Below are positions 1-64,000 of a stretch of DNA of 64,000 nt, piece after piece. The stretch lies in IMG/VR virus record IMGVR_UViG_3300027851_001140, positions 30,857 to 94,856 of that record. One strand, 5' to 3'. A program made the translations under genes and the position numbers. The notes beneath the pieces were generated by a model. It was not told the DNA's origin. It did not search any database and saw nothing but the letters and a program-made list of their open reading frames with translations. Each line of letters begins with the position of its first letter. Positions within the stretch are counted from its first letter, which is position 1. The stretch comes from a virus.

Positions 1-1540
1 AATCAATAGCAGAATCTATTTGACAAGTAAGAGGCCCAGACGGCTGCAAAAGGGGAGAAGAAGAAACAAAGCTGGATCCGCAGGAAAGGTCAGATAAAGA
101 ACCTACTAAGGAAGAAACCGAGGACACATAGGAGTTCACCAGAGAAGACTGAGTTTCTATAAGAGACAATACAGTCTCCAAAGGATTTGACGTAGAAGCC
201 CCAGGAGTGCCAGGAGATCCCAATCCTCCTATTCCGCCTATGCCAGAAGGCACAGAAGGAATTCCAGTAGGAGCAAAGCTGGATGAGGAAAATGAAGACC
301 CAAAGAGACAGTCAAGAAGACCATTTGACAAATCATTGAATATAGAATTGGCTAGACTAAGTAGGTTTGTTAGGGTACCTAGTATTTCTGACACTACCTG
401 CTGGGCCTCTTCCATGGCAGCAGTAATAACCTGTAGCTGAGAAGAGATGGAGTTAGAGAGAGCTTCTGCGAGTGCGGCTGCATCACTTGACAATGAGGAC
501 AAGGAGTAAGTGAGAGAGGCTGCAATCTTAGATAGACCAAATGTAGAATCTACGTTTATAACCGAAAAAATGGACACACCTGGAGAAGAAAGGTCAGACA
601 CACCTGACGGACCTATGCTACCCGGAGAAGCCCTCAGGGCAGACCGCACACTGAGAGCGACATCATCAGAAGAAGGAAAGAATTCTATAGGCCCAGAAAC
701 TCGTGAAACTACAGCAGGGGCATCCGGACCAAAAGCGGCAGATAGTCTAGGTATATCTGCGGGGTCTCTGATTACAGAGACAGTAAAATTATCCCTATTT
801 GTGAGAGATACAGCGTCCACAAATTGAGAGTTGGTGAGGCCAAGAACTCTGGCCTTAGACCTAGAAGATTCAGAAGATTCGGGATTTCCTAACCAAAATA
901 TATACAACTTCAACTGGTCAATGGGCACGCCAGCTAAGAGGGAGGCTCGACTGAGAGGAATGTCCACTCCTACAGTTATTTCTTCTTCTACACGTACCTC
1001 TGGCGTACAGGAGGTGGCTTCTGTTACAGAAACTCGGATGTAGGTACACACCAAAATCATACGAGTTCTAACTCCTAACAAAGTAGAATACGTACGAGAA
1101 TCAGAGTCATCAGTAATAGGAGTCTCATCTAGGTCGGGAAAAGTATCGTATATTCGATCGAACCCACCTAAAACACGAGACAGAAGCTTAATGGGTGCGA
1201 TGTCTCTTGTTCCAGGAAGAATATATCTTCCATTGACTACGGATAGGTTGAACCTATCCCCTATAGTAGCCTCCAAATCAGCTGGAGATGATGGGTCTAC
1301 AAAAGATAGGCTGTTCATCACTTCTGAGGTACTGGTGTCCGCTGAAGCTAGAACGTAGTCTAAATTTCTACGAAGAGGGTCTAAAAAACTCTCTCTGAGA
1401 GATTCACCCTCTGTGCGAAGTGAGGCTAGTTGAGATCTGATGGATAAGAGCTGATCCCCCAACCTTTCCTGGTAGGAGAATAGAGCAGCGTCTAACTCCG
1501 AATCAAGTCTACAACGTAAGGTTGATAAGGATATGGGCAT
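1..1540 (-). CDS. Ser-rich hypothetical protein, probably virion/baseplate; runs off the left edge of the window
   Basis: Not in the ORF track. ATG at 1540 overlaps the TAA of the upstream gene (TAATG). Manual translation (MPISLSTLRCRLDSELDAALFSYQERL...) stays open to position 2. Confidence 0.8.
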   Translation of the reverse strand, partial: MPISLSTLRCRLDSELDAALFSYQERLGDQLLSIRSQLASLRTEGESLRESFLDPLRRNLDYVLASADTSTSEVMNSLSFVDPSSPADLEATIGDRFNLSVVNGRYILPGTRDIAPIKLLSRVLGGFDRIYDTFPDLDETPITDDSDSRTYSTLLGVRTRMILVCTYIRVSVTEATSCTPEVRVEEEITVGVDIPLSRASLLAGVPIDQLKLYIFWLGNPESSESSRSKARVLGLTNSQFVDAVSLTNRDNFTVSVIRDPADIPRLSAAFGPDAPAVVSRVSGPIEFFPSSDDVALSVRSALRASPGSIGPSGVSDLSSPGVSIFSVINVDSTFGLSKIAASLTYSLSSLSSDAAALAEALSNSISSQLQVITAAMEEAQQVVSEILGTLTNLLSLANSIFNDLSNGLLDCLFGSSFSSSSFAPTGIPSVPSGIGGIGGLGSPGTPGASTSNPLETVLSLIETQSSLVNSYVSSVSSLVGSLSDLSCGSSFVSSSPLLQPSGPLTCQIDSAID

Positions 1541-2133
1541 TAAACTGTGGTGGGCTCTTGAATGTTAAGAACTAACTCAAACTGAGTCTTGGCGTAGCCG
1601 ATCTCCTGAACAAATCCGCCAGGAAGAGGAGAGGGAGATGAAGTTATTTCTCCTCCAGCACCTACATAGTATAAGGAGTCTGGCGTAAGTGGAAGGAAAG
1701 AAAATCCCATACCTATATTGTACAAAAAACTGCCTATATTCTGCACTGAAACGGTAGACACAGTAGGGGAAGAGACCACTACCCCTATAGCAGGACCGAA
1801 AGACAAACTGGAAAAGTCAACGGCATCTACTGTGTCGGAGCTTACCTGATACACCCACTGTCCTGCAGTTAGAGGAGAAGCAGAATTAAACAATAGTGTA
1901 GGTATAGATGAAGGTCCACCCTGAATAAGAGAGTAAAGAGTCTGTATGTTCTGCTCTATGTAGTCATAAGAGGGGTTTTGTACAGAGGTTAAAGCTTCCG
2001 CCCAAGCATCAACAACAGTACCGTAGTCGGCTGACCCTCCGTTGTTTATGGCAGAAACGTTTTGACGCTGACGTAAAAAGTTCTTTATAGCTTGGGCTAG
2101 AGTGAGTGGGTCTATGGCGGGAAACTGAGGCAT
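1540..2133 (-). CDS. Virion structural protein with cement/DUF2190-like C-terminal half
   Basis: AGGAG RBS; pattern LTAGQWVY...AIGVV...LTPDSLYYVGAGGEITSSP...VQEIGYA typical of small phage structural beta domains. Confidence 0.45.
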   Translation of the reverse strand: MPQFPAIDPLTLAQAIKNFLRQRQNVSAINNGGSADYGTVVDAWAEALTSVQNPSYDYIEQNIQTLYSLIQGGPSSIPTLLFNSASPLTAGQWVYQVSSDTVDAVDFSSLSFGPAIGVVVSSPTVSTVSVQNIGSFLYNIGMGFSFLPLTPDSLYYVGAGGEITSSPSPLPGGFVQEIGYAKTQFELVLNIQEPTTV

Positions 2134-2159
2134 GATAGCTCCTTATACGTAAGATAACA

Positions 2160-2612
2160 TCAGCTCCAGTTAATTACACCACCTCCCCCTGCGGGCACAG
2201 CTGTTCCTGTACGTATCCATGTGTCTATTCGTGAGGAAAAACGTTGAGCAGCCTCAAGATGTGTAGAAGGAGGAGAAGCTTGGAATAGAATTAGAAATCC
2301 GACCAAACCAGGAGGCGGAGTGGCGGCAAAAGCGGGGGCCATACCCGCAGCCACCGTAGCCGCAAACACTGCCCATGCCCCTTCCATGGCAGAAGCGGTG
2401 GCGGATGCGATGACAGATGTCTCAAAAATGGAAGCCAAAGTAGAGGATAGTACCAATTGAGCGGCTTCTACAGTGACAGAGGGAGGAGAAATAGATAACG
2501 CGTAATCACGCATACATCCCGCCCACGACTCAGCGCAGCCTAAAGCAGTGTCAGGCGGAGAAGAAAAGAACGACTCAAAAGAACTTGATAGAGTATCTAC
2601 TACAAGGGCCAT
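2160..2612 (-). CDS. Hypothetical baseplate-region protein
   Basis: 150 aa ORF, TAATG-coupled to the upstream spike-like gene. Confidence 0.6.
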   Translation of the reverse strand: MALVVDTLSSSFESFFSSPPDTALGCAESWAGCMRDYALSISPPSVTVEAAQLVLSSTLASIFETSVIASATASAMEGAWAVFAATVAAGMAPAFAATPPPGLVGFLILFQASPPSTHLEAAQRFSSRIDTWIRTGTAVPAGGGGVINWS

Positions 2613-3754
2613 TATTCAACAAATACCTTAGTACTAAGAACGTTGGTAAATCGTACTTCAACGTCAGAGGTAAGAAACGCAGCGGGCCCAGTAGAGGTAA
2701 GTACCCTTGCATCTCTGAGCCATTGCCTCATTTCCTCTCCTCGCATAGCGGGTTCTGTGGCCTCGGCTCCATGTTTTATCTTGGTTCCTTCAATCTCTAC
2801 TGTTTGCTCTGCGTCAAGAAGGAAATTTCTACTTACATTGTGTATCTCGTCTCTTCCAACGGAAATCTTAACGTCTGACTTTTTCACGTCCAAACTAAAT
2901 CCGTAAGAGGAGTTGTCGGGAAGAATGACGCTCACATTACCTTCTACGTCCACTTCCACAGAAGTTTCTTCGAGTCTAACTGTTCCATACTTGGATAGAC
3001 TTCTAAGCTTCTTTCCAGTAACAGAAGACGTAGCCTCCTGTCCCTCATCGTCTACTACATGACCTTCCCTATGGTCTACAAGAGTATATGGGGGCGCCTT
3101 ACTTTCTAAGGTTCGTAGGTATTCTTTAGCAAAAACCTCATCTCCTCCTTCAGGAGTGACTCTGATCCACTGGTCCTGGGTTTGGTCTGTTTCAGTTTTA
3201 CGTTTCACCACCCCAAAACGAATCTCGCTGGATATCTCTGAAATGTTGTTGTCGAGCGTTCTATGAATTATTGTTGGAGCCTTAACATTTGCCTCCAATC
3301 TAGGAACGTCTAGGGTGTACTGCATGGGTCCACCCCGCAGAGATAGAGTACCATCTTGACTAAAATGGGCAGAGGCCAGGCCCTTTGACGTTATATCAAT
3401 TTCCCCCTCAAGAAGTCTTCGGTAATAGAACCTATTCTCTGCGTACGTAGCTCTAATTTGAAGACTAGCTATGGATTCGGCCATGTAAGCAGAAGCAAAT
3501 GTTTCTCCAGAATCCACTCGACTATCTAAAATCATACGAGTGGCGCGCTCAGGCATTACCCTTATCCAGGAAGATGGACCAAGGTAAGGATGTGTTATAG
3601 GGGCACTTCGACCGGCGCGAGGTCCGGAGTAGATAAACGTGTCCTCTTCTGGATTGATAGAGGTGATCACAGCTCCGTAGGGGCGAACAGCATACTGCTC
3701 ATCCCCCGAAAAGTGCCTCTTAGCGTCACGTAATGTTCTTCCAATGGCACTCAT
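2612..3754 (-). CDS. Putative baseplate central spike (gp5/gpV-like)
   Basis: N-terminal OB-like region, beta-rich middle, C-terminus EPAMRGEEMRQWL...TSTGPA...VLSTKVFVE; directly follows the hub gene. Confidence 0.55.
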   Translation of the reverse strand: MSAIGRTLRDAKRHFSGDEQYAVRPYGAVITSINPEEDTFIYSGPRAGRSAPITHPYLGPSSWIRVMPERATRMILDSRVDSGETFASAYMAESIASLQIRATYAENRFYYRRLLEGEIDITSKGLASAHFSQDGTLSLRGGPMQYTLDVPRLEANVKAPTIIHRTLDNNISEISSEIRFGVVKRKTETDQTQDQWIRVTPEGGDEVFAKEYLRTLESKAPPYTLVDHREGHVVDDEGQEATSSVTGKKLRSLSKYGTVRLEETSVEVDVEGNVSVILPDNSSYGFSLDVKKSDVKISVGRDEIHNVSRNFLLDAEQTVEIEGTKIKHGAEATEPAMRGEEMRQWLRDARVLTSTGPAAFLTSDVEVRFTNVLSTKVFVE

Positions 3755-6700
3755 GTCGACCTTCTCCGTGCGTCCTCTGCGGTCTCTCGCGTAAGTCGTC
3801 TACGATTTGTTATAGGCTCTCCTGCCTGGCGCTCGGAGGATCCTTCATACCTCTCAGGCGGGCACTCGTTTGGAGGAACAGAATCCGCAAACAAAGCCAC
3901 CTGCTGATCCCGTACCGTAGCGTACGCTGTAATAGCCCTCTGTCTGCGCTCATTTATGGCAAGAGCCCTTTGTCTATCAGCTTCCAGATTTCGCCTTCTC
4001 TGAGCGGTGGCATCAGGTGGTATCTCAGGGACAGGCTCTGGAACAAACCTGGTGGGCTCTGCAGCCAATCGCAAGGCAGGAATACCCTTTAATCCAAAAC
4101 CACTGTAGTAGTCTTCTAGAGAAATTACATCGCTATCGGGTCCTGGTCTTCCTACAGTTTCTGCCTGAGAAAACGGCAAACTGTTAGGAATAGGGTTGTA
4201 GAAAAGAACATGACGTGAAACGAACCCCAATGAACCATCTCTACGCCGCAAGAAAGATAGATTGAATCTTTCCACCAGCTCAGGGTCCCACCGTTGAAGA
4301 ATATTTGTGCTAGAATCTCCAACTCCCGACACGACTCGAATACTTCCTTGAATACGAAGGGCCTCTACTGCCGTGAGTAAGGATAGATTAGAAGTTCTAC
4401 GATTTACGATCGTAAATCTCTTGCCGTCACCCACATAGTTTTGAAAAGTAGGGGATCCGCTTATAGCCCCAGTCTCAAAATGAAGATGAGTAAGAGTACT
4501 GCGGTCTTCTGTTCCAGAAAATCCTACACGAGCAATGGGTTGATTTCTCTTAACGGTCGCTCCTACGTCAACTCCAGATTCTAGTGAATTAAGATGACGA
4601 TAGAACGTGACGAATCCGTCAGCATGAATAAGTCCAAGAGACATACCCTGTCCAGGGAGGCCGTCTCTAGCAACAGAAGGACGTACGTAAAAAACTATTC
4701 CGTCTGAAACTGCGTACACGAGTTCGTCGAGGTCCATGGGGATGTCCACCCCAGGATGCCAACTTCCGTTTCTCAGACCAAAGCCAGAGGTGACTATGCG
4801 AGGAAATTCCCCAGCAAACTGCCAGGTTCCTACCCCACGATCAATAATATCTTGGTCAGGAATCTGGCCACGAGCGTAAGCATCAAGCAAAGAACTTCTC
4901 TCGCTGGAACGAAGAGATCTCTTCCATGCGGCCCACCTTGGTACCACACGAGGAGCGGGCCCCGCAGGAGAACTATAAAACCTAGGGTCTCCCGGAAAGC
5001 AAGTAACTTCTTCCTCCGCAGGAGATACCTCTGGCGGCTCGTACTCCTCACTCGGAGAATACGTAGAGCGAACTCCAGTAGTACCTAACCTTGGACGGGC
5101 ACCGCCAGACGCGAACTCTGCTCCGGCATTAACATTCCTAGACCGTAAATCGTCCAATATAGACTGAGAACGTTCGGTAAGATCTCGAAGTCGCTGCTGC
5201 CTTTCCTCAGGAGTTAGCGCACCTGCACTTCTAGTGAGTTCATCTATCTCGGCTTGAAGCTGCCTAAATTCTGTAACTATGGGGTCGTCTTCTCCTTCAG
5301 CACGGTCTACAGGTCCCAAAAAGGCAGCGTTAATGACATTGTATGTGGATTGGCCACTAGGTATGATGGCCCTGTACCTATCCCTGAGAGAGGAAAACTG
5401 TTCTTGAGTAAGGGAATCGTTGTCAGTTGATATAGTAGTAAGGGCGGCCTTAAAATCCTGTACGCGACGTTGAAGAGACTGAACTAACGACAATACTCCG
5501 TCCTGAGGTTGAGCAAAATACATGGGGTTGGCTGGACCCCCAGTTATGTACCTTGGTATCCCTAACTCATCGTAACTTCTGCTGTAGTTGAGAGTTACGT
5601 TCATAGATGGCGGCTGTTGTCCTGCGATGGCGCCCGCAGTAACAGGGAGAGTCCACGAAATTCCGTCTATGAGAGCTAGCCTCTCTCTATAGCGGTTGAA
5701 CACTGGTCTGTTTAGAGTGAGCCATGGCCTAAACACCAACCCAATCTGATACTTGTCAGCAGAAGACAGCAGCTTTTGAAACTCTAACGTAGCCAACTGC
5801 TCAAGCCTAGCCAAGTCAGTGATTTGTGAATAATTTAGGACCTTTATTCTCAGACCAAGCCTAGAGGCCAAACTGGGAGACCACACGCCAAGAGATCTTC
5901 CAGGATTAAGAGGAATAATTCCTCCCTCGTTTATGTTGGTAAGACCGACGTAAGACCCGTTGGCTACTACTCCAGTAACAATCTCTCCTCCCTCTTCATC
6001 GAAGGAAGAATTTAGCAAATGATGGTCTAACGTGAAAACTTCTGACCAGGTCCCATAATCGGAAGGGTCGAAGTCGTACTGGGCAAACTCAAATATTAGG
6101 TCGCCACACCCAGACACCCAAAATCTATAGTCGGCAGTCTCACAGGCGTCGGCCAACATCTGAAGTCTGTTGGTCCAGTTCAAGTTTTGAGCAACAGGCT
6201 GGTCCGCTATGAGCGTACGATCCCATAAGGAATCACTAGGAGTGGTCGGACCAGGGGTAAGAAAATGCACTCCTTGAGCTTCGGGATGCCAGGCAGCTTC
6301 TCGTCTAGTAAACCTTCCTGCAGTCCTTACTTCATTTTCCGTCCAATAACGTCTATTTCTAGGAGAATAGTCAGGAGCAGCGTCGGTTACAGCAAGACTT
6401 TGCCGTGGAGAAAAGTTAAACCTAGCGGGAGTCCCAAAAAGACACAGATTATGCCATCCTTGCATACGTCGCCGGATAGATCTCGATGTTTCAGCTCTAT
6501 TTCCATTTATAGACGGAAAATAGGCCTCATCAGCGTAAGACCGAGGAGGGTCTCCCGGAAGGGAGCCTTGCCACGGAAAAACCCCAGGGCGCATTCTTCC
6601 CACACGTCCAGACCCTACATTGATAGCCACGCGTCGTTGAGGTCTGGAGGGGTTGGACGTGGATCCTGCGTCCGCCCCAGGAGGAGGAACGGGATCAGAA

Positions 6701-8166
6701 GGTATTTGGGCCTCATCAATCTCACTGAGACTGGTGTCTACTAAATCTCCAGATTCGTTTATGGAAGAAGGATCTAGGCCGAAGCCAGACAAATCTGACA
6801 ATAATCGTCTATATTGTGTCAGTTCTTCAGAAGAAAGTACTCCCTCTCCTCCTTGTCTAACACGAGACAACAACGGACTAAGCTCGGCAGCTACTGCACG
6901 AGCTTCATCTGCGGCCGTAGACCTAGAAGAGGATAGGTTTCTAATGGCTCTGGCATCAGCATCTGACTGGAATCCAGGAGGAAGATCCCGAAAAAATGTT
7001 AGCGAAGCTACCATTTCGGGTAGGTTGTAGGAAGACCATGGATTAGTAAAAGTGCTACCTCTGACAAGATCACTGAAGAATCCGTCATTGAACTCCTGGT
7101 TAACTGCCTCAGAGTCAAAGGACCTGAATACGTCAATCCCGGACAAGGTCAAGTTATTTGTGGGGTCTGCTGACCCTGATGTCTGGCTACTAGGAAGTAC
7201 TGCCAACATTGTGTTGGAGTTTACACGCATCTGTGCCATCAGATGGCGTATGTCAGCACAAGATACCTGCACAGTGTTGAGCCCGTTGATGTAGTCTTCT
7301 GTAGTAGGTTTTGAAATGATGAACCCAGTAAAAACTGGTATCCACTCATCCAACTCAGAAGAGGGGTTATGAATCCACACCCTAACTGCATCATTTCGGT
7401 GAAATATAGACCCCCACAAATGAAGCGGAAAGCGTCTTCCTCCCGACATTGGGTCTATGGGGTTTCTTCCTATGTCTTTCTTAGACTCGAAGAGTTCTGC
7501 CTTTATAGACTCATCGTAGTCAAAAGAATTACCTTGACCACGAGGAGAGGACCTTCGGAATATTCCTCTAAGATTCTCAGGGGTGATAGTGAACCGGTGA
7601 CCTGCGTTGTCTAACGTAAAGTCACACTTATTAAAGTCTGCGCCAGCGCCATAAGACACAGATATAGTTCCGGTAAGAAACGGACTTACATCTTGACCTT
7701 CGATGTACACAATAGCATCATGGTAATATACTTGGTGAGTCTGTTCCTTAAAGAAGTGAGGAGCAGACCCTCCTCTGCGCACAGGGGCCGCTTCTCGACT
7801 TGCGGTAGGGGTAGACTGGCTTCTACGAGGGTCAGCAGGCTCCTGTGGCCTGATAGCCGCTCCTCCTGTTCCTGCGGAATCCCTACTTCTACGAGGGTCA
7901 GGAGATCTTCCATCCGGATCCTCTTCTGAGGAGGAGGCAGAAAGAATGGAAGAGGCATCTCGTTGAGCACGTTCTCTGTCTTGTCGTGGAGTACGTCCGG
8001 AAGCAGTAGGAGTGGAGTCTAGGGAGGGAGGAGGACTAGGCACTCCCTCTTGTGGGTCACCTGGAACTTGTTCTATTAGTTCTGGACGACGTAAAAGTGC
8101 CTCTCCCGGTTCTGGAAGAAGTCGTCCCATGGCTCCGCTTATTACTCTAGTTCTGTTTCCGGCCAT
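3751..8166 (-). CDS. Baseplate hub-like protein with C-terminal M23 metallopeptidase
   Basis: M23 motifs HPGVD, YRHL, HLHFE (about 4470-4800); hub-like motifs IVYIEGQDVS, VFTGFI, YRFWVSGCGDLIFE. Confidence 0.7.
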   Translation of the reverse strand: MAGNRTRVISGAMGRLLPEPGEALLRRPELIEQVPGDPQEGVPSPPPSLDSTPTASGRTPRQDRERAQRDASSILSASSSEEDPDGRSPDPRRSRDSAGTGGAAIRPQEPADPRRSQSTPTASREAAPVRRGGSAPHFFKEQTHQVYYHDAIVYIEGQDVSPFLTGTISVSYGAGADFNKCDFTLDNAGHRFTITPENLRGIFRRSSPRGQGNSFDYDESIKAELFESKKDIGRNPIDPMSGGRRFPLHLWGSIFHRNDAVRVWIHNPSSELDEWIPVFTGFIISKPTTEDYINGLNTVQVSCADIRHLMAQMRVNSNTMLAVLPSSQTSGSADPTNNLTLSGIDVFRSFDSEAVNQEFNDGFFSDLVRGSTFTNPWSSYNLPEMVASLTFFRDLPPGFQSDADARAIRNLSSSRSTAADEARAVAAELSPLLSRVRQGGEGVLSSEELTQYRRLLSDLSGFGLDPSSINESGDLVDTSLSEIDEAQIPSDPVPPPGADAGSTSNPSRPQRRVAINVGSGRVGRMRPGVFPWQGSLPGDPPRSYADEAYFPSINGNRAETSRSIRRRMQGWHNLCLFGTPARFNFSPRQSLAVTDAAPDYSPRNRRYWTENEVRTAGRFTRREAAWHPEAQGVHFLTPGPTTPSDSLWDRTLIADQPVAQNLNWTNRLQMLADACETADYRFWVSGCGDLIFEFAQYDFDPSDYGTWSEVFTLDHHLLNSSFDEEGGEIVTGVVANGSYVGLTNINEGGIIPLNPGRSLGVWSPSLASRLGLRIKVLNYSQITDLARLEQLATLEFQKLLSSADKYQIGLVFRPWLTLNRPVFNRYRERLALIDGISWTLPVTAGAIAGQQPPSMNVTLNYSRSYDELGIPRYITGGPANPMYFAQPQDGVLSLVQSLQRRVQDFKAALTTISTDNDSLTQEQFSSLRDRYRAIIPSGQSTYNVINAAFLGPVDRAEGEDDPIVTEFRQLQAEIDELTRSAGALTPEERQQRLRDLTERSQSILDDLRSRNVNAGAEFASGGARPRLGTTGVRSTYSPSEEYEPPEVSPAEEEVTCFPGDPRFYSSPAGPAPRVVPRWAAWKRSLRSSERSSLLDAYARGQIPDQDIIDRGVGTWQFAGEFPRIVTSGFGLRNGSWHPGVDIPMDLDELVYAVSDGIVFYVRPSVARDGLPGQGMSLGLIHADGFVTFYRHLNSLESGVDVGATVKRNQPIARVGFSGTEDRSTLTHLHFETGAISGSPTFQNYVGDGKRFTIVNRRTSNLSLLTAVEALRIQGSIRVVSGVGDSSTNILQRWDPELVERFNLSFLRRRDGSLGFVSRHVLFYNPIPNSLPFSQAETVGRPGPDSDVISLEDYYSGFGLKGIPALRLAAEPTRFVPEPVPEIPPDATAQRRRNLEADRQRALAINERRQRAITAYATVRDQQVALFADSVPPNECPPERYEGSSERQAGEPITNRRRLTRETAEDARRRST

Positions 8167-8187
8167 TACTTCTTCCCAAAAGATAAG

Positions 8188-8781
8188 TCATTCCTGGCTT
8201 TTCGGCAAATTAGACCTAGAATAAAGTATGTGTTCCCTAGACTTGTCTAAGTACAGAGCGGCCATCTGACTTTTGACCAGCAAATCTGTGTGATAATGAT
8301 ACCAAGGGTCTATAGACAATGAGTCAGATACTCCGATGGTAGGAATCATGTCATGAGAGTACACCAATTCCATCCCGCATCTTCCGCCGCCCATTAGATT
8401 ACAGTCCACGAAATAGATGTCAGAGCGAGACAAGACGTACAAGTCTAAAAGAACTCTAAATTCAGAAGACCCAGGATTAGACAAAGCTAGGTTTGATATC
8501 TTTTCTATGTCTGGTGACACTAAAGCGTCTATGAGGCGAGACGGAAAACCTCTAGATAGACGAATGCTCATCTCGTGAGCCTGAGCCACCTGTTCTCCTC
8601 TTCCTTTTAGAACTGAGAGAAGCTCTGGGGTCACACTCCCGCCAGAAATAAAAAATCTGTAGGGATGGGACTCCTTTTCTGTCATTTCCTTTTGGAGAAG
8701 AGACGACATCCAGTGAGGTACGTCAGAAGACTCAGCCGGGTATCCGAGATACACTACAATCTTATCGTCAGTAAAAGACAT
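8188..8781 (-). CDS. Nucleoside 2-deoxyribosyltransferase-like fold protein
   Basis: VYLGYP...DLYVLSRSDIYFVD...GRCGMELVYS resembles the NDT pattern D..I..AD.....GT..E.GYA. Confidence 0.4.
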   Translation of the reverse strand: MSFTDDKIVVYLGYPAESSDVPHWMSSLLQKEMTEKESHPYRFFISGGSVTPELLSVLKGRGEQVAQAHEMSIRLSRGFPSRLIDALVSPDIEKISNLALSNPGSSEFRVLLDLYVLSRSDIYFVDCNLMGGGRCGMELVYSHDMIPTIGVSDSLSIDPWYHYHTDLLVKSQMAALYLDKSREHILYSRSNLPKSQE

Positions 8782-9212
8782 CAGGTGACCTTAGAGTGAC
8801 GGGAGAACTCTTTATCGATGACATTCCTAACTATTAGGTCTAAATCACTTGGATTTAGACCCATATGTTCTCCTAGCTTCCTAACAAAATGAACTTCTTC
8901 CAACTTCGATAGAAGAGAGTCCAAATCCTTGTGTTCTATGCGTAAAGCTTCTGGGTCTCCTATCTCGTTGGACAACTCGGACAGCTTAGCTGTAGCAAGA
9001 GACACTGCTTTGTAGTAGGAGATGCTGCGTATAAATCTAGAGCGAAGATAGCCATACAAGGCAGAAGAGTGAGACTCTGACTCCTCTGCGTGTACGCCAA
9101 ACAGCTTGGTTGCAAGACCAAGTATATCGTCAGCAGAAAACTCCTCAAACTCCTCGGCTAGAAGATCGTCATCGGAGGAATCCGGGAGTTCTTCTTCAGA
9201 AGAATCTATCAC
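8781..9212 (-). CDS. Hypothetical protein
   Basis: 143 aa ORF overlapping both neighbours at start/stop codons. Confidence 0.65.
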   Translation of the reverse strand: MIDSSEEELPDSSDDDLLAEEFEEFSADDILGLATKLFGVHAEESESHSSALYGYLRSRFIRSISYYKAVSLATAKLSELSNEIGDPEALRIEHKDLDSLLSKLEEVHFVRKLGEHMGLNPSDLDLIVRNVIDKEFSRHSKVT

Positions 9213-9778
9213 GACCTATCCCCCTTCAAAGATTTCGACAATCCTCCCTCGTACATCATCTCTTTAACGATCTCAACCTGAAGTTTCAGTATGTTGAAAC
9301 TCTGATTTACGTTTTTAGAAACTATCTCAGCAGCAGACACTACACGCTTTACTGCAGAAAGCCTGTCCTCTATCTCCGGACATGTGAGAGATACCACCGC
9401 ATTTCTTTGCGCATCGTTCTTTAGAAGAATGACTTCCTTTTTCATAAAGAGAGTGGAACGTACAACATCATGAAGTCTCTCCAATTTTCCTCTCATGTTG
9501 TCGTAAGATAGTATGACTTCAGCCGCTCTATCCTTGATAGATTGCAGTTCGGCAGCAACAGCAAGTCCCCTATTCAGGTCGGACGGGCCTCTTATGGTAC
9601 GAGTTGACTCCTCGCCCTCTCTAAGGAAGGGGAAATAAGAGTGTAGCTCTCCTATGATGGTTACATCTGGCTTGAGGTTCTTTTTGCACGCAGACCTTAT
9701 GGCGTTTTCTACCACAGGTTCAGCCCTATATGCGTCTGCCCTTGCTTGCCAAATTCCTATGTCGTCTTCCACGGTCAT
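9209..9778 (-). CDS. Hypothetical helical protein (possible recombination mediator)
   Basis: 189 aa, coupled within the sbcD/recA cluster; function inferred from position only. Confidence 0.55.
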   Translation of the reverse strand: MTVEDDIGIWQARADAYRAEPVVENAIRSACKKNLKPDVTIIGELHSYFPFLREGEESTRTIRGPSDLNRGLAVAAELQSIKDRAAEVILSYDNMRGKLERLHDVVRSTLFMKKEVILLKNDAQRNAVVSLTCPEIEDRLSAVKRVVSAAEIVSKNVNQSFNILKLQVEIVKEMMYEGGLSKSLKGDRS

Positions 9779-10056
9779 CTAAGCACCATAATCTTCATGT
9801 TAGGTTTGGTAGGAAGTACCGGAGCAGGTACTAAAGGTCGGATGAAAAGCCATGCGTTGTTCTGCATCACAAAATCAACAGCGCTGACTCGACTTTTTAT
9901 GATAGTAGAGAACCAAGAATGTATCTCTTCTACCTTCTGGTCGAAGAATTCAATATCGTAGCCATCATCTGGACGAGAGGGGTCGGAATGAGTATCGACC
10001 AAAAGAAGCACATGGTGTGTCTTAAGTGACTCCCATACTGGATTGTAGTCAGACAT
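9775..10056 (-). CDS. Hypothetical protein
   Basis: 93 aa ORF overlapping its neighbours in the operon. Confidence 0.6.
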   Translation of the reverse strand: MSDYNPVWESLKTHHVLLLVDTHSDPSRPDDGYDIEFFDQKVEEIHSWFSTIIKSRVSAVDFVMQNNAWLFIRPLVPAPVLPTKPNMKIMVLR

Positions 10057-11089
10057 CAGACACCATAGACAACAAGGAATCTACTTCGGACTCTGCGAGA
10101 ACCATGTCGATATCTTCGCCTCCTTTTGTCTTTATTCCACTCAAAAGCTTTTCCTTCAAAGAAGAATTCACGTCAAGAGACAACGAAGCGTCCTTATCTT
10201 CATGGACAAAGTGAACCTTTACAACATTGCTGGGCAGCTCACTTGGAAGGTCGTCCTTGGAGGAAAGGACCCACTTAACGTACGAATTAGGAGGCACCTC
10301 ATCGTTTTTCTTGGCCACCACAAGTTGGTTAGAAGGTACAGGAATAAAACGAGGAGATGTGGGCTCCTCTGTATCCACCAGAAGGACCCCACGGGGCCAT
10401 CCATCACTAAACCTAGTCTGCACAGGGCTTCCGGAGTAGAAAGCGTTTGACGCTACTTCTTGAGGCTTGTGAATGTCACCCAGAGCCCAGTAAGTGACCG
10501 GAAGAGAGGAGTCGGGAGCTTCTTCCCCATCCTCCAGGCAGTACACTCCTCCTGTCTTCAACTGAATGTCAGTTTGAGACCCTCGTATTGTTTCGTGGCA
10601 TACCATAATAAAGTTACTGTGGGGAACAAGCAAGGATGACTGCCTGAAGTCACTAACTGCCTTGAGAGACTCTGTTCTGAACCCATTCTTTTTATGGCAC
10701 AACAAACAAAATACAGTGTCTCTTATACAGACGAACTGAGTTCTTTCTGTAATGGTGGAATTGGATAGTCTCCCGAAAGAAGACAGCATAGAAAGGTAGT
10801 GGAGAGCAGTGTACCCTGTTGCATCTATTCTATCATGATTTCCTGGTATCATGAGGATGTGGAAGCCAGCTGCATCGTAGGCTAAGATCTTCCTCTCCAA
10901 AAGTTCGCGGTCTTCTTGTGTGGCTGTGTTGGGATTATCAAAAATATCCCCAGCAACGACTACAACATCTACATTATGGTCATAAGCTATGTCGAATATA
11001 GAGTCTATCATCTCCTCTTGCCTCCTAAAAGAGCCAGGAAGAGAACTATTAACTCCAATGTGCCAATCAGCTGTATGAAGGAATTTCAT
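10049..11089 (-). CDS. sbcD: SbcD/Mre11-family metallophosphoesterase nuclease
   Basis: LHTADWHIG, VAGDIFD, PGNHD, ALGDIH, YSGSP motifs. Confidence 0.92.
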   Translation of the reverse strand: MKFLHTADWHIGVNSSLPGSFRRQEEMIDSIFDIAYDHNVDVVVVAGDIFDNPNTATQEDRELLERKILAYDAAGFHILMIPGNHDRIDATGYTALHYLSMLSSFGRLSNSTITERTQFVCIRDTVFCLLCHKKNGFRTESLKAVSDFRQSSLLVPHSNFIMVCHETIRGSQTDIQLKTGGVYCLEDGEEAPDSSLPVTYWALGDIHKPQEVASNAFYSGSPVQTRFSDGWPRGVLLVDTEEPTSPRFIPVPSNQLVVAKKNDEVPPNSYVKWVLSSKDDLPSELPSNVVKVHFVHEDKDASLSLDVNSSLKEKLLSGIKTKGGEDIDMVLAESEVDSLLSMVSDV

Positions 11090-11715
11090 ATGTTAGGAAG
11101 TACCCCTTCATTCCTAAGGTAGTTCAGGATTAAGGAAGAGGCCTCCTCCCTAGAAAAGAACTTTCCGTTAGGAGGAGCGTGGCGAACGTAAGTCTCTCCG
11201 TTTCTGTGCCACAATCTGATCTCGTCTATGATGATTTGTTCAGTGGACAGCCTCATCTTAAACCTGACAAAGGTGAGGAAATGTCGTTTGCACATGAGCA
11301 CCAAGCCATACCAACTTGCAACGCCAGAGTCTACCTTAACCTTGTGGAGGTTAAGTACAACAAAGAGACTTCTAGAGCGAAGCGGTAATATTATCTTTTC
11401 GTAAAGGGTCTCGTCTATAACTGTTATTCCTATCGTGTTGGCTAAAAACTGAGCCAGGGGAAGTATAAACTTGACCTCAGCCGCCTTCACTTGAGGAGGT
11501 ACATCAGGGTAAGCAGAGTCTGATCTATAGGAATATTCGATATGGTCGTCTGGACCAACAGAATTAGGGTCCGTGTTACCCACTTCTATGGGTTTATGTG
11601 TGATCGGGTCATAGACCGTAGTATCCAAACGAGCCATAGGGTCCTTGGCAAGTTTTCCCTCCTCAAGAAGATCTAAAACTGAGTTAGAACTCTGTGATGG
11701 TCTTTCATGCGTCAT
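11086..11715 (-). CDS. Hypothetical protein
   Basis: 209 aa ORF, ATGA overlap with sbcD. Confidence 0.65.
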   Translation of the reverse strand: MTHERPSQSSNSVLDLLEEGKLAKDPMARLDTTVYDPITHKPIEVGNTDPNSVGPDDHIEYSYRSDSAYPDVPPQVKAAEVKFILPLAQFLANTIGITVIDETLYEKIILPLRSRSLFVVLNLHKVKVDSGVASWYGLVLMCKRHFLTFVRFKMRLSTEQIIIDEIRLWHRNGETYVRHAPPNGKFFSREEASSLILNYLRNEGVLPNI

Positions 11716-11721
11716 AAGTAA

Positions 11722-12231
11722 TCACAGGTCCTTTGACCCAAGGAAAGAACGAATATGTGACCTACACACTTTTGTGGCAGATCTAATGGAGGTGCAGGAG
11801 GAAGTAGTCTCTACACCAGAGGAAGAAACCAAAGAAAGTGAGGACAAGGAAGCTTCTTTTCCTTTGTAGGAAGCGTGCAGACTTAGTACCCTGTTACCAC
11901 AATGAAATACAACAATAGGGGCCCAAGTAGACCTTACTATTCCCCGTCTTTTTGTAGACGAAAGGTTTAGAAAATCAAATACACAGTAAGTATTGGAAGC
12001 CAAGGAAGAGTCGGACTCTAGAGATAAAGAAAAAAGAGAAGAGACATCGACGTTCAACTGCAGGGCCAACTCGTTAGCGAGCGGCCTAAGTTGAAGCATA
12101 AACTTGCTTGACACTACCCTAAATCGTGTCTCTTGGAAATCGATAACACGATCCTCAAGAGACACGATGGGATTATCGGCCAATGTAAAGCGGCTTCCCG
12201 TATGTCGTACGATGGTACGAGTAGTTTCCAT
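11722..12231 (-). CDS. Hypothetical protein
   Basis: 169 aa ORF filling the gap after recA; TGTAAAGG lies 7 nt before the ATG. Confidence 0.55.
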   Translation of the reverse strand: METTRTIVRHTGSRFTLADNPIVSLEDRVIDFQETRFRVVSSKFMLQLRPLANELALQLNVDVSSLFSLSLESDSSLASNTYCVFDFLNLSSTKRRGIVRSTWAPIVVFHCGNRVLSLHASYKGKEASLSSLSLVSSSGVETTSSCTSIRSATKVCRSHIRSFLGSKDL

Positions 12232-12252
12232 CGTAAAACCTTTACAGGTTGG

Positions 12253-13527
12253 TCAGGCCAAAGTAACCTCTGTCGCAATATCCTCGTCAGAAGACTTTTT
12301 TCTCTTCTTCTTCTCTGGCGGAGCACTAACTACAGGGGCAGACCCCAAAACTGCTTCAAGCTCGTTCTCTTCGTCGTACGCAGCTTCCTCGTCAAATTCA
12401 TAAATGTTGTCCCAGTCATTGGCCTTAAAGTATAGAGAATAAGCCAGATCAGATTCTAACTGAGATCGGCACGCACGTCTAAACTCGTTAGAGCACAGAA
12501 CCGTGTATAGGTCATCAGTGTAGAATGCCTGATTATTCCAGCTGTAGTCTTCCTCTACCTGAAGACAGATCATCTTCTTGTTTCCAGATTTTTGTATTTG
12601 CCCAGTCAACTCTAGGTACCCAAGACCATCACGACCCCGCTCAAATCCCCTACCGAAAGCCACTGCCAACATCTCCTTACACTCAAGGAAAGGAGGAAAT
12701 TGCTTGTTTTTCTTTGTAGAAATGTTGATAAAACGCATGGATCGATTTCGCTCCACAAACGCCTTTTGTACTGCAGAGGCTCTAAAATTAAGGTCAGGAT
12801 AAAAACGCCATGCTTGTCCTCCTGGCTCATACTCCGGTGACCCAAACATCTGACCAGGATTCAGTCGTATCTGATTTGTAGCAAATAAAGATACGTTCTT
12901 CCTTCCTAGCTTGGATTTTATAAGAGGCAAATACATAGAGTGGACCGAAGCAGCGGCAGCCATTCTTACGTTTTCATCGTCCTCCTCGATAGACTCTGGA
13001 AGCATAGATGCAACGGAATCTATTACCACCAATCCCTGAGGCTTGGGTCGTCCACCGTCTTCTGCTGGAGAGTAGTCGGGAAAAGAACGAAGAAGACGAG
13101 CAATCGTACGGTATGTCTGCTCTGCAGTAGAGGGCTGATAATAATGAAAGTAGGGGTTCTTACTTCCATCAGACAGCCTCATTCTAACCCCCAAAGCGTG
13201 GAAGTATTTAGCGTCAGATGCAACCTCATGGTCAAAAAAGAAAACAGGCACCTGTGTTCGAGTGGCATTGGCAATAAGATGCCCAGCCATAGTGGACTTA
13301 CCGCTGCCCTCCGGGCCAAACACCTTAGAAACTTTTCCAGGAGGAAGTCCCCCTCCTGTAAGAAGGTCTAGAATAAGAGAGCCGAAACTAATAGCTCCCT
13401 GGACGTAAGACCCTCTATCGAGGAGAACAGGAGGATTGTCTAGGTCCTTTCCTATGCTCTCTGCTCTTTCTGCCAGATCTGAAATAGAAGTAAAGTAATT
13501 CTTTTCTACGGGTTTTTTCTTTGCCAT
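12253..13527 (-). CDS. recA: RecA/UvsX recombinase
   Basis: Walker A GPEGSGKST, Walker B VVIDSVA, NQIR, PEYEPGG; start moved to ATG 13527 behind an AGGA RBS. Confidence 0.93.
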   Translation of the reverse strand: MAKKKPVEKNYFTSISDLAERAESIGKDLDNPPVLLDRGSYVQGAISFGSLILDLLTGGGLPPGKVSKVFGPEGSGKSTMAGHLIANATRTQVPVFFFDHEVASDAKYFHALGVRMRLSDGSKNPYFHYYQPSTAEQTYRTIARLLRSFPDYSPAEDGGRPKPQGLVVIDSVASMLPESIEEDDENVRMAAAASVHSMYLPLIKSKLGRKNVSLFATNQIRLNPGQMFGSPEYEPGGQAWRFYPDLNFRASAVQKAFVERNRSMRFINISTKKNKQFPPFLECKEMLAVAFGRGFERGRDGLGYLELTGQIQKSGNKKMICLQVEEDYSWNNQAFYTDDLYTVLCSNEFRRACRSQLESDLAYSLYFKANDWDNIYEFDEEAAYDEENELEAVLGSAPVVSAPPEKKKRKKSSDEDIATEVTLA

Positions 13528-13578
13528 GATATTCCTGTTAGTGTGTATAGTTATCAACGGGCCGACGAAATGAGGAGC

Positions 13579-15321
13579 CTACTGGCTGGCCAAACTGGTA
13601 GGCTGTTCCTGAACAATGCGTCCTTTTTCGTCGAAGCGAACATAACAAGTCCACCCCGAATTATCCTCTGCGTAGGGCTTTCCTTTTGACGAGAGGATAA
13701 CCTTCATTTTAGACCCCGAAGGAGACAAAAAAGAAGGGCGAAGATTTTTCACACGAGAAGAGGAGAGTAGAGTGTCAGACCACTCCCAGTACTCCGATAC
13801 AAATTCGTTAATAGGTCTTCCCTCAGCCACCCGACCAACGTCTTCTTCTACTTGAGCGGCCATGTCGGGGTCCAATAAGTCTGGAAGGGCTCTGCGAACA
13901 GCAGTCAGCACAACTTCTCCTTTGGGAGTGAGAGTGGCAACGCCTCCGCCTCCAAATTCCACGTAAGAATTATTGCTCATCCAGTTTAGAGCCTTGGTAT
14001 AAGTGTGAGGAAACCCAAAAAAATGATTTGTCATCCATTCGATGATGGAGTTGTAATGCATTCTGACGGGAGACCTAGAAGTAACTTCCACTACGGAAAC
14101 ATCTGCCAGCACTGAGTCCGACTCTATTGGAGAATGACTAGGCTCAAATATTCTGCCACTAAGCTGGTGCCACCCCGGTGTATGAACCGAAGTACCCTGT
14201 ATCGACCCCATAAGGTCGGAAGAGTTGTAGAAGGAAGCAGAGTGACACTCTATCAAAGAATTAGTACCTTGAGACCCTGCAGTCCTAAACCATATGGCAG
14301 AGTACACATCCCTTTCCTTAGACCTTAAGTCTGTTTTGGAAGGCTCAAAGTAAAAGTCGGTAGGATATATACCAAAGGAATTTCCAACAAAAGAGGGCGA
14401 AGCGGAAAGATGGGCACCCATCATCCTTTCGGAGATGAAGTCCCTGACTCTATTGGCTGCTGCCAATGGCATTTCATTTCCGCTTACCATTGGATAAGAC
14501 GTAAGCCCTCTAGAATATAGAGAAGTACAGATTTCTATACAGGATCTTGCGTCTATGCCGTAACGAGAAAAGCAAAACGAAAGAAGAGAAGAAAGAGAAA
14601 ATAACCCAGGTACAACACTGGCCTTCTTATTGGAGGAGTATACGACAGAAGATGATTTTAACTTTTGTGCAAAATCTTCTGCTTCGTTTTCTGAGGCAAA
14701 GACCCACGATGAATAAGATCCATCACTGAGTAACGCTCTAACCTCATAGGCTTTGTCGGGACGAAATTTTCTTATACTACGTTCTCTTCGTGCGACAGCC
14801 GATAACACTGGAATAAAATAGCTGAGTTCGACATCTCTACCCAGGATAGAGGATATACGAGGAGACAGCACAAATCTAGCTATCCTATCTACAACTTCTC
14901 TAGCCAGGAAGGAGTTAGAGAGGTTGGTATCTATGCAGTCGCCAGAACTTTCTAGAGAAGCGGATAAATTTGTCAAATCAAGTGACGAAGGTCGTATTCT
15001 TCTGAAGGTTTTTCCAGAATTAGAGGCAGTGTGCTGTAGATGTTGGGATAGCAGTTCTCCTTCTGGAGAAAAGTCAAAAAAAGAAACAACCTCTGAGGAG
15101 GTTTCTACAGCCTTCTTTAGGAGAGAGAAGGTATATGGATTAGTAATCTTCCAAGACGGAGAGAAGTCTTTCCTTCCAAACCCTATGCTAGACTTGGGAA
15201 GGTCCATGTAGTGGCCATTTGTGCTTACCACATGTACGTCATTATTTAATGACATCTTCCTAAGACTGTTTAGGAGGGCGGACCTCTTTCCTTCTGTCTC
15301 TACCACAAGAAGTATCATCAC
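13579..15321 (-). CDS. Type IA topoisomerase-like protein with degenerate active site
   Basis: TOPRIM LLVVE..K, GHYMDLP, D..PEGE; LYSRGLTSY with the catalytic-position Tyr; VYSAIWFR; LTPKG. Confidence 0.8.
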   Translation of the reverse strand: MMILLVVETEGKRSALLNSLRKMSLNNDVHVVSTNGHYMDLPKSSIGFGRKDFSPSWKITNPYTFSLLKKAVETSSEVVSFFDFSPEGELLSQHLQHTASNSGKTFRRIRPSSLDLTNLSASLESSGDCIDTNLSNSFLAREVVDRIARFVLSPRISSILGRDVELSYFIPVLSAVARRERSIRKFRPDKAYEVRALLSDGSYSSWVFASENEAEDFAQKLKSSSVVYSSNKKASVVPGLFSLSSLLSFCFSRYGIDARSCIEICTSLYSRGLTSYPMVSGNEMPLAAANRVRDFISERMMGAHLSASPSFVGNSFGIYPTDFYFEPSKTDLRSKERDVYSAIWFRTAGSQGTNSLIECHSASFYNSSDLMGSIQGTSVHTPGWHQLSGRIFEPSHSPIESDSVLADVSVVEVTSRSPVRMHYNSIIEWMTNHFFGFPHTYTKALNWMSNNSYVEFGGGGVATLTPKGEVVLTAVRRALPDLLDPDMAAQVEEDVGRVAEGRPINEFVSEYWEWSDTLLSSSRVKNLRPSFLSPSGSKMKVILSSKGKPYAEDNSGWTCYVRFDEKGRIVQEQPTSLASQ

Positions 15322-15620
15322 ATATTCCTAATGCACTCATACAGAGAGGATTCGTCAAAAACTCCTGTAATACTGCAGGATAGCTTTCCTCTCACGAAGA
15401 ATCTTAGTTGAGGAACTCTCACACAAGAAAACTCTTCTAGTGAAGGGTCTGACTTAACATGAACGTAAAATACGGAACACCCGCTGGAATATAGTCTGTT
15501 CTCGTTTGAACTAACGATAGACATGGCACGAGAGGACAGAACAGAATCCTTTGTGTACAAAAGGACACATACGAGTTTACCTGACCTTATGGCGTGTAAC
15601 GCGTCTTCTTCTTGATTCAT
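15318..15620 (-). CDS. Thioredoxin-fold protein lacking CxxC
   Basis: VCVLLYTKDSVLS...VRVPQLRFFVRGK...ITG follows the thioredoxin pattern including the cis-Pro, but CxxC is replaced by SVLS. Confidence 0.6.
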   Translation of the reverse strand: MNQEEDALHAIRSGKLVCVLLYTKDSVLSSRAMSIVSSNENRLYSSGCSVFYVHVKSDPSLEEFSCVRVPQLRFFVRGKLSCSITGVFDESSLYECIRNM

Positions 15621-15658
15621 AAAATATAGGGGCTCTTGCACAAGAGCCCCTATATTTT
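15621..15658. terminator. Perfect inverted repeat, probable terminator after SSB
   Basis: AAAATATAGGGGCTCTTG-CA-CAAGAGCCCCTATATTTT, 18-bp arms. Confidence 0.7.
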
Positions 15659-15666
15659 ACAATATG

Positions 15667-16719
15667 TCAAACGTCAAATTCGTCGTCGAATTCTTCGTCA
15701 TCATCTTCGTCTACAGGAGGCTTCTTTGGCTTAGCCTTCTTAGGCGGAGGTGAGTCCTCGTCGTCATCTTCGTCGTCATCCTCAACAGGAGGCTTCTTTG
15801 GCTTAGCCTTCTTTGGTGGTACAGACTCAAATTCGTCGTCATCGTCGTCTACAGGAGGCTTCTTTGGCTTAGCCTTCTTAGGCGGAGGTGAGTCTTCTTC
15901 CTCGTCGTCGTCATCCTCTACAGGAGGCTTCTTTGGCTTAGCCTTCTTAGGCTCCTCGAATTCGTCGTCGTCATCGTCGTAAGACTTCTTGGACTTTCGG
16001 GAAGAAGAGGGAGCCTCGAAATCATCGTCGTCGTCATCTTCAGACTTCTTCGATTTCTTCGACTTTGAAGGAACTTTTTCGTCCGAATCAAAATACCCGT
16101 GACGTGTGAGATCTGCACGTATCTTATGCACGTCAGGTTCGGCCCAAAGCTCGTCAAAAGCAATCAACTCAAGAGAGGTTTCTTCCTCGGATAGAGGGGA
16201 TCTGTCACCCTTTTGAACCTGCCACTCAATGCCCCCTCTTTTTTTGGTGCGCTGCTTCTGCATAAAGACATCACAACCAAATCTAGGATGAGCAATGGAC
16301 CTCGCTTCCCCCTTTACTGAGTTAAGCTTCTTTAGGTCTAAAAGCTGCCTAAGAACGGTGGGAGGAATATCTAAGGCCCGTATAGGATCGCTGTCTCCCT
16401 TCCCCTGAGAGAGACGATCTATGACGTTAATCAGATATTTGATGGAGGGACGAAGTCCAGCCTCGCAAGCAGGACATCCTCCTTGCTTTGAGGGAGCCTC
16501 TTTGTCTGGATCCCAATTTGCACAATCAACAGGATAGCGTTTTACTTGCCCTTCTTTGTTAGTAAACTCAATCCAGTGTTGAGCATAACTATAGACGCCT
16601 CCTACAATCCTAAACTGATACCATTCATCGAGTTTAGGGAGGTCAGCTAGGGGGATATCTTCTTTCCAGTTTTTGTCACGGGTACGGGGATTAGTTTCGT
16701 CGAAATCTTTAAGTGCCAC
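15667..16719 (-). CDS. Single-stranded DNA-binding protein (gp32-like) with repetitive charged tail
   Basis: HWIEF...C..W...CPAC...YLINVIDR...GCDVF core; acidic C-terminus ending EFDDEFDV; replication cluster. Confidence 0.7.
   Translation of the reverse strand: MALKDFDETNPRTRDKNWKEDIPLADLPKLDEWYQFRIVGGVYSYAQHWIEFTNKEGQVKRYPVDCANWDPDKEAPSKQGGCPACEAGLRPSIKYLINVIDRLSQGKGDSDPIRALDIPPTVLRQLLDLKKLNSVKGEARSIAHPRFGCDVFMQKQRTKKRGGIEWQVQKGDRSPLSEEETSLELIAFDELWAEPDVHKIRADLTRHGYFDSDEKVPSKSKKSKKSEDDDDDDFEAPSSSRKSKKSYDDDDDEFEEPKKAKPKKPPVEDDDDEEEDSPPPKKAKPKKPPVDDDDDEFESVPPKKAKPKKPPVEDDDEDDDEDSPPPKKAKPKKPPVDEDDDEEFDDEFDV
15713..15948 (-). repeat. Four identical 29-nt coding repeats (KKAKPKKPPV) in the SSB tail
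   Basis: ACAGGAGGCTTCTTTGGCTTAGCCTTCTT at 15713, 15785, 15851 and 15920. Confidence 0.95.
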
Positions 16720-16754
16720 GGAGTATACCTTTTACGTAAGGGGGTGAAACGATT

Positions 16755-18101
16755 TTACGGATTGACAGAGATCTGTCTAAGTCTTTCTTCTTCAACCTTG
16801 TCCGGAGGAATAGGTTGAACCACATATTCAGTTAAACCATAAGCTAAGCAAACTAAGTTTCTAAGGTCGAACGATAGGTTATCAAGAAGACATTTTACAG
16901 AATCTGAAGCGGTGTAGTCGGCGGGATCTTCTGATTCGTCTTCTAACGGAGACACGCTCATAACGGTTGAGTTACCCTCCCAACGAAGTGGGTAGTCAAG
17001 AGACTTTACCTGAGAGGTTCGGACGGTCGAATAGACTGACTCCACGTGAGATTTTGAATACCCAGATAGATCCGAAAGCTGAGAATCTGTCAGAGGTCCC
17101 AGTCGCGATTCCTGCCTATGTCGTATAGCCTCTAGTTTAGCATAATGCTGCCAAGTGTTTGAGGATACTCGTATAAGATTTGAGTCTTCCTTTAGGTAGT
17201 AAAGCATGGACTGCCGTATCCACCATTTTGCGTGTCCAACAAAACGCGCGTTAGATACATTATCATAGGAGGATATGGCGCGTAGAAGACCAAAACTTCC
17301 GTTCTGGAAGTTGTCTAAGGCGGAGTCTTCGCTCACTGCCTGTCCTTTGGCTTGCTTGAGTATCACTCGACTATAGGCGTTGAATATTCTCTCATAAATG
17401 GAAGATAAAGCCTCTAGTCTAAGGGCTATGTAGCGAATCACTCCAAAGGCCGACCTTGCATTAAGTCCACACTCGTTCTCTATTCTGTAGCACACAAGCT
17501 CTGGTTCAGAAGGGTCTTCCCCAAGAAGACGAAGGTGCGTACTCAAGTAAGCGTTATATTCGTATTCGTGTGTCTTGCGATGCCATTCTTTGATAAACTG
17601 CTCAAATACCATCCTAGTTAGAGGAAGAGAGAAAACTATATCTATCTGAGATTTCTTGTCTCCACGAACCAAAGATGCCTGAAGATCCATGCAAGAACAC
17701 AAGAAATCAGCCTCTCTTTTGTCAGAATCTGCTGGAACGTCTTTTAGTACCCCTGAGACGAATTCAACAGGACGCCTGTATATTGCTTTATTTCGGTCCA
17801 GGTTTGCAGCCACCTCTGCTGCCAGGTTAATGATGCAAGACTGTATGTAACTATTTTCTTGGACCAGAAGGCGAACAGAATCGTTAACTAGAAGAGAAGC
17901 TCTACTGAACAGGGGAAACAACTCTTCTTGGGTCAGGGTGGCAGAAGAATTTATGGTCTCTATAAGAGAACGAGCAGTAATCAGGTCAGTCGACGCAGGC
18001 GATCGTTTATAGACACCCTGGGAGATTGTTGTCTCAAGCGATCCATCTCCGTCGAATTCATCGAGAGGAGAGACTCGCACAGTGTAAGAAGATGTGGACA
18101 T
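16755..18101 (-). CDS. Sigma70-family RNA polymerase sigma factor (start uncertain, possibly CTG 17984)
   Basis: Region 2 DNFQNGSFGLLRAISSYD...RFVGHAKWWIRQSM, then LIRVS and region 3 SLDYPL; region 4 truncated. Confidence 0.85.
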   Translation of the reverse strand: MSTSSYTVRVSPLDEFDGDGSLETTISQGVYKRSPASTDLITARSLIETINSSATLTQEELFPLFSRASLLVNDSVRLLVQENSYIQSCIINLAAEVAANLDRNKAIYRRPVEFVSGVLKDVPADSDKREADFLCSCMDLQASLVRGDKKSQIDIVFSLPLTRMVFEQFIKEWHRKTHEYEYNAYLSTHLRLLGEDPSEPELVCYRIENECGLNARSAFGVIRYIALRLEALSSIYERIFNAYSRVILKQAKGQAVSEDSALDNFQNGSFGLLRAISSYDNVSNARFVGHAKWWIRQSMLYYLKEDSNLIRVSSNTWQHYAKLEAIRHRQESRLGPLTDSQLSDLSGYSKSHVESVYSTVRTSQVKSLDYPLRWEGNSTVMSVSPLEDESEDPADYTASDSVKCLLDNLSFDLRNLVCLAYGLTEYVVQPIPPDKVEEERLRQISVNP

Positions 18102-18442
18102 AAGCCGGGCCTTTGTAATCCTCTATATTTATCAGGAATTTCGTCACGATCTACCCTAAGATCGGTAGACCCTGCTATAAACAAGGAAACAGCAAGACGA
18201 ATTCTAAAGTAAGGACAAGAACAAGATACCTTGGCCGAGGCTCCAGGATCCACTTCTGTTCCGTACACTCTAACTATGGATTTTCTTGGCTCCTTACCAC
18301 CGGTCACAATGGAAGAAAACTGAAGATGTACACCTAAGGTGTCTTCGCCTGAAGTGGATTTAAGTGAGTCCAAAGTATAGGAAGTTCTGAACCTTCTCCT
18401 GTCCTGTTGAGTGAGTACTAGAAGTTGGCTAAGAGTCAACAT
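17981..18442 (-). CDS. SWIM zinc-finger protein
   Basis: VSCSCPYF...PGLCPHL (CxC...CxH). Confidence 0.7.
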   Translation of the reverse strand: MLTLSQLLVLTQQDRRRFRTSYTLDSLKSTSGEDTLGVHLQFSSIVTGGKEPRKSIVRVYGTEVDPGASAKVSCSCPYFRIRLAVSLFIAGSTDLRVDRDEIPDKYRGLQRPGLCPHLLTLCESLLSMNSTEMDRLRQQSPRVSINDRLRRLT

Positions 18443-18687
18443 TACAGAGAGAATACCTTGCTTAATGTGTGTAGTATGGCTTCCAACTTTCTCAAGGAAA
18501 ACCTATTGGATTGAGTGCTCAAGATGTAGGACAATTTATTAGCATCTGTGCTTTGTATTATGAAAGCAAGAACCTCAGATAAAACAACTATGTCGTCTTC
18601 TGGAGAAAGACCAGATTGACGCAAGTGTTCCCTTACATCCTCAACATGCTTTCTAATACTAAGATGTTTGGATGAGGGAACACTCAT
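18442..18687 (-). CDS. Hypothetical protein, probably leaderless
   Basis: 81 aa, TAATG coupling downstream; TGTAAAAT 6 nt before the ATG. Confidence 0.6.
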   Translation of the reverse strand: MSVPSSKHLSIRKHVEDVREHLRQSGLSPEDDIVVLSEVLAFIIQSTDANKLSYILSTQSNRFSLRKLEAILHTLSKVFSL

Positions 18688-18704
18688 AGGTCAATTTTAC
18701 AATA

Positions 18705-21632
18705 TCAAGTCTTTTGATCAACCAAGTCTACTACTTCGCACACTCCTCCTGCGCAGGCTAAGGTCTGACTGCCAGCAGTCATGTCGTACGTTTCGTAGTT
18801 TCTCAAAGAAGACCAATCTACATCCGTAGGAAGATCAGCAGATAGTTTTAGATAAGTGTCTTCGTCTATCTCCTCGTAAGGAGCTTGCCTATACACGTGG
18901 TCTGAATGTGGAAGAAAAGATATACCAGAAATTGAGTCTAGGTTGTTCCAAACCCAAGAGCCTACTTCGAGAAACTCAGAATCTTTGTAGTACACAGTAA
19001 TAGAAGGCTTGTGCTCGCACCAGTAATCTTGATAAATTTTCCACAACTTAAGCTGACTAAGAGCCGCTACGGCACTAGTAGTGACGGAGGTTTCTGGTGC
19101 ACGTATCGGAAAAGAGAACACCCATACGTTTGGGTTCATCAAGTCTTCTTCGCACGGAAATCCCCACATTTGCATCATGCTTGCCAGAGGGTCTTTCTTA
19201 TCGCACCTAACCCTTCTAACGTAGAACTTAGAAAACCTTGGATGAATTCCGCTCGCAGAATCTACCAACTGACTCACGGTGCCGCTGGGCTTTACACAAG
19301 TAATGGCTGTACTTTGGCTTATTTTTAGTTTTCCTGACCACTCCTTGTTAACGTCTATAGCCTTCTGACGCATTTGAGTAAGCCAAGAGGAAAGGTCGGA
19401 CGAATCAGGATCTCCAAGTATGGGGTGGTCCATTATGCCAGTGAGAGAAACGCCTAGAAGCCTTTCTTCTTCTGTATTCTTCTTCCAGATGGGTCTGAGA
19501 TACCTAAAGTTTGTAACAGTAGACTGCAGCGTCCCCAAAATAGTGGCGGCTTCCACCTTTAGAAGCAAGTCGGCTAACGTGTCAGAAGGTCTGACAACAA
19601 CCTCAGACAAGTTGCAAAACTGATAGGGCCTAAGGATAATTTCACTACAAGGATTTGTACCAAAATCGTAGTCTGAATCGCGGCGACCATTTTTGGCTAC
19701 TTGATTTTTACTGGCAGCCCGGCTGAATATGCCCCTCTCTCCCGACTTAGACTCGTATAAACTAAGCCATTCGTTTAGAAATACCTGGTAGTCAGGTCTT
19801 TCTGTGTAAGAAGCGGAATTATTGGCTAACTGCCTGTGGGGATATTCTACCCACCATTGGCCACTTTTAGCTAAACGCATTCTATCATCAGATAAGTTTG
19901 AGAGACTGATCAGAGCAGATCTTCGAACTCCTCCCACTACCACAATGTCAGCAATCTTACACACTAGATCATGACATTCTAAGGAAGAAAGCTTCCTTCC
20001 TGCTGCTTTCTTGAAAAGCGCTACGCAAAACTTAAATAAACTTTCAAGTGGAGCAGGTCCGGATGCGCGTCCTCCAAACGTCTTGAGGCGAGCCCCTGCA
20101 GGTCGTATCTTAGATAGGTCCCACCGAGGAATAGTACCTGAGTACAAAAGACTGATAAGTTGGCGAAGGGAAGAGGCCCACCCTATTTTAGAGTCTGCAA
20201 CAGATATAACAGTATCAACCTCATAAAAGGTGTCCGCCACATCGGGCAATTTACTGACATACTGTCTTTCTACAGAGAACCCTACGCCAGTGCCACACAT
20301 CAGTATGTACATCAGCTCGTCAAAAGATCTGACGTGATCTATGGGTAGGTAGGAACAGTTTCCTGTTACCAAGCCCATATCCAGTACAAAAGTATTTGTG
20401 TCAGGGACCTCGGCACAAAAAACCTCGGACAAGGTAGTTTCACCAGAGAATCCGGTGAATACATAGTGAGATTCCAGAGGCTTAAAGTTCTTTCTCTTAC
20501 GATCTATCAAAAAATCGTCTGAACACATAGAAGAACGACTGAAGGACAAGCACCATAATTTCTTTGTGCGCTTACCAAAGTTGGTGTCTTCTGGATATTC
20601 GTACTTAGATTGAACAACGTACCCTAAACGAGAGGCTACTCTATTAACCCAGGAAATCTCATTCGACCCAACGGCAAGACTTACTTGACTACTTGCACTT
20701 ACTGTACCGTCTGCTGCAAGCCAGCCGCGCATGAATCCGAGCAAGTACTGATCGGTCTCGTTCTCCGATGGGAGTTCTTTAAGTTCATGTGTCTTAGCGA
20801 AAGATCCATACATCATCACTACGGGGTCTCCTCCGTAAGAAGGAGGATAAGATACAGGGTACTCAGAGAACCAAGGAAGAGTGTCCTCTTTGTCAGAGCA
20901 AATACGTATGTGATACCCCTTAAGCCTCTCCTGAGCATACGTAGCAGTTCCATCCCCATAAATAAACCCGTGCTGTACGCCAAGCCTGTAGTCCAAGGAG
21001 TCCGGGTCAGGCTTTGGACCCGCTACGAACTTGATGCGATCTCCGGGCTGGAGCTTCTCTGTTGGGACTACAGTACCATCGACAAGAACCCAACGGTGAT
21101 TAAGAGTGCACCTAACTTCCTTACGAGTATTGGAGTTTAGTCGGAAGTTTGCCTGAACAACGGGTTGTTCGCCGTAAGACTTAAATGTGGCACGTACCCA
21201 GCGACCCTCTACGTTCAAAACTGTGCAGGAAGATCCAGAGAGAGTACTTATGGGCACAAGGCCGTGCTCATAAGTAAGAACAAGGGTGTCACCTGACACT
21301 GGGTTGTACCCAGCAACCGAATCCTTTGTGAGTGCCTTTCCTGCCGTCATTAGAGCGCGCATGGAAGGCATGGATTTCAGATTTATGATATAGTCTCTCA
21401 AAAATCTCCTAGTCTCTTCATATTCAGAGCTAGAAGTAGAGGAAGACAACAAAACTTCGTCAAAAAAACTAAGGTACCTGTCTACTGTCTCATCCCAAGT
21501 CTCTCGTCTCTCCTCTGCTTCTATCCATCGAGAATAGCGAGACAAATGAATGAACTGTGAGTACAGTGGAGTAGACGTGTTCTTATAAAAGGAATCATGG
21601 GTGCTTAAGAAAGAGGTACCAGGTTCAGTCAT
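18705..21632 (-). CDS. nrdJ: Class II (B12-dependent) ribonucleotide reductase with intein
   Basis: SRYSRW...RETWDETVDRY, PSMR, GYN/CSY, GTGVGFSVE, GGVRRSALI, TNPCSEI, TCVKPSGTVS, C-terminal ACAGGVCE; start at ATG 21632 with RBS. Confidence 0.95.
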   Translation of the reverse strand: MTEPGTSFLSTHDSFYKNTSTPLYSQFIHLSRYSRWIEAEERRETWDETVDRYLSFFDEVLLSSSTSSSEYEETRRFLRDYIINLKSMPSMRALMTAGKALTKDSVAGYNPVSGDTLVLTYEHGLVPISTLSGSSCTVLNVEGRWVRATFKSYGEQPVVQANFRLNSNTRKEVRCTLNHRWVLVDGTVVPTEKLQPGDRIKFVAGPKPDPDSLDYRLGVQHGFIYGDGTATYAQERLKGYHIRICSDKEDTLPWFSEYPVSYPPSYGGDPVVMMYGSFAKTHELKELPSENETDQYLLGFMRGWLAADGTVSASSQVSLAVGSNEISWVNRVASRLGYVVQSKYEYPEDTNFGKRTKKLWCLSFSRSSMCSDDFLIDRKRKNFKPLESHYVFTGFSGETTLSEVFCAEVPDTNTFVLDMGLVTGNCSYLPIDHVRSFDELMYILMCGTGVGFSVERQYVSKLPDVADTFYEVDTVISVADSKIGWASSLRQLISLLYSGTIPRWDLSKIRPAGARLKTFGGRASGPAPLESLFKFCVALFKKAAGRKLSSLECHDLVCKIADIVVVGGVRRSALISLSNLSDDRMRLAKSGQWWVEYPHRQLANNSASYTERPDYQVFLNEWLSLYESKSGERGIFSRAASKNQVAKNGRRDSDYDFGTNPCSEIILRPYQFCNLSEVVVRPSDTLADLLLKVEAATILGTLQSTVTNFRYLRPIWKKNTEEERLLGVSLTGIMDHPILGDPDSSDLSSWLTQMRQKAIDVNKEWSGKLKISQSTAITCVKPSGTVSQLVDSASGIHPRFSKFYVRRVRCDKKDPLASMMQMWGFPCEEDLMNPNVWVFSFPIRAPETSVTTSAVAALSQLKLWKIYQDYWCEHKPSITVYYKDSEFLEVGSWVWNNLDSISGISFLPHSDHVYRQAPYEEIDEDTYLKLSADLPTDVDWSSLRNYETYDMTAGSQTLACAGGVCEVVDLVDQKT
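20358..21302 (-). mobile_element. Class 3 intein (315 aa, Pro1) with LAGLIDADG homing endonuclease in NrdJ
   Basis: Inserted at GYN|CSY; starts PVSGDT, block B TLNHRW, block F VFCAEV, ends LVTGN; HEN motifs GFIYGDGT and RGWLAADGT. Confidence 0.9.
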
Positions 21633-21660
21633 GTTTCTTCCTATAAAGTGTACAGACACA

Positions 21661-21695
21661 AAAGGCAACATACCTAGTTAAAAGGTGTTGCCTCT
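21661..21695 (-). terminator. Possible terminator between the primase/exonuclease operon and nrdJ
   Basis: Minus strand AGGCAACACCT-loop-AGGTATGTTGCCT followed by a short T run; imperfect stem. Confidence 0.4.
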
Positions 21696-21751
21696 GCATC
21701 ATTGTTATGGAGTTTATAGATAAGCGCGGAAAGGTACGGTTTAACGCCCAA

Positions 21752-22171
21752 CTACTCCCTAGACAACCAAGTGGCCAAAGACGCCATATATCGCGCTAGA
21801 TGAGACTCAAGAAGGGACAGTGACAGGTCAATGTCGTCCTCAGTGGAGGTCGAAAGAAGAGCAGGGACCAAATCAGCCTGAGCAGAACTCCACAACGAAG
21901 CATCAGTCTTAAAAGCGTGAACCAGCTTTAGGTAATTGGGAGCAACCACCTGTAGAACGTAAGCCTTATCGGAATACGAATTTCTAGGAAGCTTGAGTAA
22001 GGAATTCAACATCTCAGAGGTCTCCGACAAGGCACGTGCACGATGTATTGTGTAATCGGGAGAGGTAGCGGATTCGAGAGCAAGCAAAGAAGACAAAGCA
22101 TGAGAGGGCTCCGTGTATCCTTGCTCCTTCAGTAAGGAGTAAAGCTCATTGATTACTTTTGTGGATTTCAT
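21752..22171 (-). CDS. Hypothetical protein
   Basis: 139 aa ORF overlapping the end of the exonuclease gene. Confidence 0.6.
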   Translation of the reverse strand: MKSTKVINELYSLLKEQGYTEPSHALSSLLALESATSPDYTIHRARALSETSEMLNSLLKLPRNSYSDKAYVLQVVAPNYLKLVHAFKTDASLWSSAQADLVPALLSTSTEDDIDLSLSLLESHLARYMASLATWLSRE

Positions 22172-22988
22172 GCTTATCCCTAATAAGAGAAGAAACTGGA
22201 ACTAGGTGTGAAGACAATGCTGGTGAGAAACATATTCCTGCGTATGAGCAACCACTCTTGTGACCTTCCGCTGCATTTACACAAATTCCGTCAGGAATAC
22301 GGCCGTCTGCAAGGTCTTCTTGCGCTTGTTTGTACAGCCCAAGCGCTTCTGGGTAGGCCTCCAACGAAGGCTTAACTACAAAAACTTTGAACTTTTCTGG
22401 ATTATCCCTAGAAAGATAGACAAATATTATCTTGTCTATTCCCCAATCGTAACTTTCATTAAGGGCACAGGAGTAACAACTAGCTTGTACGATGTGTTTA
22501 TCATAGGGTTTCTTCAAAGATTCCAGGTTAGAGGAAGAAGTTGTCTTGAACTCCACAACTGCCTTCCACTTGATGTTTACACCGTCTACGTGCATCCCTA
22601 ATTCAGAGTTGGGAGCCAACTCATCATATTTTTGAGGTCGCCCACAGAGAGGACAAATAGCAGATCCCTCTCTACCATATTCTGTGATACCACAACACGT
22701 CCAATTTCCGTATAGGAAGTTGGCCATTCCCAAAAATTGCTGTACCACTTCGTGAACGGCAGACCCAATTTTTACGTAAAAGTTGAACTTGTAATCTTCG
22801 CTTCTAAGAACTGTCCGTTCCCTGTCGAACCTATTGTGGATGACGTACTCCCGTTTGCAGAAAGGAAGTCGTGAAGATCGGAATTTGAAGTCAGCAGGAA
22901 GAAGTATCTCTTCTTTCAAAGAGGCCCTGAGGTCTTCTTCTACTAATGACTCAATTTCTTTTTTTGAAATACGTGATTTTTTAGCCAT
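22146..22988 (-). CDS. Cas4-like PD-(D/E)xK exonuclease
   Basis: PFCKRE, GSAVHE, HVDG, EFKTT, QASCY, C-terminal C...C...C cluster; extra CCG/CPLCG Zn ribbon. Confidence 0.8.
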   Translation of the reverse strand: MAKKSRISKKEIESLVEEDLRASLKEEILLPADFKFRSSRLPFCKREYVIHNRFDRERTVLRSEDYKFNFYVKIGSAVHEVVQQFLGMANFLYGNWTCCGITEYGREGSAICPLCGRPQKYDELAPNSELGMHVDGVNIKWKAVVEFKTTSSSNLESLKKPYDKHIVQASCYSCALNESYDWGIDKIIFVYLSRDNPEKFKVFVVKPSLEAYPEALGLYKQAQEDLADGRIPDGICVNAAEGHKSGCSYAGICFSPALSSHLVPVSSLIRDKHEIHKSNQ

Positions 22989-23926
22989 GAAAGCTGGTCA
23001 CTATCAAGAGAACCTGGATCGTCATCCGGTGAAAGAGAAAGAATGTCTACTCGGCGAACTTTACTAACAAGAGTTGGTTTTATCTTGCGGGCAGCAAGTC
23101 TACCCGCAGGGTCAGGATCCATCAATATCCATACGTGGTCAAAGCCGAGGGAAAGAAGAGTGTCTCTTTTTTCGTCAGACCAGTTATTAGACCCTAGAAT
23201 AGAGAGACAAGGTATCTCATGCTGAAGAAGATTTAGTGCGTCTACTTCTCCCTCCACAAGAACTACAGGGCCAGAGTGATGAAAATTTTCCCTTACGTAA
23301 TCAAATGGAAAAAGTATTCTCTTTGCATCACATCCAGGAACTCTATAGTATTTCTGAAATTTGTTACTGTCTAGTCGTCTACCTACGTACCCCATGAGCC
23401 TGTTGTGCTGTAGATAGGGCCACAAAATCCTATCTACAGTGAAAGACTTGCCAGTCTTGGTCACCACAGGTTGAGGCCAAAGATACGAAGGTATCTTACG
23501 TAGAAAAGACCTACTCAATCCTCTCCAGATAGGAGCTTTCCACGAGGAGCACTCAGTCGGAATAGTGTAATCATCGTCTTCCGTCGAAGCCAAAGACGAC
23601 AACTTTGAAGCCAAAGGAGAAAATACGTTAGTATCTTCCACCTTCTTGGTGAAGGTGTTTTCGAATACAGTAGTGTTGAAGGGGGCCAGCCCTAACTCTT
23701 TAGCGAGTTTATTCCAGCTACCAGACCAGTCACAAACCCAGCAATGAGCCTTTCGACCATCCTTGGTAATCTCTAAATGATAGCCAGTATCGTGACCATT
23801 TTCGTGCGGGAACGGACAGTTCAATTTAAGATTCCTGGACCCGGAACTCTTAAACTCTATACCTCCACGAGATAACTCTCCCACTAAATGAGATTCCGCT
23901 TCGATAGGGTGTGGCCACTTAAACAT
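22943..23926 (-). CDS. dnaG: DnaG-type primase
   Basis: CPFPH...HCWVCD zinc finger, YVGRR, VLVEGEVDAL, MDPDPAG TOPRIM. Confidence 0.9.
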   Translation of the reverse strand: MFKWPHPIEAESHLVGELSRGGIEFKSSGSRNLKLNCPFPHENGHDTGYHLEITKDGRKAHCWVCDWSGSWNKLAKELGLAPFNTTVFENTFTKKVEDTNVFSPLASKLSSLASTEDDDYTIPTECSSWKAPIWRGLSRSFLRKIPSYLWPQPVVTKTGKSFTVDRILWPYLQHNRLMGYVGRRLDSNKFQKYYRVPGCDAKRILFPFDYVRENFHHSGPVVLVEGEVDALNLLQHEIPCLSILGSNNWSDEKRDTLLSLGFDHVWILMDPDPAGRLAARKIKPTLVSKVRRVDILSLSPDDDPGSLDSDQLSWLKNHVFQKKKLSH

Positions 23927-23929
23927 GGG

Positions 23930-24229
23930 TCAAGAAGGAGGAGATAGGACGGATTCTATTCTATTCATAATAGAATCCCATTCCGGTCCGGATACCTTAC
24001 CTGCACGTGCGTAGGACAGAACGTCCGAAAGTATCGATATGTGCTCGTGAGGTGTAACAAGAAGCTGAACCAGTGGTAGCTTTTCTAAAGGACCATCATA
24101 AGGCACGTAGTCACTAAGTATGTCCATATCCAGGACACATAGGTCATCTACAAAGTATTCAAGGTGGGTGTGTCCATCAGAACCCTTAGTTCTAGAAACG
24201 GATACAAGAGGAATTCTTAGTGTGTGCAT
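23930..24229 (-). CDS. Hypothetical protein, probably leaderless
   Basis: 99 aa ORF; TGTAAAGT 6 nt before the ATG, no SD. Confidence 0.6.
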   Translation of the reverse strand: MHTLRIPLVSVSRTKGSDGHTHLEYFVDDLCVLDMDILSDYVPYDGPLEKLPLVQLLVTPHEHISILSDVLSYARAGKVSGPEWDSIMNRIESVLSPPS

Positions 24230-24245
24230 GTAAGCACTTTACAGG

Positions 24246-25115
24246 TCACCCGCCTTCTCCCTGGCCTCGTACAGGTACTCCTGTTGTACCTAGTGTGTTC
24301 CCAGGACCAAACTCGCCAGCTGCCTCGGAAGAAAACTGAATTCCAGGAACAAAGGCAGACCGCCACGAAGAGATAAGACGCTGGGCACTGTAGAATGGAG
24401 GCTCAGTAGACCGTATCTTGAATGTAGCATTCCAAGATAGAGTTGCTGGGTTGGACGCGTCTTCCGAGAAGGAAAGACCTTCTGGCGTAAAGAAACCTCT
24501 CATGAATATCTCAGGATATACAAGAGAGTGGTACGCAATGAAGACAAAGTTAGGCCTGCCATCCCTCAGTATTTTAGGTTGGTTCAGTATGTCAAAGAAG
24601 TCGTAAAAGTCCAGGAGACCAGGAGGAAGACTCACAGCCTGTTGTGAGGTTACATTTCCGTTGCTCTTTTGAAGTACTTCTTGACCTATACGAACAGGCA
24701 TTATATTACCTGCTTGAAATGTAAACGAAACTGTGGGCTCGTCAAAGAAGGTGGAACGAGACCCGTTTCTCCATACATGAGTAATAGTTCCTGAGCGAGT
24801 CTGCTGCTGTGCAGCCCTCATAGGAAAATTCCACTGTGTGTTGGACGGGCCAGACCAAAAAAGTATGTAGCGCCCTTGAACGGCCAAGGATTCGGTAGTT
24901 ATGATGAGGGGAGTTCCGTTATACCTGTAGGGTCCTCTGGAGTCTCCACTACCTGTTTTTGAGGAAAAGGCGATACTACTTTGAGGGGCTCGTTGAGCCA
25001 GATCGCGTATGAGCCTCTCTTCGTCTCTAACGTAAGAACGTAGAACAGAAAACGCTCCGCCTAGAACGTCGGTGGACTCGGCTCCAATAGTAGAATTAGC
25101 TGCGGGTGAACTCAT
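24246..25115 (-). CDS. Putative tail/baseplate structural protein
   Basis: Beta-rich QQTRSG...HVW...DEPTVSFTFQAGN...RGFF...FSEDA..P...W pattern resembling tube-initiator/baseplate proteins. Confidence 0.45.
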   Translation of the reverse strand: MSSPAANSTIGAESTDVLGGAFSVLRSYVRDEERLIRDLAQRAPQSSIAFSSKTGSGDSRGPYRYNGTPLIITTESLAVQGRYILFWSGPSNTQWNFPMRAAQQQTRSGTITHVWRNGSRSTFFDEPTVSFTFQAGNIMPVRIGQEVLQKSNGNVTSQQAVSLPPGLLDFYDFFDILNQPKILRDGRPNFVFIAYHSLVYPEIFMRGFFTPEGLSFSEDASNPATLSWNATFKIRSTEPPFYSAQRLISSWRSAFVPGIQFSSEAAGEFGPGNTLGTTGVPVRGQGEGG

Positions 25116-25139
25116 AGTACTCTCTCATTGCTACATAAC

Positions 25140-25176
25140 AAGAGAGGGCCCCATAGAAACTATGGGGCCCTCTCTT
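25140..25176. terminator. Perfect inverted repeat terminator
   Basis: AAGAGAGGGCCCCATAG-AAA-CTATGGGGCCCTCTCTT, 17-bp arms, intergenic. Confidence 0.7.
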
Positions 25177-25199
25177 TCAATATGAAGACATGCTAATAT

Positions 25200-25925
25200 T
25201 CATTCTGAAAATTCAGAATCTTCATCAGCTAAATGAAGTACACCAGTAAGTTCGGAGTATCTTTCCTTGGCGTACTTCTGGACTATACCGGAGGTACTGT
25301 CGATAAGAAAACTAAGGTCAGATTCTGTGAGGTCCATCGACATGAGTTCGGACTTAACCTGACGACTCTTCATGTCCTTACTTGCCAGAGAAGCCACCAG
25401 CGTCTGTACTCTAATGTTCACATCAGAGTATTCCTCATCTTCATCCTCCGGTTCCGCATCCTCTATCACGTCAGAGGGCTTTGACATAGCAGGAGAAGAC
25501 TTAGATGAGTACTCACTACCCAACGAAGTCAGGTCATCACCATCGTCGTTAACAGATCTTGCCTTCTGTACAGCGGAAGAGCGAGCCGTAAGGCGAGCTG
25601 TAGCCTCAGCCAAAGCTTCCCTAACGGCAGGGTCAGACAGTTCCTTTTCGGCCTGCTCCTGCGTGACCAGAGCAAGGGCCCGTCTGTCTAGGCACTCCCT
25701 CAAATCCTTAGAGTTCCTTATCATAGAAGGAGTGGCCCGGTTAGAAAGGCAGACCGGAAACTTAGTGTTTGGTATTATTTCTCGGTGGGTACGAGTACCA
25801 TCATTCAAGGTAATAACTAGTGCTCCCCTTTTGGGGTAAATGTTTCTTACGTAAATCGGTTGCTTGCTGTCTAGCAAGTCGTCAAGATATACGAAGGCAC
25901 TCTTGTCTTTGTCGTACAATGTCAT
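25200..25925 (-). CDS. Hypothetical protein with acidic C-terminal half
   Basis: 241 aa ORF with AGAGG RBS. Confidence 0.75.
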   Translation of the reverse strand: MTLYDKDKSAFVYLDDLLDSKQPIYVRNIYPKRGALVITLNDGTRTHREIIPNTKFPVCLSNRATPSMIRNSKDLRECLDRRALALVTQEQAEKELSDPAVREALAEATARLTARSSAVQKARSVNDDGDDLTSLGSEYSSKSSPAMSKPSDVIEDAEPEDEDEEYSDVNIRVQTLVASLASKDMKSRQVKSELMSMDLTESDLSFLIDSTSGIVQKYAKERYSELTGVLHLADEDSEFSE

Positions 25926-26089
25926 TCTGACCTCTTAGGCTCATGGGTGAGATTGGGTTTAGTCTTTGGGTCTTGGTCAAAACCTTCGGACGAAGAATCA
26001 TCCAAAGGTTTTCTCTTCTTTAGTTTTTCTTCTAGAGAAGAGGGAACATCATCTGTGTGAACTACTTCACCATATCGGACTGTAGGCAT
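25922..26089 (-). CDS. Small hypothetical protein (55 aa), not in the ORF track
   Basis: MPTVRYGEVVHTDDVPSS...EPKRSE; AAGGA upstream, ATGA overlap with the next gene, fills the gap. Confidence 0.6.
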   Translation of the reverse strand: MPTVRYGEVVHTDDVPSSLEEKLKKRKPLDDSSSEGFDQDPKTKPNLTHEPKRSE

Positions 26090-26099
26090 ATATTTCCTT

Positions 26100-27062
26100 T
26101 TACAAAGAAGAAGGCATTATTCCTTTTTTGTCGAATAAAGAGGATTCCCATATAGTAGACGCAAATCTTCTAGTTCTGCTCCACCTACCATTGCGTATCG
26201 ACCAGTGCCATCTTCCGTAAGTTGACTCCGCTAGTCTTCTTAGGAGTAATTTAGAAAAGGAATTCTGATTTTTCGAAGGATTATCTATCTGGTCGGTGCA
26301 AGAAGACAATATCCTGAAGGCTGTATAAGGAGAATTTACGCTGTGGCTCCAAAATACTGCCAGGGAAAGGTCGTAGGAAGGAGTTATAGTATCTACTTCG
26401 TAAAGTAGTTCGTTAACAGTAACTCCCCCTAAACGCCTAGAGTTAGCCAAAGTTAGAAAGTGGGAAGAACCAAATTCTATCTGTGAATCAAAGGTTTTTG
26501 GGTCGGAGAATAATTTGTGAAAGCAAACGGCCCATTTTGCTGATTGGTCCCAACGTGGTCCTGTCCGAGGAACTTTCCCTCCCAATGGAGTAAGCCTATC
26601 CCTTATATCCGACCCAAAAACCTTAGACCCTGCAGTTATAATCAAGCGTCGGTTAGAAATCTTTATGCTGCAGTCTTCTAGGTACCTCAGATGGCCATCT
26701 TGAGATATATACCAATTGTTTTCTCTTAGAAGAGAACTCAAATCCGAATAAGGAGTCAGCTGAGGTACTAGCTCGAACTTGCGCAAAAGAGACCACAAAG
26801 CTCCTTGGTCATTCTCTGCGTAAAAGTCCTCTGATGCCAATTCCTTGGGGTAGACCGCCACTGCCTGATGAAGTCCGGCCGTCACTGCCGTCCCATCATA
26901 CATAGTTATGGAGCCAAATTTGGCGCCGGATTCGACTAGGGAAGTTAGATAAAGAACTCTTTCCCAATGACCCGAAGATGAGTTATCAAAAGGAAATCTG
27001 TGAGATCCTATTATCTGTGGACCTGAGTACGAACCAAAGGTACGGTGGCGGACGTTAGTCAT
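26100..27062 (-). CDS. Hypothetical protein, possible lysozyme-like peptidoglycan hydrolase
   Basis: LVESG...MYDGTAVTAGLHQ resembles the E-S...YD...G..Q lysozyme-superfamily motif; function is weakly supported. Confidence 0.4.
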   Translation of the reverse strand: MTNVRHRTFGSYSGPQIIGSHRFPFDNSSSGHWERVLYLTSLVESGAKFGSITMYDGTAVTAGLHQAVAVYPKELASEDFYAENDQGALWSLLRKFELVPQLTPYSDLSSLLRENNWYISQDGHLRYLEDCSIKISNRRLIITAGSKVFGSDIRDRLTPLGGKVPRTGPRWDQSAKWAVCFHKLFSDPKTFDSQIEFGSSHFLTLANSRRLGGVTVNELLYEVDTITPSYDLSLAVFWSHSVNSPYTAFRILSSCTDQIDNPSKNQNSFSKLLLRRLAESTYGRWHWSIRNGRWSRTRRFASTIWESSLFDKKGIMPSSL

Positions 27063-27580
27063 TCCTTCGAAGAACGTTTTTTCCTACGCTTAGGAGTTGA
27101 GGTAGAACCTTCCTCAGTTTGAGACGCAGAAACGTCGTCAGAAATGTCGCTGCTTTCCGTTGATACGGGTGCAGTGTCATGATCGTAGTCGGAAGAAACT
27201 GCTGCCTCCGAAATTTCGACAGAAGACGTTTCCAGCTGTTCCTGTTCCTGTTCCTGTTCCTGTTCCTGTTCCTGTTCCTGTTCCTCAGATAAGGCAGGAG
27301 ACTCCTTAGAAACTAAGGGTGAGGCAACAGGCTCCGGCAAAACGTCCGCTGGGGCCGGGTCGACCGAAGCTTCTACCCTAACAGCGGATGGGGTCTTAGA
27401 AGCACCTGTTGTATTAGCAGCTGAATTGGATGCTACAGGGGTGACTGCTACACCAAATTTAGCAAGTTCTCGTGCAGTGAAAGAGTCCAGGTTAGCACTA
27501 AACTTTGCGTAGGGCTTAACTCTAACTTTTCCAACGAAAACAAGACTTCCGTTTGGATTTTTAACGTCATATCTAGGCAT
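27059..27580 (-). CDS. Hypothetical protein with disordered acidic tail
   Basis: GGAG RBS; 173 aa with (EQ)8 tract and basic C-terminus. Confidence 0.7.
   Translation of the reverse strand: MPRYDVKNPNGSLVFVGKVRVKPYAKFSANLDSFTARELAKFGVAVTPVASNSAANTTGASKTPSAVRVEASVDPAPADVLPEPVASPLVSKESPALSEEQEQEQEQEQEQEQEQLETSSVEISEAAVSSDYDHDTAPVSTESSDISDDVSASQTEEGSTSTPKRRKKRSSKE
27236..27283. repeat. (CTGTTC)8 coding microsatellite
   Basis: Eight perfect hexamers encoding EQ repeats on the minus strand. Confidence 0.95.
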
Positions 27581-27620
27581 AGATTACTCCAGTAAACATA
27601 AGACTATGAAAGTCTGGATG

Positions 27621-27995
27621 TCACTTAGCAGCCCAACCAGTGGCTACGTTGTTTCCCACTTCCTTGACATACAGAGTGGTAAGTGCGCCACCGTCCTTAC
27701 GGACAAAGAGATCGCCCACGCTTCCCACTACCACTCCCTCTGGATCTCCGGTTCCTGCAAGGACCTTGGCTCCTCCCATGACAGGCTCAGCTTGATTATC
27801 CGCATCCTGACTTGTTGGGTTGACAGAAAACTGTATGTATCCGCCTTCTGCAAGATTTACTAGTGTGTTCTTGGAAAGCTCAAGCTCCTGGGCTGTCAGG
27901 TCCAGCTGTCTCACTTCGTTGGGCTCCAAAATGCCAACGAACTGACCTACTGGTAGACGACTGTTTGTTCTATTTGTTACTGAAAGAGTTGCCAT
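27621..27995 (-). CDS. Small virion fibre/decoration-like protein
   Basis: GGAG RBS; C-terminal GTGDPEGVV.GSVGDLFVRKDGG..TTLYVKE.G...TGWAAK fibre-type motif; N-terminus resembles that of 28105-31224. Confidence 0.65.
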   Translation of the reverse strand: MATLSVTNRTNSRLPVGQFVGILEPNEVRQLDLTAQELELSKNTLVNLAEGGYIQFSVNPTSQDADNQAEPVMGGAKVLAGTGDPEGVVVGSVGDLFVRKDGGALTTLYVKEVGNNVATGWAAK

Positions 27996-28104
27996 TGTGT
28001 ATCTCCAAAGTCCTAGAGGACCGATGATGATTCATATAACCAAAAAAGTTAGAACAATGAATTATAGTCTAAATGACTGAGGTATTTTGAACGATCTGAC
28101 TAGA

Positions 28105-31100
28105 TCAACGCCACACAGGGGGAACCTCAGTATCCGTGAGTGTGCCCGTTACAGAGAATGTGGCAGCCCCTCCATTTAGTGAGGGCCAACCAGGTGCCAA
28201 TGCACCACCATTTAGTTCATCCCAGCTAATACCGCCATCGACCCAGGCCCTAGCATCCGCCACTGCTGCCCAATGGTCAATGACCTGGTCATCTGTCAGT
28301 ACACCAGCAAGGTAAGCAACACCCAGAATTTCAAAATCCGCTGCTTCGGCGATACCAAAAGGGCCTAGGCCAATCACGGGTGCGATGCCAGTAGCAGTAA
28401 AGGAGCTTGCAGCACCTCCCGCTGCCCTGGATCCATTCACAGCACCATAAATGTTAGTACCATCAAAGATACAATGAAGCAGGCATAGCTTTCCTGCATT
28501 CGCAAACAATGACCCCGCTGGACCGAGTATGAACTGCGGTGCGCTGACGCCGTCACCAGATGAGAAATAAAACCCTTGTGTAACCTGCCATCCGACTAAA
28601 TATCCTGTATGGTTGATGAATGTGTTTGCCGTGTGTAGGAGCACGGAGTCAACAGGATCACGACGTCGAGGACGTGCAAGCACTGCTAGTGAGTACCCAG
28701 TAGGGTCCCCTTGGTAGTCTGAGGTTGTTGCTGTCATGTAGTCAGAGCCGCTAAATCCGCGAACTGCATCAAAGTTCACAGCACCACCACTAGGGTTACC
28801 TCCAACCAGCGTGCTGCCTACACGTCGTGCATATTCACCGTCAGCAATAGCACCAAGGGTAAGCAGTGTTGGTCCGCTTGTCTCCCTAATGCCTCGAACA
28901 TCCGGACTTGCAGCAGTACCCCCCAATTGTCCCCCGATAAGAACAGGGTCCCCACCAACAGCAGTAGCACCTGACCTTCTAAAGAATTGGCCGTCTGCAA
29001 TGGCCCCAAAAGTGAGCAGCGTGGGACCGCTGGTCTCTCGAACACCACGTACGTCCGGAACAGTAGTCGAACCACCAATTTGACCACCGATCTTTACTGA
29101 CGTAGAAGCGGGGTCTCCAACAAGGGCGAGACCAGAGAATTTATCATCGACAACACTTAGGGAACCTACCAGTGCCAGGTCGTTACTGCCAATGGCATCA
29201 GTAACAGTAGCGGGAACAGAACCAACTGGAAGTGAAGCGAAACTCCATCTTGACGTGAAGACTCCGTTAGGAAGATCTCCCGTAGCTAAGAATATTCTCA
29301 AGGCTTCTTCATGTTGAGCATCTGTCAGTACACCATCTGTCTTAGCGGCAAGAGCAAAGAGCGTAGCATTCTCCAATGCACCTGATGTTGCTGAACCGCC
29401 GGGACGTCCAACTCGAAATGGGTTCACGCTTGGAGTATACCCAGTCATTGCTGCAGAGAATATTGTCTGTCCTGCAATTTTCAAGAATCGCGTGGTTCCA
29501 TTGAAGCCCATAGAAAGGGGAACTAACGGCTTCCTAAATGTTGTACCTAAAAGCCACTCTTGTAGGAAATTACTGAGCAAGGTACTACTACCATCAGTAA
29601 TAGAGTGCCTTGGACGGTCCCCCTGCAGCCATAAGTGATATCCAGGACCCACGAACTCGCTCGCAGTGGACGCGATGTAGTTGTTTACGATTAGAGACCC
29701 CCGTAATAGCCCATCAACATTGAGGAGACCATAGATCTCAAATCCAGGGGAAGCATTGCCCGCAAGGTCTGCGGGAGTTGCTGCTTCTAAATAGTTCGCA
29801 AGCGTGAACCCTCGAATACCTCTGAAGGTGCTACTTCCACCACCAGGTATTCCACCGATTACTGATGTTCCGGAGCGTCGGAAGTACTCGCCGTCTGCAA
29901 CAGCACCCATTGTGAGGAGCGTAGGTCCACTGGTCTCACGTACGCCACGAACATCGGGGCTCGCTGCTGTTCCTCCGAGTTGACCCGCGAGATCTACTTT
30001 TGATCCGAGTTTTGTATCAGTATCATTACGTACTTCTACAATTGCTGCCTGTACATCAGTTGCTGCAATGTCCCCATTAGGTGTGAAGTCCACCTCCGAA
30101 CCCTGATAATCTAGAATGGTCTTTACAGACGCTGCAGAAAGAGCAGCAATAGGAGACCCCCCATCTGAGGCTCGACCAAGTATTGTGTTGTTTCCTACAG
30201 AAAGAGGACTTGGAGAACCCGTACCTGACTGTTGGACTAACAACGAGTGTGCAGGGGTATAATCACTCTCCATGACCGCACCGGCGGCAGCGACGTTTGC
30301 GGCATCGGTGACATCAGCATTTGTCTCTATGGTATCCAGCTTTGTTCCATCCGCAGAGACGTCACGACCATCTACTGTCCCCACATTTGAGACGTCCTGT
30401 CCTCCCATGTCGAGGTCTCCAGTCATGGCGCGCACGCCATTGACCAGGAGATATTGGGTATGATCGTCGTCGGCAAGCCCAGTCAATGCGCCGTGGTCTG
30501 TTACTCCACCGCCCGCTCCAATCTGTCTCCAAACAGCGGCACCTACAGAAGCATCGGCACAAAAATATATTTGTCTAGCTACTACGTCTACCCAAAGAGA
30601 CCCAACGGAATACCCTAAAGAAGAATCGCTAGAGGACGTGGGCCCCACTACCGCAAGAAGATTATCCTGCAAAACTGAGTAAGACCCTGCTCCAACACGA
30701 CGAAGAAATCCTACGTTAGAACCAGCAAAGTCACTACCCATGACTGCGCCAGCAGCCGCAACGTTGGCCGCATCTGTCACGTCAGCATTTGTTTCTATAG
30801 TATCAAGTTTGGCACCATCAACAGAAACATCTCTGCCATCTACGGTCCCAGGAGTGGATATGTTTCCGCCATCAGAGACAGTAACAACACTGTCCTTTAG
30901 ACTAGTTCCATCCACTCCATCAAATCTAGGGACAGCATTATTTGTGGAAGAAATAGGCCCAGTTACGAATCCACCAGGACCAGACCCATCCACGTAAGCA
31001 ATCGTAGCTCCTTCTGCGCCATCGTCGGAAGAGTCTGGGTTCTTACCAGTAGCCCAAGAAATAGCACCAGTTGAAGCCAGTCTGACTAACGTAGGACGTA

Positions 31101-31224
31101 TTGCTTCCAACTGCGCTATAGTGACTGGTATAGTCACAGTTCTTCTCGGAGGAACAGTGCCTAACTCAGAGTTCAGAACCACGCTAGTTAGTTGGTTATT
31201 TTGTATTACCAGTATCATGATCAA
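28105..31224 (-). CDS. Fibre/receptor-binding protein with internal repeats and two lectin/LamG-like domains
   Basis: Gly/Thr/Ala-rich 1039 aa; DHGALTGLADDDHTQY fibre motif; repeated shaft modules; two paralogous beta-sandwich-like domains. Confidence 0.8.
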   Translation of the reverse strand: MIMILVIQNNQLTSVVLNSELGTVPPRRTVTIPVTIAQLEAIRPTLVRLASTGAISWATGKNPDSSDDGAEGATIAYVDGSGPGGFVTGPISSTNNAVPRFDGVDGTSLKDSVVTVSDGGNISTPGTVDGRDVSVDGAKLDTIETNADVTDAANVAAAGAVMGSDFAGSNVGFLRRVGAGSYSVLQDNLLAVVGPTSSSDSSLGYSVGSLWVDVVARQIYFCADASVGAAVWRQIGAGGGVTDHGALTGLADDDHTQYLLVNGVRAMTGDLDMGGQDVSNVGTVDGRDVSADGTKLDTIETNADVTDAANVAAAGAVMESDYTPAHSLLVQQSGTGSPSPLSVGNNTILGRASDGGSPIAALSAASVKTILDYQGSEVDFTPNGDIAATDVQAAIVEVRNDTDTKLGSKVDLAGQLGGTAASPDVRGVRETSGPTLLTMGAVADGEYFRRSGTSVIGGIPGGGSSTFRGIRGFTLANYLEAATPADLAGNASPGFEIYGLLNVDGLLRGSLIVNNYIASTASEFVGPGYHLWLQGDRPRHSITDGSSTLLSNFLQEWLLGTTFRKPLVPLSMGFNGTTRFLKIAGQTIFSAAMTGYTPSVNPFRVGRPGGSATSGALENATLFALAAKTDGVLTDAQHEEALRIFLATGDLPNGVFTSRWSFASLPVGSVPATVTDAIGSNDLALVGSLSVVDDKFSGLALVGDPASTSVKIGGQIGGSTTVPDVRGVRETSGPTLLTFGAIADGQFFRRSGATAVGGDPVLIGGQLGGTAASPDVRGIRETSGPTLLTLGAIADGEYARRVGSTLVGGNPSGGAVNFDAVRGFSGSDYMTATTSDYQGDPTGYSLAVLARPRRRDPVDSVLLHTANTFINHTGYLVGWQVTQGFYFSSGDGVSAPQFILGPAGSLFANAGKLCLLHCIFDGTNIYGAVNGSRAAGGAASSFTATGIAPVIGLGPFGIAEAADFEILGVAYLAGVLTDDQVIDHWAAVADARAWVDGGISWDELNGGALAPGWPSLNGGAATFSVTGTLTDTEVPPVWR
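28798..29985 (-). repeat. Three 135-nt (45 aa) repeats GQ(L/I)GG...PDVRG(V/I)RETSGPTLLT.GA.ADG in the fibre gene
   Basis: Copies at 29851-29985, 28951-29085 and 28798-28932. Confidence 0.9.
30271..30849 (-). repeat. Two 111-nt (37 aa) repeats GTVDGRDVS.DG.KLDTIETNADVTDAANVAAAGAVM
   Basis: Copies at 30739-30849 and 30271-30381; 35 of 37 residues identical with many synonymous changes. Confidence 0.9.
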
Positions 31225-32357
31225 AGAAGTCCAAGTCGGCTAAACAATGGAAGAACCTGATTCTGTCCTCCGTTTACTGTCTGAACCCTGGTTACGAGGC
31301 TCTGCAAACCAAAGTCGTAAGGACGAGTGGCAATAGCGCCAACACTAACCCTTCTAAGCATGTTTCTCTTAGTCTGCTGAAGCTGGCTATCGAGGTATTC
31401 TTTAAGCCTGCTCATGGCATCTGCGTAAACAGAAGTGCGATCGACGTCCAAAGTAACAGTTTGACCGCTGAAATTGAACTTAAGCTCTCCTTCGCTAAGG
31501 TACTGAGCATTAAGACCCCACCAGGCAGCAGCCATGAGAAGAAAATTAGTCATACCAAAAGAGGTGGGCCAATTTACCAAAGTCCACCCAGAGATAGGAT
31601 TGACGGCGTTAACAAAGTCTGCACCTCTCAAAAGGTATTCATATAGGTCAGAGTCGGAGTAAGATTGTACGTGACCTATTTTCTTTTGGACTTTATCAAT
31701 TAGCATTCTAAGGCTCGGCTGAATCCACCAATACATCATTTCAGGAACTCTTATCTGCTGAACCATGGTAGTTGCAGGAGAGATAGGAGTCTGTCGAGTG
31801 GTCCAAACGACAAGATAACAGCCAGATGTAGTGAGAACGGGGGTGTCTACATAGTAGGAGTACAATCCATCTGACTGTATCACCTGAACAGCAGGAGAAA
31901 GATTCAGTTCGGATCCTCCCTGACACACCAAAACAACCTGAACCTGGTCTTGAGGGTGCTTGAACTTTATAATGGCACGTTCTGAATTGTTCAGATAGGT
32001 AAGATTTGTGTATGCCCTTTCATCTGGAGAAGCCTCTATGTTGTCTATGACAACAAAATTTGACTGCCTCTCTATCTGCCTTCCTCCAGGAGTAACCATC
32101 ATCCAGTCGATGCGCCATGGATTGTCCAACCCAGACAGTTCTAGGTCTGCAGGAACAAACCAAGTAAATCTCCATCGTCCTTCTCCTGCTGAGAGTCCTA
32201 CACCAGATTGGATTACCTCCTCTGTAGGAGAGACGATGGAAATAGAAGGATAGGCAACGGGGTCTAACGGAACAAGAGGAGTGCCGTCTTCTTCGAGAAA
32301 AAGCTGCTCAAAAACTACAGGTGTTCCTCTTACAACCTTTTGTGGGGAAATAGCCAT
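31221..32357 (-). CDS. Putative head-tail connector/neck protein
   Basis: Ig-like N-terminal region plus helical C-terminal domain (LRMLIDK...SDSDLYEYL...FSGQTVTLDVDR); structural context. Confidence 0.55.
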   Translation of the reverse strand: MAISPQKVVRGTPVVFEQLFLEEDGTPLVPLDPVAYPSISIVSPTEEVIQSGVGLSAGEGRWRFTWFVPADLELSGLDNPWRIDWMMVTPGGRQIERQSNFVVIDNIEASPDERAYTNLTYLNNSERAIIKFKHPQDQVQVVLVCQGGSELNLSPAVQVIQSDGLYSYYVDTPVLTTSGCYLVVWTTRQTPISPATTMVQQIRVPEMMYWWIQPSLRMLIDKVQKKIGHVQSYSDSDLYEYLLRGADFVNAVNPISGWTLVNWPTSFGMTNFLLMAAAWWGLNAQYLSEGELKFNFSGQTVTLDVDRTSVYADAMSRLKEYLDSQLQQTKRNMLRRVSVGAIATRPYDFGLQSLVTRVQTVNGGQNQVLPLFSRLGLL

Positions 32358-32443
32358 AGTCTAGAAGCTCTCAGTCATTATTTGAAATGTGCTGCTATTC
32401 CAAATAACTAGCAAAGAAAATAGACCTATCTCCAACGAGGAAA

Positions 32444-33577
32444 TTGGTGAGCGCAAGAGGCTACAGACCTAAGGATGACGATAGGGTAACGGCAGACACC
32501 GATATCCTTGGAGACCTTCCACAGCGACATGCTAGGGAAGATTTGATACCCATTATAGCTAGAAAGAGTCAAAATGCATCTAATGTGGACCCAGTTTATT
32601 TTGAATACTTCCAAAAGGTAAAAACAGGAAGAAGATGTTCCTGCTTTGAGATAGAAAGCGAGCCAGCAGGAATATGTCCGGTATGTTATGGGACTGGAAT
32701 TGTAGGAGGATTCAATAAGAGGGGAACAAAAACAGAAGTTTTCGACGTGACGTATCCAAACGTGTCATGCGCAAACACCTCTCCAGACTACACCAATCCT
32801 ACAAGACCTATATTCTGGTCGCTCATAAAATCCGCAGTGTATGGGACCATAGACTTCGATTTGTGGGTAAAGAGTAACACAGGAATACTAGACCTTATGG
32901 AAGTGAAAGACTTCCAACCGGAAGGGACTTCTATAAATTACTACATAAAATCTCCTTCAGAATCAGATTTTGTGAGTCTTACGGAGGATAATCTTAGAGT
33001 ACGTCTTGGCCAACAGAAGATAATGTTTAGAGTGGTGATGAAGAGAGTGTCTCCTGTTGCACCACTTCCTAAACTTATATCCATCAGAATAGCCTACAGA
33101 CTGATATGCAACACGGAAGTAAGAGTCAATATACCTAGAGTCGAAGAGTCTTTGGCGCTAGAAGACTTAGGGATATACCAAAGCTTTAGCAGTCAATCAT
33201 TTTGGTTGGACAACACACTAAAAAACATGTCCACGGAAGATTGGCTCTATAACACTTTAGACGGAACAAGGTGGAAGGTCACCACGGTATCAGACAATAA
33301 ACCGCTGGGAATACTAACATCCTGGGATATTACTGCGAGGCTTATACAGCAGTACGAGGGTTATTCCATAGTGCCCGTAGGCAAGACAGTAGACAAGAAA
33401 CTTCCAGAGTTTGTCAAATCGATTCAAACAGATAAAGAAAAGGAAGATTTCGTATTAAAGAGTAACGCAAATCATCTTCGCAGACCTGGAAACAGGTCAG
33501 AAACCTCAACTCCAGATGGGCCCCATGTGACTCCTCCGGGACAAACTGACGTGAGCAAAGTAAGGAGAGAGGTGTAA
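32444..33577 (+). CDS. Putative neck/head-closure protein with Zn-binding motif
   Basis: GAGG RBS; GRRCSC...CPVCYGTGIVGGF. Confidence 0.55.
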   Translation: MVSARGYRPKDDDRVTADTDILGDLPQRHAREDLIPIIARKSQNASNVDPVYFEYFQKVKTGRRCSCFEIESEPAGICPVCYGTGIVGGFNKRGTKTEVFDVTYPNVSCANTSPDYTNPTRPIFWSLIKSAVYGTIDFDLWVKSNTGILDLMEVKDFQPEGTSINYYIKSPSESDFVSLTEDNLRVRLGQQKIMFRVVMKRVSPVAPLPKLISIRIAYRLICNTEVRVNIPRVEESLALEDLGIYQSFSSQSFWLDNTLKNMSTEDWLYNTLDGTRWKVTTVSDNKPLGILTSWDITARLIQQYEGYSIVPVGKTVDKKLPEFVKSIQTDKEKEDFVLKSNANHLRRPGNRSETSTPDGPHVTPPGQTDVSKVRREV

Positions 33578-33579
33578 TC

Positions 33580-33783
33580 GTGTCAGACATCAAGAAAAAA
33601 TACCTTCAGATGTTCGAAGAGCTGAAGAGTAGTAGAGCGAGAGAGGCAGAGATTTTAGATCGAATGGGCCTTCTTTGGCAAGCCATGACGTTGGAAGAAC
33701 GAGATGAAGTGGACGCACTACACCTAAGCTGGCCACCTCCCGCTTCTGGAATATTCACCGCACAAAATAGGAACAAAAAATGA
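33580..33783 (+). CDS. Hypothetical protein
   Basis: 67 aa, GAGG RBS, ATGA overlap downstream. Confidence 0.6.
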   Translation: MSDIKKKYLQMFEELKSSRAREAEILDRMGLLWQAMTLEERDEVDALHLSWPPPASGIFTAQNRNKK

Positions 33784-34178
33784 CAATAGAAATAAGAAGG
33801 GCGGATCCAACTGGAATACCTCCGGACAACAACCCAGCAACTGCAGTACCTCTGACTGTGCCAGACAAAGCTGTTATCGTGCTAGGAACCAAGATGTTTG
33901 GATCGTCGGACGTTGGATTTATAAGCAGATCCAACCAAAGTAGGTTGATAGGCTCTAGGTCTAATGGAAGGTTTGGAAGCACAGACAGAACCATGCCCTC
34001 GCATGGTAACACACTAATCATAGGGTTTGACCCTGTAATTATACCCCAAGAAACCATGGGTAAGATAGATCAATTCGTTAAAGACGCCCTAGCAGATCTT
34101 ATCTTCAGAAAGCTAGTCATAGTAAACGAAACAGGTGGACCAAGACTAACTCCGGATCAGATGAGGACATACACCTGA
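33780..34178 (+). CDS. Hypothetical protein
   Basis: 132 aa, AGGA RBS, coupled. Confidence 0.65.
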   Translation: MTIEIRRADPTGIPPDNNPATAVPLTVPDKAVIVLGTKMFGSSDVGFISRSNQSRLIGSRSNGRFGSTDRTMPSHGNTLIIGFDPVIIPQETMGKIDQFVKDALADLIFRKLVIVNETGGPRLTPDQMRTYT

Positions 34179-34187
34179 TGGTAGGAT

Positions 34188-34607
34188 GTGAAAAAAGTGG
34201 ATATAGAGCTGAGACAACACCAGGATGGAAGGTTCTTCTTGGACATAAGAACAGGTTCAAGCAGAACAGAAATAGAAATCACATCCATTATTCATGAGAT
34301 TTTTCTTGGAAAGCTCATGGAGTTGCAGTCTCGTGTCAAGGCAGAGGAAAAATATAGTGACTGGGTAGTAGGGAAGGCCAAGGCCGCATCTTCTGTGCTG
34401 ACTACCACGTATGCGAGATACAAAAACATCAGGGATAGACTGTATCAGACTAATATTTTAGTTACAGAGTTGTTAGAATCATGGAGAAAAAGCAGAAGCA
34501 TCACTCGATTGATGATGGACCTAGAGTCGACGTCGAAACAGAACAATCACTTCCTCGAAAACGACAACACGCTAAGCGAACTAGAGAGGTCGATACGAGG
34601 AGAGTAA
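34188..34607 (+). CDS. Hypothetical protein
   Basis: 139 aa ORF in the plus-strand operon. Confidence 0.6.
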   Translation: MKKVDIELRQHQDGRFFLDIRTGSSRTEIEITSIIHEIFLGKLMELQSRVKAEEKYSDWVVGKAKAASSVLTTTYARYKNIRDRLYQTNILVTELLESWRKSRSITRLMMDLESTSKQNNHFLENDNTLSELERSIRGE

Positions 34608-35047
34608 AAATACTAGCAATGGACCCAGGTAAGGTAAACTTTGCCTGGGTCCATTGGTGTAATGGAGTACAGGAGGCGGGTTGGTTGTCCACCATGCCTG
34701 ATGTAAATAATGACGCAGAATTCATGAATGAATTCATAGAACTAGTGGTCAGGATACAACCTGATTTTGTTGTTCTAGAGAGGTTTATGGTGAGAAACAG
34801 AGGGCAGTCTGTTCACTCAGAGATCATAAATCAAATGATAGGAAGAATAGCTGTTATATCCAGAACTCACGGCGGAAGAGATGTGGTACAACTAACAGCG
34901 GCCCAATGGAAAAATTGGTGGAACAAGCAGAAAAAGAAAAATTGGGAAGAGCTGTACGAGTTCCTACCATCTGTCCACCAGAGGGACGCCGCTGGAATAG
35001 CAGGATATCTGGAAGAGGCGTGGATACCAAAGCATTGTGTTAGGTGA
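34481..35047 (+). CDS. ruvC: RuvC-like Holliday junction resolvase (true start probably near 34604-34610)
   Basis: ILAMDPGKVNFAW, PDFVVLERF, AAQWK, HQRDAAGIA (D-E-D catalytic pattern). Confidence 0.8.
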   Translation: MEKKQKHHSIDDGPRVDVETEQSLPRKRQHAKRTREVDTRRVKILAMDPGKVNFAWVHWCNGVQEAGWLSTMPDVNNDAEFMNEFIELVVRIQPDFVVLERFMVRNRGQSVHSEIINQMIGRIAVISRTHGGRDVVQLTAAQWKNWWNKQKKKNWEELYEFLPSVHQRDAAGIAGYLEEAWIPKHCVR

Positions 35048-35050
35048 CCG

Positions 35051-35752
35051 ATGAAACTTTTAGCAGAAATGGGATTTGAGGCTCCGATAAAGAGGCCCAC
35101 CAAAAAGACAGAAAAAGAGCTAAAAGATATGATGGTCGCCTACATTGTCAACAATGACAGGTCTGCTCTAACGTCCAGAATAGAAGGTATACTGTATCTA
35201 CTGGAACACGGAAAGTACAAGCACATACTTGACCCTGGAAGCCAAGAATTTGCCTATAGGTTTATTGATACCAAAAATGTGTACCAGATGAGAGAAATAC
35301 TGAGAGTTCCTTTCCTCGAACCATCTGGCACGCCATACAAGATAGGCGGAGGAATATTGGTACCTGATGACAGGGGAATAAGCAGCTGGACCACGAATCC
35401 AAGATCTCTGGTGTACAGTGGGTTCTTCTCTGTCCTGCCCGAAGACAGCCATCTTGCTCTAGTTCGTGCAAGAATAAAAGAGAACAAGTTCTTCGGAAAT
35501 CCAGATAGTATGGCCTTATCCGTGGGCCTTCCAGAGGATTACTACGCCCCAGGCTACGCATTAGAAAGAGAAGTAGTAGGTGTAGGACCCATCTCGTATG
35601 ACGAAGGATACTTTGTAGCACGTAGGAGAGAAAGAAGCTTGGAGGGCCAAGCCATGGATTTAATAGATCGCCTTGTACCCATAAGTTCTATGGAAAAGGA
35701 AGACTGGACAGAGGATTATTACTTTCCAGATGGAGTAGATTTTAGGCCGTAA
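35051..35752 (+). CDS. Putative R-S-E clade ADP-ribosyltransferase
   Basis: Ordered motifs AYRF, ISSWTT, LEREVV. Confidence 0.5.
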   Translation: MKLLAEMGFEAPIKRPTKKTEKELKDMMVAYIVNNDRSALTSRIEGILYLLEHGKYKHILDPGSQEFAYRFIDTKNVYQMREILRVPFLEPSGTPYKIGGGILVPDDRGISSWTTNPRSLVYSGFFSVLPEDSHLALVRARIKENKFFGNPDSMALSVGLPEDYYAPGYALEREVVGVGPISYDEGYFVARRRERSLEGQAMDLIDRLVPISSMEKEDWTEDYYFPDGVDFRP

Positions 35753-36692
35753 TCCAAGCAGAATCATGACTCACTTTAGAGTCATAGATGCTGAATTCCA
35801 CTATTTCTTTCTCAACAGAGAAAGAGTTAGCCAGCAGGTCCCTTTTAATGGAGTCTACCCGTTCCCTAAAGTCTTCCTGAAGAAGAGTGTAACTCCTAAA
35901 AGTAACCATGATGGTGTATGTGCCATCATCGTACTTCTTAAATGCGTTCCTACTCTTGTGTGCCTGATGCTTCTTGGCAATGTCGTTCAGGGCAGACTCC
36001 CTGTCAGAAGTACAGAGAGTGTTGAGATGGCACTCGAAGTAGCAATTTGGAGGCATTTTGGCATTCTGGTGCAGTTTGGAGGGTGCTGCTGGGTGCCAAG
36101 GAATGGTTTCTATCTTCTCTCTAAGTACAGAGAACCCTTCGACATCTAGCCCAGTCGAAATTCTCTTCATCTCCTCAAAGGCAGCTCTGTTATCTCCCAT
36201 AATAATGGAGCTAGTCATTAGATCCTTCATGATCTTGTCATCTTTGAGATGAAGGTCCAGAAGAATTGGCTTGACCTTGAGACGATTGCATGCCTCCTTA
36301 AAAGAGGAGAGATTCATGTCGCTATGTGTAGGTGTGACAGTGACATGAATCTCGTATGGGATGGGGTAAGATACTCTTCCTTCCCTTGCTTGTAGGTCAG
36401 CCCATGTCTTCATTTTATGGGATACCATCTGCTCGAATTCTTCATCAGAAAAATCCATGTCATGAGCGATGGAAGTGAGGACCAGATAACAATCAGCTAG
36501 CTCCTCCAGGATACGGATTCTGTCTACGAAACGATGAGTGGTAGCATAAGCGTTTTCGTAAGGAAGGATAACCTTAGCCAGTTCGCCAACCTCTTCTGTA
36601 AGCTTGAGTGTCTTTTGAGCAAGAGTTTTCTTGTCCGCTTTGGACAGAGTTCGAATGTAGTCAAGAATCTTCTTTTCCATGGTATCTTTCAC
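35742..36692 (-). CDS. MazG-like NTP pyrophosphohydrolase fused to an unknown C-terminal domain
   Basis: KLTEEVGELAK...ILEELADC (EExxE...ExxD). Confidence 0.8.
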   Translation of the reverse strand: MKDTMEKKILDYIRTLSKADKKTLAQKTLKLTEEVGELAKVILPYENAYATTHRFVDRIRILEELADCYLVLTSIAHDMDFSDEEFEQMVSHKMKTWADLQAREGRVSYPIPYEIHVTVTPTHSDMNLSSFKEACNRLKVKPILLDLHLKDDKIMKDLMTSSIIMGDNRAAFEEMKRISTGLDVEGFSVLREKIETIPWHPAAPSKLHQNAKMPPNCYFECHLNTLCTSDRESALNDIAKKHQAHKSRNAFKKYDDGTYTIMVTFRSYTLLQEDFRERVDSIKRDLLANSFSVEKEIVEFSIYDSKVSHDSAWITA

Positions 36693-36904
36693 GACAAAAT
36701 GACGAACTCTTCTGAGTCCTCATCGTCAGCGTCACACTCCTGATAACCGCTTTCTGGACCACCTTCGTCATAAAAACAGTGGTCAACATCTGCCAAGGAA
36801 GCCCTACAGTAGATTCCTGGATAGGAGGTAGGAACAAGCACAGGAAGGTCTCCGTGCTTCTCCTTCAGCCGGGTTAGTCTGTCAATCAAGTCACTTACAC
36901 GCAT
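36689..36904 (-). CDS. Hypothetical small acidic protein
   Basis: MRVSDLIDRL...HGDLPV, a common phage small-protein pattern; coupled on both sides. Confidence 0.7.
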   Translation of the reverse strand: MRVSDLIDRLTRLKEKHGDLPVLVPTSYPGIYCRASLADVDHCFYDEGGPESGYQECDADDEDSEEFVILS

Positions 36905-37585
36905 CAGAAAAGCCCTTCCCAGATTCCTCGAAGGTAATCCTTGTACCGTATCTTGTTTCCGGACAAATGGTCGGTAACTATGCCGTCTTGCTGACGGACT
37001 GTACGTATCTTGTCGCCTCGCATACCGCTACCTACTTGATCTTTACGGGTCTTATCTCGTGCAGCGGTAGATTCCCTAAGACGATGCTCTTGAATCCTCG
37101 CAGCCAGAATCCTAAGAGCTAGCTCTCTATTTTGGTGTTGAGATCTCTCATTTTCTACTCGAACACGAATTCCAGTAGGAATATGAGTCATCTGAACGGC
37201 AGATTCAGTCTTGTTGCGGTGTTGTCCGCCTGCGCCTGAACCACGACAGGTGGACCATTCCACATCTTTCTCTGATATTGAAAAGGAAGAGTGTGAAGGT
37301 TCTTCAAGGACAGCAACGGTTACCGTTGAAGTCTGCACTCTACCGCGCTTTTCGGTCGGAGGTATGCGCTGAAACCTGTGTCCTCCAGATTCTTTAGAGA
37401 ATATCCTCTTAGCATCCTTGCCTTGCGCCTGAAATGCTACGAATCCGTCAGATTCTTCAATTAAAGCGTACTCAAAGACCCCTCCGGGTCATGAGGTTGA
37501 CGTAGATCTGAAGCTGGTCCTTGACCAAAAGTTTGGCGTCCTGTCCGCCTTCACCCGCTCTAATTTCCACTATGACGCTTTCCAT
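36904..37585 (-). CDS. Class I peptide chain release factor, RF1-like, lacking domain 1; 226 aa via +1 frameshift at codon 37
   Basis: Frame 0 MESVIVEIRAGEGGQDAKLLV...TRRGL-stop with GAGG RBS; +1 frame EYALIE...ESGGHRFQRIPPTEKRGRVQTSTVTVAV...GSGAGGQHRNKTESAV...ERSQHQNR. Confidence 0.92.
37471..37486 (-). promoter_or_regulatory. RF2-type programmed +1 frameshift cassette
   Basis: Minus strand CGG AGG GGT CTT TGA G: internal SD GGAGG, 3-nt spacer, CTT-TGA; joins two halves of one release factor. Confidence 0.9.
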
Positions 37586-37592
37586 GGTTTCC

Positions 37593-37934
37593 TCAATTCA
37601 TAAAACGAGACAGATTTACTGTCCCAGATATGTGTAAGTCAGGTAGAGTAAATAGGAGTACCCCAGGATCTCTCACCCCCAGATACGGGGAGGTCATTTC
37701 AAGTAAATGAGATCGGTACTCATCAGAAAGGGTATATCCCAGGGGGACTATAAGAGACCCCTTGTAGTCAAGGCTTCCAAGCCACTCTCCTACCTGATGA
37801 AGGTACTCGTCATCATCCACTGCCTCCGATTCCTTTACATACTTGAAGTAGGAGCAGGAGGGATGCCTCTCTCCATTTACTCCACCACAGCACAAACAAA
37901 TGAAATCAAAGTCTGACTCTTCCACCAGAGTCAC
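37593..37934 (-). CDS. Hypothetical protein
   Basis: 113 aa with C..CGG...H..C; ends at the RBS of the release factor gene. Confidence 0.55.
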   Translation of the reverse strand: MTLVEESDFDFICLCCGGVNGERHPSCSYFKYVKESEAVDDDEYLHQVGEWLGSLDYKGSLIVPLGYTLSDEYRSHLLEMTSPYLGVRDPGVLLFTLPDLHISGTVNLSRFMN

Positions 37935-38037
37935 ATAAAAGAAGAAAGATATAAGACTATTTCAGATTGCGGTCGTAAAGAGGTTCCAGTTCTTATAGCG
38001 ACCTAACACAAGACCCTGTCTCGGTACCCAAACCGAG

Positions 38038-38069
38038 AAAAGAGTCACTCATTAGTGAGTGACTCTTTT
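38038..38069. terminator. Perfect inverted repeat terminator
   Basis: AAAAGAGTCACTCA-TTAG-TGAGTGACTCTTTT directly after the stop of 38068-38343. Confidence 0.75.
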
Positions 38070-38343
38070 ATTCTTTTTCTTTTACCTCTCCACGAAGGTG
38101 ACTTACGATCTGATAGACGTCGGACACCCACTGAGGGGTGCGTCTGGTGAAAAGGTTCTTGTAGACGCTTCTCTTGGTTCTTCTGCACGTATCTAGCTGG
38201 GCTTCTGTGAGGACACAAGAGGCAGAGGACCCCTTCCTGATAACGTCTAGGCTAAGAACTATATGGTGGGAAAACAGTTCCCTAAGGCCAAAGAACGACA
38301 ACTGTACTCCGCTTTGGGGAGATCTAACAAACTCGTAAGGCAT
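38068..38343 (-). CDS. Hypothetical protein
   Basis: GGAG RBS, followed by a terminator. Confidence 0.65.
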   Translation of the reverse strand: MPYEFVRSPQSGVQLSFFGLRELFSHHIVLSLDVIRKGSSASCVLTEAQLDTCRRTKRSVYKNLFTRRTPQWVSDVYQIVSHLRGEVKEKE

Positions 38344-38414
38344 AATGACTCCGTCGGGTTAGGACTTATGCACTTTAAATAAGGTCTATCTCCGACAGAC
38401 TAACTTTTTAAGTA

Positions 38415-38445
38415 TTGACACCTGTATTACAGTGATTTCTATACT
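38415..38445 (+). promoter_or_regulatory. Sigma70-like promoter of the hsp20 gene
   Basis: TTGACA-N19-TATACT followed by an AGGAGG RBS; the spacer is longer than optimal. Confidence 0.5.
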
Positions 38446-38466
38446 CACATAGGAGGTAGAACACAG

Positions 38467-38814
38467 ATGTACCCTACACTGTCTTCACTTTTTAGAGAGG
38501 CCCCTCCGGTAGATGTGTACGATACCGAAGAGGGAAGGTTTGTCGAAATGGAAATGGCTGGGCTCAAGTCAGAGCATGTGCAAATCGAAGTAGAAGGAAG
38601 TACCCTTTTGGTTCGAACCGCCCCTCCAGCCACAAAAGAACGAGTCTACCTACACAGAGAACGGCTGACTCCAGATTATTCCGACAGGAGAATAAAGCTT
38701 CCTGCATCCGTAGACACTGAAAAGATCGAAGCCACCATGGCGGATGGTCTTTTAACCATTCGTCTTCCGCTACGAAGCAAGCCTTCTCCCATACCTATCA
38801 GAGTAAACGGATGA
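38467..38814 (+). CDS. Small heat shock protein (Hsp20/alpha-crystallin)
   Basis: PPVDVYDT...EMAGL...RRIKLPASVD.EKIEATMADGLLTIRLP...IPI. Confidence 0.92.
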   Translation: MYPTLSSLFREAPPVDVYDTEEGRFVEMEMAGLKSEHVQIEVEGSTLLVRTAPPATKERVYLHRERLTPDYSDRRIKLPASVDTEKIEATMADGLLTIRLPLRSKPSPIPIRVNG

Positions 38815-38815
38815 A

Positions 38816-38850
38816 AAAATCCCCTAGTAGGAACTCTACTAGGGGATTTT
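38816..38850. terminator. Bidirectional terminator between convergent genes
   Basis: AAAATCCCCTAGTAG-GAACT-CTACTAGGGGATTTT. Confidence 0.85.
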
Positions 38851-38885
38851 CATTGTTCCACTCCGTTGTTCCAGCCAAGGAACAG

Positions 38886-39050
38886 TCACTCAACTCCGCG
38901 ACAGTTATCAGCACGAGTGTAAGTGAATGAACTGAGGGACCACTGACCATCTTCTTCCACCTTCAAGAAGTAGACTACCGCAGGTTCAATAATTTGGGGT
39001 ACCGTATCGAATTCGGATGTCCAACAACTTGGAATAAGAACCGTACCCAT
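38886..39050 (-). CDS. Small hypothetical protein (54 aa)
   Basis: ATG 39050 lies 4 nt after the stop of the upstream gene; the longer track ORF would overlap that gene. Confidence 0.45.
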   Translation of the reverse strand: MGTVLIPSCWTSEFDTVPQIIEPAVVYFLKVEEDGQWSLSSFTYTRADNCRGVE

Positions 39051-39054
39051 TTCA

Positions 39055-39339
39055 TCAGTATTCTTCATCTTCTTCTTCCTCGTCTTCCTCTGCGTAGGAA
39101 TCCCAGGGAGATTCCATTTCGTCCTCTTCGTCGTCCAATTCTCCTCCAAGATACTCTTCCTTTAGAAAATGAAGAAGCCCTCTTAGCAATGGAAGGTCTT
39201 CCCGAGTGTCTTCTCCAGAGTATTCGATGTCAGACAGAATCTCTTCCTCATAGGAGGTCAGGCTACGAATCAACTTCTTTAGTTGGTCAGGAGTTTGATC
39301 CTCTAGATGAATAAATTCGTTGTTTGTTCTCTTTCCCAT
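39055..39339 (-). CDS. Highly acidic small protein
   Basis: AAGG RBS; Asp/Glu-rich C-terminus; upstream TGTACACT motif. Confidence 0.7.
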   Translation of the reverse strand: MGKRTNNEFIHLEDQTPDQLKKLIRSLTSYEEEILSDIEYSGEDTREDLPLLRGLLHFLKEEYLGGELDDEEDEMESPWDSYAEEDEEEEDEEY

Positions 39340-39729
39340 GGCAACCTTCTTGAAGTGGTCCTACTCTTAGTGTACAAGATAGGGAAGAGAAATTAGTATT
39401 CGAATGGGAGTAAGAAATTTTCTACAGGCGGGGAAGTAGAAGAGGGAAGAATGAGAGTGGAGGCGGGAGTAAAGAATGTTCCAGTGTCTAGGTTGCCCCG
39501 CTCCCCGCTAGTAGCTGAGCGAGGAGTGCCGGGACTGGTTAACAGTAAATGGATAATTACTTTAATTAGGAGGACCCCGGCCTGGGCCGGGGTCCGAAGC
39601 AGTAACAACGAAGTGTTAATGGTTTACAGTGTTAAACCAGAAATTGATTGTAAAATCTTACATAGCCTTGGTATCATTGAGTTTTTAGATGATTGAAGGC
39701 CCATATTGTTTCATGAAAGGCCCACTATA

Positions 39730-40551
39730 ATGGTCAAGAAGTCACTCAAAGTAGTCAATACCCCAGCAAAAGAAGTAAGATGCCACGTCCATAAGGAAAA
39801 AGTAGTAAGAGACTGCAGGCTTAAGGAGTGCGTATTTTTTACTTCGTATCCTCATGTTCATAATTGTATACTGGTCTACATGGCTAAGCAGGATCTGGAG
39901 TCTCTTAAGCCAATAGACATCGGAATGCTGAAGGGCATTCCGGCCTCCAGGGTGGCGAGAGATCTGTCTAGGGCTACTACTCTTATGAGAAACGGAACAC
40001 TAGAGGTGTCCAATCAAACAGAGGTTGAGCCTAAATTTGATACAATCATGGGAGTCTCTGCTTGTTACTGCTGCGAGACGCCAATCACTTCGAAAAACAG
40101 AAGGTCTTCTGTAGAAGTGAAGGTATCCAAGGGAGATGCAGAGAAAGTTCTCTACTGCTCACAGGAATGTGCTGATGCGCATCCTCCTCAATATGTAGCA
40201 GCAGAACGAAAGTGCAGGTCCGACATCAAGACTATTGTAGAGTGGGCTACCAAAAAATACTCCACGTTAGGTGGACTGGAACAAGCACTAAACATGAATC
40301 GAAATCTTCTTGGGTATACCTTGAAGTCGTTGCTAGGAGTAGACGCTGACGAACTTTATTCTACGACACAACGAGTAAAGACACGTAGTAGGTCTTTAGT
40401 GAGGAGAACGGGGTCCAGACCGGAGTGGTTGGGCACATTCTCTGACACTCTGAAACCTTTGGTTGAAAAGATGGAGAAAGCGCACGGAAAGGTTACTCTA
40501 GATTTGAGCCACGTTTCCAACGAGGTTCAACGGGTGATTGACACCATATGA
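39730..40551 (+). CDS. Cys-rich protein with sigma-region-4-like HTH and TRASH-like Zn finger; putative transcription factor
   Basis: C...C....C.F...NCIL, then LKPIDIGMLKGIPASRVARDLSRATTLMR; CYCC...YCSQEC; start ATG 39730 with AAAGG RBS. Confidence 0.55.
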   Translation: MVKKSLKVVNTPAKEVRCHVHKEKVVRDCRLKECVFFTSYPHVHNCILVYMAKQDLESLKPIDIGMLKGIPASRVARDLSRATTLMRNGTLEVSNQTEVEPKFDTIMGVSACYCCETPITSKNRRSSVEVKVSKGDAEKVLYCSQECADAHPPQYVAAERKCRSDIKTIVEWATKKYSTLGGLEQALNMNRNLLGYTLKSLLGVDADELYSTTQRVKTRSRSLVRRTGSRPEWLGTFSDTLKPLVEKMEKAHGKVTLDLSHVSNEVQRVIDTI

Positions 40552-40657
40552 ATTTAGACTGCGTGGAAAAGAGCTTATCTAAATCTGCATTGGTATTAAC
40601 GGAGTTATTCCGTGGGCAGCTCAGTGCCACAATCTGAGACTAGGAGAGCTAACAAAA

Positions 40658-41482
40658 ATGCGTAACAGAGTAAACGCCAAGATTCTTGACCGTCTGGGAG
40701 AGAAGGTAGCAGAAAACAACCTTCCCCCACGTTCTGACATGCAGATTGTAGATGTGAGGGAAATAGACCCGCTCAAGTGCAACGTTCTTATTGCTTTTGA
40801 GAGGCACATGGGAGAGGCCCCTACTCTTTCTCAGCTGGAGCGTTTTGTTGCGGCCACTTTCCACAACAAGGTGGTAGCGCAGACTCAAACCGCTCAACTT
40901 CATGAGGCAGACGCGGCAATTAGTGTGTGCTTGACCATGAACGTAGACACTCGCCCCGTTACTGACGCCACCGTGATGCGCAGGATGACCGCATCCTCGT
41001 ATTTTGATGACTCTACAGGTCATGTGTGGCAGGTGGTAGACAACGGAATGTCTAAGCATCTTATCCGCAGAACTGATGAGAATATTGCGGACATCGTCAT
41101 GGCACGCATGGAAAGGTCTAGCCGAAAGTCGGCTTCCTTTGCTCGTGTTCGCCAAGCGGCTCCTATGCTTGCAGAAGGCGACACCGTTCGTTTTTATGAT
41201 GGTACCATGCCAATGGTAGGCAAGGTCACATCCCTTCGCGATACCGAGGTGACTGTGTCTGCCAATAGCAAGAGCTACACTGTGCCTCGCGAATCCGTGT
41301 TCAACGTCGTGGAGCGCTCACAGAGTGCTGTAGGAGACGACAAGAACTTGCTGGAGGATTACTGGTCCCGTGCCGTTGGCAATCCTGACTGGGCACGTAA
41401 GTTCACCCGAAAGCTCAATCGTGAAGAAGACTCCATGGCAGGTGACACGGGATGGAGCGGTACTGTAGGCGGAGAGAAGTGA
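40658..41482 (+). CDS. Putative head-module structural protein
   Basis: AGGAG RBS, first gene of the head operon, SH3-like C-terminal region. Confidence 0.6.
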   Translation: MRNRVNAKILDRLGEKVAENNLPPRSDMQIVDVREIDPLKCNVLIAFERHMGEAPTLSQLERFVAATFHNKVVAQTQTAQLHEADAAISVCLTMNVDTRPVTDATVMRRMTASSYFDDSTGHVWQVVDNGMSKHLIRRTDENIADIVMARMERSSRKSASFARVRQAAPMLAEGDTVRFYDGTMPMVGKVTSLRDTEVTVSANSKSYTVPRESVFNVVERSQSAVGDDKNLLEDYWSRAVGNPDWARKFTRKLNREEDSMAGDTGWSGTVGGEK

Positions 41483-41703
41483 AAAACCATCAGGCGTATC
41501 GATTAGTGCGTCTAGCCATACGTCTGAAGGATGTTCAAAACCTCCTAAATGAAGATATTTCGGTAGATTCTAACAATCATCCTGGAATACTTACTCAAAC
41601 TACAGGCGGACCTAACCTAAAGAAGAAAAAGCATCAGGTGCACCAACAAGAGGGCCCTAGAGGAATTGCTTCCGTAGAGGATTCCGATGACCAAACTGAC
41701 TAA
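41479..41703 (+). CDS. Small hypothetical head-module protein
   Basis: GTGA overlap with GGAG RBS; RLVRLAIRL motif. Confidence 0.5.
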   Translation: MKNHQAYRLVRLAIRLKDVQNLLNEDISVDSNNHPGILTQTTGGPNLKKKKHQVHQQEGPRGIASVEDSDDQTD

Positions 41704-42304
41704 CCCATTCCGAAATTTGTCACAACATCAACGTGACATGATTGAGGATGCGCATAAGGCGGGACACAGTCCTGAGCAAATAGGTATAGAGTTTGGGTTA
41801 GACTATGATGACGTTCGTTACTACGTTGAAAACTTCATAGTACCTCCACGTTCTCACTTTGAACGCCTTCAAGAGATTGTGAACGACCTAGAAGACCAAT
41901 GCGAAAAAACTAAACAATCTATTGAGGGAGGGGCCGACTCTCCCATGATGCTTCAGTCCTATCAAAAGCTAATGTCAGAGTATAGAATAGCACTGTCAGA
42001 GCTGATGGCCCTACAGAAGCCACAAGACGTAGTATCCGATCTTTTGGAGAAGTCCTTTAATCCATTTCTATTGGATCTGGTCAGGGCGTGTACAGAAGAG
42101 GCAAACAATCTAAAAGAAGAGATGTTGAAACTGGACGTGCCCTTTCGAGATGCACAGGGAATTTCTACAGAGATATTTAGAAGGCTGACAGACAGGATAG
42201 GAAGACTCATTCCTACGGCAAGAGAAAACTTGGACAGTTACTTTGGAGTCAAAAAAGACAAAGAGTCTAGGTCCATCAAACAACCAGAAAAAACACTTCA
42301 ATGA
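41687..42304 (+). CDS. Putative terminase small subunit
   Basis: N-terminal HTH (GHSPEQIGIEFGLDYDDVRYY) plus helical region, shortly upstream of terL. Confidence 0.45.
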   Translation: MTKLTNPFRNLSQHQRDMIEDAHKAGHSPEQIGIEFGLDYDDVRYYVENFIVPPRSHFERLQEIVNDLEDQCEKTKQSIEGGADSPMMLQSYQKLMSEYRIALSELMALQKPQDVVSDLLEKSFNPFLLDLVRACTEEANNLKEEMLKLDVPFRDAQGISTEIFRRLTDRIGRLIPTARENLDSYFGVKKDKESRSIKQPEKTLQ

Positions 42305-42627
42305 ACCCTGTACTGCAGCAAAGGCTCATACGTGTAGCTAGAATAGTAGACCGCGCCAAAAGATGGGAACGTCTTGCTTTTTTGGATGAGAAAGAAGCTG
42401 ATCGTTTCTTGCTTGAGTATGAGCTTAGAAACCCAGAAGAGGAAGAGGACAAGGAGGCGGGTATGGATGACGGTTCATACCCTGCAGGTCCTCGTTCCGA
42501 CAAGAATAAGTCTAGATACAAATTAGAACCGGGGCACGGTCAAGACTTATCTTCTCTTCTTCGCAGTACTGCGTCCACAAAAGTCTTGCATAGCTTACGT
42601 GCTCTAATAAAAAAGCACGATGAGTGA
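42301..42627 (+). CDS. Hypothetical head-module protein
   Basis: Coupled ORF; RLIRVARI motif. Confidence 0.6.
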   Translation: MNPVLQQRLIRVARIVDRAKRWERLAFLDEKEADRFLLEYELRNPEEEEDKEAGMDDGSYPAGPRSDKNKSRYKLEPGHGQDLSSLLRSTASTKVLHSLRALIKKHDE

Positions 42628-45600
42628 TAGAAGATCCAAAGTAGAAGAGGAAAACGCTCACCTATTTGATCTAAAGGGTTTAGTAGACCAGGTCATAGCT
42701 ACAGGTCTAGACCCCTCTGTATTCGATGTAGACCTAGAGGTTACCTTTGCCAACAACGTCATAGACTTTGCCGTAGGGCCAGAGTACATGAATATGACGT
42801 CTCTTTGGTCGAAGCAAGCAGAACAGGCAGTACGTCTATTTTCTGATTACTGCCCAGAGTGCAGCGATCCTGATTTCCTAGAAGACGTTCCTGTAGATGC
42901 CAGCATAGGAACCTTCAGATCCAAGGTGGTTCTCCTCAACCACGGAATATGCCCAGAGTGTAATAAAAACAGGAGAGAGTTGTTCGACAAACTCCCCTGG
43001 GAGCTTGTGTCATGTTTGGGTCAGCGTTCCGGAAAAACAGCTCTTACAGGTGGAGTAATCACCCCATATTATTTGCATCGCTTTCTTCAGTATAGAAATC
43101 CTGCAAGATTCTATGGACTAATGGCTAATTCATTTTTCGAAGTCACATTCGTAGCCGTTACAGCAGGACAGGTTAAAAGGGGTTTGTGGACTGCCTTTAA
43201 AGAGGCCATTAGCCAAAGTCCGTGGTTCACCGATTATTCCCTCAAGCTCCGCCAAGTAGAAAAAGAGAAAGGATTTGAGAGAGGAACCCTCTTCAAATCC
43301 ATGGATAGCTACATCTGGTTTGGAAACAAGCATGTTGGGTGCAGCTACGCTGCAGCCGACATGAAAAGCTTGAGAGGTTCTACTCGAATCTTTTGTGTCA
43401 CAGGAGACACTATCATCGCTACAGACCACGGGCTGATTCAAGCCAAAGATGTCAAGAACTCTCCAGGTATCAAATTCCTAACTAAGAGTGGCGAGTATAA
43501 GGCAGTTACAGCTTCCTTTGAGAGAGAAGCTGACGTTCTTCATATTCGTACTAACTGCGGGTACGAACTTTCTGGGAGCCATGACCACCCCGTGCTGGTG
43601 GCCAACAAGGATTCATCTTTGGTGTACAAGACCCTAGGAACTATGAACATTGGAGATGTAGTAGTATTGTCTAGGGCAAAGTCAGAGACACTCCACAGAG
43701 CGCGACTCCCAGAGGTTCCTAAGAATGGTCCCAGAGGCCACAACAACAGGAAATACATACCTCCAAAGGAGATGACTCCAGACCTTGCCTACCTTCTTGG
43801 GATTTTGGCTGCAGAGGGGTACCTTTCCAAAAGGGTAATTAGATGGCATACGTCGGACAAGGAGATACTTGACAAATCGGTGTCAGCCTTTGAGTCTGTA
43901 TTTGGGTCATCTCCTAAAATAAAGCCACATGGATCTCTTAAGGAAGGGTGGAGTCCTGGGTGGTACATAGAGGCTCAAAGTCCAATATTACACAAATTCC
44001 TATGTGAGGTAGGTCTAAGCGGAAAATCTGACACCAAGACTGTTCCTTGGTCCATACTCCAAAGTGATTCCTCCTGCACCTCTCAGTTTTTAGCTGGGTA
44101 TTTTGACGGTGACTCAAATGTGGAGTTCTATGCAGACTCCCCAAAAAAGTCCAAGGCCATAACGGTACACAGCAAGAGTGAGGATCTCCTAAAGAAGGTA
44201 CAGATACTACTTCTCAGCAAGGGTATAGTGTCACACAGGTCTTACTACTCAAGAAATACCAAGGGTAAACTAAGGAAGTACCACAAACTTCAGATATTTG
44301 GTAAAAACTATGCCGTGTTCCACAAGTCTGTCCGTTTGATAGACAGGAAACGTGGTATCTCCGTTCAAGAGGAATATGAAGATACAGACAAGTTGTATGT
44401 GGACCTGTCGATTCTTCGTACTGATTCTGTGAACACAAACTACGCACTATTCTACAAAAGAAATACACAGAACTGTGTGTACGCAACCACCCTCAGAGAC
44501 CACTTAGGTACCCTAAAGGAACAACTAGACCCTGGCATTTATGACAATTTGTCAAACATGCTTAGTGAAGATCTTTTTTTCGACCCTATACAAGAGATAG
44601 CATCCGAGCCGATACAGGCCGTGTTCGACTGGACTGTTGAACAGGAACACAACTTTGTTGGCAACGGAATAGTGCAGCACAACTGTGGAATTGACGAGTT
44701 GGGGTGGTTTAATGCTACCAAGGAGGCAGTTCGTGCAAATGCAGATGAGACTTATGCCGCCTTGTCTAACTCTTTGCGCACCGTGCGCTCTGCTAGTGAT
44801 AGACTGTGGAAACAGGGGGAATACCAGACCATGCCTGGTATTATGGCAAACATTTCCTCCCCAAGTTCTCAGTATGATAAAATGATGGCTCTCCTAAAAG
44901 AAGGCACCAGAGACAAGAGAAAGGTCTGCTTTCATCTGTCTTCATGGGAAGCCAGTCCGCTTATCACGCGAGATTCACTGGAGACCGAAGAACAGAACAA
45001 CCCTGTGGTTTTTTGGAGAGACTTCGGCGCAGTACCGCCCATAGCCGATTCTCCATTTATCGAGTCTACTGCCTCTATTTATGAGATGCGAACGAACAAC
45101 AAGCCTCTCGCTTCGTGGAAGCCCAAGTTCGTCAAAGATAAAGTAGACCCTACTAAAAACAGGTACATAACTGCTGAGTTACTAGGGAGTTTCAGTGACA
45201 ATCGTGTACGCATGATTCCTCGCGTCATCACTGTAGACTGTGGAGAAACTCAAAACAGCTTTGCTATAGGAGTGTATCACCTAGAACCTGCGTCAGGAGA
45301 AGAGGGAAACAGGTTTAATATTGTTACTGACGTCATCATAGAAGCAAAGCCAGAGAAGATAGCAGAAACAGGAGAGATTATACCAGTACACTTTCCTTCC
45401 ATGTTTCAAATAGTGAAGACGTTGTGCGATAAAAACAAGGGACTTCACATAAAAGCTGCTCTGTACGACAGGTGGCAGTCCACGGGTCAGATACAAGAGC
45501 TGAGGGAAATGAAGATAAGGGCAGAAAAGTACACTCCAAAGGATGCTGATTTTAAGTTATTGCGCAGCCTAGTATATAGCGGAAACTTTAAAACTCCGAA

Positions 45601-45955
45601 GTGGGAGCATAATGAACTTACGGATTTAGACATAACTGACGTAAATCAGATTAGACTAGCTCCGTATACTCACATGGCGGTTCAATTCGCTACAGTTAGG
45701 GAAGTAGGAATGAAAGTCATAAAACCAGAGGTTGGTGACGATGACTTATTTCGCACTTCTGTTTTGGCTGCAGCCTACATGACTGAAAACATGAAGGACT
45801 TTTTGACCAAGGTAGCTGTGGGACAAAGCAGTACTTCCGTCTCTGTGGGTTCATTAGCTCTTAAATCTTCTGTATCTAATACGTACAGAGGGTCAAGGTC
45901 TAGGGCCACTATAGGCTCTGTCAAATCAAAAACCTCTTACTATGGAAGGCGATAG
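42620..45955 (+). CDS. terL: Terminase large subunit with intein
   Basis: Walker A GQRSGKT, Walker B IF/CGIDE, coupling motif NISSP, nuclease ITVDCG, YDRWQS, DDLF. Confidence 0.92.
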   Translation: MSDRRSKVEEENAHLFDLKGLVDQVIATGLDPSVFDVDLEVTFANNVIDFAVGPEYMNMTSLWSKQAEQAVRLFSDYCPECSDPDFLEDVPVDASIGTFRSKVVLLNHGICPECNKNRRELFDKLPWELVSCLGQRSGKTALTGGVITPYYLHRFLQYRNPARFYGLMANSFFEVTFVAVTAGQVKRGLWTAFKEAISQSPWFTDYSLKLRQVEKEKGFERGTLFKSMDSYIWFGNKHVGCSYAAADMKSLRGSTRIFCVTGDTIIATDHGLIQAKDVKNSPGIKFLTKSGEYKAVTASFEREADVLHIRTNCGYELSGSHDHPVLVANKDSSLVYKTLGTMNIGDVVVLSRAKSETLHRARLPEVPKNGPRGHNNRKYIPPKEMTPDLAYLLGILAAEGYLSKRVIRWHTSDKEILDKSVSAFESVFGSSPKIKPHGSLKEGWSPGWYIEAQSPILHKFLCEVGLSGKSDTKTVPWSILQSDSSCTSQFLAGYFDGDSNVEFYADSPKKSKAITVHSKSEDLLKKVQILLLSKGIVSHRSYYSRNTKGKLRKYHKLQIFGKNYAVFHKSVRLIDRKRGISVQEEYEDTDKLYVDLSILRTDSVNTNYALFYKRNTQNCVYATTLRDHLGTLKEQLDPGIYDNLSNMLSEDLFFDPIQEIASEPIQAVFDWTVEQEHNFVGNGIVQHNCGIDELGWFNATKEAVRANADETYAALSNSLRTVRSASDRLWKQGEYQTMPGIMANISSPSSQYDKMMALLKEGTRDKRKVCFHLSSWEASPLITRDSLETEEQNNPVVFWRDFGAVPPIADSPFIESTASIYEMRTNNKPLASWKPKFVKDKVDPTKNRYITAELLGSFSDNRVRMIPRVITVDCGETQNSFAIGVYHLEPASGEEGNRFNIVTDVIIEAKPEKIAETGEIIPVHFPSMFQIVKTLCDKNKGLHIKAALYDRWQSTGQIQELREMKIRAEKYTPKDADFKLLRSLVYSGNFKTPKWEHNELTDLDITDVNQIRLAPYTHMAVQFATVREVGMKVIKPEVGDDDLFRTSVLAAAYMTENMKDFLTKVAVGQSSTSVSVGSLALKSSVSNTYRGSRSRATIGSVKSKTSYYGRR
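43394..44683 (+). mobile_element. Class 1 intein (430 aa) with LAGLIDADG endonuclease in TerL
   Basis: Starts CVTGDT, block B SHDHPV, ends NFVGNGIVQHN|C; HEN motifs LLGILAAEG and FLAGYFDGD. Confidence 0.93.
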
Positions 45956-45965
45956 GGAGAAAATC

Positions 45966-46322
45966 ATGGGAACTCCTGTAGAAAAATTCATTAGGGACAC
46001 TCATAAGAGGTATAACGTAAAGTATGCCCTCACAAATGAGAACATGAGGCGAATTCGCACCAAGCTCCGTCTTGCCGACATTCATCGAGAGGTCAATGAA
46101 GGAGATGTTAGTCTAGCAACAGACATAGTGTTGGCAGACTACAACATGACTTCGTCCAATTTAAAAACAGCCAATACTTCCCCTCTATCCAAGGAAGCGC
46201 ACCCAGGAATAAGGAGCGCAGGGATGTGCCCACGCTGCAGTCAAAGCATGCAATTTGCTAAGTTAGCTGAAGCAGAGGAAGCACGTTATTGCCCAAATTG
46301 CCACGTGTGTGTGTTGGTATGA
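45966..46322 (+). CDS. Zn-ribbon protein
   Basis: CPRC...YCPNCH; GGAG RBS before ATG 45966. Confidence 0.7.
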   Translation: MGTPVEKFIRDTHKRYNVKYALTNENMRRIRTKLRLADIHREVNEGDVSLATDIVLADYNMTSSNLKTANTSPLSKEAHPGIRSAGMCPRCSQSMQFAKLAEAEEARYCPNCHVCVLV

Positions 46323-46549
46323 AAAAATCAATAGAAACTAGGCTGGAGAAGGTGTTGGAGAGTCTGCGCTCCGGATCCGCTCCGAAAAAATCCATACAAG
46401 TGAGACAGGATCTTAAGGACGACATAGACGAACTTGCCCGGAAAATAGCTATACACTTTTCTTCGTTGTCTAAGAAATACAAGGTCGACACTCAAACTCA
46501 GATGATTTTGCTTGAGTACATAGCTAAAAAGGTTAAGCAACACCTATGA
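46319..46549 (+). CDS. Hypothetical protein
   Basis: ATGA overlaps at both ends. Confidence 0.6.
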   Translation: MKKSIETRLEKVLESLRSGSAPKKSIQVRQDLKDDIDELARKIAIHFSSLSKKYKVDTQTQMILLEYIAKKVKQHL

Positions 46550-46890
46550 ACTCGGAACTAAAAGAATCCATAAGAGATCTGTGGAAATCTGGCCTTAAGA
46601 AAGAGGCGAGAGAGCTTTACCGTATAGCTAAATCACTCACGGATGATGATAGAAACCTTCAGGAAAGGATATTCTCTAGCGTCCTATCCTCCTTCAACCT
46701 GAGCAACCCTCGTCTTTTTATAGATCAGAAAAAGGGAATAGCATCCTTCATTGCTTCAGACATGACTCTTACCGGGTTTCCTAGGTTTCTGGAGAGGCTT
46801 CTAAGTCGCCTGAACGATGAAGGAACCCGAAAGTATGAGCTGGACCACATTGACCGGACGGACCCCATGCGAGTGTACATAAAGATGTGA
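46546..46890 (+). CDS. Hypothetical protein
   Basis: Coupled 114 aa ORF. Confidence 0.65.
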   Translation: MNSELKESIRDLWKSGLKKEARELYRIAKSLTDDDRNLQERIFSSVLSSFNLSNPRLFIDQKKGIASFIASDMTLTGFPRFLERLLSRLNDEGTRKYELDHIDRTDPMRVYIKM

Positions 46891-46894
46891 AGTC

Positions 46895-47380
46895 ATGGAA
46901 GGAAGCAGAGGAAATACAACTCCTTATCGCCCGGTTTTCTTGGATTCGGAGGAAAAGGGGACCCTCAACGATGGTACTCAGTCCATTGATGAGCCCGCAC
47001 ATTTCCGTGATGTTAAGGTTACACCCGACTCCTACATAGAGTACGACGCAGAAGTAGAGGGCTTACGTATACAGGCTCCCTACGCATACGAAATCAAGAA
47101 AAGACTTGGACCTTACGTTCATGTAATTCAGTTTAGGTCTCCTTTTTCTGTAGATTCCGTGCCAAATGAATGGAGGCGGAAAGACGGTCCTCTGCTATGG
47201 AAGGTAGAAACACCAGAATTTACCGCCTATGTCACCGATTCTGAGCCGAATGTATTTTACTTCGCAGAAAAGGCTCAATCTACTTATTTCATCCGTAAAA
47301 TGAGTGGAATGGATTCCTCCGGACCCAGTCTTGAGGAAGTCACGACACAACGTGACAACCTAAGAAAGCTTCTTTGGTAA
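46895..47380 (+). CDS. Hypothetical protein
   Basis: 161 aa ORF, TAATG-coupled to the portal gene. Confidence 0.65.
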   Translation: MEGSRGNTTPYRPVFLDSEEKGTLNDGTQSIDEPAHFRDVKVTPDSYIEYDAEVEGLRIQAPYAYEIKKRLGPYVHVIQFRSPFSVDSVPNEWRRKDGPLLWKVETPEFTAYVTDSEPNVFYFAEKAQSTYFIRKMSGMDSSGPSLEEVTTQRDNLRKLLW

Positions 47381-49710
47381 TGACTTCAATTAAACTAAAT
47401 TATCAGCGCATGCGCACTGCCTCTCTTCGAAAAATATCTGGAGGAGGCTTTGGTGGAGGCTTTGGTGGAGGCGGAGGTTTTGGTGGAAGCGGCTTCGGTG
47501 GCGGCGGCTTTGGTGGATTTGGAGGCGGTGCAGGCGGAAGAAATACGTTTAACAGGTTCAATCCTGTTTATGACGATCTTTCGGAAGGCTCAATTATTGA
47601 GCAGTTTATGCCGGTTGACCCCCGGCGACTCCATAGAATATGGAGAAGGATAAAGCTTCAAGACCCTGTTGCGGGACCCGCCATAGATCTCTACAGCGAA
47701 TTGCCGTGGAGTGACTTTCAACTTATTGGCGTAGAAGACCGCACCATACTGAGGCTTTATCAAGATGCCCTAAATGCCATAAGCATAACGGCACATCTTC
47801 CAGAGCTTTCCAGCGAGTTTTTGTCCATGGGAAAAATCATAGGACATCTTCTGATGGACGAAAGCAGAGGAATATGGGAGAGGATGATTATACACGATCC
47901 CGACTGGATTCGTGTGACACCTATTCCTGTTCCTGGGTTTCAGCCGAAACTAGATATCATTCCAACGCCAGACATGAGATCGTGGGCTCACTCCCAGGAC
48001 GACAGAGATATAGAAGCTCAGAAAGAAATAAGAGAGCTTGCTGCCATGATACGAAATGGCCAAGAAATACCTCTTCCCACTGAAAACACCTTCTATATCC
48101 CAAGACGAACTGCTCCATATGACGTTATAGGTGCGTCCGCCTACACTCGTATCATAATGTTTGTAGCCTATGAAAAGGCTTTGGTTAATGCCACTATTGC
48201 TGCCTCAAGACGAAGAGCGTCTAGAATACGGCATATCACGGCTGGCATTGATGACGTGTGGGAACCCTCTAAGGAAGAGTTGGATGACCTTTCCAGTTTG
48301 TTCATGCAGGCAGACGAGGATCCTGTGGGTGCCATCGTTGTTACCCGTACTGGCGTAACTGCGAATGAAGTGGGAGGAAGCTCTCCTCAAGACATAGTCA
48401 AAATCAGTGATGAATGGCAGTTTTTGCTGCAGGGAAAACTGAACGCACTTGGTGTGTCTGAAGCTTTCCTTACAGGAGAGGCTACATTTAATACCCTAGA
48501 GCAGCTCATGTCTGTTTTCCTTGAGAAAATAAAGGCTCATCGAAAATTCTTTGAGCATGAACTGATTTACGAGAAGCTTCTTAAGCCTCTTGCAAAGAGG
48601 CATGGGTTTGTCCACAGAAAGAAGGCAGAACTAGACCACCGAATCAGAATAGCCAGATCTGAAGAAGAAACCAGGTACATACTTCCCACCTTGGCGTGGG
48701 AAAAATCTCTACGTCCAGTGGCAGATCGTGACTACCTAGAGATTCTCCAAATGATGGAAGAAAAGGGCATACCCATCACGAAGAGAACCTGGACAAGTGC
48801 TGCAGGATTCGATTTGGAATCCGAGATGGAACAGTTTGACGATGACGTTGAAACAACACGTCAATTAGCCGCACAGAAGAAGAAGATAGTCCAAATAGCT
48901 CCTGACGCAGCAGGCGGTGGAGGCGGTATGGGTGACATGGGTGGCCTTGGCGGCGGTCTTGGTGGCGACTTAGGCGGATTGGGAGGAGACCTGGGAGGAT
49001 TGGGAGGAGACCTGGGTGGAATGGGCGGTGGTATGGATATGGGTGGAGGCGGCGGAGACCTGGGTGGCCTTGGCGGTCCTGACGCTGGAGGTGGTGCGGG
49101 AGCAGGAGGTCTAGAACTGCCACAGATAGGTGCTTCAGTTAAAACTGCCGCCGCTCGTAGGGATAAAGAAGACCGCAAAGCCCTGGACGTTCTCAAGTCC
49201 CTTCCTGTGTGGGAGAAGAAAACGTCTTTTATGGGAGTGTCCTACGACACCGCAGAGCTTACAGCACGTAGGCTGATTGATTCCTTAGGAAATAGTTTGT
49301 CTAAGAACATGACACAAGGGGAACTTCGCAAGATCATAAGCACAGGAAACACGAAGAGAGACCAAGTGCTAAAGTATCTTATGACTAGAATTGGAATCAT
49401 TCGTAATGCAGACATTACTAGAAATGTAGCTGTAGACATACAAAGAGAACTGGAGTCGGTGGTTCAAAATCCTCGCGCCCTAAAGGCTGAACTTAATGTG
49501 GTTGTGTCCTGCGTAATGTCCGGAAGGGCCAAAGAAGCCGACGAACGGGCTATGTCTGACTCCTATCGCACCAAGTTTTTCAAGAACGCAGAAGATTCAG
49601 AAGTTTCTTCTTCTTTGAAGAGTGTTATTTCAGGGGAGAAGAGGCACGTAAAAAGCAATCAGCTTCTTACTGGGTTCGTGTCTAACCAGAAAATTTTTGA
49701 AGAGGAATGA
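47380..49710 (+). CDS. Portal protein
   Basis: Position between terL and the protease; DPVAGPAIDL...ALGVSEAFLTGEATFN portal-like motifs; Gly-rich segments flanking the core. Confidence 0.75.
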   Translation: MTSIKLNYQRMRTASLRKISGGGFGGGFGGGGGFGGSGFGGGGFGGFGGGAGGRNTFNRFNPVYDDLSEGSIIEQFMPVDPRRLHRIWRRIKLQDPVAGPAIDLYSELPWSDFQLIGVEDRTILRLYQDALNAISITAHLPELSSEFLSMGKIIGHLLMDESRGIWERMIIHDPDWIRVTPIPVPGFQPKLDIIPTPDMRSWAHSQDDRDIEAQKEIRELAAMIRNGQEIPLPTENTFYIPRRTAPYDVIGASAYTRIIMFVAYEKALVNATIAASRRRASRIRHITAGIDDVWEPSKEELDDLSSLFMQADEDPVGAIVVTRTGVTANEVGGSSPQDIVKISDEWQFLLQGKLNALGVSEAFLTGEATFNTLEQLMSVFLEKIKAHRKFFEHELIYEKLLKPLAKRHGFVHRKKAELDHRIRIARSEEETRYILPTLAWEKSLRPVADRDYLEILQMMEEKGIPITKRTWTSAAGFDLESEMEQFDDDVETTRQLAAQKKKIVQIAPDAAGGGGGMGDMGGLGGGLGGDLGGLGGDLGGLGGDLGGMGGGMDMGGGGGDLGGLGGPDAGGGAGAGGLELPQIGASVKTAAARRDKEDRKALDVLKSLPVWEKKTSFMGVSYDTAELTARRLIDSLGNSLSKNMTQGELRKIISTGNTKRDQVLKYLMTRIGIIRNADITRNVAVDIQRELESVVQNPRALKAELNVVVSCVMSGRAKEADERAMSDSYRTKFFKNAEDSEVSSSLKSVISGEKRHVKSNQLLTGFVSNQKIFEEE

Positions 49711-50444
49711 TCATGATAAAACTCGGAGAAGCCGCCTTCGACACTCGTGTGTTTGAGGGAATTTCCTGCAATATGGAGAGAGACTTTAAGGGAAACCTCA
49801 AGGTAGCCTCAGAAAATATCCTAAACAAGACACACTCGTTAGACGTATCGTGGCTGCCTATGGCAGCGGAACAGTACCAGATATCGGCAGATATCAGGGA
49901 CTATGTAATTAACGAAATACCTATTGTGACGGTGGGATGTCCTAACAGGAATCTGGATGAGTTTCCATATGATGAAGTTACCTCATTCAATCCCGAGATT
50001 GGGCGTTTGGTGTACCAGACTTTCATAGGTAAACCGACACATATGGATCACGACAATAGAGATGTACGCAAAGCAAAGGGCGTACACTTTGACTCCTCTC
50101 TCCAGAAAATGGCAGACGGTAGATACAAAATTGTAGTGCTTGCCGGTTGGGACAGAACGAAGGACAGGGATCTCGCAAATTCAATCCTGCGTCGCGATCG
50201 CACAGGATTTTCCATGGGAGCTTTGGTTAGCTACACACAGTGCTCTTATCCAGGGTGCGGAGCAGTAAGCCCAAACGGAAAGATTGCTTGTCGTCACCAG
50301 GAATACGGAAGAGGAAAAGGAAGAATCCTCGAAGGACATCTGGTCTACGAAAGATGCTATAGGGTAAACTTCATAGAGACGTCCAGTGTGGCAGATCCTG
50401 CAGACCACACCGCTCATGATAGATGGGCAAAGCCGTGGGAATGA
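49707..50444 (+). CDS. Prohead (capsid maturation) protease
   Basis: NRNLDEF, TFIGKPTHMDH, FSMGA, C...C...C.H insertion, FIETSSVADPAD. Confidence 0.7.
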   Translation: MIMIKLGEAAFDTRVFEGISCNMERDFKGNLKVASENILNKTHSLDVSWLPMAAEQYQISADIRDYVINEIPIVTVGCPNRNLDEFPYDEVTSFNPEIGRLVYQTFIGKPTHMDHDNRDVRKAKGVHFDSSLQKMADGRYKIVVLAGWDRTKDRDLANSILRRDRTGFSMGALVSYTQCSYPGCGAVSPNGKIACRHQEYGRGKGRILEGHLVYERCYRVNFIETSSVADPADHTAHDRWAKPWE

Positions 50445-50452
50445 TTTGATTC

Positions 50453-52240
50453 ATGTCGCATTTCTCTAGACTAGCACGTCTCTCTGCTCAGATAGGATCA
50501 CTAATCCTTACTGCTGAAGACAATCTTACTCTGGACCCTGCTGTAGTTCGTAGAATTAAAAAGAAGCAGGAATCTGGAGGATCTTTGTCTGCTCGCGAAA
50601 AGAGCATGCTGGAACGTGCTAGCCTACTGGAAGAGAAGTTGAAGGAAGGTCCCCAAGAATTAGAGGGAACGCCCGCCCCAGATGAACCTATTTGGTCCTA
50701 CTTCATATCTGAAGAACAGTGGAATAAAATACCTGATGATAAGAAGCCGGTCATGGAAGAATACTTCCAAAAAGCTTATCAAAACACTACCAAGGGTAAG
50801 GAGCACGCAAAAAAGCTGAACGAGTCAGATTTTGCCCCAGGAGAAGTTGTTGAAGAAGGTGATCATCCCTCTGCAGTAAGAAGGTACGCAAAGAGTCTTG
50901 GACTAAAGACAAAAAATGTAAGAAGGCTCATTTCATCTCACTTGGATCAAATGTCGTCCGACCCAGAGCTTAAACAGGAAATGCAACCGTTGGTAGCTAG
51001 GGCACTTGCTCCTTTAGACGAATTAGACACTTTGCTGAAGAGGGTAGAATTTGCGTTAAGCGAGATCACTCCTCAAACATATGCATCCAAGGTACCTTTG
51101 GCAGATAAATCTGCACGCAAGGCCATCTCTTCATTTAGAGAATGGGGAAGCGATATAGGCTCTATATTCGGAGAAGACAGGCAGAAATATCAGAAAATGT
51201 CTGATGGACTTAGAAAGGTTCTGGCAGACAGGTTTAAGCACTCCCTTAGGGAACTTAGGTCGCAAGGAATGTCAGCAGAAGAGGCAGCGGAAAAGGCTAA
51301 AGCAGTTCCCTCAATTCAAAAAATGAATTCAGCACTTATTCGTGCCAACTCAAGAATAAAAGCCTACGACCTTGTTCTCAATGAAATGGCGTCCATCTAC
51401 GATAACTCTAGACCCATGCTAAAGTCCATGGAAACAGCCTTGGATAACATGATCTCTTCCCTGCAAAAGACCGCCAACTTACAGGAAGAGTTAGTTCTTA
51501 CCAGCAGTGCTCCTAATAAAAAGGTAGCTAAGCAGCTTGTTCTCATCGGACAAAAAATAAAATTGGTAGGGAACATAACACAGAAATTACTCGACAAGAC
51601 CAGGTCCGGCACTCAAGCAGAACAGCAGGCAGCCAAAGAGTTAGAAAAGGTAATAGAAGCTCTAGTCCAGCCTCTAGAACAAGCTGAAGCTATGGTTCGA
51701 GGAGCGGAGAAAACGGTTCTATCTCTTACCAAGGACAACTACAAGAAGCTCCTTGGAAACATAGAAGTAGCCGTAGAAACTATTGTTGACTCCATAGAAG
51801 CATTTTCTTCCGGATACTCTCGTGACCTGCAGTCCTTGTTAGACAAACATCAGCGTATAATCACGGGTCTCACCAAAACTTTCGAAACCAGGTTTAGAGA
51901 AGGAAGAGACCAGTTGATGGCACGAGGTCTGTCAAAAGAAGACGCCACGGCAACCTTGAATAAGGCGTCATCCATGCAGCAAATGGTCCGTACTCTTACG
52001 CTAGCCAAAATTAAAGCTGATGTGTACCAGGAATTACTGTTTGGACTCGACGGGATTGCAGGATCGCTGACAGAGCAGAACCTTCCTAAACTAAAAGAAG
52101 AATTATCTTCGCTTAAGTCCTACTTAGGTGAAGATGGAGGCGGAGAAAAGGCCGCTTCTGTTGTAGCAACTAAAAAAAGATTGAACAAAGTGTCTAAAAG
52201 AATATTGCTACTTGCGTATTTACGTAGCAAGTCCTTGTGA
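50453..52240 (+). CDS. Large helical protein, putative internal head protein
   Basis: 595 aa coiled-coil-like with an internal duplication; between protease and scaffold. Confidence 0.6.
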   Translation: MSHFSRLARLSAQIGSLILTAEDNLTLDPAVVRRIKKKQESGGSLSAREKSMLERASLLEEKLKEGPQELEGTPAPDEPIWSYFISEEQWNKIPDDKKPVMEEYFQKAYQNTTKGKEHAKKLNESDFAPGEVVEEGDHPSAVRRYAKSLGLKTKNVRRLISSHLDQMSSDPELKQEMQPLVARALAPLDELDTLLKRVEFALSEITPQTYASKVPLADKSARKAISSFREWGSDIGSIFGEDRQKYQKMSDGLRKVLADRFKHSLRELRSQGMSAEEAAEKAKAVPSIQKMNSALIRANSRIKAYDLVLNEMASIYDNSRPMLKSMETALDNMISSLQKTANLQEELVLTSSAPNKKVAKQLVLIGQKIKLVGNITQKLLDKTRSGTQAEQQAAKELEKVIEALVQPLEQAEAMVRGAEKTVLSLTKDNYKKLLGNIEVAVETIVDSIEAFSSGYSRDLQSLLDKHQRIITGLTKTFETRFREGRDQLMARGLSKEDATATLNKASSMQQMVRTLTLAKIKADVYQELLFGLDGIAGSLTEQNLPKLKEELSSLKSYLGEDGGGEKAASVVATKKRLNKVSKRILLLAYLRSKSL

Positions 52241-52311
52241 CTGGATTCGTGGCAATGGTGCCATGTTCCCTCAACACAAGCTCTTAGGCCCAACCGAAAG
52301 GTACTAAACAA

Positions 52312-53265
52312 ATGGCAAAGCACAATGCAGAAGCCTTAAGAGCCGCTCGTTTGAAGCGTCTGGCCGCACGCCAGGCATCAAGCTCTACGAGCCCACAGTC
52401 TAAGTCCAACGTTAGTGACGAAACACGTACTGCTGCTCCCGCAGCTGCTGCACCTGCAGTAGCCGCTCCGGAAAAGCTCAGTGCGCCCGTAGTAGATCCT
52501 TCTCTCGTTTCTAAGACCGCAAGTCTCGACCTTCTCCTCTACGGGGATAAGACCGAGAACCCACACTGGGTTGTTCTTGCTTCAGGTCGTCCTGTAGCCG
52601 AGATTCGTCTCGCCGACCAGGAGGAACCAGAGAAGATCGCAAGAATTTTCGTCACAGAAAAGTATGCCGAAGGTGTCCGAGAGGCAGCTAAGCAATTTGA
52701 TCTTGCACAGGTATTGGATGGAGTTCGCGCTCGTCCCTACGTAGCATCTGTAGATGGTGCCGAAGCCTTCAAGAAGGTGGAAGCGTCAGCTAACAAGAAG
52801 GCTGAAGTAGAACTGCGTAAGGCAAAGGCAGCTCTTCGTGATGACGCACTCAATATGCTTAATCTGGTCGTTGTTGCGCAAACCAAGAACTTCCTTACTG
52901 ACAACCCGCTTAAGGGCGAGCTTTTCAGCAGGATGACGGAGAGCGGCATCAGCGAGCGTCAGGCTGTCGCAATTATAGAAGCAGCTTATCAATCAAGCGC
53001 CCCTTCTCACTTCGAGACCTGCTTTAAGCAGGCGTTCAAGTGGATGGACCTCCAGCCGGAGGCTCTTGCGGAGCTTGAAGAGCAGATCAAGGGACTCAGT
53101 CATCGTACGCCAGTGGTGGCGGAAGCTGACGACATCCCCTCCGCCAGATCTGCAATGCACAACATACCTCTGGAGACCCGTACCGCCTCTTATGGCGAGT
53201 CGGAAGACGAGAAGTCATCTCTCCGTGAGGCGTTGGGCTTCCGTAGGCGGCTACACAATCGATGA
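52312..53265 (+). CDS. Putative scaffolding/prohead core protein
   Basis: Ala/Glu/Lys-rich helical protein upstream of decoration and capsid genes; AAAGG RBS. Confidence 0.55.
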   Translation: MAKHNAEALRAARLKRLAARQASSSTSPQSKSNVSDETRTAAPAAAAPAVAAPEKLSAPVVDPSLVSKTASLDLLLYGDKTENPHWVVLASGRPVAEIRLADQEEPEKIARIFVTEKYAEGVREAAKQFDLAQVLDGVRARPYVASVDGAEAFKKVEASANKKAEVELRKAKAALRDDALNMLNLVVVAQTKNFLTDNPLKGELFSRMTESGISERQAVAIIEAAYQSSAPSHFETCFKQAFKWMDLQPEALAELEEQIKGLSHRTPVVAEADDIPSARSAMHNIPLETRTASYGESEDEKSSLREALGFRRRLHNR

Positions 53266-53286
53266 TCTCTTGAGGGAGTAAATACC

Positions 53287-53994
53287 ATGGCTTTTGATTT
53301 GACACGTTCCTATTTCAATGATATTCGCGAGCGCGCTGTTGCGCCTGGCGCCAACATCACAGAGGAAGGCCAGCTTCTAATGTATGTGGATGCAGGTGAC
53401 GGCACACTTGCTGTTCAACCCAGTGCAGGTGCGGGCACAGACCGCGTCGCAGGTTTTGCTATCACGGACGCACTCAAGTACGTGACCCAGACCGTTGTGG
53501 AGGAGCTTACCGTTCCTGCTGGTGGTGGAACCGTTTCTCTTAGAAACACTAACTTGGTGGCGGGTAACACTCGCGCCGTTGCTTCTACCACGGGTGTGCT
53601 GGCGGAAGACTTGGTAGTAGCAGGCGCAGGTGAGTTCTTCATGAACAACACCCAGGGCACAATCACATTCAACGTGGCGGAAGCTGGACAGACTGTGGTG
53701 GTGACTTACCGCTATACACCAACTCTGGAGGAAGCCCTTGCCACTTGGCATGAGCGTTCCATCAACAACCGCGCACAGGACTACTTCAGTTCCGTGGGCG
53801 TGGGCTGCATGGAAGGTGAGATCTTCACCACCATGTACGATACCACTCAGGCATACACTGTTGGCACCATCGTTAACAGTGGTGCAGGTGGTCTGGTGAC
53901 TTCGGCTGCTGGTGGTGTGGCCATCGGCATCGTGAGCCAGGTTCCAGGAGTGGCGGACGGACGCTTGGGTGTGAAGTACGCTGGACTTAGGTGA
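53287..53994 (+). CDS. Capsid decoration/cement protein
   Basis: GGAG RBS; Gly/Ala/Thr/Val-rich beta protein followed by a strong terminator. Confidence 0.65.
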   Translation: MAFDLTRSYFNDIRERAVAPGANITEEGQLLMYVDAGDGTLAVQPSAGAGTDRVAGFAITDALKYVTQTVVEELTVPAGGGTVSLRNTNLVAGNTRAVASTTGVLAEDLVVAGAGEFFMNNTQGTITFNVAEAGQTVVVTYRYTPTLEEALATWHERSINNRAQDYFSSVGVGCMEGEIFTTMYDTTQAYTVGTIVNSGAGGLVTSAAGGVAIGIVSQVPGVADGRLGVKYAGLR

Positions 53995-54008
53995 CCTTAG
54001 CTTTTAGC

Positions 54009-54048
54009 TAAAGTTGAAAGGGCCGCTACAGCGGCCCTTTCAACTTTA
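54009..54048. terminator. Bidirectional terminator
   Basis: TAAAGTTGAAAGGGCCGCT-AC-AGCGGCCCTTTCAACTTTA, 19-bp arms between convergent genes. Confidence 0.85.
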
Positions 54049-54052
54049 AGGA

Positions 54053-54283
54053 TCATGGAGATTTTTCTATGAGATTTCTCCATCCCTTACCTACTACCTC
54101 TTCTGCTGCGTTTGCTACAGAAGCATCGGTTAGGGCAACTTGTAGAAATGCATCCCGTTGAGAGCGGTAGTGATCTACACTATTGGCGTATTCGGCAGCA
54201 GCACCTAACCAGTTGTCCAACAAAGTCAGAGCTTCTTCAAGAGTCTTTGGTATTGGTAAGCCAAATCGATCAAGATTTTTCAT
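54053..54283 (-). CDS. Small hypothetical protein, antisense insert in the head module
   Basis: 76 aa; TGTAAAGT 6 nt before the ATG; ends at the shared terminator. Confidence 0.65.
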   Translation of the reverse strand: MKNLDRFGLPIPKTLEEALTLLDNWLGAAAEYANSVDHYRSQRDAFLQVALTDASVANAAEEVVGKGWRNLIEKSP

Positions 54284-54326
54284 TCTAATACTTTACACAT
54301 CTAGTAGTTTTTCTATATTTAGTTTC

Positions 54327-54629
54327 ATGACCATTCAGATAGCCGAAAGCATCCAACACACTCCTCCCAAAAACGGTTTTGACCAGAGGGATTACACAGG
54401 AGTGACTGAACAACAAGTTTCGGTATCTACGTCTGTTTCTTCTCCTACTACTGACACCTTTGTGATCAGAGGAGATGTAACTTTTCTTGAGGGGGTTCAG
54501 GAGCTGTCCGTTAGACTGGCTCCTGCTCTACGTCCTTTCGCTAATGCTTCATTGCATGTGGTAGGGGCTACATTTGTTGATGCCGTGGCAACCACTCTAC
54601 AAAAAGCACGTGTGATAAGATTTAAGTAA
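54327..54629 (+). CDS. Hypothetical protein
   Basis: 100 aa from ATG 54327; the track extension overlaps the opposite-strand gene. Confidence 0.6.
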   Translation: MTIQIAESIQHTPPKNGFDQRDYTGVTEQQVSVSTSVSSPTTDTFVIRGDVTFLEGVQELSVRLAPALRPFANASLHVVGATFVDAVATTLQKARVIRFK

Positions 54630-54821
54630 CATTTTCTCTATTCTGGAGAAAAACAGTTTTGATCTAAACTATTATGTTCAGATCGTAGTCTTATAAACTC
54701 CCGGCATTCATCTCCGGGACGCCAAGAAGCCAGTATCATACATAACTTCAGGAGAATACGGACCACTCCTAACCAAAAAATAGTCTCATAGTTCACACAA
54801 ACAACAAAAGAGAAATATAAA

Positions 54822-55949
54822 ATGGCAAATCCGTATGCTTCTGGTCCCGGCGTCAAGGTGATGCGCTCTGCTCCCGACGTTCCTGCTACATCCGAAGATG
54901 GTATTCGTGGTGGTGTTCGTCTTGCAGGCGGTCGCAGCCGTACGTCTGCTGGTCCCGCTTTCGGTTCTAACGGGGAGATCAACGCCTCCTCGAAGAGAGA
55001 ACTGATGCAGGCAATTGGTCAGGTGCTCTCTCAGTCTCGCGACGAAGTGATCACCAAGCAGGCTTCTATTGAGAATGCTAATGAGCGTCTTGCTCACCTT
55101 CGTGAGGCGTACTTTGACAAGTCTGGAACCAAGTTCCAGGTTCTTGGAGAGGTCATTTCCGAGGAAATCTGGGAGACTCTTGGACGTGAGGGCTTCAGCC
55201 GTCGTCTTCTCTCCGTCATGCCCCTTAGTAAGGGACAGACAGGTCGCGTCAAGGTTCGTCGTAAGGACGTTGTGGCCTTCCAGGTTACAACCGATGTAAA
55301 GGTTCAGGAACAGAGAATCCGTCAGCCTTACGTCTATCCTCCTGAGTTCTATCTCATCGCGAACATCCTTATCGAGGATAAGGAAGTAGAGCAGGCTTCT
55401 ACAGACCTTCTCGACGAGAAGTTCCAGGATGGTCTTGAGGCGATTCTTCGTCGTGAGGACTTGATCACACGCGCTCTTTTGAACCGTGCGGCCACAACCT
55501 TCAACGACCTCGTTCTCTTCACCACCTTCAACCCCTCCGTTCTCACCACCCTGCGTACCCAGGTGAACCGTTGGGGTACTCCAGCGGCAACCATGGTCAT
55601 CGCATGGGATATCTGGGATGACATCATCGCAGACGCAGATTTCGTTGCTTGGTGGGACCAGGTTCACAAGCACGAACTGATTCTTGAGGGTCGTCTTGGT
55701 TCCATGCTTGGCATGGAGATCATCACCGACGGTTACCGCTATGACACCTTGCAGGTTCTTCAGCCTGGTGAGGTTTATGTCACGGCTTCCCCAGTGACTC
55801 TTGGAACCATCACCCAGCGTAAGGAGCTGGACTCACGTGCGATCGATACCTACAACCAGGGTCGTCCGGCTCGTGGTTGGTTCATGGAGCAGATCCAGGG
55901 CCAGGTGATCGTAAACGGTCGTGCAGTAGACCGCGGCGTTAGAGTCTGA
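54822..55949 (+). CDS. Major capsid protein (HK97 fold)
   Basis: 375 aa, strongly biased codons, canonical position, strong terminator; REGFSRRLL...PPEFYLIAN...AILRRED...GRLGSMLGMEIITD. Confidence 0.85.
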   Translation: MANPYASGPGVKVMRSAPDVPATSEDGIRGGVRLAGGRSRTSAGPAFGSNGEINASSKRELMQAIGQVLSQSRDEVITKQASIENANERLAHLREAYFDKSGTKFQVLGEVISEEIWETLGREGFSRRLLSVMPLSKGQTGRVKVRRKDVVAFQVTTDVKVQEQRIRQPYVYPPEFYLIANILIEDKEVEQASTDLLDEKFQDGLEAILRREDLITRALLNRAATTFNDLVLFTTFNPSVLTTLRTQVNRWGTPAATMVIAWDIWDDIIADADFVAWWDQVHKHELILEGRLGSMLGMEIITDGYRYDTLQVLQPGEVYVTASPVTLGTITQRKELDSRAIDTYNQGRPARGWFMEQIQGQVIVNGRAVDRGVRV

Positions 55950-55960
55950 GGCTAACCTTC

Positions 55961-56004
55961 TTAAAAAGAAAAGCCCCGTAAGGTTACGGGGCTTTTCTTT
56001 TTAA
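55961..56004 (+). terminator. Intrinsic terminator after the major capsid gene
   Basis: TTAAAAAGAAAAGCCCCGTAA-GG-TTACGGGGCTTTTCTTTTTAA, 21-bp arms. Confidence 0.9.
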
Positions 56005-56005
56005 C

Positions 56006-56033
56006 TTGCAACCACAGCCTTATGTAGTACCAT
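56006..56033 (+). promoter_or_regulatory. Sigma70-like promoter giving a leaderless transcript of the endonuclease gene
   Basis: TTGCAA-N16-TACCAT-N7-ATG, no SD. Confidence 0.45.
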
Positions 56034-56040
56034 TCCGTCT

Positions 56041-57690
56041 ATGGATCAAATACAGAGCCTACTGTGTCGCTGGGCCAAGGGGGAGAAGCTCGGCTCTATA
56101 GCAGCAGACCTCGGTGTTAAACGAGGAGATGTGAGAAAGATTTTAGGAATACCCCCCAAGGGGTCCAACGAGATATATCCGTTTCGAGTGTCGTTACTTG
56201 CCCCTCACCTTACAGTCGTAGGCATAGAGAAAAGGAAATCCGAGTCTGGAGCGGGTACTGTCTATCTAACAGTAAGAGACGCACGAAACGGAACCTCAGG
56301 GTCTCTTCCTAGCGAAGAGCTGACGTATAAGTTGCGTTCAGACCCTATGGTATACTTATTTTCGGATCCTCCATCTTCAAGGGAAGCATCTCTTAATTCC
56401 ATTTTAGCAGGGAAGAGCGAACAGGATGCCGCCATTGTGCTGAGATGGGCCCGAGGAGAATCCTTGTCAAAAATTGCTAAAGAGGTCGGACAGAGCCGAG
56501 GAAGGATGTCTTTACGCCTAGGGCTGCCCCAAGGGTACAGCGAGGATTATTTTCGGATACGACTACAGGCCTCCTCTTCGAATTTTAGCTTGGTAGGGGT
56601 TAGGAACTCTGCCAAATCTACTGATAAAGTTCTGAAGATCCGAGACAACAGAACAGGAAAAGAGACCGAGCACCCGTCTTCCTGGGTATTCAAGTGCTTA
56701 GGAGAGGACCCTGAGTACACCTTCTTTCCTTCAACAGACGAGGTGATGAGAAAAAGATTCCGGAATGGTACCACCACCCTAGTCAACGGCATGACTCAAA
56801 GACAATATGCCCAAAAAATAGGGTCATCCTACGCAACCGTTAACGTGGCTGTCCGAAGGTTTGGGGACGAAGCTGCTTCTATCCTCGACAGTTTCTCTAG
56901 AACTGAATCCACTCTAGAAAATGTTGCGGCATCCTGGTTCGACAGTGACGTAGTGATCATCAGAAACAAGAAGCTGGATGGTACACCCTACTTTCCAGAT
57001 ATTCTGCTTCCAGAATTCAAGATCATAATAGAATGTGACGGGCTGTTTTGGCATTCTGAGGCCCAAAAACCGGATAAGAATTACCATAAGAAAAAGAGGG
57101 ATGCTTACTTGGCGCATGGGTTTAGGCCCTTCTTCTTCAGAGAAGACGAGATATTGTCCAACCCGAGTATCTGTAGGTCCATAGCCCATAACTTCATGGG
57201 TAAGAACTTAAAGGTTTTTGCACGCACCACCAAAGTTGTGGGTGGAGACGCTTCCTTTTTTTCTTCTTTTCACCTTATGGGGAAAGGAAGTGGGACAGTG
57301 TACTCTTTGGTGGACAAGAACGGAGACACTCTTGCATCAATACAGGTGAAGTTCAAATCTGTCAGAGACAAGGTACTCGATGTGTCCAGGTTCTGCTCTA
57401 AGCCAGGGGTGACCGTTGTAGGAGGATTCTCCAAGTTGGTGTCTCACGCTATAAGAGAACTTCAGCCAAACAAGGTTCAGACATTTATAGATTTGAGATA
57501 CGGGGATGGAACTTATTTGAAGTCTTTAGGGTGGAACCTAGTCAGTCAGCATCTGTCTTTTGTATGGACTGACGCCAGAGGAAACTCATTTCACCGAATG
57601 AAGTTTCCTGGCAGCACAGGACATCAAAACGGAATGCTTCGGGTGTGGGATTGCGGGCAAGCAAAGTGGGAACTGAACCTAAACCCTTAG
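56041..57690 (+). CDS. Free-standing homing-endonuclease-like protein: tandem HTH modules, Vsr/DUF559-type nuclease and GNAT-like C-terminal domain
   Basis: PDILL...IIECDGLFWHS...FFREDE; VSRFCSK...GGFSKL...TFIDLRY...VWDCG. Confidence 0.75.
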   Translation: MDQIQSLLCRWAKGEKLGSIAADLGVKRGDVRKILGIPPKGSNEIYPFRVSLLAPHLTVVGIEKRKSESGAGTVYLTVRDARNGTSGSLPSEELTYKLRSDPMVYLFSDPPSSREASLNSILAGKSEQDAAIVLRWARGESLSKIAKEVGQSRGRMSLRLGLPQGYSEDYFRIRLQASSSNFSLVGVRNSAKSTDKVLKIRDNRTGKETEHPSSWVFKCLGEDPEYTFFPSTDEVMRKRFRNGTTTLVNGMTQRQYAQKIGSSYATVNVAVRRFGDEAASILDSFSRTESTLENVAASWFDSDVVIIRNKKLDGTPYFPDILLPEFKIIIECDGLFWHSEAQKPDKNYHKKKRDAYLAHGFRPFFFREDEILSNPSICRSIAHNFMGKNLKVFARTTKVVGGDASFFSSFHLMGKGSGTVYSLVDKNGDTLASIQVKFKSVRDKVLDVSRFCSKPGVTVVGGFSKLVSHAIRELQPNKVQTFIDLRYGDGTYLKSLGWNLVSQHLSFVWTDARGNSFHRMKFPGSTGHQNGMLRVWDCGQAKWELNLNP

Positions 57691-57706
57691 CTATTCCTTT
57701 GTATTT

Positions 57707-57985
57707 ATGCCATGTAGCATGAATACACATAGCCGAATTAGATTACTGAAGGTGGCGAACGAAGCCAGATTGCTTCACTATTTGTCTTCCTTTGTACAAG
57801 AAATGGGAGAGATGTCTAACAAAGCCAACTCTCACGCTAAAGCAATGGACTCTGCTCTCAAGTCTAGAAACATAGGAGATTTGTCTTCTGCTATCCTAGA
57901 GAATAGAAAGACGGCAGAACGAATGGAAGTACTGCTGCAAAGGTTTGAGAGAATAATACGAAAGTTGACTGAAGGGGAACCATGA
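57707..57985 (+). CDS. Hypothetical head-module protein
   Basis: RLLKVAN motif; ATGA coupling. Confidence 0.65.
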   Translation: MPCSMNTHSRIRLLKVANEARLLHYLSSFVQEMGEMSNKANSHAKAMDSALKSRNIGDLSSAILENRKTAERMEVLLQRFERIIRKLTEGEP

Positions 57986-58341
57986 GACCTGACCTTCAAA
58001 AGAGATTCCTAAAGGTATCTGATAACTTAGACAGGCTAGAGCACATTGCGTCTATACTAGAAATATCAGACGGAACTTCTCCACGATCACTCGTAGCCTC
58101 TGCCGCTATTGTGGGAGCCGAGTTTATTGCTGCTGCCACAGGACATCAGAACGATTCGGCTGTCATTTATAGAGCTTATGAAGAGATTGTGGCTAGTCTC
58201 GATAGTAGTCCTTCTATTCATGAGATGTTGACTAACAACAAGGTTAGAAAGAATAAGAGAGCAGAAGTTGTACGAACAGCCTCTGCCCACATACAGAGAT
58301 TTAGATCTCTTATTGCTTCCCTGGGTGTCGCAAATGAATGA
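57982..58341 (+). CDS. Hypothetical head-module protein
   Basis: RFLKVSD motif; RBS present. Confidence 0.65.
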   Translation: MRPDLQKRFLKVSDNLDRLEHIASILEISDGTSPRSLVASAAIVGAEFIAAATGHQNDSAVIYRAYEEIVASLDSSPSIHEMLTNNKVRKNKRAEVVRTASAHIQRFRSLIASLGVANE

Positions 58342-58993
58342 TATAGTACAGCGTATTCTCTTAGTGGCATCAAAGTCCAAGAAGAAAAAGAAGTACGGAA
58401 AAGAAGTAGAGAACGCCTTTGACGATCTTCTTACGTATTTCGTTGAGGTATCTGACTACACAAAAAACGATAGAGCCCTTCGTCTTCTAACAAGAATACA
58501 AAAGGCGTTGACCTCTGAGGGTTACTCTTTTTGTGCGAAAGCCATGCCTGCTACTCCCGAGATGCTTTCCTCTACGTCAGGAAGGTCAGTGCAGAAGAAA
58601 CACCTACTATGCTCTGGAGGGCTATGTACTCTTCTGAAAACAAAACCAGCCTACGGACTTGAAAGAGATGCCATAATTAGGCTGGTTGAATATCTCGGAA
58701 GTAAACAGTGTTATAGGTTTGAAATCTCCCCGAAAGAAAAGTCACTTATTAGAAAAACTGGAGTGAATTACAGTCTTCCTAAGCCATTGACTTGGGCCAA
58801 ACTCGAAAATCATGGCATAGTGAGAGAACCCATAGTAACTTCAGACCATAGAATTCTGATGGAGGAGTTTCTTATAGACGGAGTAAGAGCCTACACCTTT
58901 GACAGGCTGTCTTTCTATACCCCCAACGCTGGAATGTGCCGTCGTTGGGTAGAAGGCCTAGACAGGGCCATTGATTCAGCGCTAAACAAGTAA
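58334..58993 (+). CDS. Hypothetical head-module protein
   Basis: ATG 58334 overlaps the end of the previous gene; RILLVAS motif. Confidence 0.65.
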   Translation: MNDIVQRILLVASKSKKKKKYGKEVENAFDDLLTYFVEVSDYTKNDRALRLLTRIQKALTSEGYSFCAKAMPATPEMLSSTSGRSVQKKHLLCSGGLCTLLKTKPAYGLERDAIIRLVEYLGSKQCYRFEISPKEKSLIRKTGVNYSLPKPLTWAKLENHGIVREPIVTSDHRILMEEFLIDGVRAYTFDRLSFYTPNAGMCRRWVEGLDRAIDSALNK

Positions 58994-58994
58994 T

Positions 58995-60422
58995 ATGAAA
59001 CTCAGATTTCTAACTGCTGATAAGATTACGGACCCAGAATCAGCCTCTAGGGTACTCACCAAGTACCTAAACAAAGATGTGCTGATGGCCTTGGATTCTC
59101 AGTCTTTTGAAGGCACCCTTCTTTCGTCATCTACCAAAGAGGGAACAGTTCGAGTTAAGTTTCTTTGGGTCGTTGATGAGGACGACACTAAGTCAGACGT
59201 GGAACACATCCAAAGGTACGCAAGGTCAAAGATTGGGTCGGTTGTCAGATTCAAGGTAGGAACAGATGAATTCGTGGGCATTCTTACTGGTGTTACAGAT
59301 TTTCCAAAGGGTTCCACCTTTGAAAGATATGTGAATGTTCCTTTCGTTCTCAGTTTTGCTTTCTCTTCCGAAGACCAGCGCCCTCTTATCTCGGCTGCAG
59401 CGAAAGAAAAGGAAAGCGGAATCATAGGTATAAGTGTTCCCCAAAACATAGCGGAAAAACTGCCTCTTGATCCTTCTATGGAGTATGAGCCACACATCAC
59501 TGTGATGTATTTTCCTGCTTTGTCCGTAGAGGACGCTGAGACTCTAATTCCAATAATACGAGATGTGGCTGAAAGTGTTGGGACCTTTGACGTAGTATTG
59601 GATGGGACCACTACGTTCCCCACCCCACAGAAAGACGGTACGTACCCTCATGTGGCTAAGGTAAAGTCTAAGTCACTAAAGGACCTCCACAATAAGCTGT
59701 TAGAGGCTATAGAATTCGTCAAGCCGGGTCTTATAGATACAACTTTCACTGGAAAGAACTTCAATCCTCACGTGACACTTAGGTACAGTAACAGCTCAAC
59801 AAATTATTCCAGCGTAAAATCTCTAGCGTGGAAAGTGTCTGGGTTGGAGATAAACGTGGGGAAAGACAACAAGTGGCCCATACCTCTTACCAGAAGGGTA
59901 GAGGCAGACTATTCGTCGCAGTCCTACCTTCAGTGGGGAGATGTGAGAGTTCCTGTAGAGATTCTTTCACTAAAAGACGGGGATATGAGAATCCGTTTGA
60001 TAGATTCGTCAAAGAACTTAGACGTAGACGACATGGAGGGGCACCAAGTCACGTTAGTAACGGATAAGGCAGAACAGGAAATAGACATACTGGAGACTAG
60101 AGAAATGGGGCCTGACGGGTTTCAGATATTCTATCGAACACTAGTCACATACATGCCAAAATCGGCCGCTCACAAGCTGTCCCGCGTAGCATCAGAAGCT
60201 AGAAAAAGGGGACAAATGGAACTTGCCAACAAGTTATCTAAGTTTTTGGATTTTAGTGCTGAGGATGAGTCTGAGTCTGAGGATGAGGATAAAGAGGCTT
60301 TGGGCCCAGGATTTGAGGGAACCGACTCTAGGATAGTTACTTACGTTAAGGCTCCGCAAACACAAACCGTAGTAAAAGAACCAAAATTCACTAGGAGTCT
60401 GCCTCTTCACGAAAGAATATAA
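58995..60422 (+). CDS. Multidomain protein with central 2H phosphoesterase (LigT/Acb1-like) domain
   Basis: Two HxT motifs, EPHITV (His at 59493) and NPHVTL (His at 59769), 92 aa apart. Confidence 0.8.
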   Translation: MKLRFLTADKITDPESASRVLTKYLNKDVLMALDSQSFEGTLLSSSTKEGTVRVKFLWVVDEDDTKSDVEHIQRYARSKIGSVVRFKVGTDEFVGILTGVTDFPKGSTFERYVNVPFVLSFAFSSEDQRPLISAAAKEKESGIIGISVPQNIAEKLPLDPSMEYEPHITVMYFPALSVEDAETLIPIIRDVAESVGTFDVVLDGTTTFPTPQKDGTYPHVAKVKSKSLKDLHNKLLEAIEFVKPGLIDTTFTGKNFNPHVTLRYSNSSTNYSSVKSLAWKVSGLEINVGKDNKWPIPLTRRVEADYSSQSYLQWGDVRVPVEILSLKDGDMRIRLIDSSKNLDVDDMEGHQVTLVTDKAEQEIDILETREMGPDGFQIFYRTLVTYMPKSAAHKLSRVASEARKRGQMELANKLSKFLDFSAEDESESEDEDKEALGPGFEGTDSRIVTYVKAPQTQTVVKEPKFTRSLPLHERI

Positions 60423-61117
60423 TGCCTTACTCCAGCATTCAGGATCTTCCATCACAGGTGTCTTCTCTTCCTCCATCAGCGAAGAAGGTATGGATGAATG
60501 CATACGAAAATGCAGGACCTGATATAGATAACAAGTTCTCTTATGCGTGGGGAGCGGTCAAGAAAACATGGAAGAAAACAGAAAAGGGATGGGTTAAAAA
60601 AGCCATGACGAATACCTCGCAAGAAAAACGAATGTTGCTAGTAGCACAGAAAATGAGAAGCATGGTGAAGGCTGATGTAGAGAAAACAGCACACCCCGCG
60701 CTACTTGCTTTGGTGAGGGCGTTAGGTCCCATGATTGCAAAGCTGGGTCCGAAGGTTCTCAGTTTCGCTAAAAACCTTCCTCCAGATATGTGGGCTGACA
60801 TAGCTGGAAACGTAGCTCAGATGATAGGCCAAGGAGCGCGACAAGTAGCGCAGCAGGCTGGAGGGGCAGGAGCTAACCAAAGGTCTGCTTCTGTGCAAGA
60901 AGAAAAGAAAAGAGTGGCAGAAGTAATCGCAGCAACAGCTAAACGATTGGACGCTCATGGCGTCGCCAGTTCTCTTCCTCTTGCTAAAGTAATGGTCTTG
61001 TCCTCTCTTCGCGCTATAGCTTCACACAAGAAAAATCCTCAAAAGAAAATGGCTGATGCTCTTCGCATGATAGAAGAAGCAAAGGCAGAAATATCTATCA
61101 TTAGAGAGTTTTTCTGA
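60422..61117 (+). CDS. ChaB-domain protein with helical C-terminal extension
   Basis: MPYSSIQDLP...LPPSAKKVWMNAYE...AWGAVKKTWKK...WVKK. Confidence 0.85.
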   Translation: MPYSSIQDLPSQVSSLPPSAKKVWMNAYENAGPDIDNKFSYAWGAVKKTWKKTEKGWVKKAMTNTSQEKRMLLVAQKMRSMVKADVEKTAHPALLALVRALGPMIAKLGPKVLSFAKNLPPDMWADIAGNVAQMIGQGARQVAQQAGGAGANQRSASVQEEKKRVAEVIAATAKRLDAHGVASSLPLAKVMVLSSLRAIASHKKNPQKKMADALRMIEEAKAEISIIREFF

Positions 61118-61959
61118 TGGATACTCTACCTCTAGATCAGCAGAAAAAGGCAGTTCTCTACGCGCCAAAAGAACTTCTGTGGAAGATCGTAGAGGAGGAG
61201 TCTGCTTGGCTTAAGTTGTTCAAGGTCCTTCCAGAGGAATATTATTCCCAATTTTTGGGAAGATTGAGGCTGCTTGGCGTGAACTCGGAAGACCAGATAC
61301 GTAATATGGCTAAGGTTTACGTACAAAACAAGGTGAGGCTAGATCATCTGCAGGAAGCAGTGGCTACGGTATGGAGCCCATCGGATTTAGAAGACGCTAC
61401 CTCATGGCTGAAGGCTAACGGCTTTTTAAACAGGCCTCTCATGCCTCTAAACCTCCAGGCTTCCACTGATCTGACAGAAGACGAGGTAAGAGAAGTAGTG
61501 GCGGAGGCTGCGGCGGTTCCTCACGCAACGCGTACTCGCCTGGCTAGGGCAGGTAAAGGCTCTCCAAAGGTCGGCCACCCTCCTGAAGGAGCAAGTCCAG
61601 AAGCAGAGAAGTGCTGGAACTCCGTTTTAAAAGATCCTAAGAGGAGAAAGATGATTCTCTCTCCTAAGAGAGAGGGAGATCAGTGGGCCTTAGCTCATAA
61701 GTTTTGGGCTAAGGAATGCGCAAAGCGCAGAGTCCCCATGTATGTTTCTCCTGCAGGATCTGGCTCGTGCTCCATTCACGCCACAAACACCCTGGCTAGA
61801 TCCATAAACGAGTTGCACAATGGTATGTGCTACGACGGGTATACCATGTCGAGACCAGCCTCCAGGCTTCTCAAGCAGTTGTTCGACCAACTAGCTAAAG
61901 ATGGGTATAACCTAGGCACCTGGACTGCAGTGCGCCCCAAAAAACCTAAAGGAACGTGA
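61117..61959 (+). CDS. Hypothetical protein
   Basis: 280 aa, TGATG coupling. Confidence 0.7.
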   Translation: MDTLPLDQQKKAVLYAPKELLWKIVEEESAWLKLFKVLPEEYYSQFLGRLRLLGVNSEDQIRNMAKVYVQNKVRLDHLQEAVATVWSPSDLEDATSWLKANGFLNRPLMPLNLQASTDLTEDEVREVVAEAAAVPHATRTRLARAGKGSPKVGHPPEGASPEAEKCWNSVLKDPKRRKMILSPKREGDQWALAHKFWAKECAKRRVPMYVSPAGSGSCSIHATNTLARSINELHNGMCYDGYTMSRPASRLLKQLFDQLAKDGYNLGTWTAVRPKKPKGT

Positions 61960-63590
61960 CAATGAACTCAAGGCTACATCTTGAAAGAAGGGCCATCTTA
62001 CTTCAGAAGGTGGCCAGCGAGCTATTGTCCAATCCAAAAATTAAGATAGCAACACTGGCTAATCTCATAGGAGATCCAACTATCTTCGACAAGGATATCA
62101 GCTCCATCTTGTCCGTTCTTTATTCGCATGATAATCTAAAGGGAGAAGGTCTTCCTGCACTTCACCAGCCTATAGAACTCTTGGGGACACTTATTAAGGA
62201 CCTAGAAAGTAGGGGATATAAACTTCCTGCCTCACGAAAGAGGTACCAGTGGATTGACACGACCACAAGCGGAAGGTTCAAAAACCCGTCTCCCAATTTT
62301 TCTGGAGGAGAGTTCTCTGCACTGGACAAGCCACTTCGTCGTTTACGTGATAAATTGTACGAGCTTAGATTTCACGATGATAATGACCCTCATGTAGGAG
62401 GAAGAACCGGAAAGGATATGGTGTCTCTGATAGACACTCTGGTCTCTTCCGTCAAGAAATTGGCTACAGAAGGTCAGTCTTACGTTATCGGAGAAGATAG
62501 CGTAAGAGAAAACAAAGAAAGAAGCGAGTACTTAGACAAGAGGTATGATGATTTTGCTGCTGCCATAAATGCTTCCGCAGGAACTTCTCCTGAAGGTCCT
62601 ATCATCACCCTGTACTTCTTGAACTCCTATGCAGAAGTTGCAGGCACTAAGCCTCGCTGGTATGCAGTTGCGCCCTGGAATCTTCGTTACCTTACGAGTG
62701 CGGTGCTTGCAGTTCGACCCAACTGGGATCCTGCCGCAAACACTAAGAAAGAGTGGATAGGAAACATACTAACTTCCACTCCTAACTACCACATATCTGT
62801 GATGTTCCATGACAAGGGAACTCCAGAAGAGTGGGCAAAGGCTATTAATGCCATAGAGGATAGATCTAAGGGAACCATAAAAGCCAGTCTAGTTGGAAGA
62901 AAGGCCACCTTTACCTCTCCGTATAAAGAAAAGCTAGATAGGGTGGTAGAGCTACTGGAGAATAAGTTCGATGCTGCCAGAGGACTTCTCCGAGGCATGC
63001 GCTCCGTAGATGAGCTAGAGGCAGAAACTGAAGCACTGGACGAAATAAGCGAACCGGGAGAAACCGACGACACTCGATTGGTAACCTTAGTCAAGCTTCC
63101 CTTTGGTCCAGATAAAATTGATGATGCTTTCCCGAGTGTGAACATAAAGGAAGAATCATTCTTAGGAAAGCATCTTTCTAGATTTACCCTGGAGCTTATC
63201 AAGAAGAATAGGTTTTCTGGGTTCGTTGAGTTTGATGACAAGTATAGAATGATTCTTCTGTGGGCAAACTCTCCTGGCGATGAACAGAAGGATGAACAGG
63301 GACTGTCTTTCCGGGATCACTTGGTGCAACTTCTTGGAGACTACAAATCCAACTTTTCATCTATACTAGGGCAGGAGCCCGAAGTAGTAAGAACTAAGAC
63401 AGGCGCTGCTCTGTACTTTCCAAAACCATCTAGCCTAGTCAGATTGGTAAAGCAGAGATCGGCCATAGAGAAAACCATAGACGAAATAAACAAAGAGCTA
63501 GAATCTGTGGAGCAACACACTCGTATAGAAAGAGGGTTTAATCGTTCCCTCTCTGACGACGAGTTTCCTGTCAGCATGGAAGAGGGATGA
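61956..63590 (+). CDS. Hypothetical head-module protein
   Basis: 544 aa; LLQKVASELL motif at the N-terminus. Confidence 0.7.
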   Translation: MTMNSRLHLERRAILLQKVASELLSNPKIKIATLANLIGDPTIFDKDISSILSVLYSHDNLKGEGLPALHQPIELLGTLIKDLESRGYKLPASRKRYQWIDTTTSGRFKNPSPNFSGGEFSALDKPLRRLRDKLYELRFHDDNDPHVGGRTGKDMVSLIDTLVSSVKKLATEGQSYVIGEDSVRENKERSEYLDKRYDDFAAAINASAGTSPEGPIITLYFLNSYAEVAGTKPRWYAVAPWNLRYLTSAVLAVRPNWDPAANTKKEWIGNILTSTPNYHISVMFHDKGTPEEWAKAINAIEDRSKGTIKASLVGRKATFTSPYKEKLDRVVELLENKFDAARGLLRGMRSVDELEAETEALDEISEPGETDDTRLVTLVKLPFGPDKIDDAFPSVNIKEESFLGKHLSRFTLELIKKNRFSGFVEFDDKYRMILLWANSPGDEQKDEQGLSFRDHLVQLLGDYKSNFSSILGQEPEVVRTKTGAALYFPKPSSLVRLVKQRSAIEKTIDEINKELESVEQHTRIERGFNRSLSDDEFPVSMEEG

Positions 63591-64000
63591 TGACAATCAT
63601 AGCACATAGAGATCAGGCTTTTGCTGCCGTAAGTGTTGTCACAAAGAGGGAAAATGGGACGCTAGTCACTCCTGACTCCAATCCTCTTTGCGAGATTTTT
63701 CGCATGAATCCGGAGACTGGAGTCTATGTGAAGGACTTGAATATGGGAAATCTAGGAGAGGTATCTCTTTCTCTAGTGGCAGGAAGTTCGTTTTTATACT
63801 CCGCTCCCATAGATTTGTCTGACGCACTGTTCGAGCTTTACGAACTAACAGTAACGTATTCTTATGACGCCTCTGCTGGTACTAACGTGGACAGAATTAC
63901 TCTCATAATCAGCAATCCTGACACCATAGTGTTTAGAAACAGAAATACAACCGTAGGATCTCAAGGTACTACCTTTAAAGCTCCGACTCCTATACTCTGA
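63587..64000 (+). CDS. Putative Ig-like virion protein
   Basis: GAGG RBS; beta-rich; ENGTLVTPD..P motif like the N-terminus of 31221-32357. Confidence 0.55.
   Translation: MMTIIAHRDQAFAAVSVVTKRENGTLVTPDSNPLCEIFRMNPETGVYVKDLNMGNLGEVSLSLVAGSSFLYSAPIDLSDALFELYELTVTYSYDASAGTNVDRITLIISNPDTIVFRNRNTTVGSQGTTFKAPTPIL

Follow-up and report, generated by a model that had tools for sequence, protein, structure and literature searches.

A putative frameshift-gated, domain-1-less release factor of large phages related to bacterial RF1

A gene encoding a short class-I release factor is found on the minus strand of the 64,000-nt stretch of viral DNA analysed here (the window), split in two frames by an early CTT-TGA sequence. 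We read this gene as specifying a domain-1-less factor, derived from bacterial RF1 and probably made by programmed +1 frameshifting. That the frameshift is programmed and used is held to be highly probable, and ribosomes would slip at CTT-TGA. As dozens of diverged phage relatives retain a stop-codon gate at this position, it is a real regulatory device, not an error. Its output likely depends on how termination at the gate codon (by host RF2 for UGA) competes with slippage, and the chances that host RF2, rather than the product itself, is sensed by the gate are put at somewhat better than even.

The features of the locus are collected in Table 1. The ribosome binding site of the first ORF overlaps the TGA stop (37595-37593) of an upstream 113-aa ORF. 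The first ORF is translated as MESVIVEIRAGEGGQ...TRRGL, the complete 37-codon frame being MESVIVEIRAGEGGQDAKLLVKDQLQIYVNLMTRRGL, and by direct reading it ends CGG AGG GGT CTT TGA G. Skipping of the T of TGA joins the two ORFs into a 226-aa product, which includes HRFQRIPPTEKRGRVQTS and GAGGQ. A preliminary description of the locus had already noted this architecture. The sequence bears out the 37-codon ORF with its ATG at 37585, the GAGG site, the EIRAGEGG motif and the CGG AGG GGT CTT TGA G end; the frame entered by the slip is open down to 36904, and the match to RF1 is continuous over the junction. The remark that only the last 144 aa appear in the ORF track was also correct, as a plain ORF list of the locus contains only a GTG-started 144-aa tail. 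Public gene callers similarly split the locus into unnamed proteins of 37 aa and 119/144 aa. The internal GTG at 37338, considered as the start of a 144-aa GGQ-only protein, was discarded: it lacks a Shine-Dalgarno (SD) sequence, and its use would cut the recognition domain. GGAGGNNNCTTTGA is found a single time in the 64-kb window, where 0.05 occurrences would be expected. A search for a stimulatory RNA structure near the shift site gave an unremarkable fold z-score of -1.7.

Table 1. Features of the release factor locus (positions in the window)
Feature	Position	Strand	Description
Ribosome binding site GAGG	37594-37591	minus	5 nt before the ATG; read from sequence
ORF1, frame 0	37472..37585	minus	ATG 37585-37583; 37 codons + TGA; product: first strand and helix alpha5 (EIRAGEGGQDA...) of a class-I release factor (basis: Pfam PCRF and PDB RF1 alignments cross ORF1)
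Internal SD-like GGAGG	37485-37481	minus	3 nt upstream of the slip codon; GGAGGGG extends to 37479
SD-to-slip spacer GGT	37480-37478	minus	3 nt
Shift site CTT TGA	37472..37477	minus	CTT 37477-37475, TGA 37474-37472, then G 37471
ORF2, +1 frame	36904..37473	minus	189 codons, from GAG 37473 to TGA 36906-36904; product: remainder of domain 2/4 and GGQ domain 3 (basis: Pfam, NCBIfam and PDB alignments)
Tripeptide 'anticodon' codons	37354..37362	minus	Pro75-Pro76-Thr77, inside QRIPPTEKRGRVQTS
Catalytic GGQ codons	37222..37230	minus	G119 G120 Q121; GGQ invariant in family alignments
Downstream 71-aa ORF	36689..36904	minus	ATG shares its A with the release factor TGA (TGATG)

The neighbours of the release factor gene are the unnamed 113-aa and 71-aa ORFs, a MazG fusion and HSP20. 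The 113-aa ORF has no Pfam match. Translation of the 71-aa ORF is probably coupled to that of the frameshift product. Beyond the window this ORF is kept in L007 only, the closest relative, and hence belongs to the context, outside the family device. When conserved partner genes were sought, the MazG fusion, the 71-aa ORF, the 113-aa ORF and HSP20 were found to be common only to the nearest one or two relatives.

All comparisons of the joined product point to RF1, as had been proposed. It is matched by the Pfam profiles RF-1 (E 4e-32) and PCRF (E 5e-20), the latter only over profile positions 101-194 of 194. Among the NCBIfam models, prfA scores 217 bits, prfB 145 and prfH 95, all under their own cut-offs; the cut-offs of the RF1 equivalogs TIGR00019 and NF001859 (423 and 400) are not reached by scores of 213-217 bits. 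The best PDB match is to residues 87-299 of Thermotoga maritima RF1 (1rq0, E 1e-48), followed by RF2 (1e-27, about 98 bits) and PrfH (70 bits). The RF1 alignment crosses the junction without a break (rrg..leyalieesd vs RKGwnLEVAEIHETD). An AlphaFold (AF2) model of the 226 aa has a mean pLDDT of 88.9, rising to 94-96 around the junction residues 31-50, where a helix (15-34) is followed by a strand (38-45). Its best structural match is ribosome-bound Thermus thermophilus RF1 (4v63; TM 0.90, rmsd 2.1 Å), and the TM values are 0.85 for RF2 and 0.68 for PrfH. According to the model, the phage factor folds as domains 2-4 of ribosome-bound RF1. The ranking of RF1 over RF2 is based on the HMM, PDB and fold scores, the tree described below being made of short factors and bacterial RF1.

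Domain 1 of RF1, about 110 aa in length, makes the contact with RF3 and L11. In the phage protein only six residues precede EIRAGEGG, and PCRF position 101, at which the match begins, corresponds to T. maritima RF1 residue 87. Since, in addition, the upstream ORF has no Pfam match, domain 1 is concluded to be absent, in line with the preliminary description. The N-terminus measures 110-115 aa in all the 79 bacterial RF1 loci analysed. Work cited in PMC1586002 indicates that domain 1 is dispensable for codon-specific release and required for RF3 action, and that truncated RF1 works in vivo. Assignment to the GGQ rescue factors was rejected, because only residues 99-133 match the ArfB/ICT1 model (42.6 bits, cut-off 100) and a full domain 2/4 is present. 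Besides the GGQ domain, factors of the ArfB/ICT1 type have just a basic C-terminal tail, and no codon-recognition domain.

The phage is a large one from freshwater or wastewater. The IMG/VR record from which the window is taken measures 94.8 kb, with an estimated completeness of 24%, and the same proteins are present on a 183-kb contig. An indel at the shift site, a concern raised at the outset, was not found: in Logan contigs from three other studies, made from wastewater and aquatic samples, positions 37472-37485 carry neither indels nor substitutions. One of the contigs that cross the site unchanged is 252 nt long and comes from a metatranscriptome (RNA) library, although contigs cannot show expression or frameshifting. 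Under the standard code, ORFs of at least 100 aa cover 93.7% of the record; stops are TGA in 67 cases, TAA in 31 and TAG in 22, TGA being the commonest. Intact independent contigs and a standard code together imply that the break is not due to misassembly and does not point to recoding. An alternative code was considered for the window genome and dismissed, as the standard code fits and reading TGA as sense in frame 0 meets further stops. Two relatives with in-frame TGA, L004 and L005, were likewise rejected as code-4 phages, since over 50 kb of either genome the long ORFs are the same under code 4 and TGG far exceeds in-frame TGA; in G004 and G005 no stop-to-Trp excess was found within homologous matches. 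Genomes with in-frame TGA thus use the standard code, and their in-frame TGAs are gene-specific gates.

The alternative that a sequencing or assembly indel, or decay into a pseudogene, has split an ordinary release factor gene is rated as extremely improbable, and is effectively already refuted. The way in which gene callers cut the locus into unnamed pieces is what would be expected of a broken gene, and some relatives are truly broken: L032 is split by an IS insertion, and L148 carries an extra base in a G7 run. The insertion in L032 was also evaluated as an intron, and is instead IS-like, with no Rfam match. The window gene, however, has an identical sequence in contigs assembled independently in three further studies, 65 relatives with identities of 45-80% are likewise broken by a +1 shift at CTT-stop, and both halves are under purifying selection, with GGQ invariant.

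The locus has no blastn match among GenBank phages, and relatives were found by protein search only. The best GenBank phage match is LR745208.1, a 485-kb uncultured huge phage, in which a protein 50% identical is encoded by a gene with the identical CGG AGG GGT CTT TGA after codon 37, followed by C. Two scans of IMG/VR revealed at least 513 relatives. The set analysed includes 93 non-redundant loci, located almost all on viral contigs, mostly of 90-620 kb. In 65 of these the gene is interrupted by a +1 shift at CTT-stop (50 TGA, 13 TAG, 2 TAA), and in 16 by an in-frame stop within the first ~55 codons (14 TGA, 2 TAG); 12 genes are uninterrupted. That homologues might be continuous, an outcome contemplated in the preliminary description, holds therefore for 12 of the 93, and 81 are gated. 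Taking the two mechanisms together, the gate is UGA in 64 genes, UAG in 15 and UAA in 2, and is kept in 87% of the relatives. The UAG, UAA and in-frame-stop gates go beyond what the window sequence alone could show. The conservation of the cassette was confirmed down to relatives with about 45% identity. An exact 14-mer scan of viral contigs placed 7 of the 80 matches listed in release factor genes, a 14-mer being too short for the collection.

The slip codon is CTT in all the 61 shifted genes that were scored automatically; elsewhere in the same genes CTT makes up 17% of Leu codons. The base following the gate stop is C in 47 of these genes, G in 9, A in 5 and never T; it is G in the window. 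GGAGG is present in 35 of the 61, in every case with a spacer of exactly 3 nt to CTT. The SD element is partial in 14 genes, and little or none is seen in 12 (9-12 genes are devoid of any SD-like element). GGAGG was found at the aligned Arg-Arg-Gly codons in none of 18 relatives that are ungated or gated differently, at a second site. The absence of GGAGG from ungated relatives indicates that the SD tracks the shift, not the amino acids.

In uninterrupted relatives the sequence ...RRGF-E... or ...HGL-E... is encoded in one frame, which is the junction predicted for the +1 product of the window. In one of them GGT TTT GAG takes the place of the GGT CTT TGA G of the window, and a gate could be created by a single inserted base, as suggested by this alignment. 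Gates are also found at other positions. At a second site, 9-13 codons downstream, the gate is an in-frame TGA or TAG in L013-L029; L023 and L170 shift there at CTT-TGA-C. At a third site, in an AT-rich clade, TGA stands in place of a Trp codon of an ungated relative. Among the best 80 matches in bacterial genomes, 79 are ordinary, uninterrupted RF1 genes with a 112-aa domain 1 and a PxT loop, and none of the 79 is gated. The sole exception is L170, which is short and gated and lies on a 25-kb MAG contig.

For the phylogeny, 89 short factors and 16 bacterial RF1 sequences were combined in a quick maximum-likelihood tree. The short family is monophyletic (SH-aLRT 100). Rooting on RF1 puts the uninterrupted forms at the base, and all the gated forms fall in one clade (support 95). 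Within this clade TAG gates require at least nine changes, at least three of which are forced by well-supported branches. Sister genes with different gate codons include L014 (TGA) and L139 (TAG), L076 (in-frame TGA) and L077 (in-frame TAG), and L081/L093 (TGA) and L114/L128 (TAG). Between well-supported sisters whose gate codon differs, the recognition loop is mostly the same. The hypothesis that the gate codon is the commonest stop of the phage was discarded, as G001 and G003 are TGA-rich and yet TAG-gated (by raw ORF counts, noisy at high GC).

The decoding residues only partly correspond to those of RF1. The determinants listed in the preliminary description (PxT, and the Q and T of the third-base pocket) are present: P75-P76-T77 of the window protein fits PxT. 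Two features deviate from the RF1 type. The middle residue of the tripeptide is Pro throughout the family, as in none of 79 bacterial RF1 proteins, and the alpha5 tip is GGxD in 84 of 89 family members (GGQD in the window) and GGxE in 79/79 bacterial RF1. Before TS, moreover, the window protein carries Gln in the position of the RF1 His. Most family members, the window included, have PPT as tripeptide; 11 have PPN and about 7 have SPT or SPL, and a deletion has removed the tripeptide in 5 to 7. UGA gates are found with PPT (41), PPN (9) and SPT (2); UAG gates with PPT (6), PPN (2), SPT (2) and SPL (1). An independent-pairs test, underpowered with only four supported pairs, detected no trend linking the gate codon to the tripeptide or to the His/Gln residues. 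Five gated members in which the recognition loop is deleted (L003, L086, L114, L128, L132) keep the gate. Persistence of the gate in loop-deleted members, and its flipping between sisters in which the loop is mostly the same, argue that a host factor reads the gate. According to the tripeptide rule (Ito 2000, as cited in PMC5776981), Pro at the first position excludes G at codon position 2. Following this rule, a product carrying PPT would most likely read UAA and UAG, and is predicted not to read its own UGA gate. In studies cited in PMC5776981, and in what PMC7530605 reports on the subject, single changes outside the loop make RF2 omnipotent, so that specificity cannot be read from the tripeptide alone.

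We propose that the gate operates as follows. Ribosomes initiating at the ATG would pause after 37 codons with CUU in the P site and UGA in the A site. GGAGG, located 3 nt upstream, would pair with the anti-SD of 16S rRNA and favour the forward slip of peptidyl-tRNA-Leu onto UUU, placing GAG in the A site; both termination against slippage and SD:anti-SD pairing are known elements of the prfB mechanism (PMC12421855, PMC10885494). If a UGA-reading factor, i.e. host RF2, came first, the 37-aa peptide would be released; if it came late, the shift would occur and the 226-aa factor would be completed. The output of the gate would be therefore inverse to the UGA termination capacity, high when this is low and low when this is high. 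In a host with the standard code, sensing UGA termination would amount to sensing RF2. The product would bind the A site like RF1 and hydrolyse peptidyl-tRNA via GGQ. Devoid of domain 1, it would act without RF3, and would not be recycled by it. By reading UAA and UAG it could top up termination, and free RF2 for the many UGA stops of the phage.

Of the two functions considered in the preliminary description, self-sensing with widened specificity and sensing of host RF2, the family data lean towards the latter, although this reading has its weaknesses. An RF1-type product placed behind an RF2 codon benefits only indirectly, and a UGA-rich phage would be better served by an RF2-type factor. Further points that count against it are the stop context of the window, which is G and not the weakest context C, the unusual decoding residues of the family (middle Pro, alpha5-tip Asp), and the gate codon not being simply the commonest stop, as in G001 and G003. 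The alternative is true autoregulation, in which a short factor of broadened specificity recognises UGA, or all three stops, and terminates translation at the gate of its own gene, as RF2 does in prfB, the phage thus supplying a self-limiting, RF3-independent, all-purpose terminator. We regard this as a credible but distinctly less probable explanation. The anatomy is that of prfB, and internal frameshift and readthrough serve as feedback in the release factors of giant viruses (PMC3521657). That all three stops serve as gates, with frequent switches, would be easily understood if the factor read all of them, and TGA is the main stop of the phage. The non-RF1 features may be taken in the same sense: Asp at the alpha5 tip (84/89), a middle Pro as in the SPF of RF2, and about 7 SPT hybrids, given that single substitutions can yield omnipotence, according to studies cited in PMC5776981 and to the part of PMC7530605 on this point. 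Autoregulation is opposed by the first Pro of the tripeptide, which in 41 PPT and 9 PPN members gated by UGA excludes G at codon position 2, by the lack of association between gate codon and loop in the independent pairs (only four supported), by the loop-deleted members that keep the gate, and by the HMM, sequence and fold scores, which all place RF1 above RF2. An extended form of the idea, that the short phage factors are single omnipotent terminators of bacterial type, reading UAA, UAG and UGA, RF3-free and self-limiting at whichever stop serves as gate, is judged rather unlikely. If true, phages would have evolved termination by a single factor that feeds back on itself, convergent with both prfB and the giant-virus factor, and infected cells would no longer depend on either of the host release factors.

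The gate might also be a fixed attenuator, holding a potentially toxic factor at a low and constant level, with sensitivity to release factors as a by-product. This we deem improbable, more so than autoregulation. The gate codons do follow the known order of leakiness (UGA 64, UAG 15, UAA 2), 9-12 shifted genes have no SD-like element at all, and overexpression of a release factor lowers fitness (PMC12421855). Yet a weak ribosome binding site or promoter would be a far simpler route to the same effect, and a stop-based gate is physically bound to respond to release factor activity. Gates moreover arose at no fewer than three positions and by two mechanisms, frameshift and in-frame stop, and are kept in 87% of relatives, with CTT invariant and the SD precisely spaced.

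For phage biology, the gate is a candidate sensor of termination capacity in infected cells. The device is of prfB type, its origin is independent and its location another, and the gene in which large phages carry it derives from RF1. Versions based on UGA, UAG, UAA and in-frame readthrough, together with uninterrupted genes as natural controls, provide a convergent series on the requirements of the cassette. At present, annotation pipelines break every gene of this kind into a pair of unnamed fragments, and so miss a whole protein family. A factor with a known on-switch that lacks domain 1 and does not need RF3 may be of use in cell-free systems and in genetic-code expansion. No description of the gated short phage family was retrieved by a literature search, the reach of which excluded most subscription journals, and the family is not described in reviews of jumbo phages and of release factor evolution.

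Translational autoregulation has a textbook example in the programmed +1 frameshift at CUU-UGA. The phage cassette shares with that of prfB (SD-N3-CUU-UGA-C) the GGAGG, the 3-nt spacer, the CUU, an early in-frame UGA and a release factor product. The preliminary description had noted both this anatomy and its location after helix alpha5, not orthologous to that of prfB, and the alignment agrees: the prfB site is at codons 25-26, in domain 1 of RF2, whereas domain 1 is absent from the phage protein and the junction aligns to T. maritima RF1 residues ~119-124. The base following the stop is usually C in prfB and is G in the window (UGA-G). The phage gene is of RF1 type, its relatives also use UAG (13) and UAA (2), and by the tripeptide rule the product should not read the gate from which it is made. 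In a 2025 survey of 12,000 genomes the CUU-UGA frameshift was confined to prfB, with no convincing prfA case, and no TAG was present among 8,164 prfB motifs (PMC12421855).

The phage factor resembles bacterial RF1 (prfA) in having domains 2, 3 and 4, GGQ, a tripeptide of PxT type and, in the third-base pocket, Q and T; it is 40-49% identical to it, with a TM of 0.90 to the ribosome-bound form. It differs in lacking domain 1 (~112 aa), in its interrupted ORF, in a score that is half of the family cut-off, and in the middle Pro, Asp for Glu at the alpha5 tip and Gln for His before TS. Loss of domain 1, a length of ~200-230 aa and retention of GGQ are shared with PrfH (RFH), a domain-1-less release factor homologue that is paired with RtcB and rescues damaged ribosomes (PMC1586002, PMC9304027). 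The window protein, however, scores 95 bits against the PrfH model TIGR03072 (cut-off 166.65), retains an RF1-like recognition loop, and is structurally closer to RF1 (TM 0.90) than to PrfH (0.68). RtcB (PF01139) was not found in the 94.8-kb record, which is about 24% complete.

Huge and recoded phages are known to carry RF1 or RF2 as part of a translation toolkit (Al-Shayeb 2020, PMC7162821; Borges 2021, 10.1101/2021.08.26.457843), and LR745208.1, the best database match, is one of those huge phages. These reports tie RF1 to TGA-recoded phages, whereas the window phage and the gated relatives tested use the standard code; frameshifts, gates and the loss of domain 1 all go unmentioned in them. 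The closest parallel in viruses is the class-I release factor of Mimivirus and Megavirus, which needs an internal frameshift and readthrough, a requirement read as feedback control (Jeudy et al. 2012, PMC3521657). In both cases a viral termination factor has internal stops that are passed by recoding, and both forms of recoding occur in the phage family. The factor of the amoeba viruses is however of the eukaryotic/archaeal eRF1 type, and that of the phages is a derivative of bacterial RF1. The two are unrelated in sequence, and their likeness is thus a case of convergence.

The release-factor gene of the window is followed on the same strand by a 71-aa ORF and by an ORF encoding a 316-aa protein. 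The release-factor TGA and the ATG of the 71-aa ORF have one base in common (TGATG), and the stop of the latter overlaps the GTG start of the 316-aa protein; expression of both downstream ORFs may therefore depend on the release-factor frameshift. The N-terminal region of the 316-aa protein weakly matches MazG/dUTPase-like proteins (E 0.0015). In none of the relatives does this MazG fusion adjoin the release-factor gene. Some 900 bases upstream of the release-factor operon, the other strand encodes an HSP20 small heat-shock protein, whose gene is kept in L007, the closest relative.

Three independent runs, from other studies, cover the shift site without indels. In one of these (X3), a single low-depth contig lacks 3 bases at 36717 and 1 base at 36907; the latter position belongs to the final release-factor codon. 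At 36907 the other two runs feature a G>A substitution, which is synonymous (Phe). These differences may reflect strain variation, or be contig-end artefacts.

Coordinates of features in the window and in related phages
Feature	Location	Strand	Remarks
71-aa ORF and 316-aa ORF (weak MazG/dUTPase-like match)	window 35742-36904	minus	overlapping start/stop codons
HSP20/alpha-crystallin small heat-shock protein gene	window 38467-38814	plus	Pfam E 7e-16
2.1-kb insert in release-factor gene	L032:857-3000		
tRNAs with anticodon CTA (amber-suppressor type)	L052:3181-3255 and L063:2917-2992		one each in G004 and G005
tmRNA	L069:6555-6937		G005
Locus L352	LR745206.1 25000-74999		
Locus L353	LR756504.1 545000-594999		

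Two relatives are altered. The release-factor gene of L032, gated by CTT-TAG-C, is interrupted after residue ~105 by an insert containing ORFs of 319 and 225 aa; judging from its N-terminal zinc-ribbon sequence, the former looks like an IS1595/ISXO2-type transposase. No intron was matched in the insert by Rfam. In L148 a second one-base excess (~1640-1660) falls in a run of seven G directly 5' of the GGHRFQ codons; this extra base probably stems from missequencing of the homopolymer rather than from another programmed shift.

Release-factor genes with in-frame TGA are also found in the huge phages G004 (389 kb) and G005 (345 kb). Homologous matches between the two showed no genome-wide TAG recoding. 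In G005, some 8 kb separate the release-factor gene from an array of 37 tRNAs.

TGA recoding was ruled out in the AT-rich phages carrying L352 and L353 (630 kb, 27-29% GC), as long ORFs are identical under codes 11 and 4, and in-frame TGA is greatly outnumbered by TGG. In-frame TGAs, one or two per gene, nevertheless occur in their release-factor genes; the first aligns with a Trp of the ungated relative L027.
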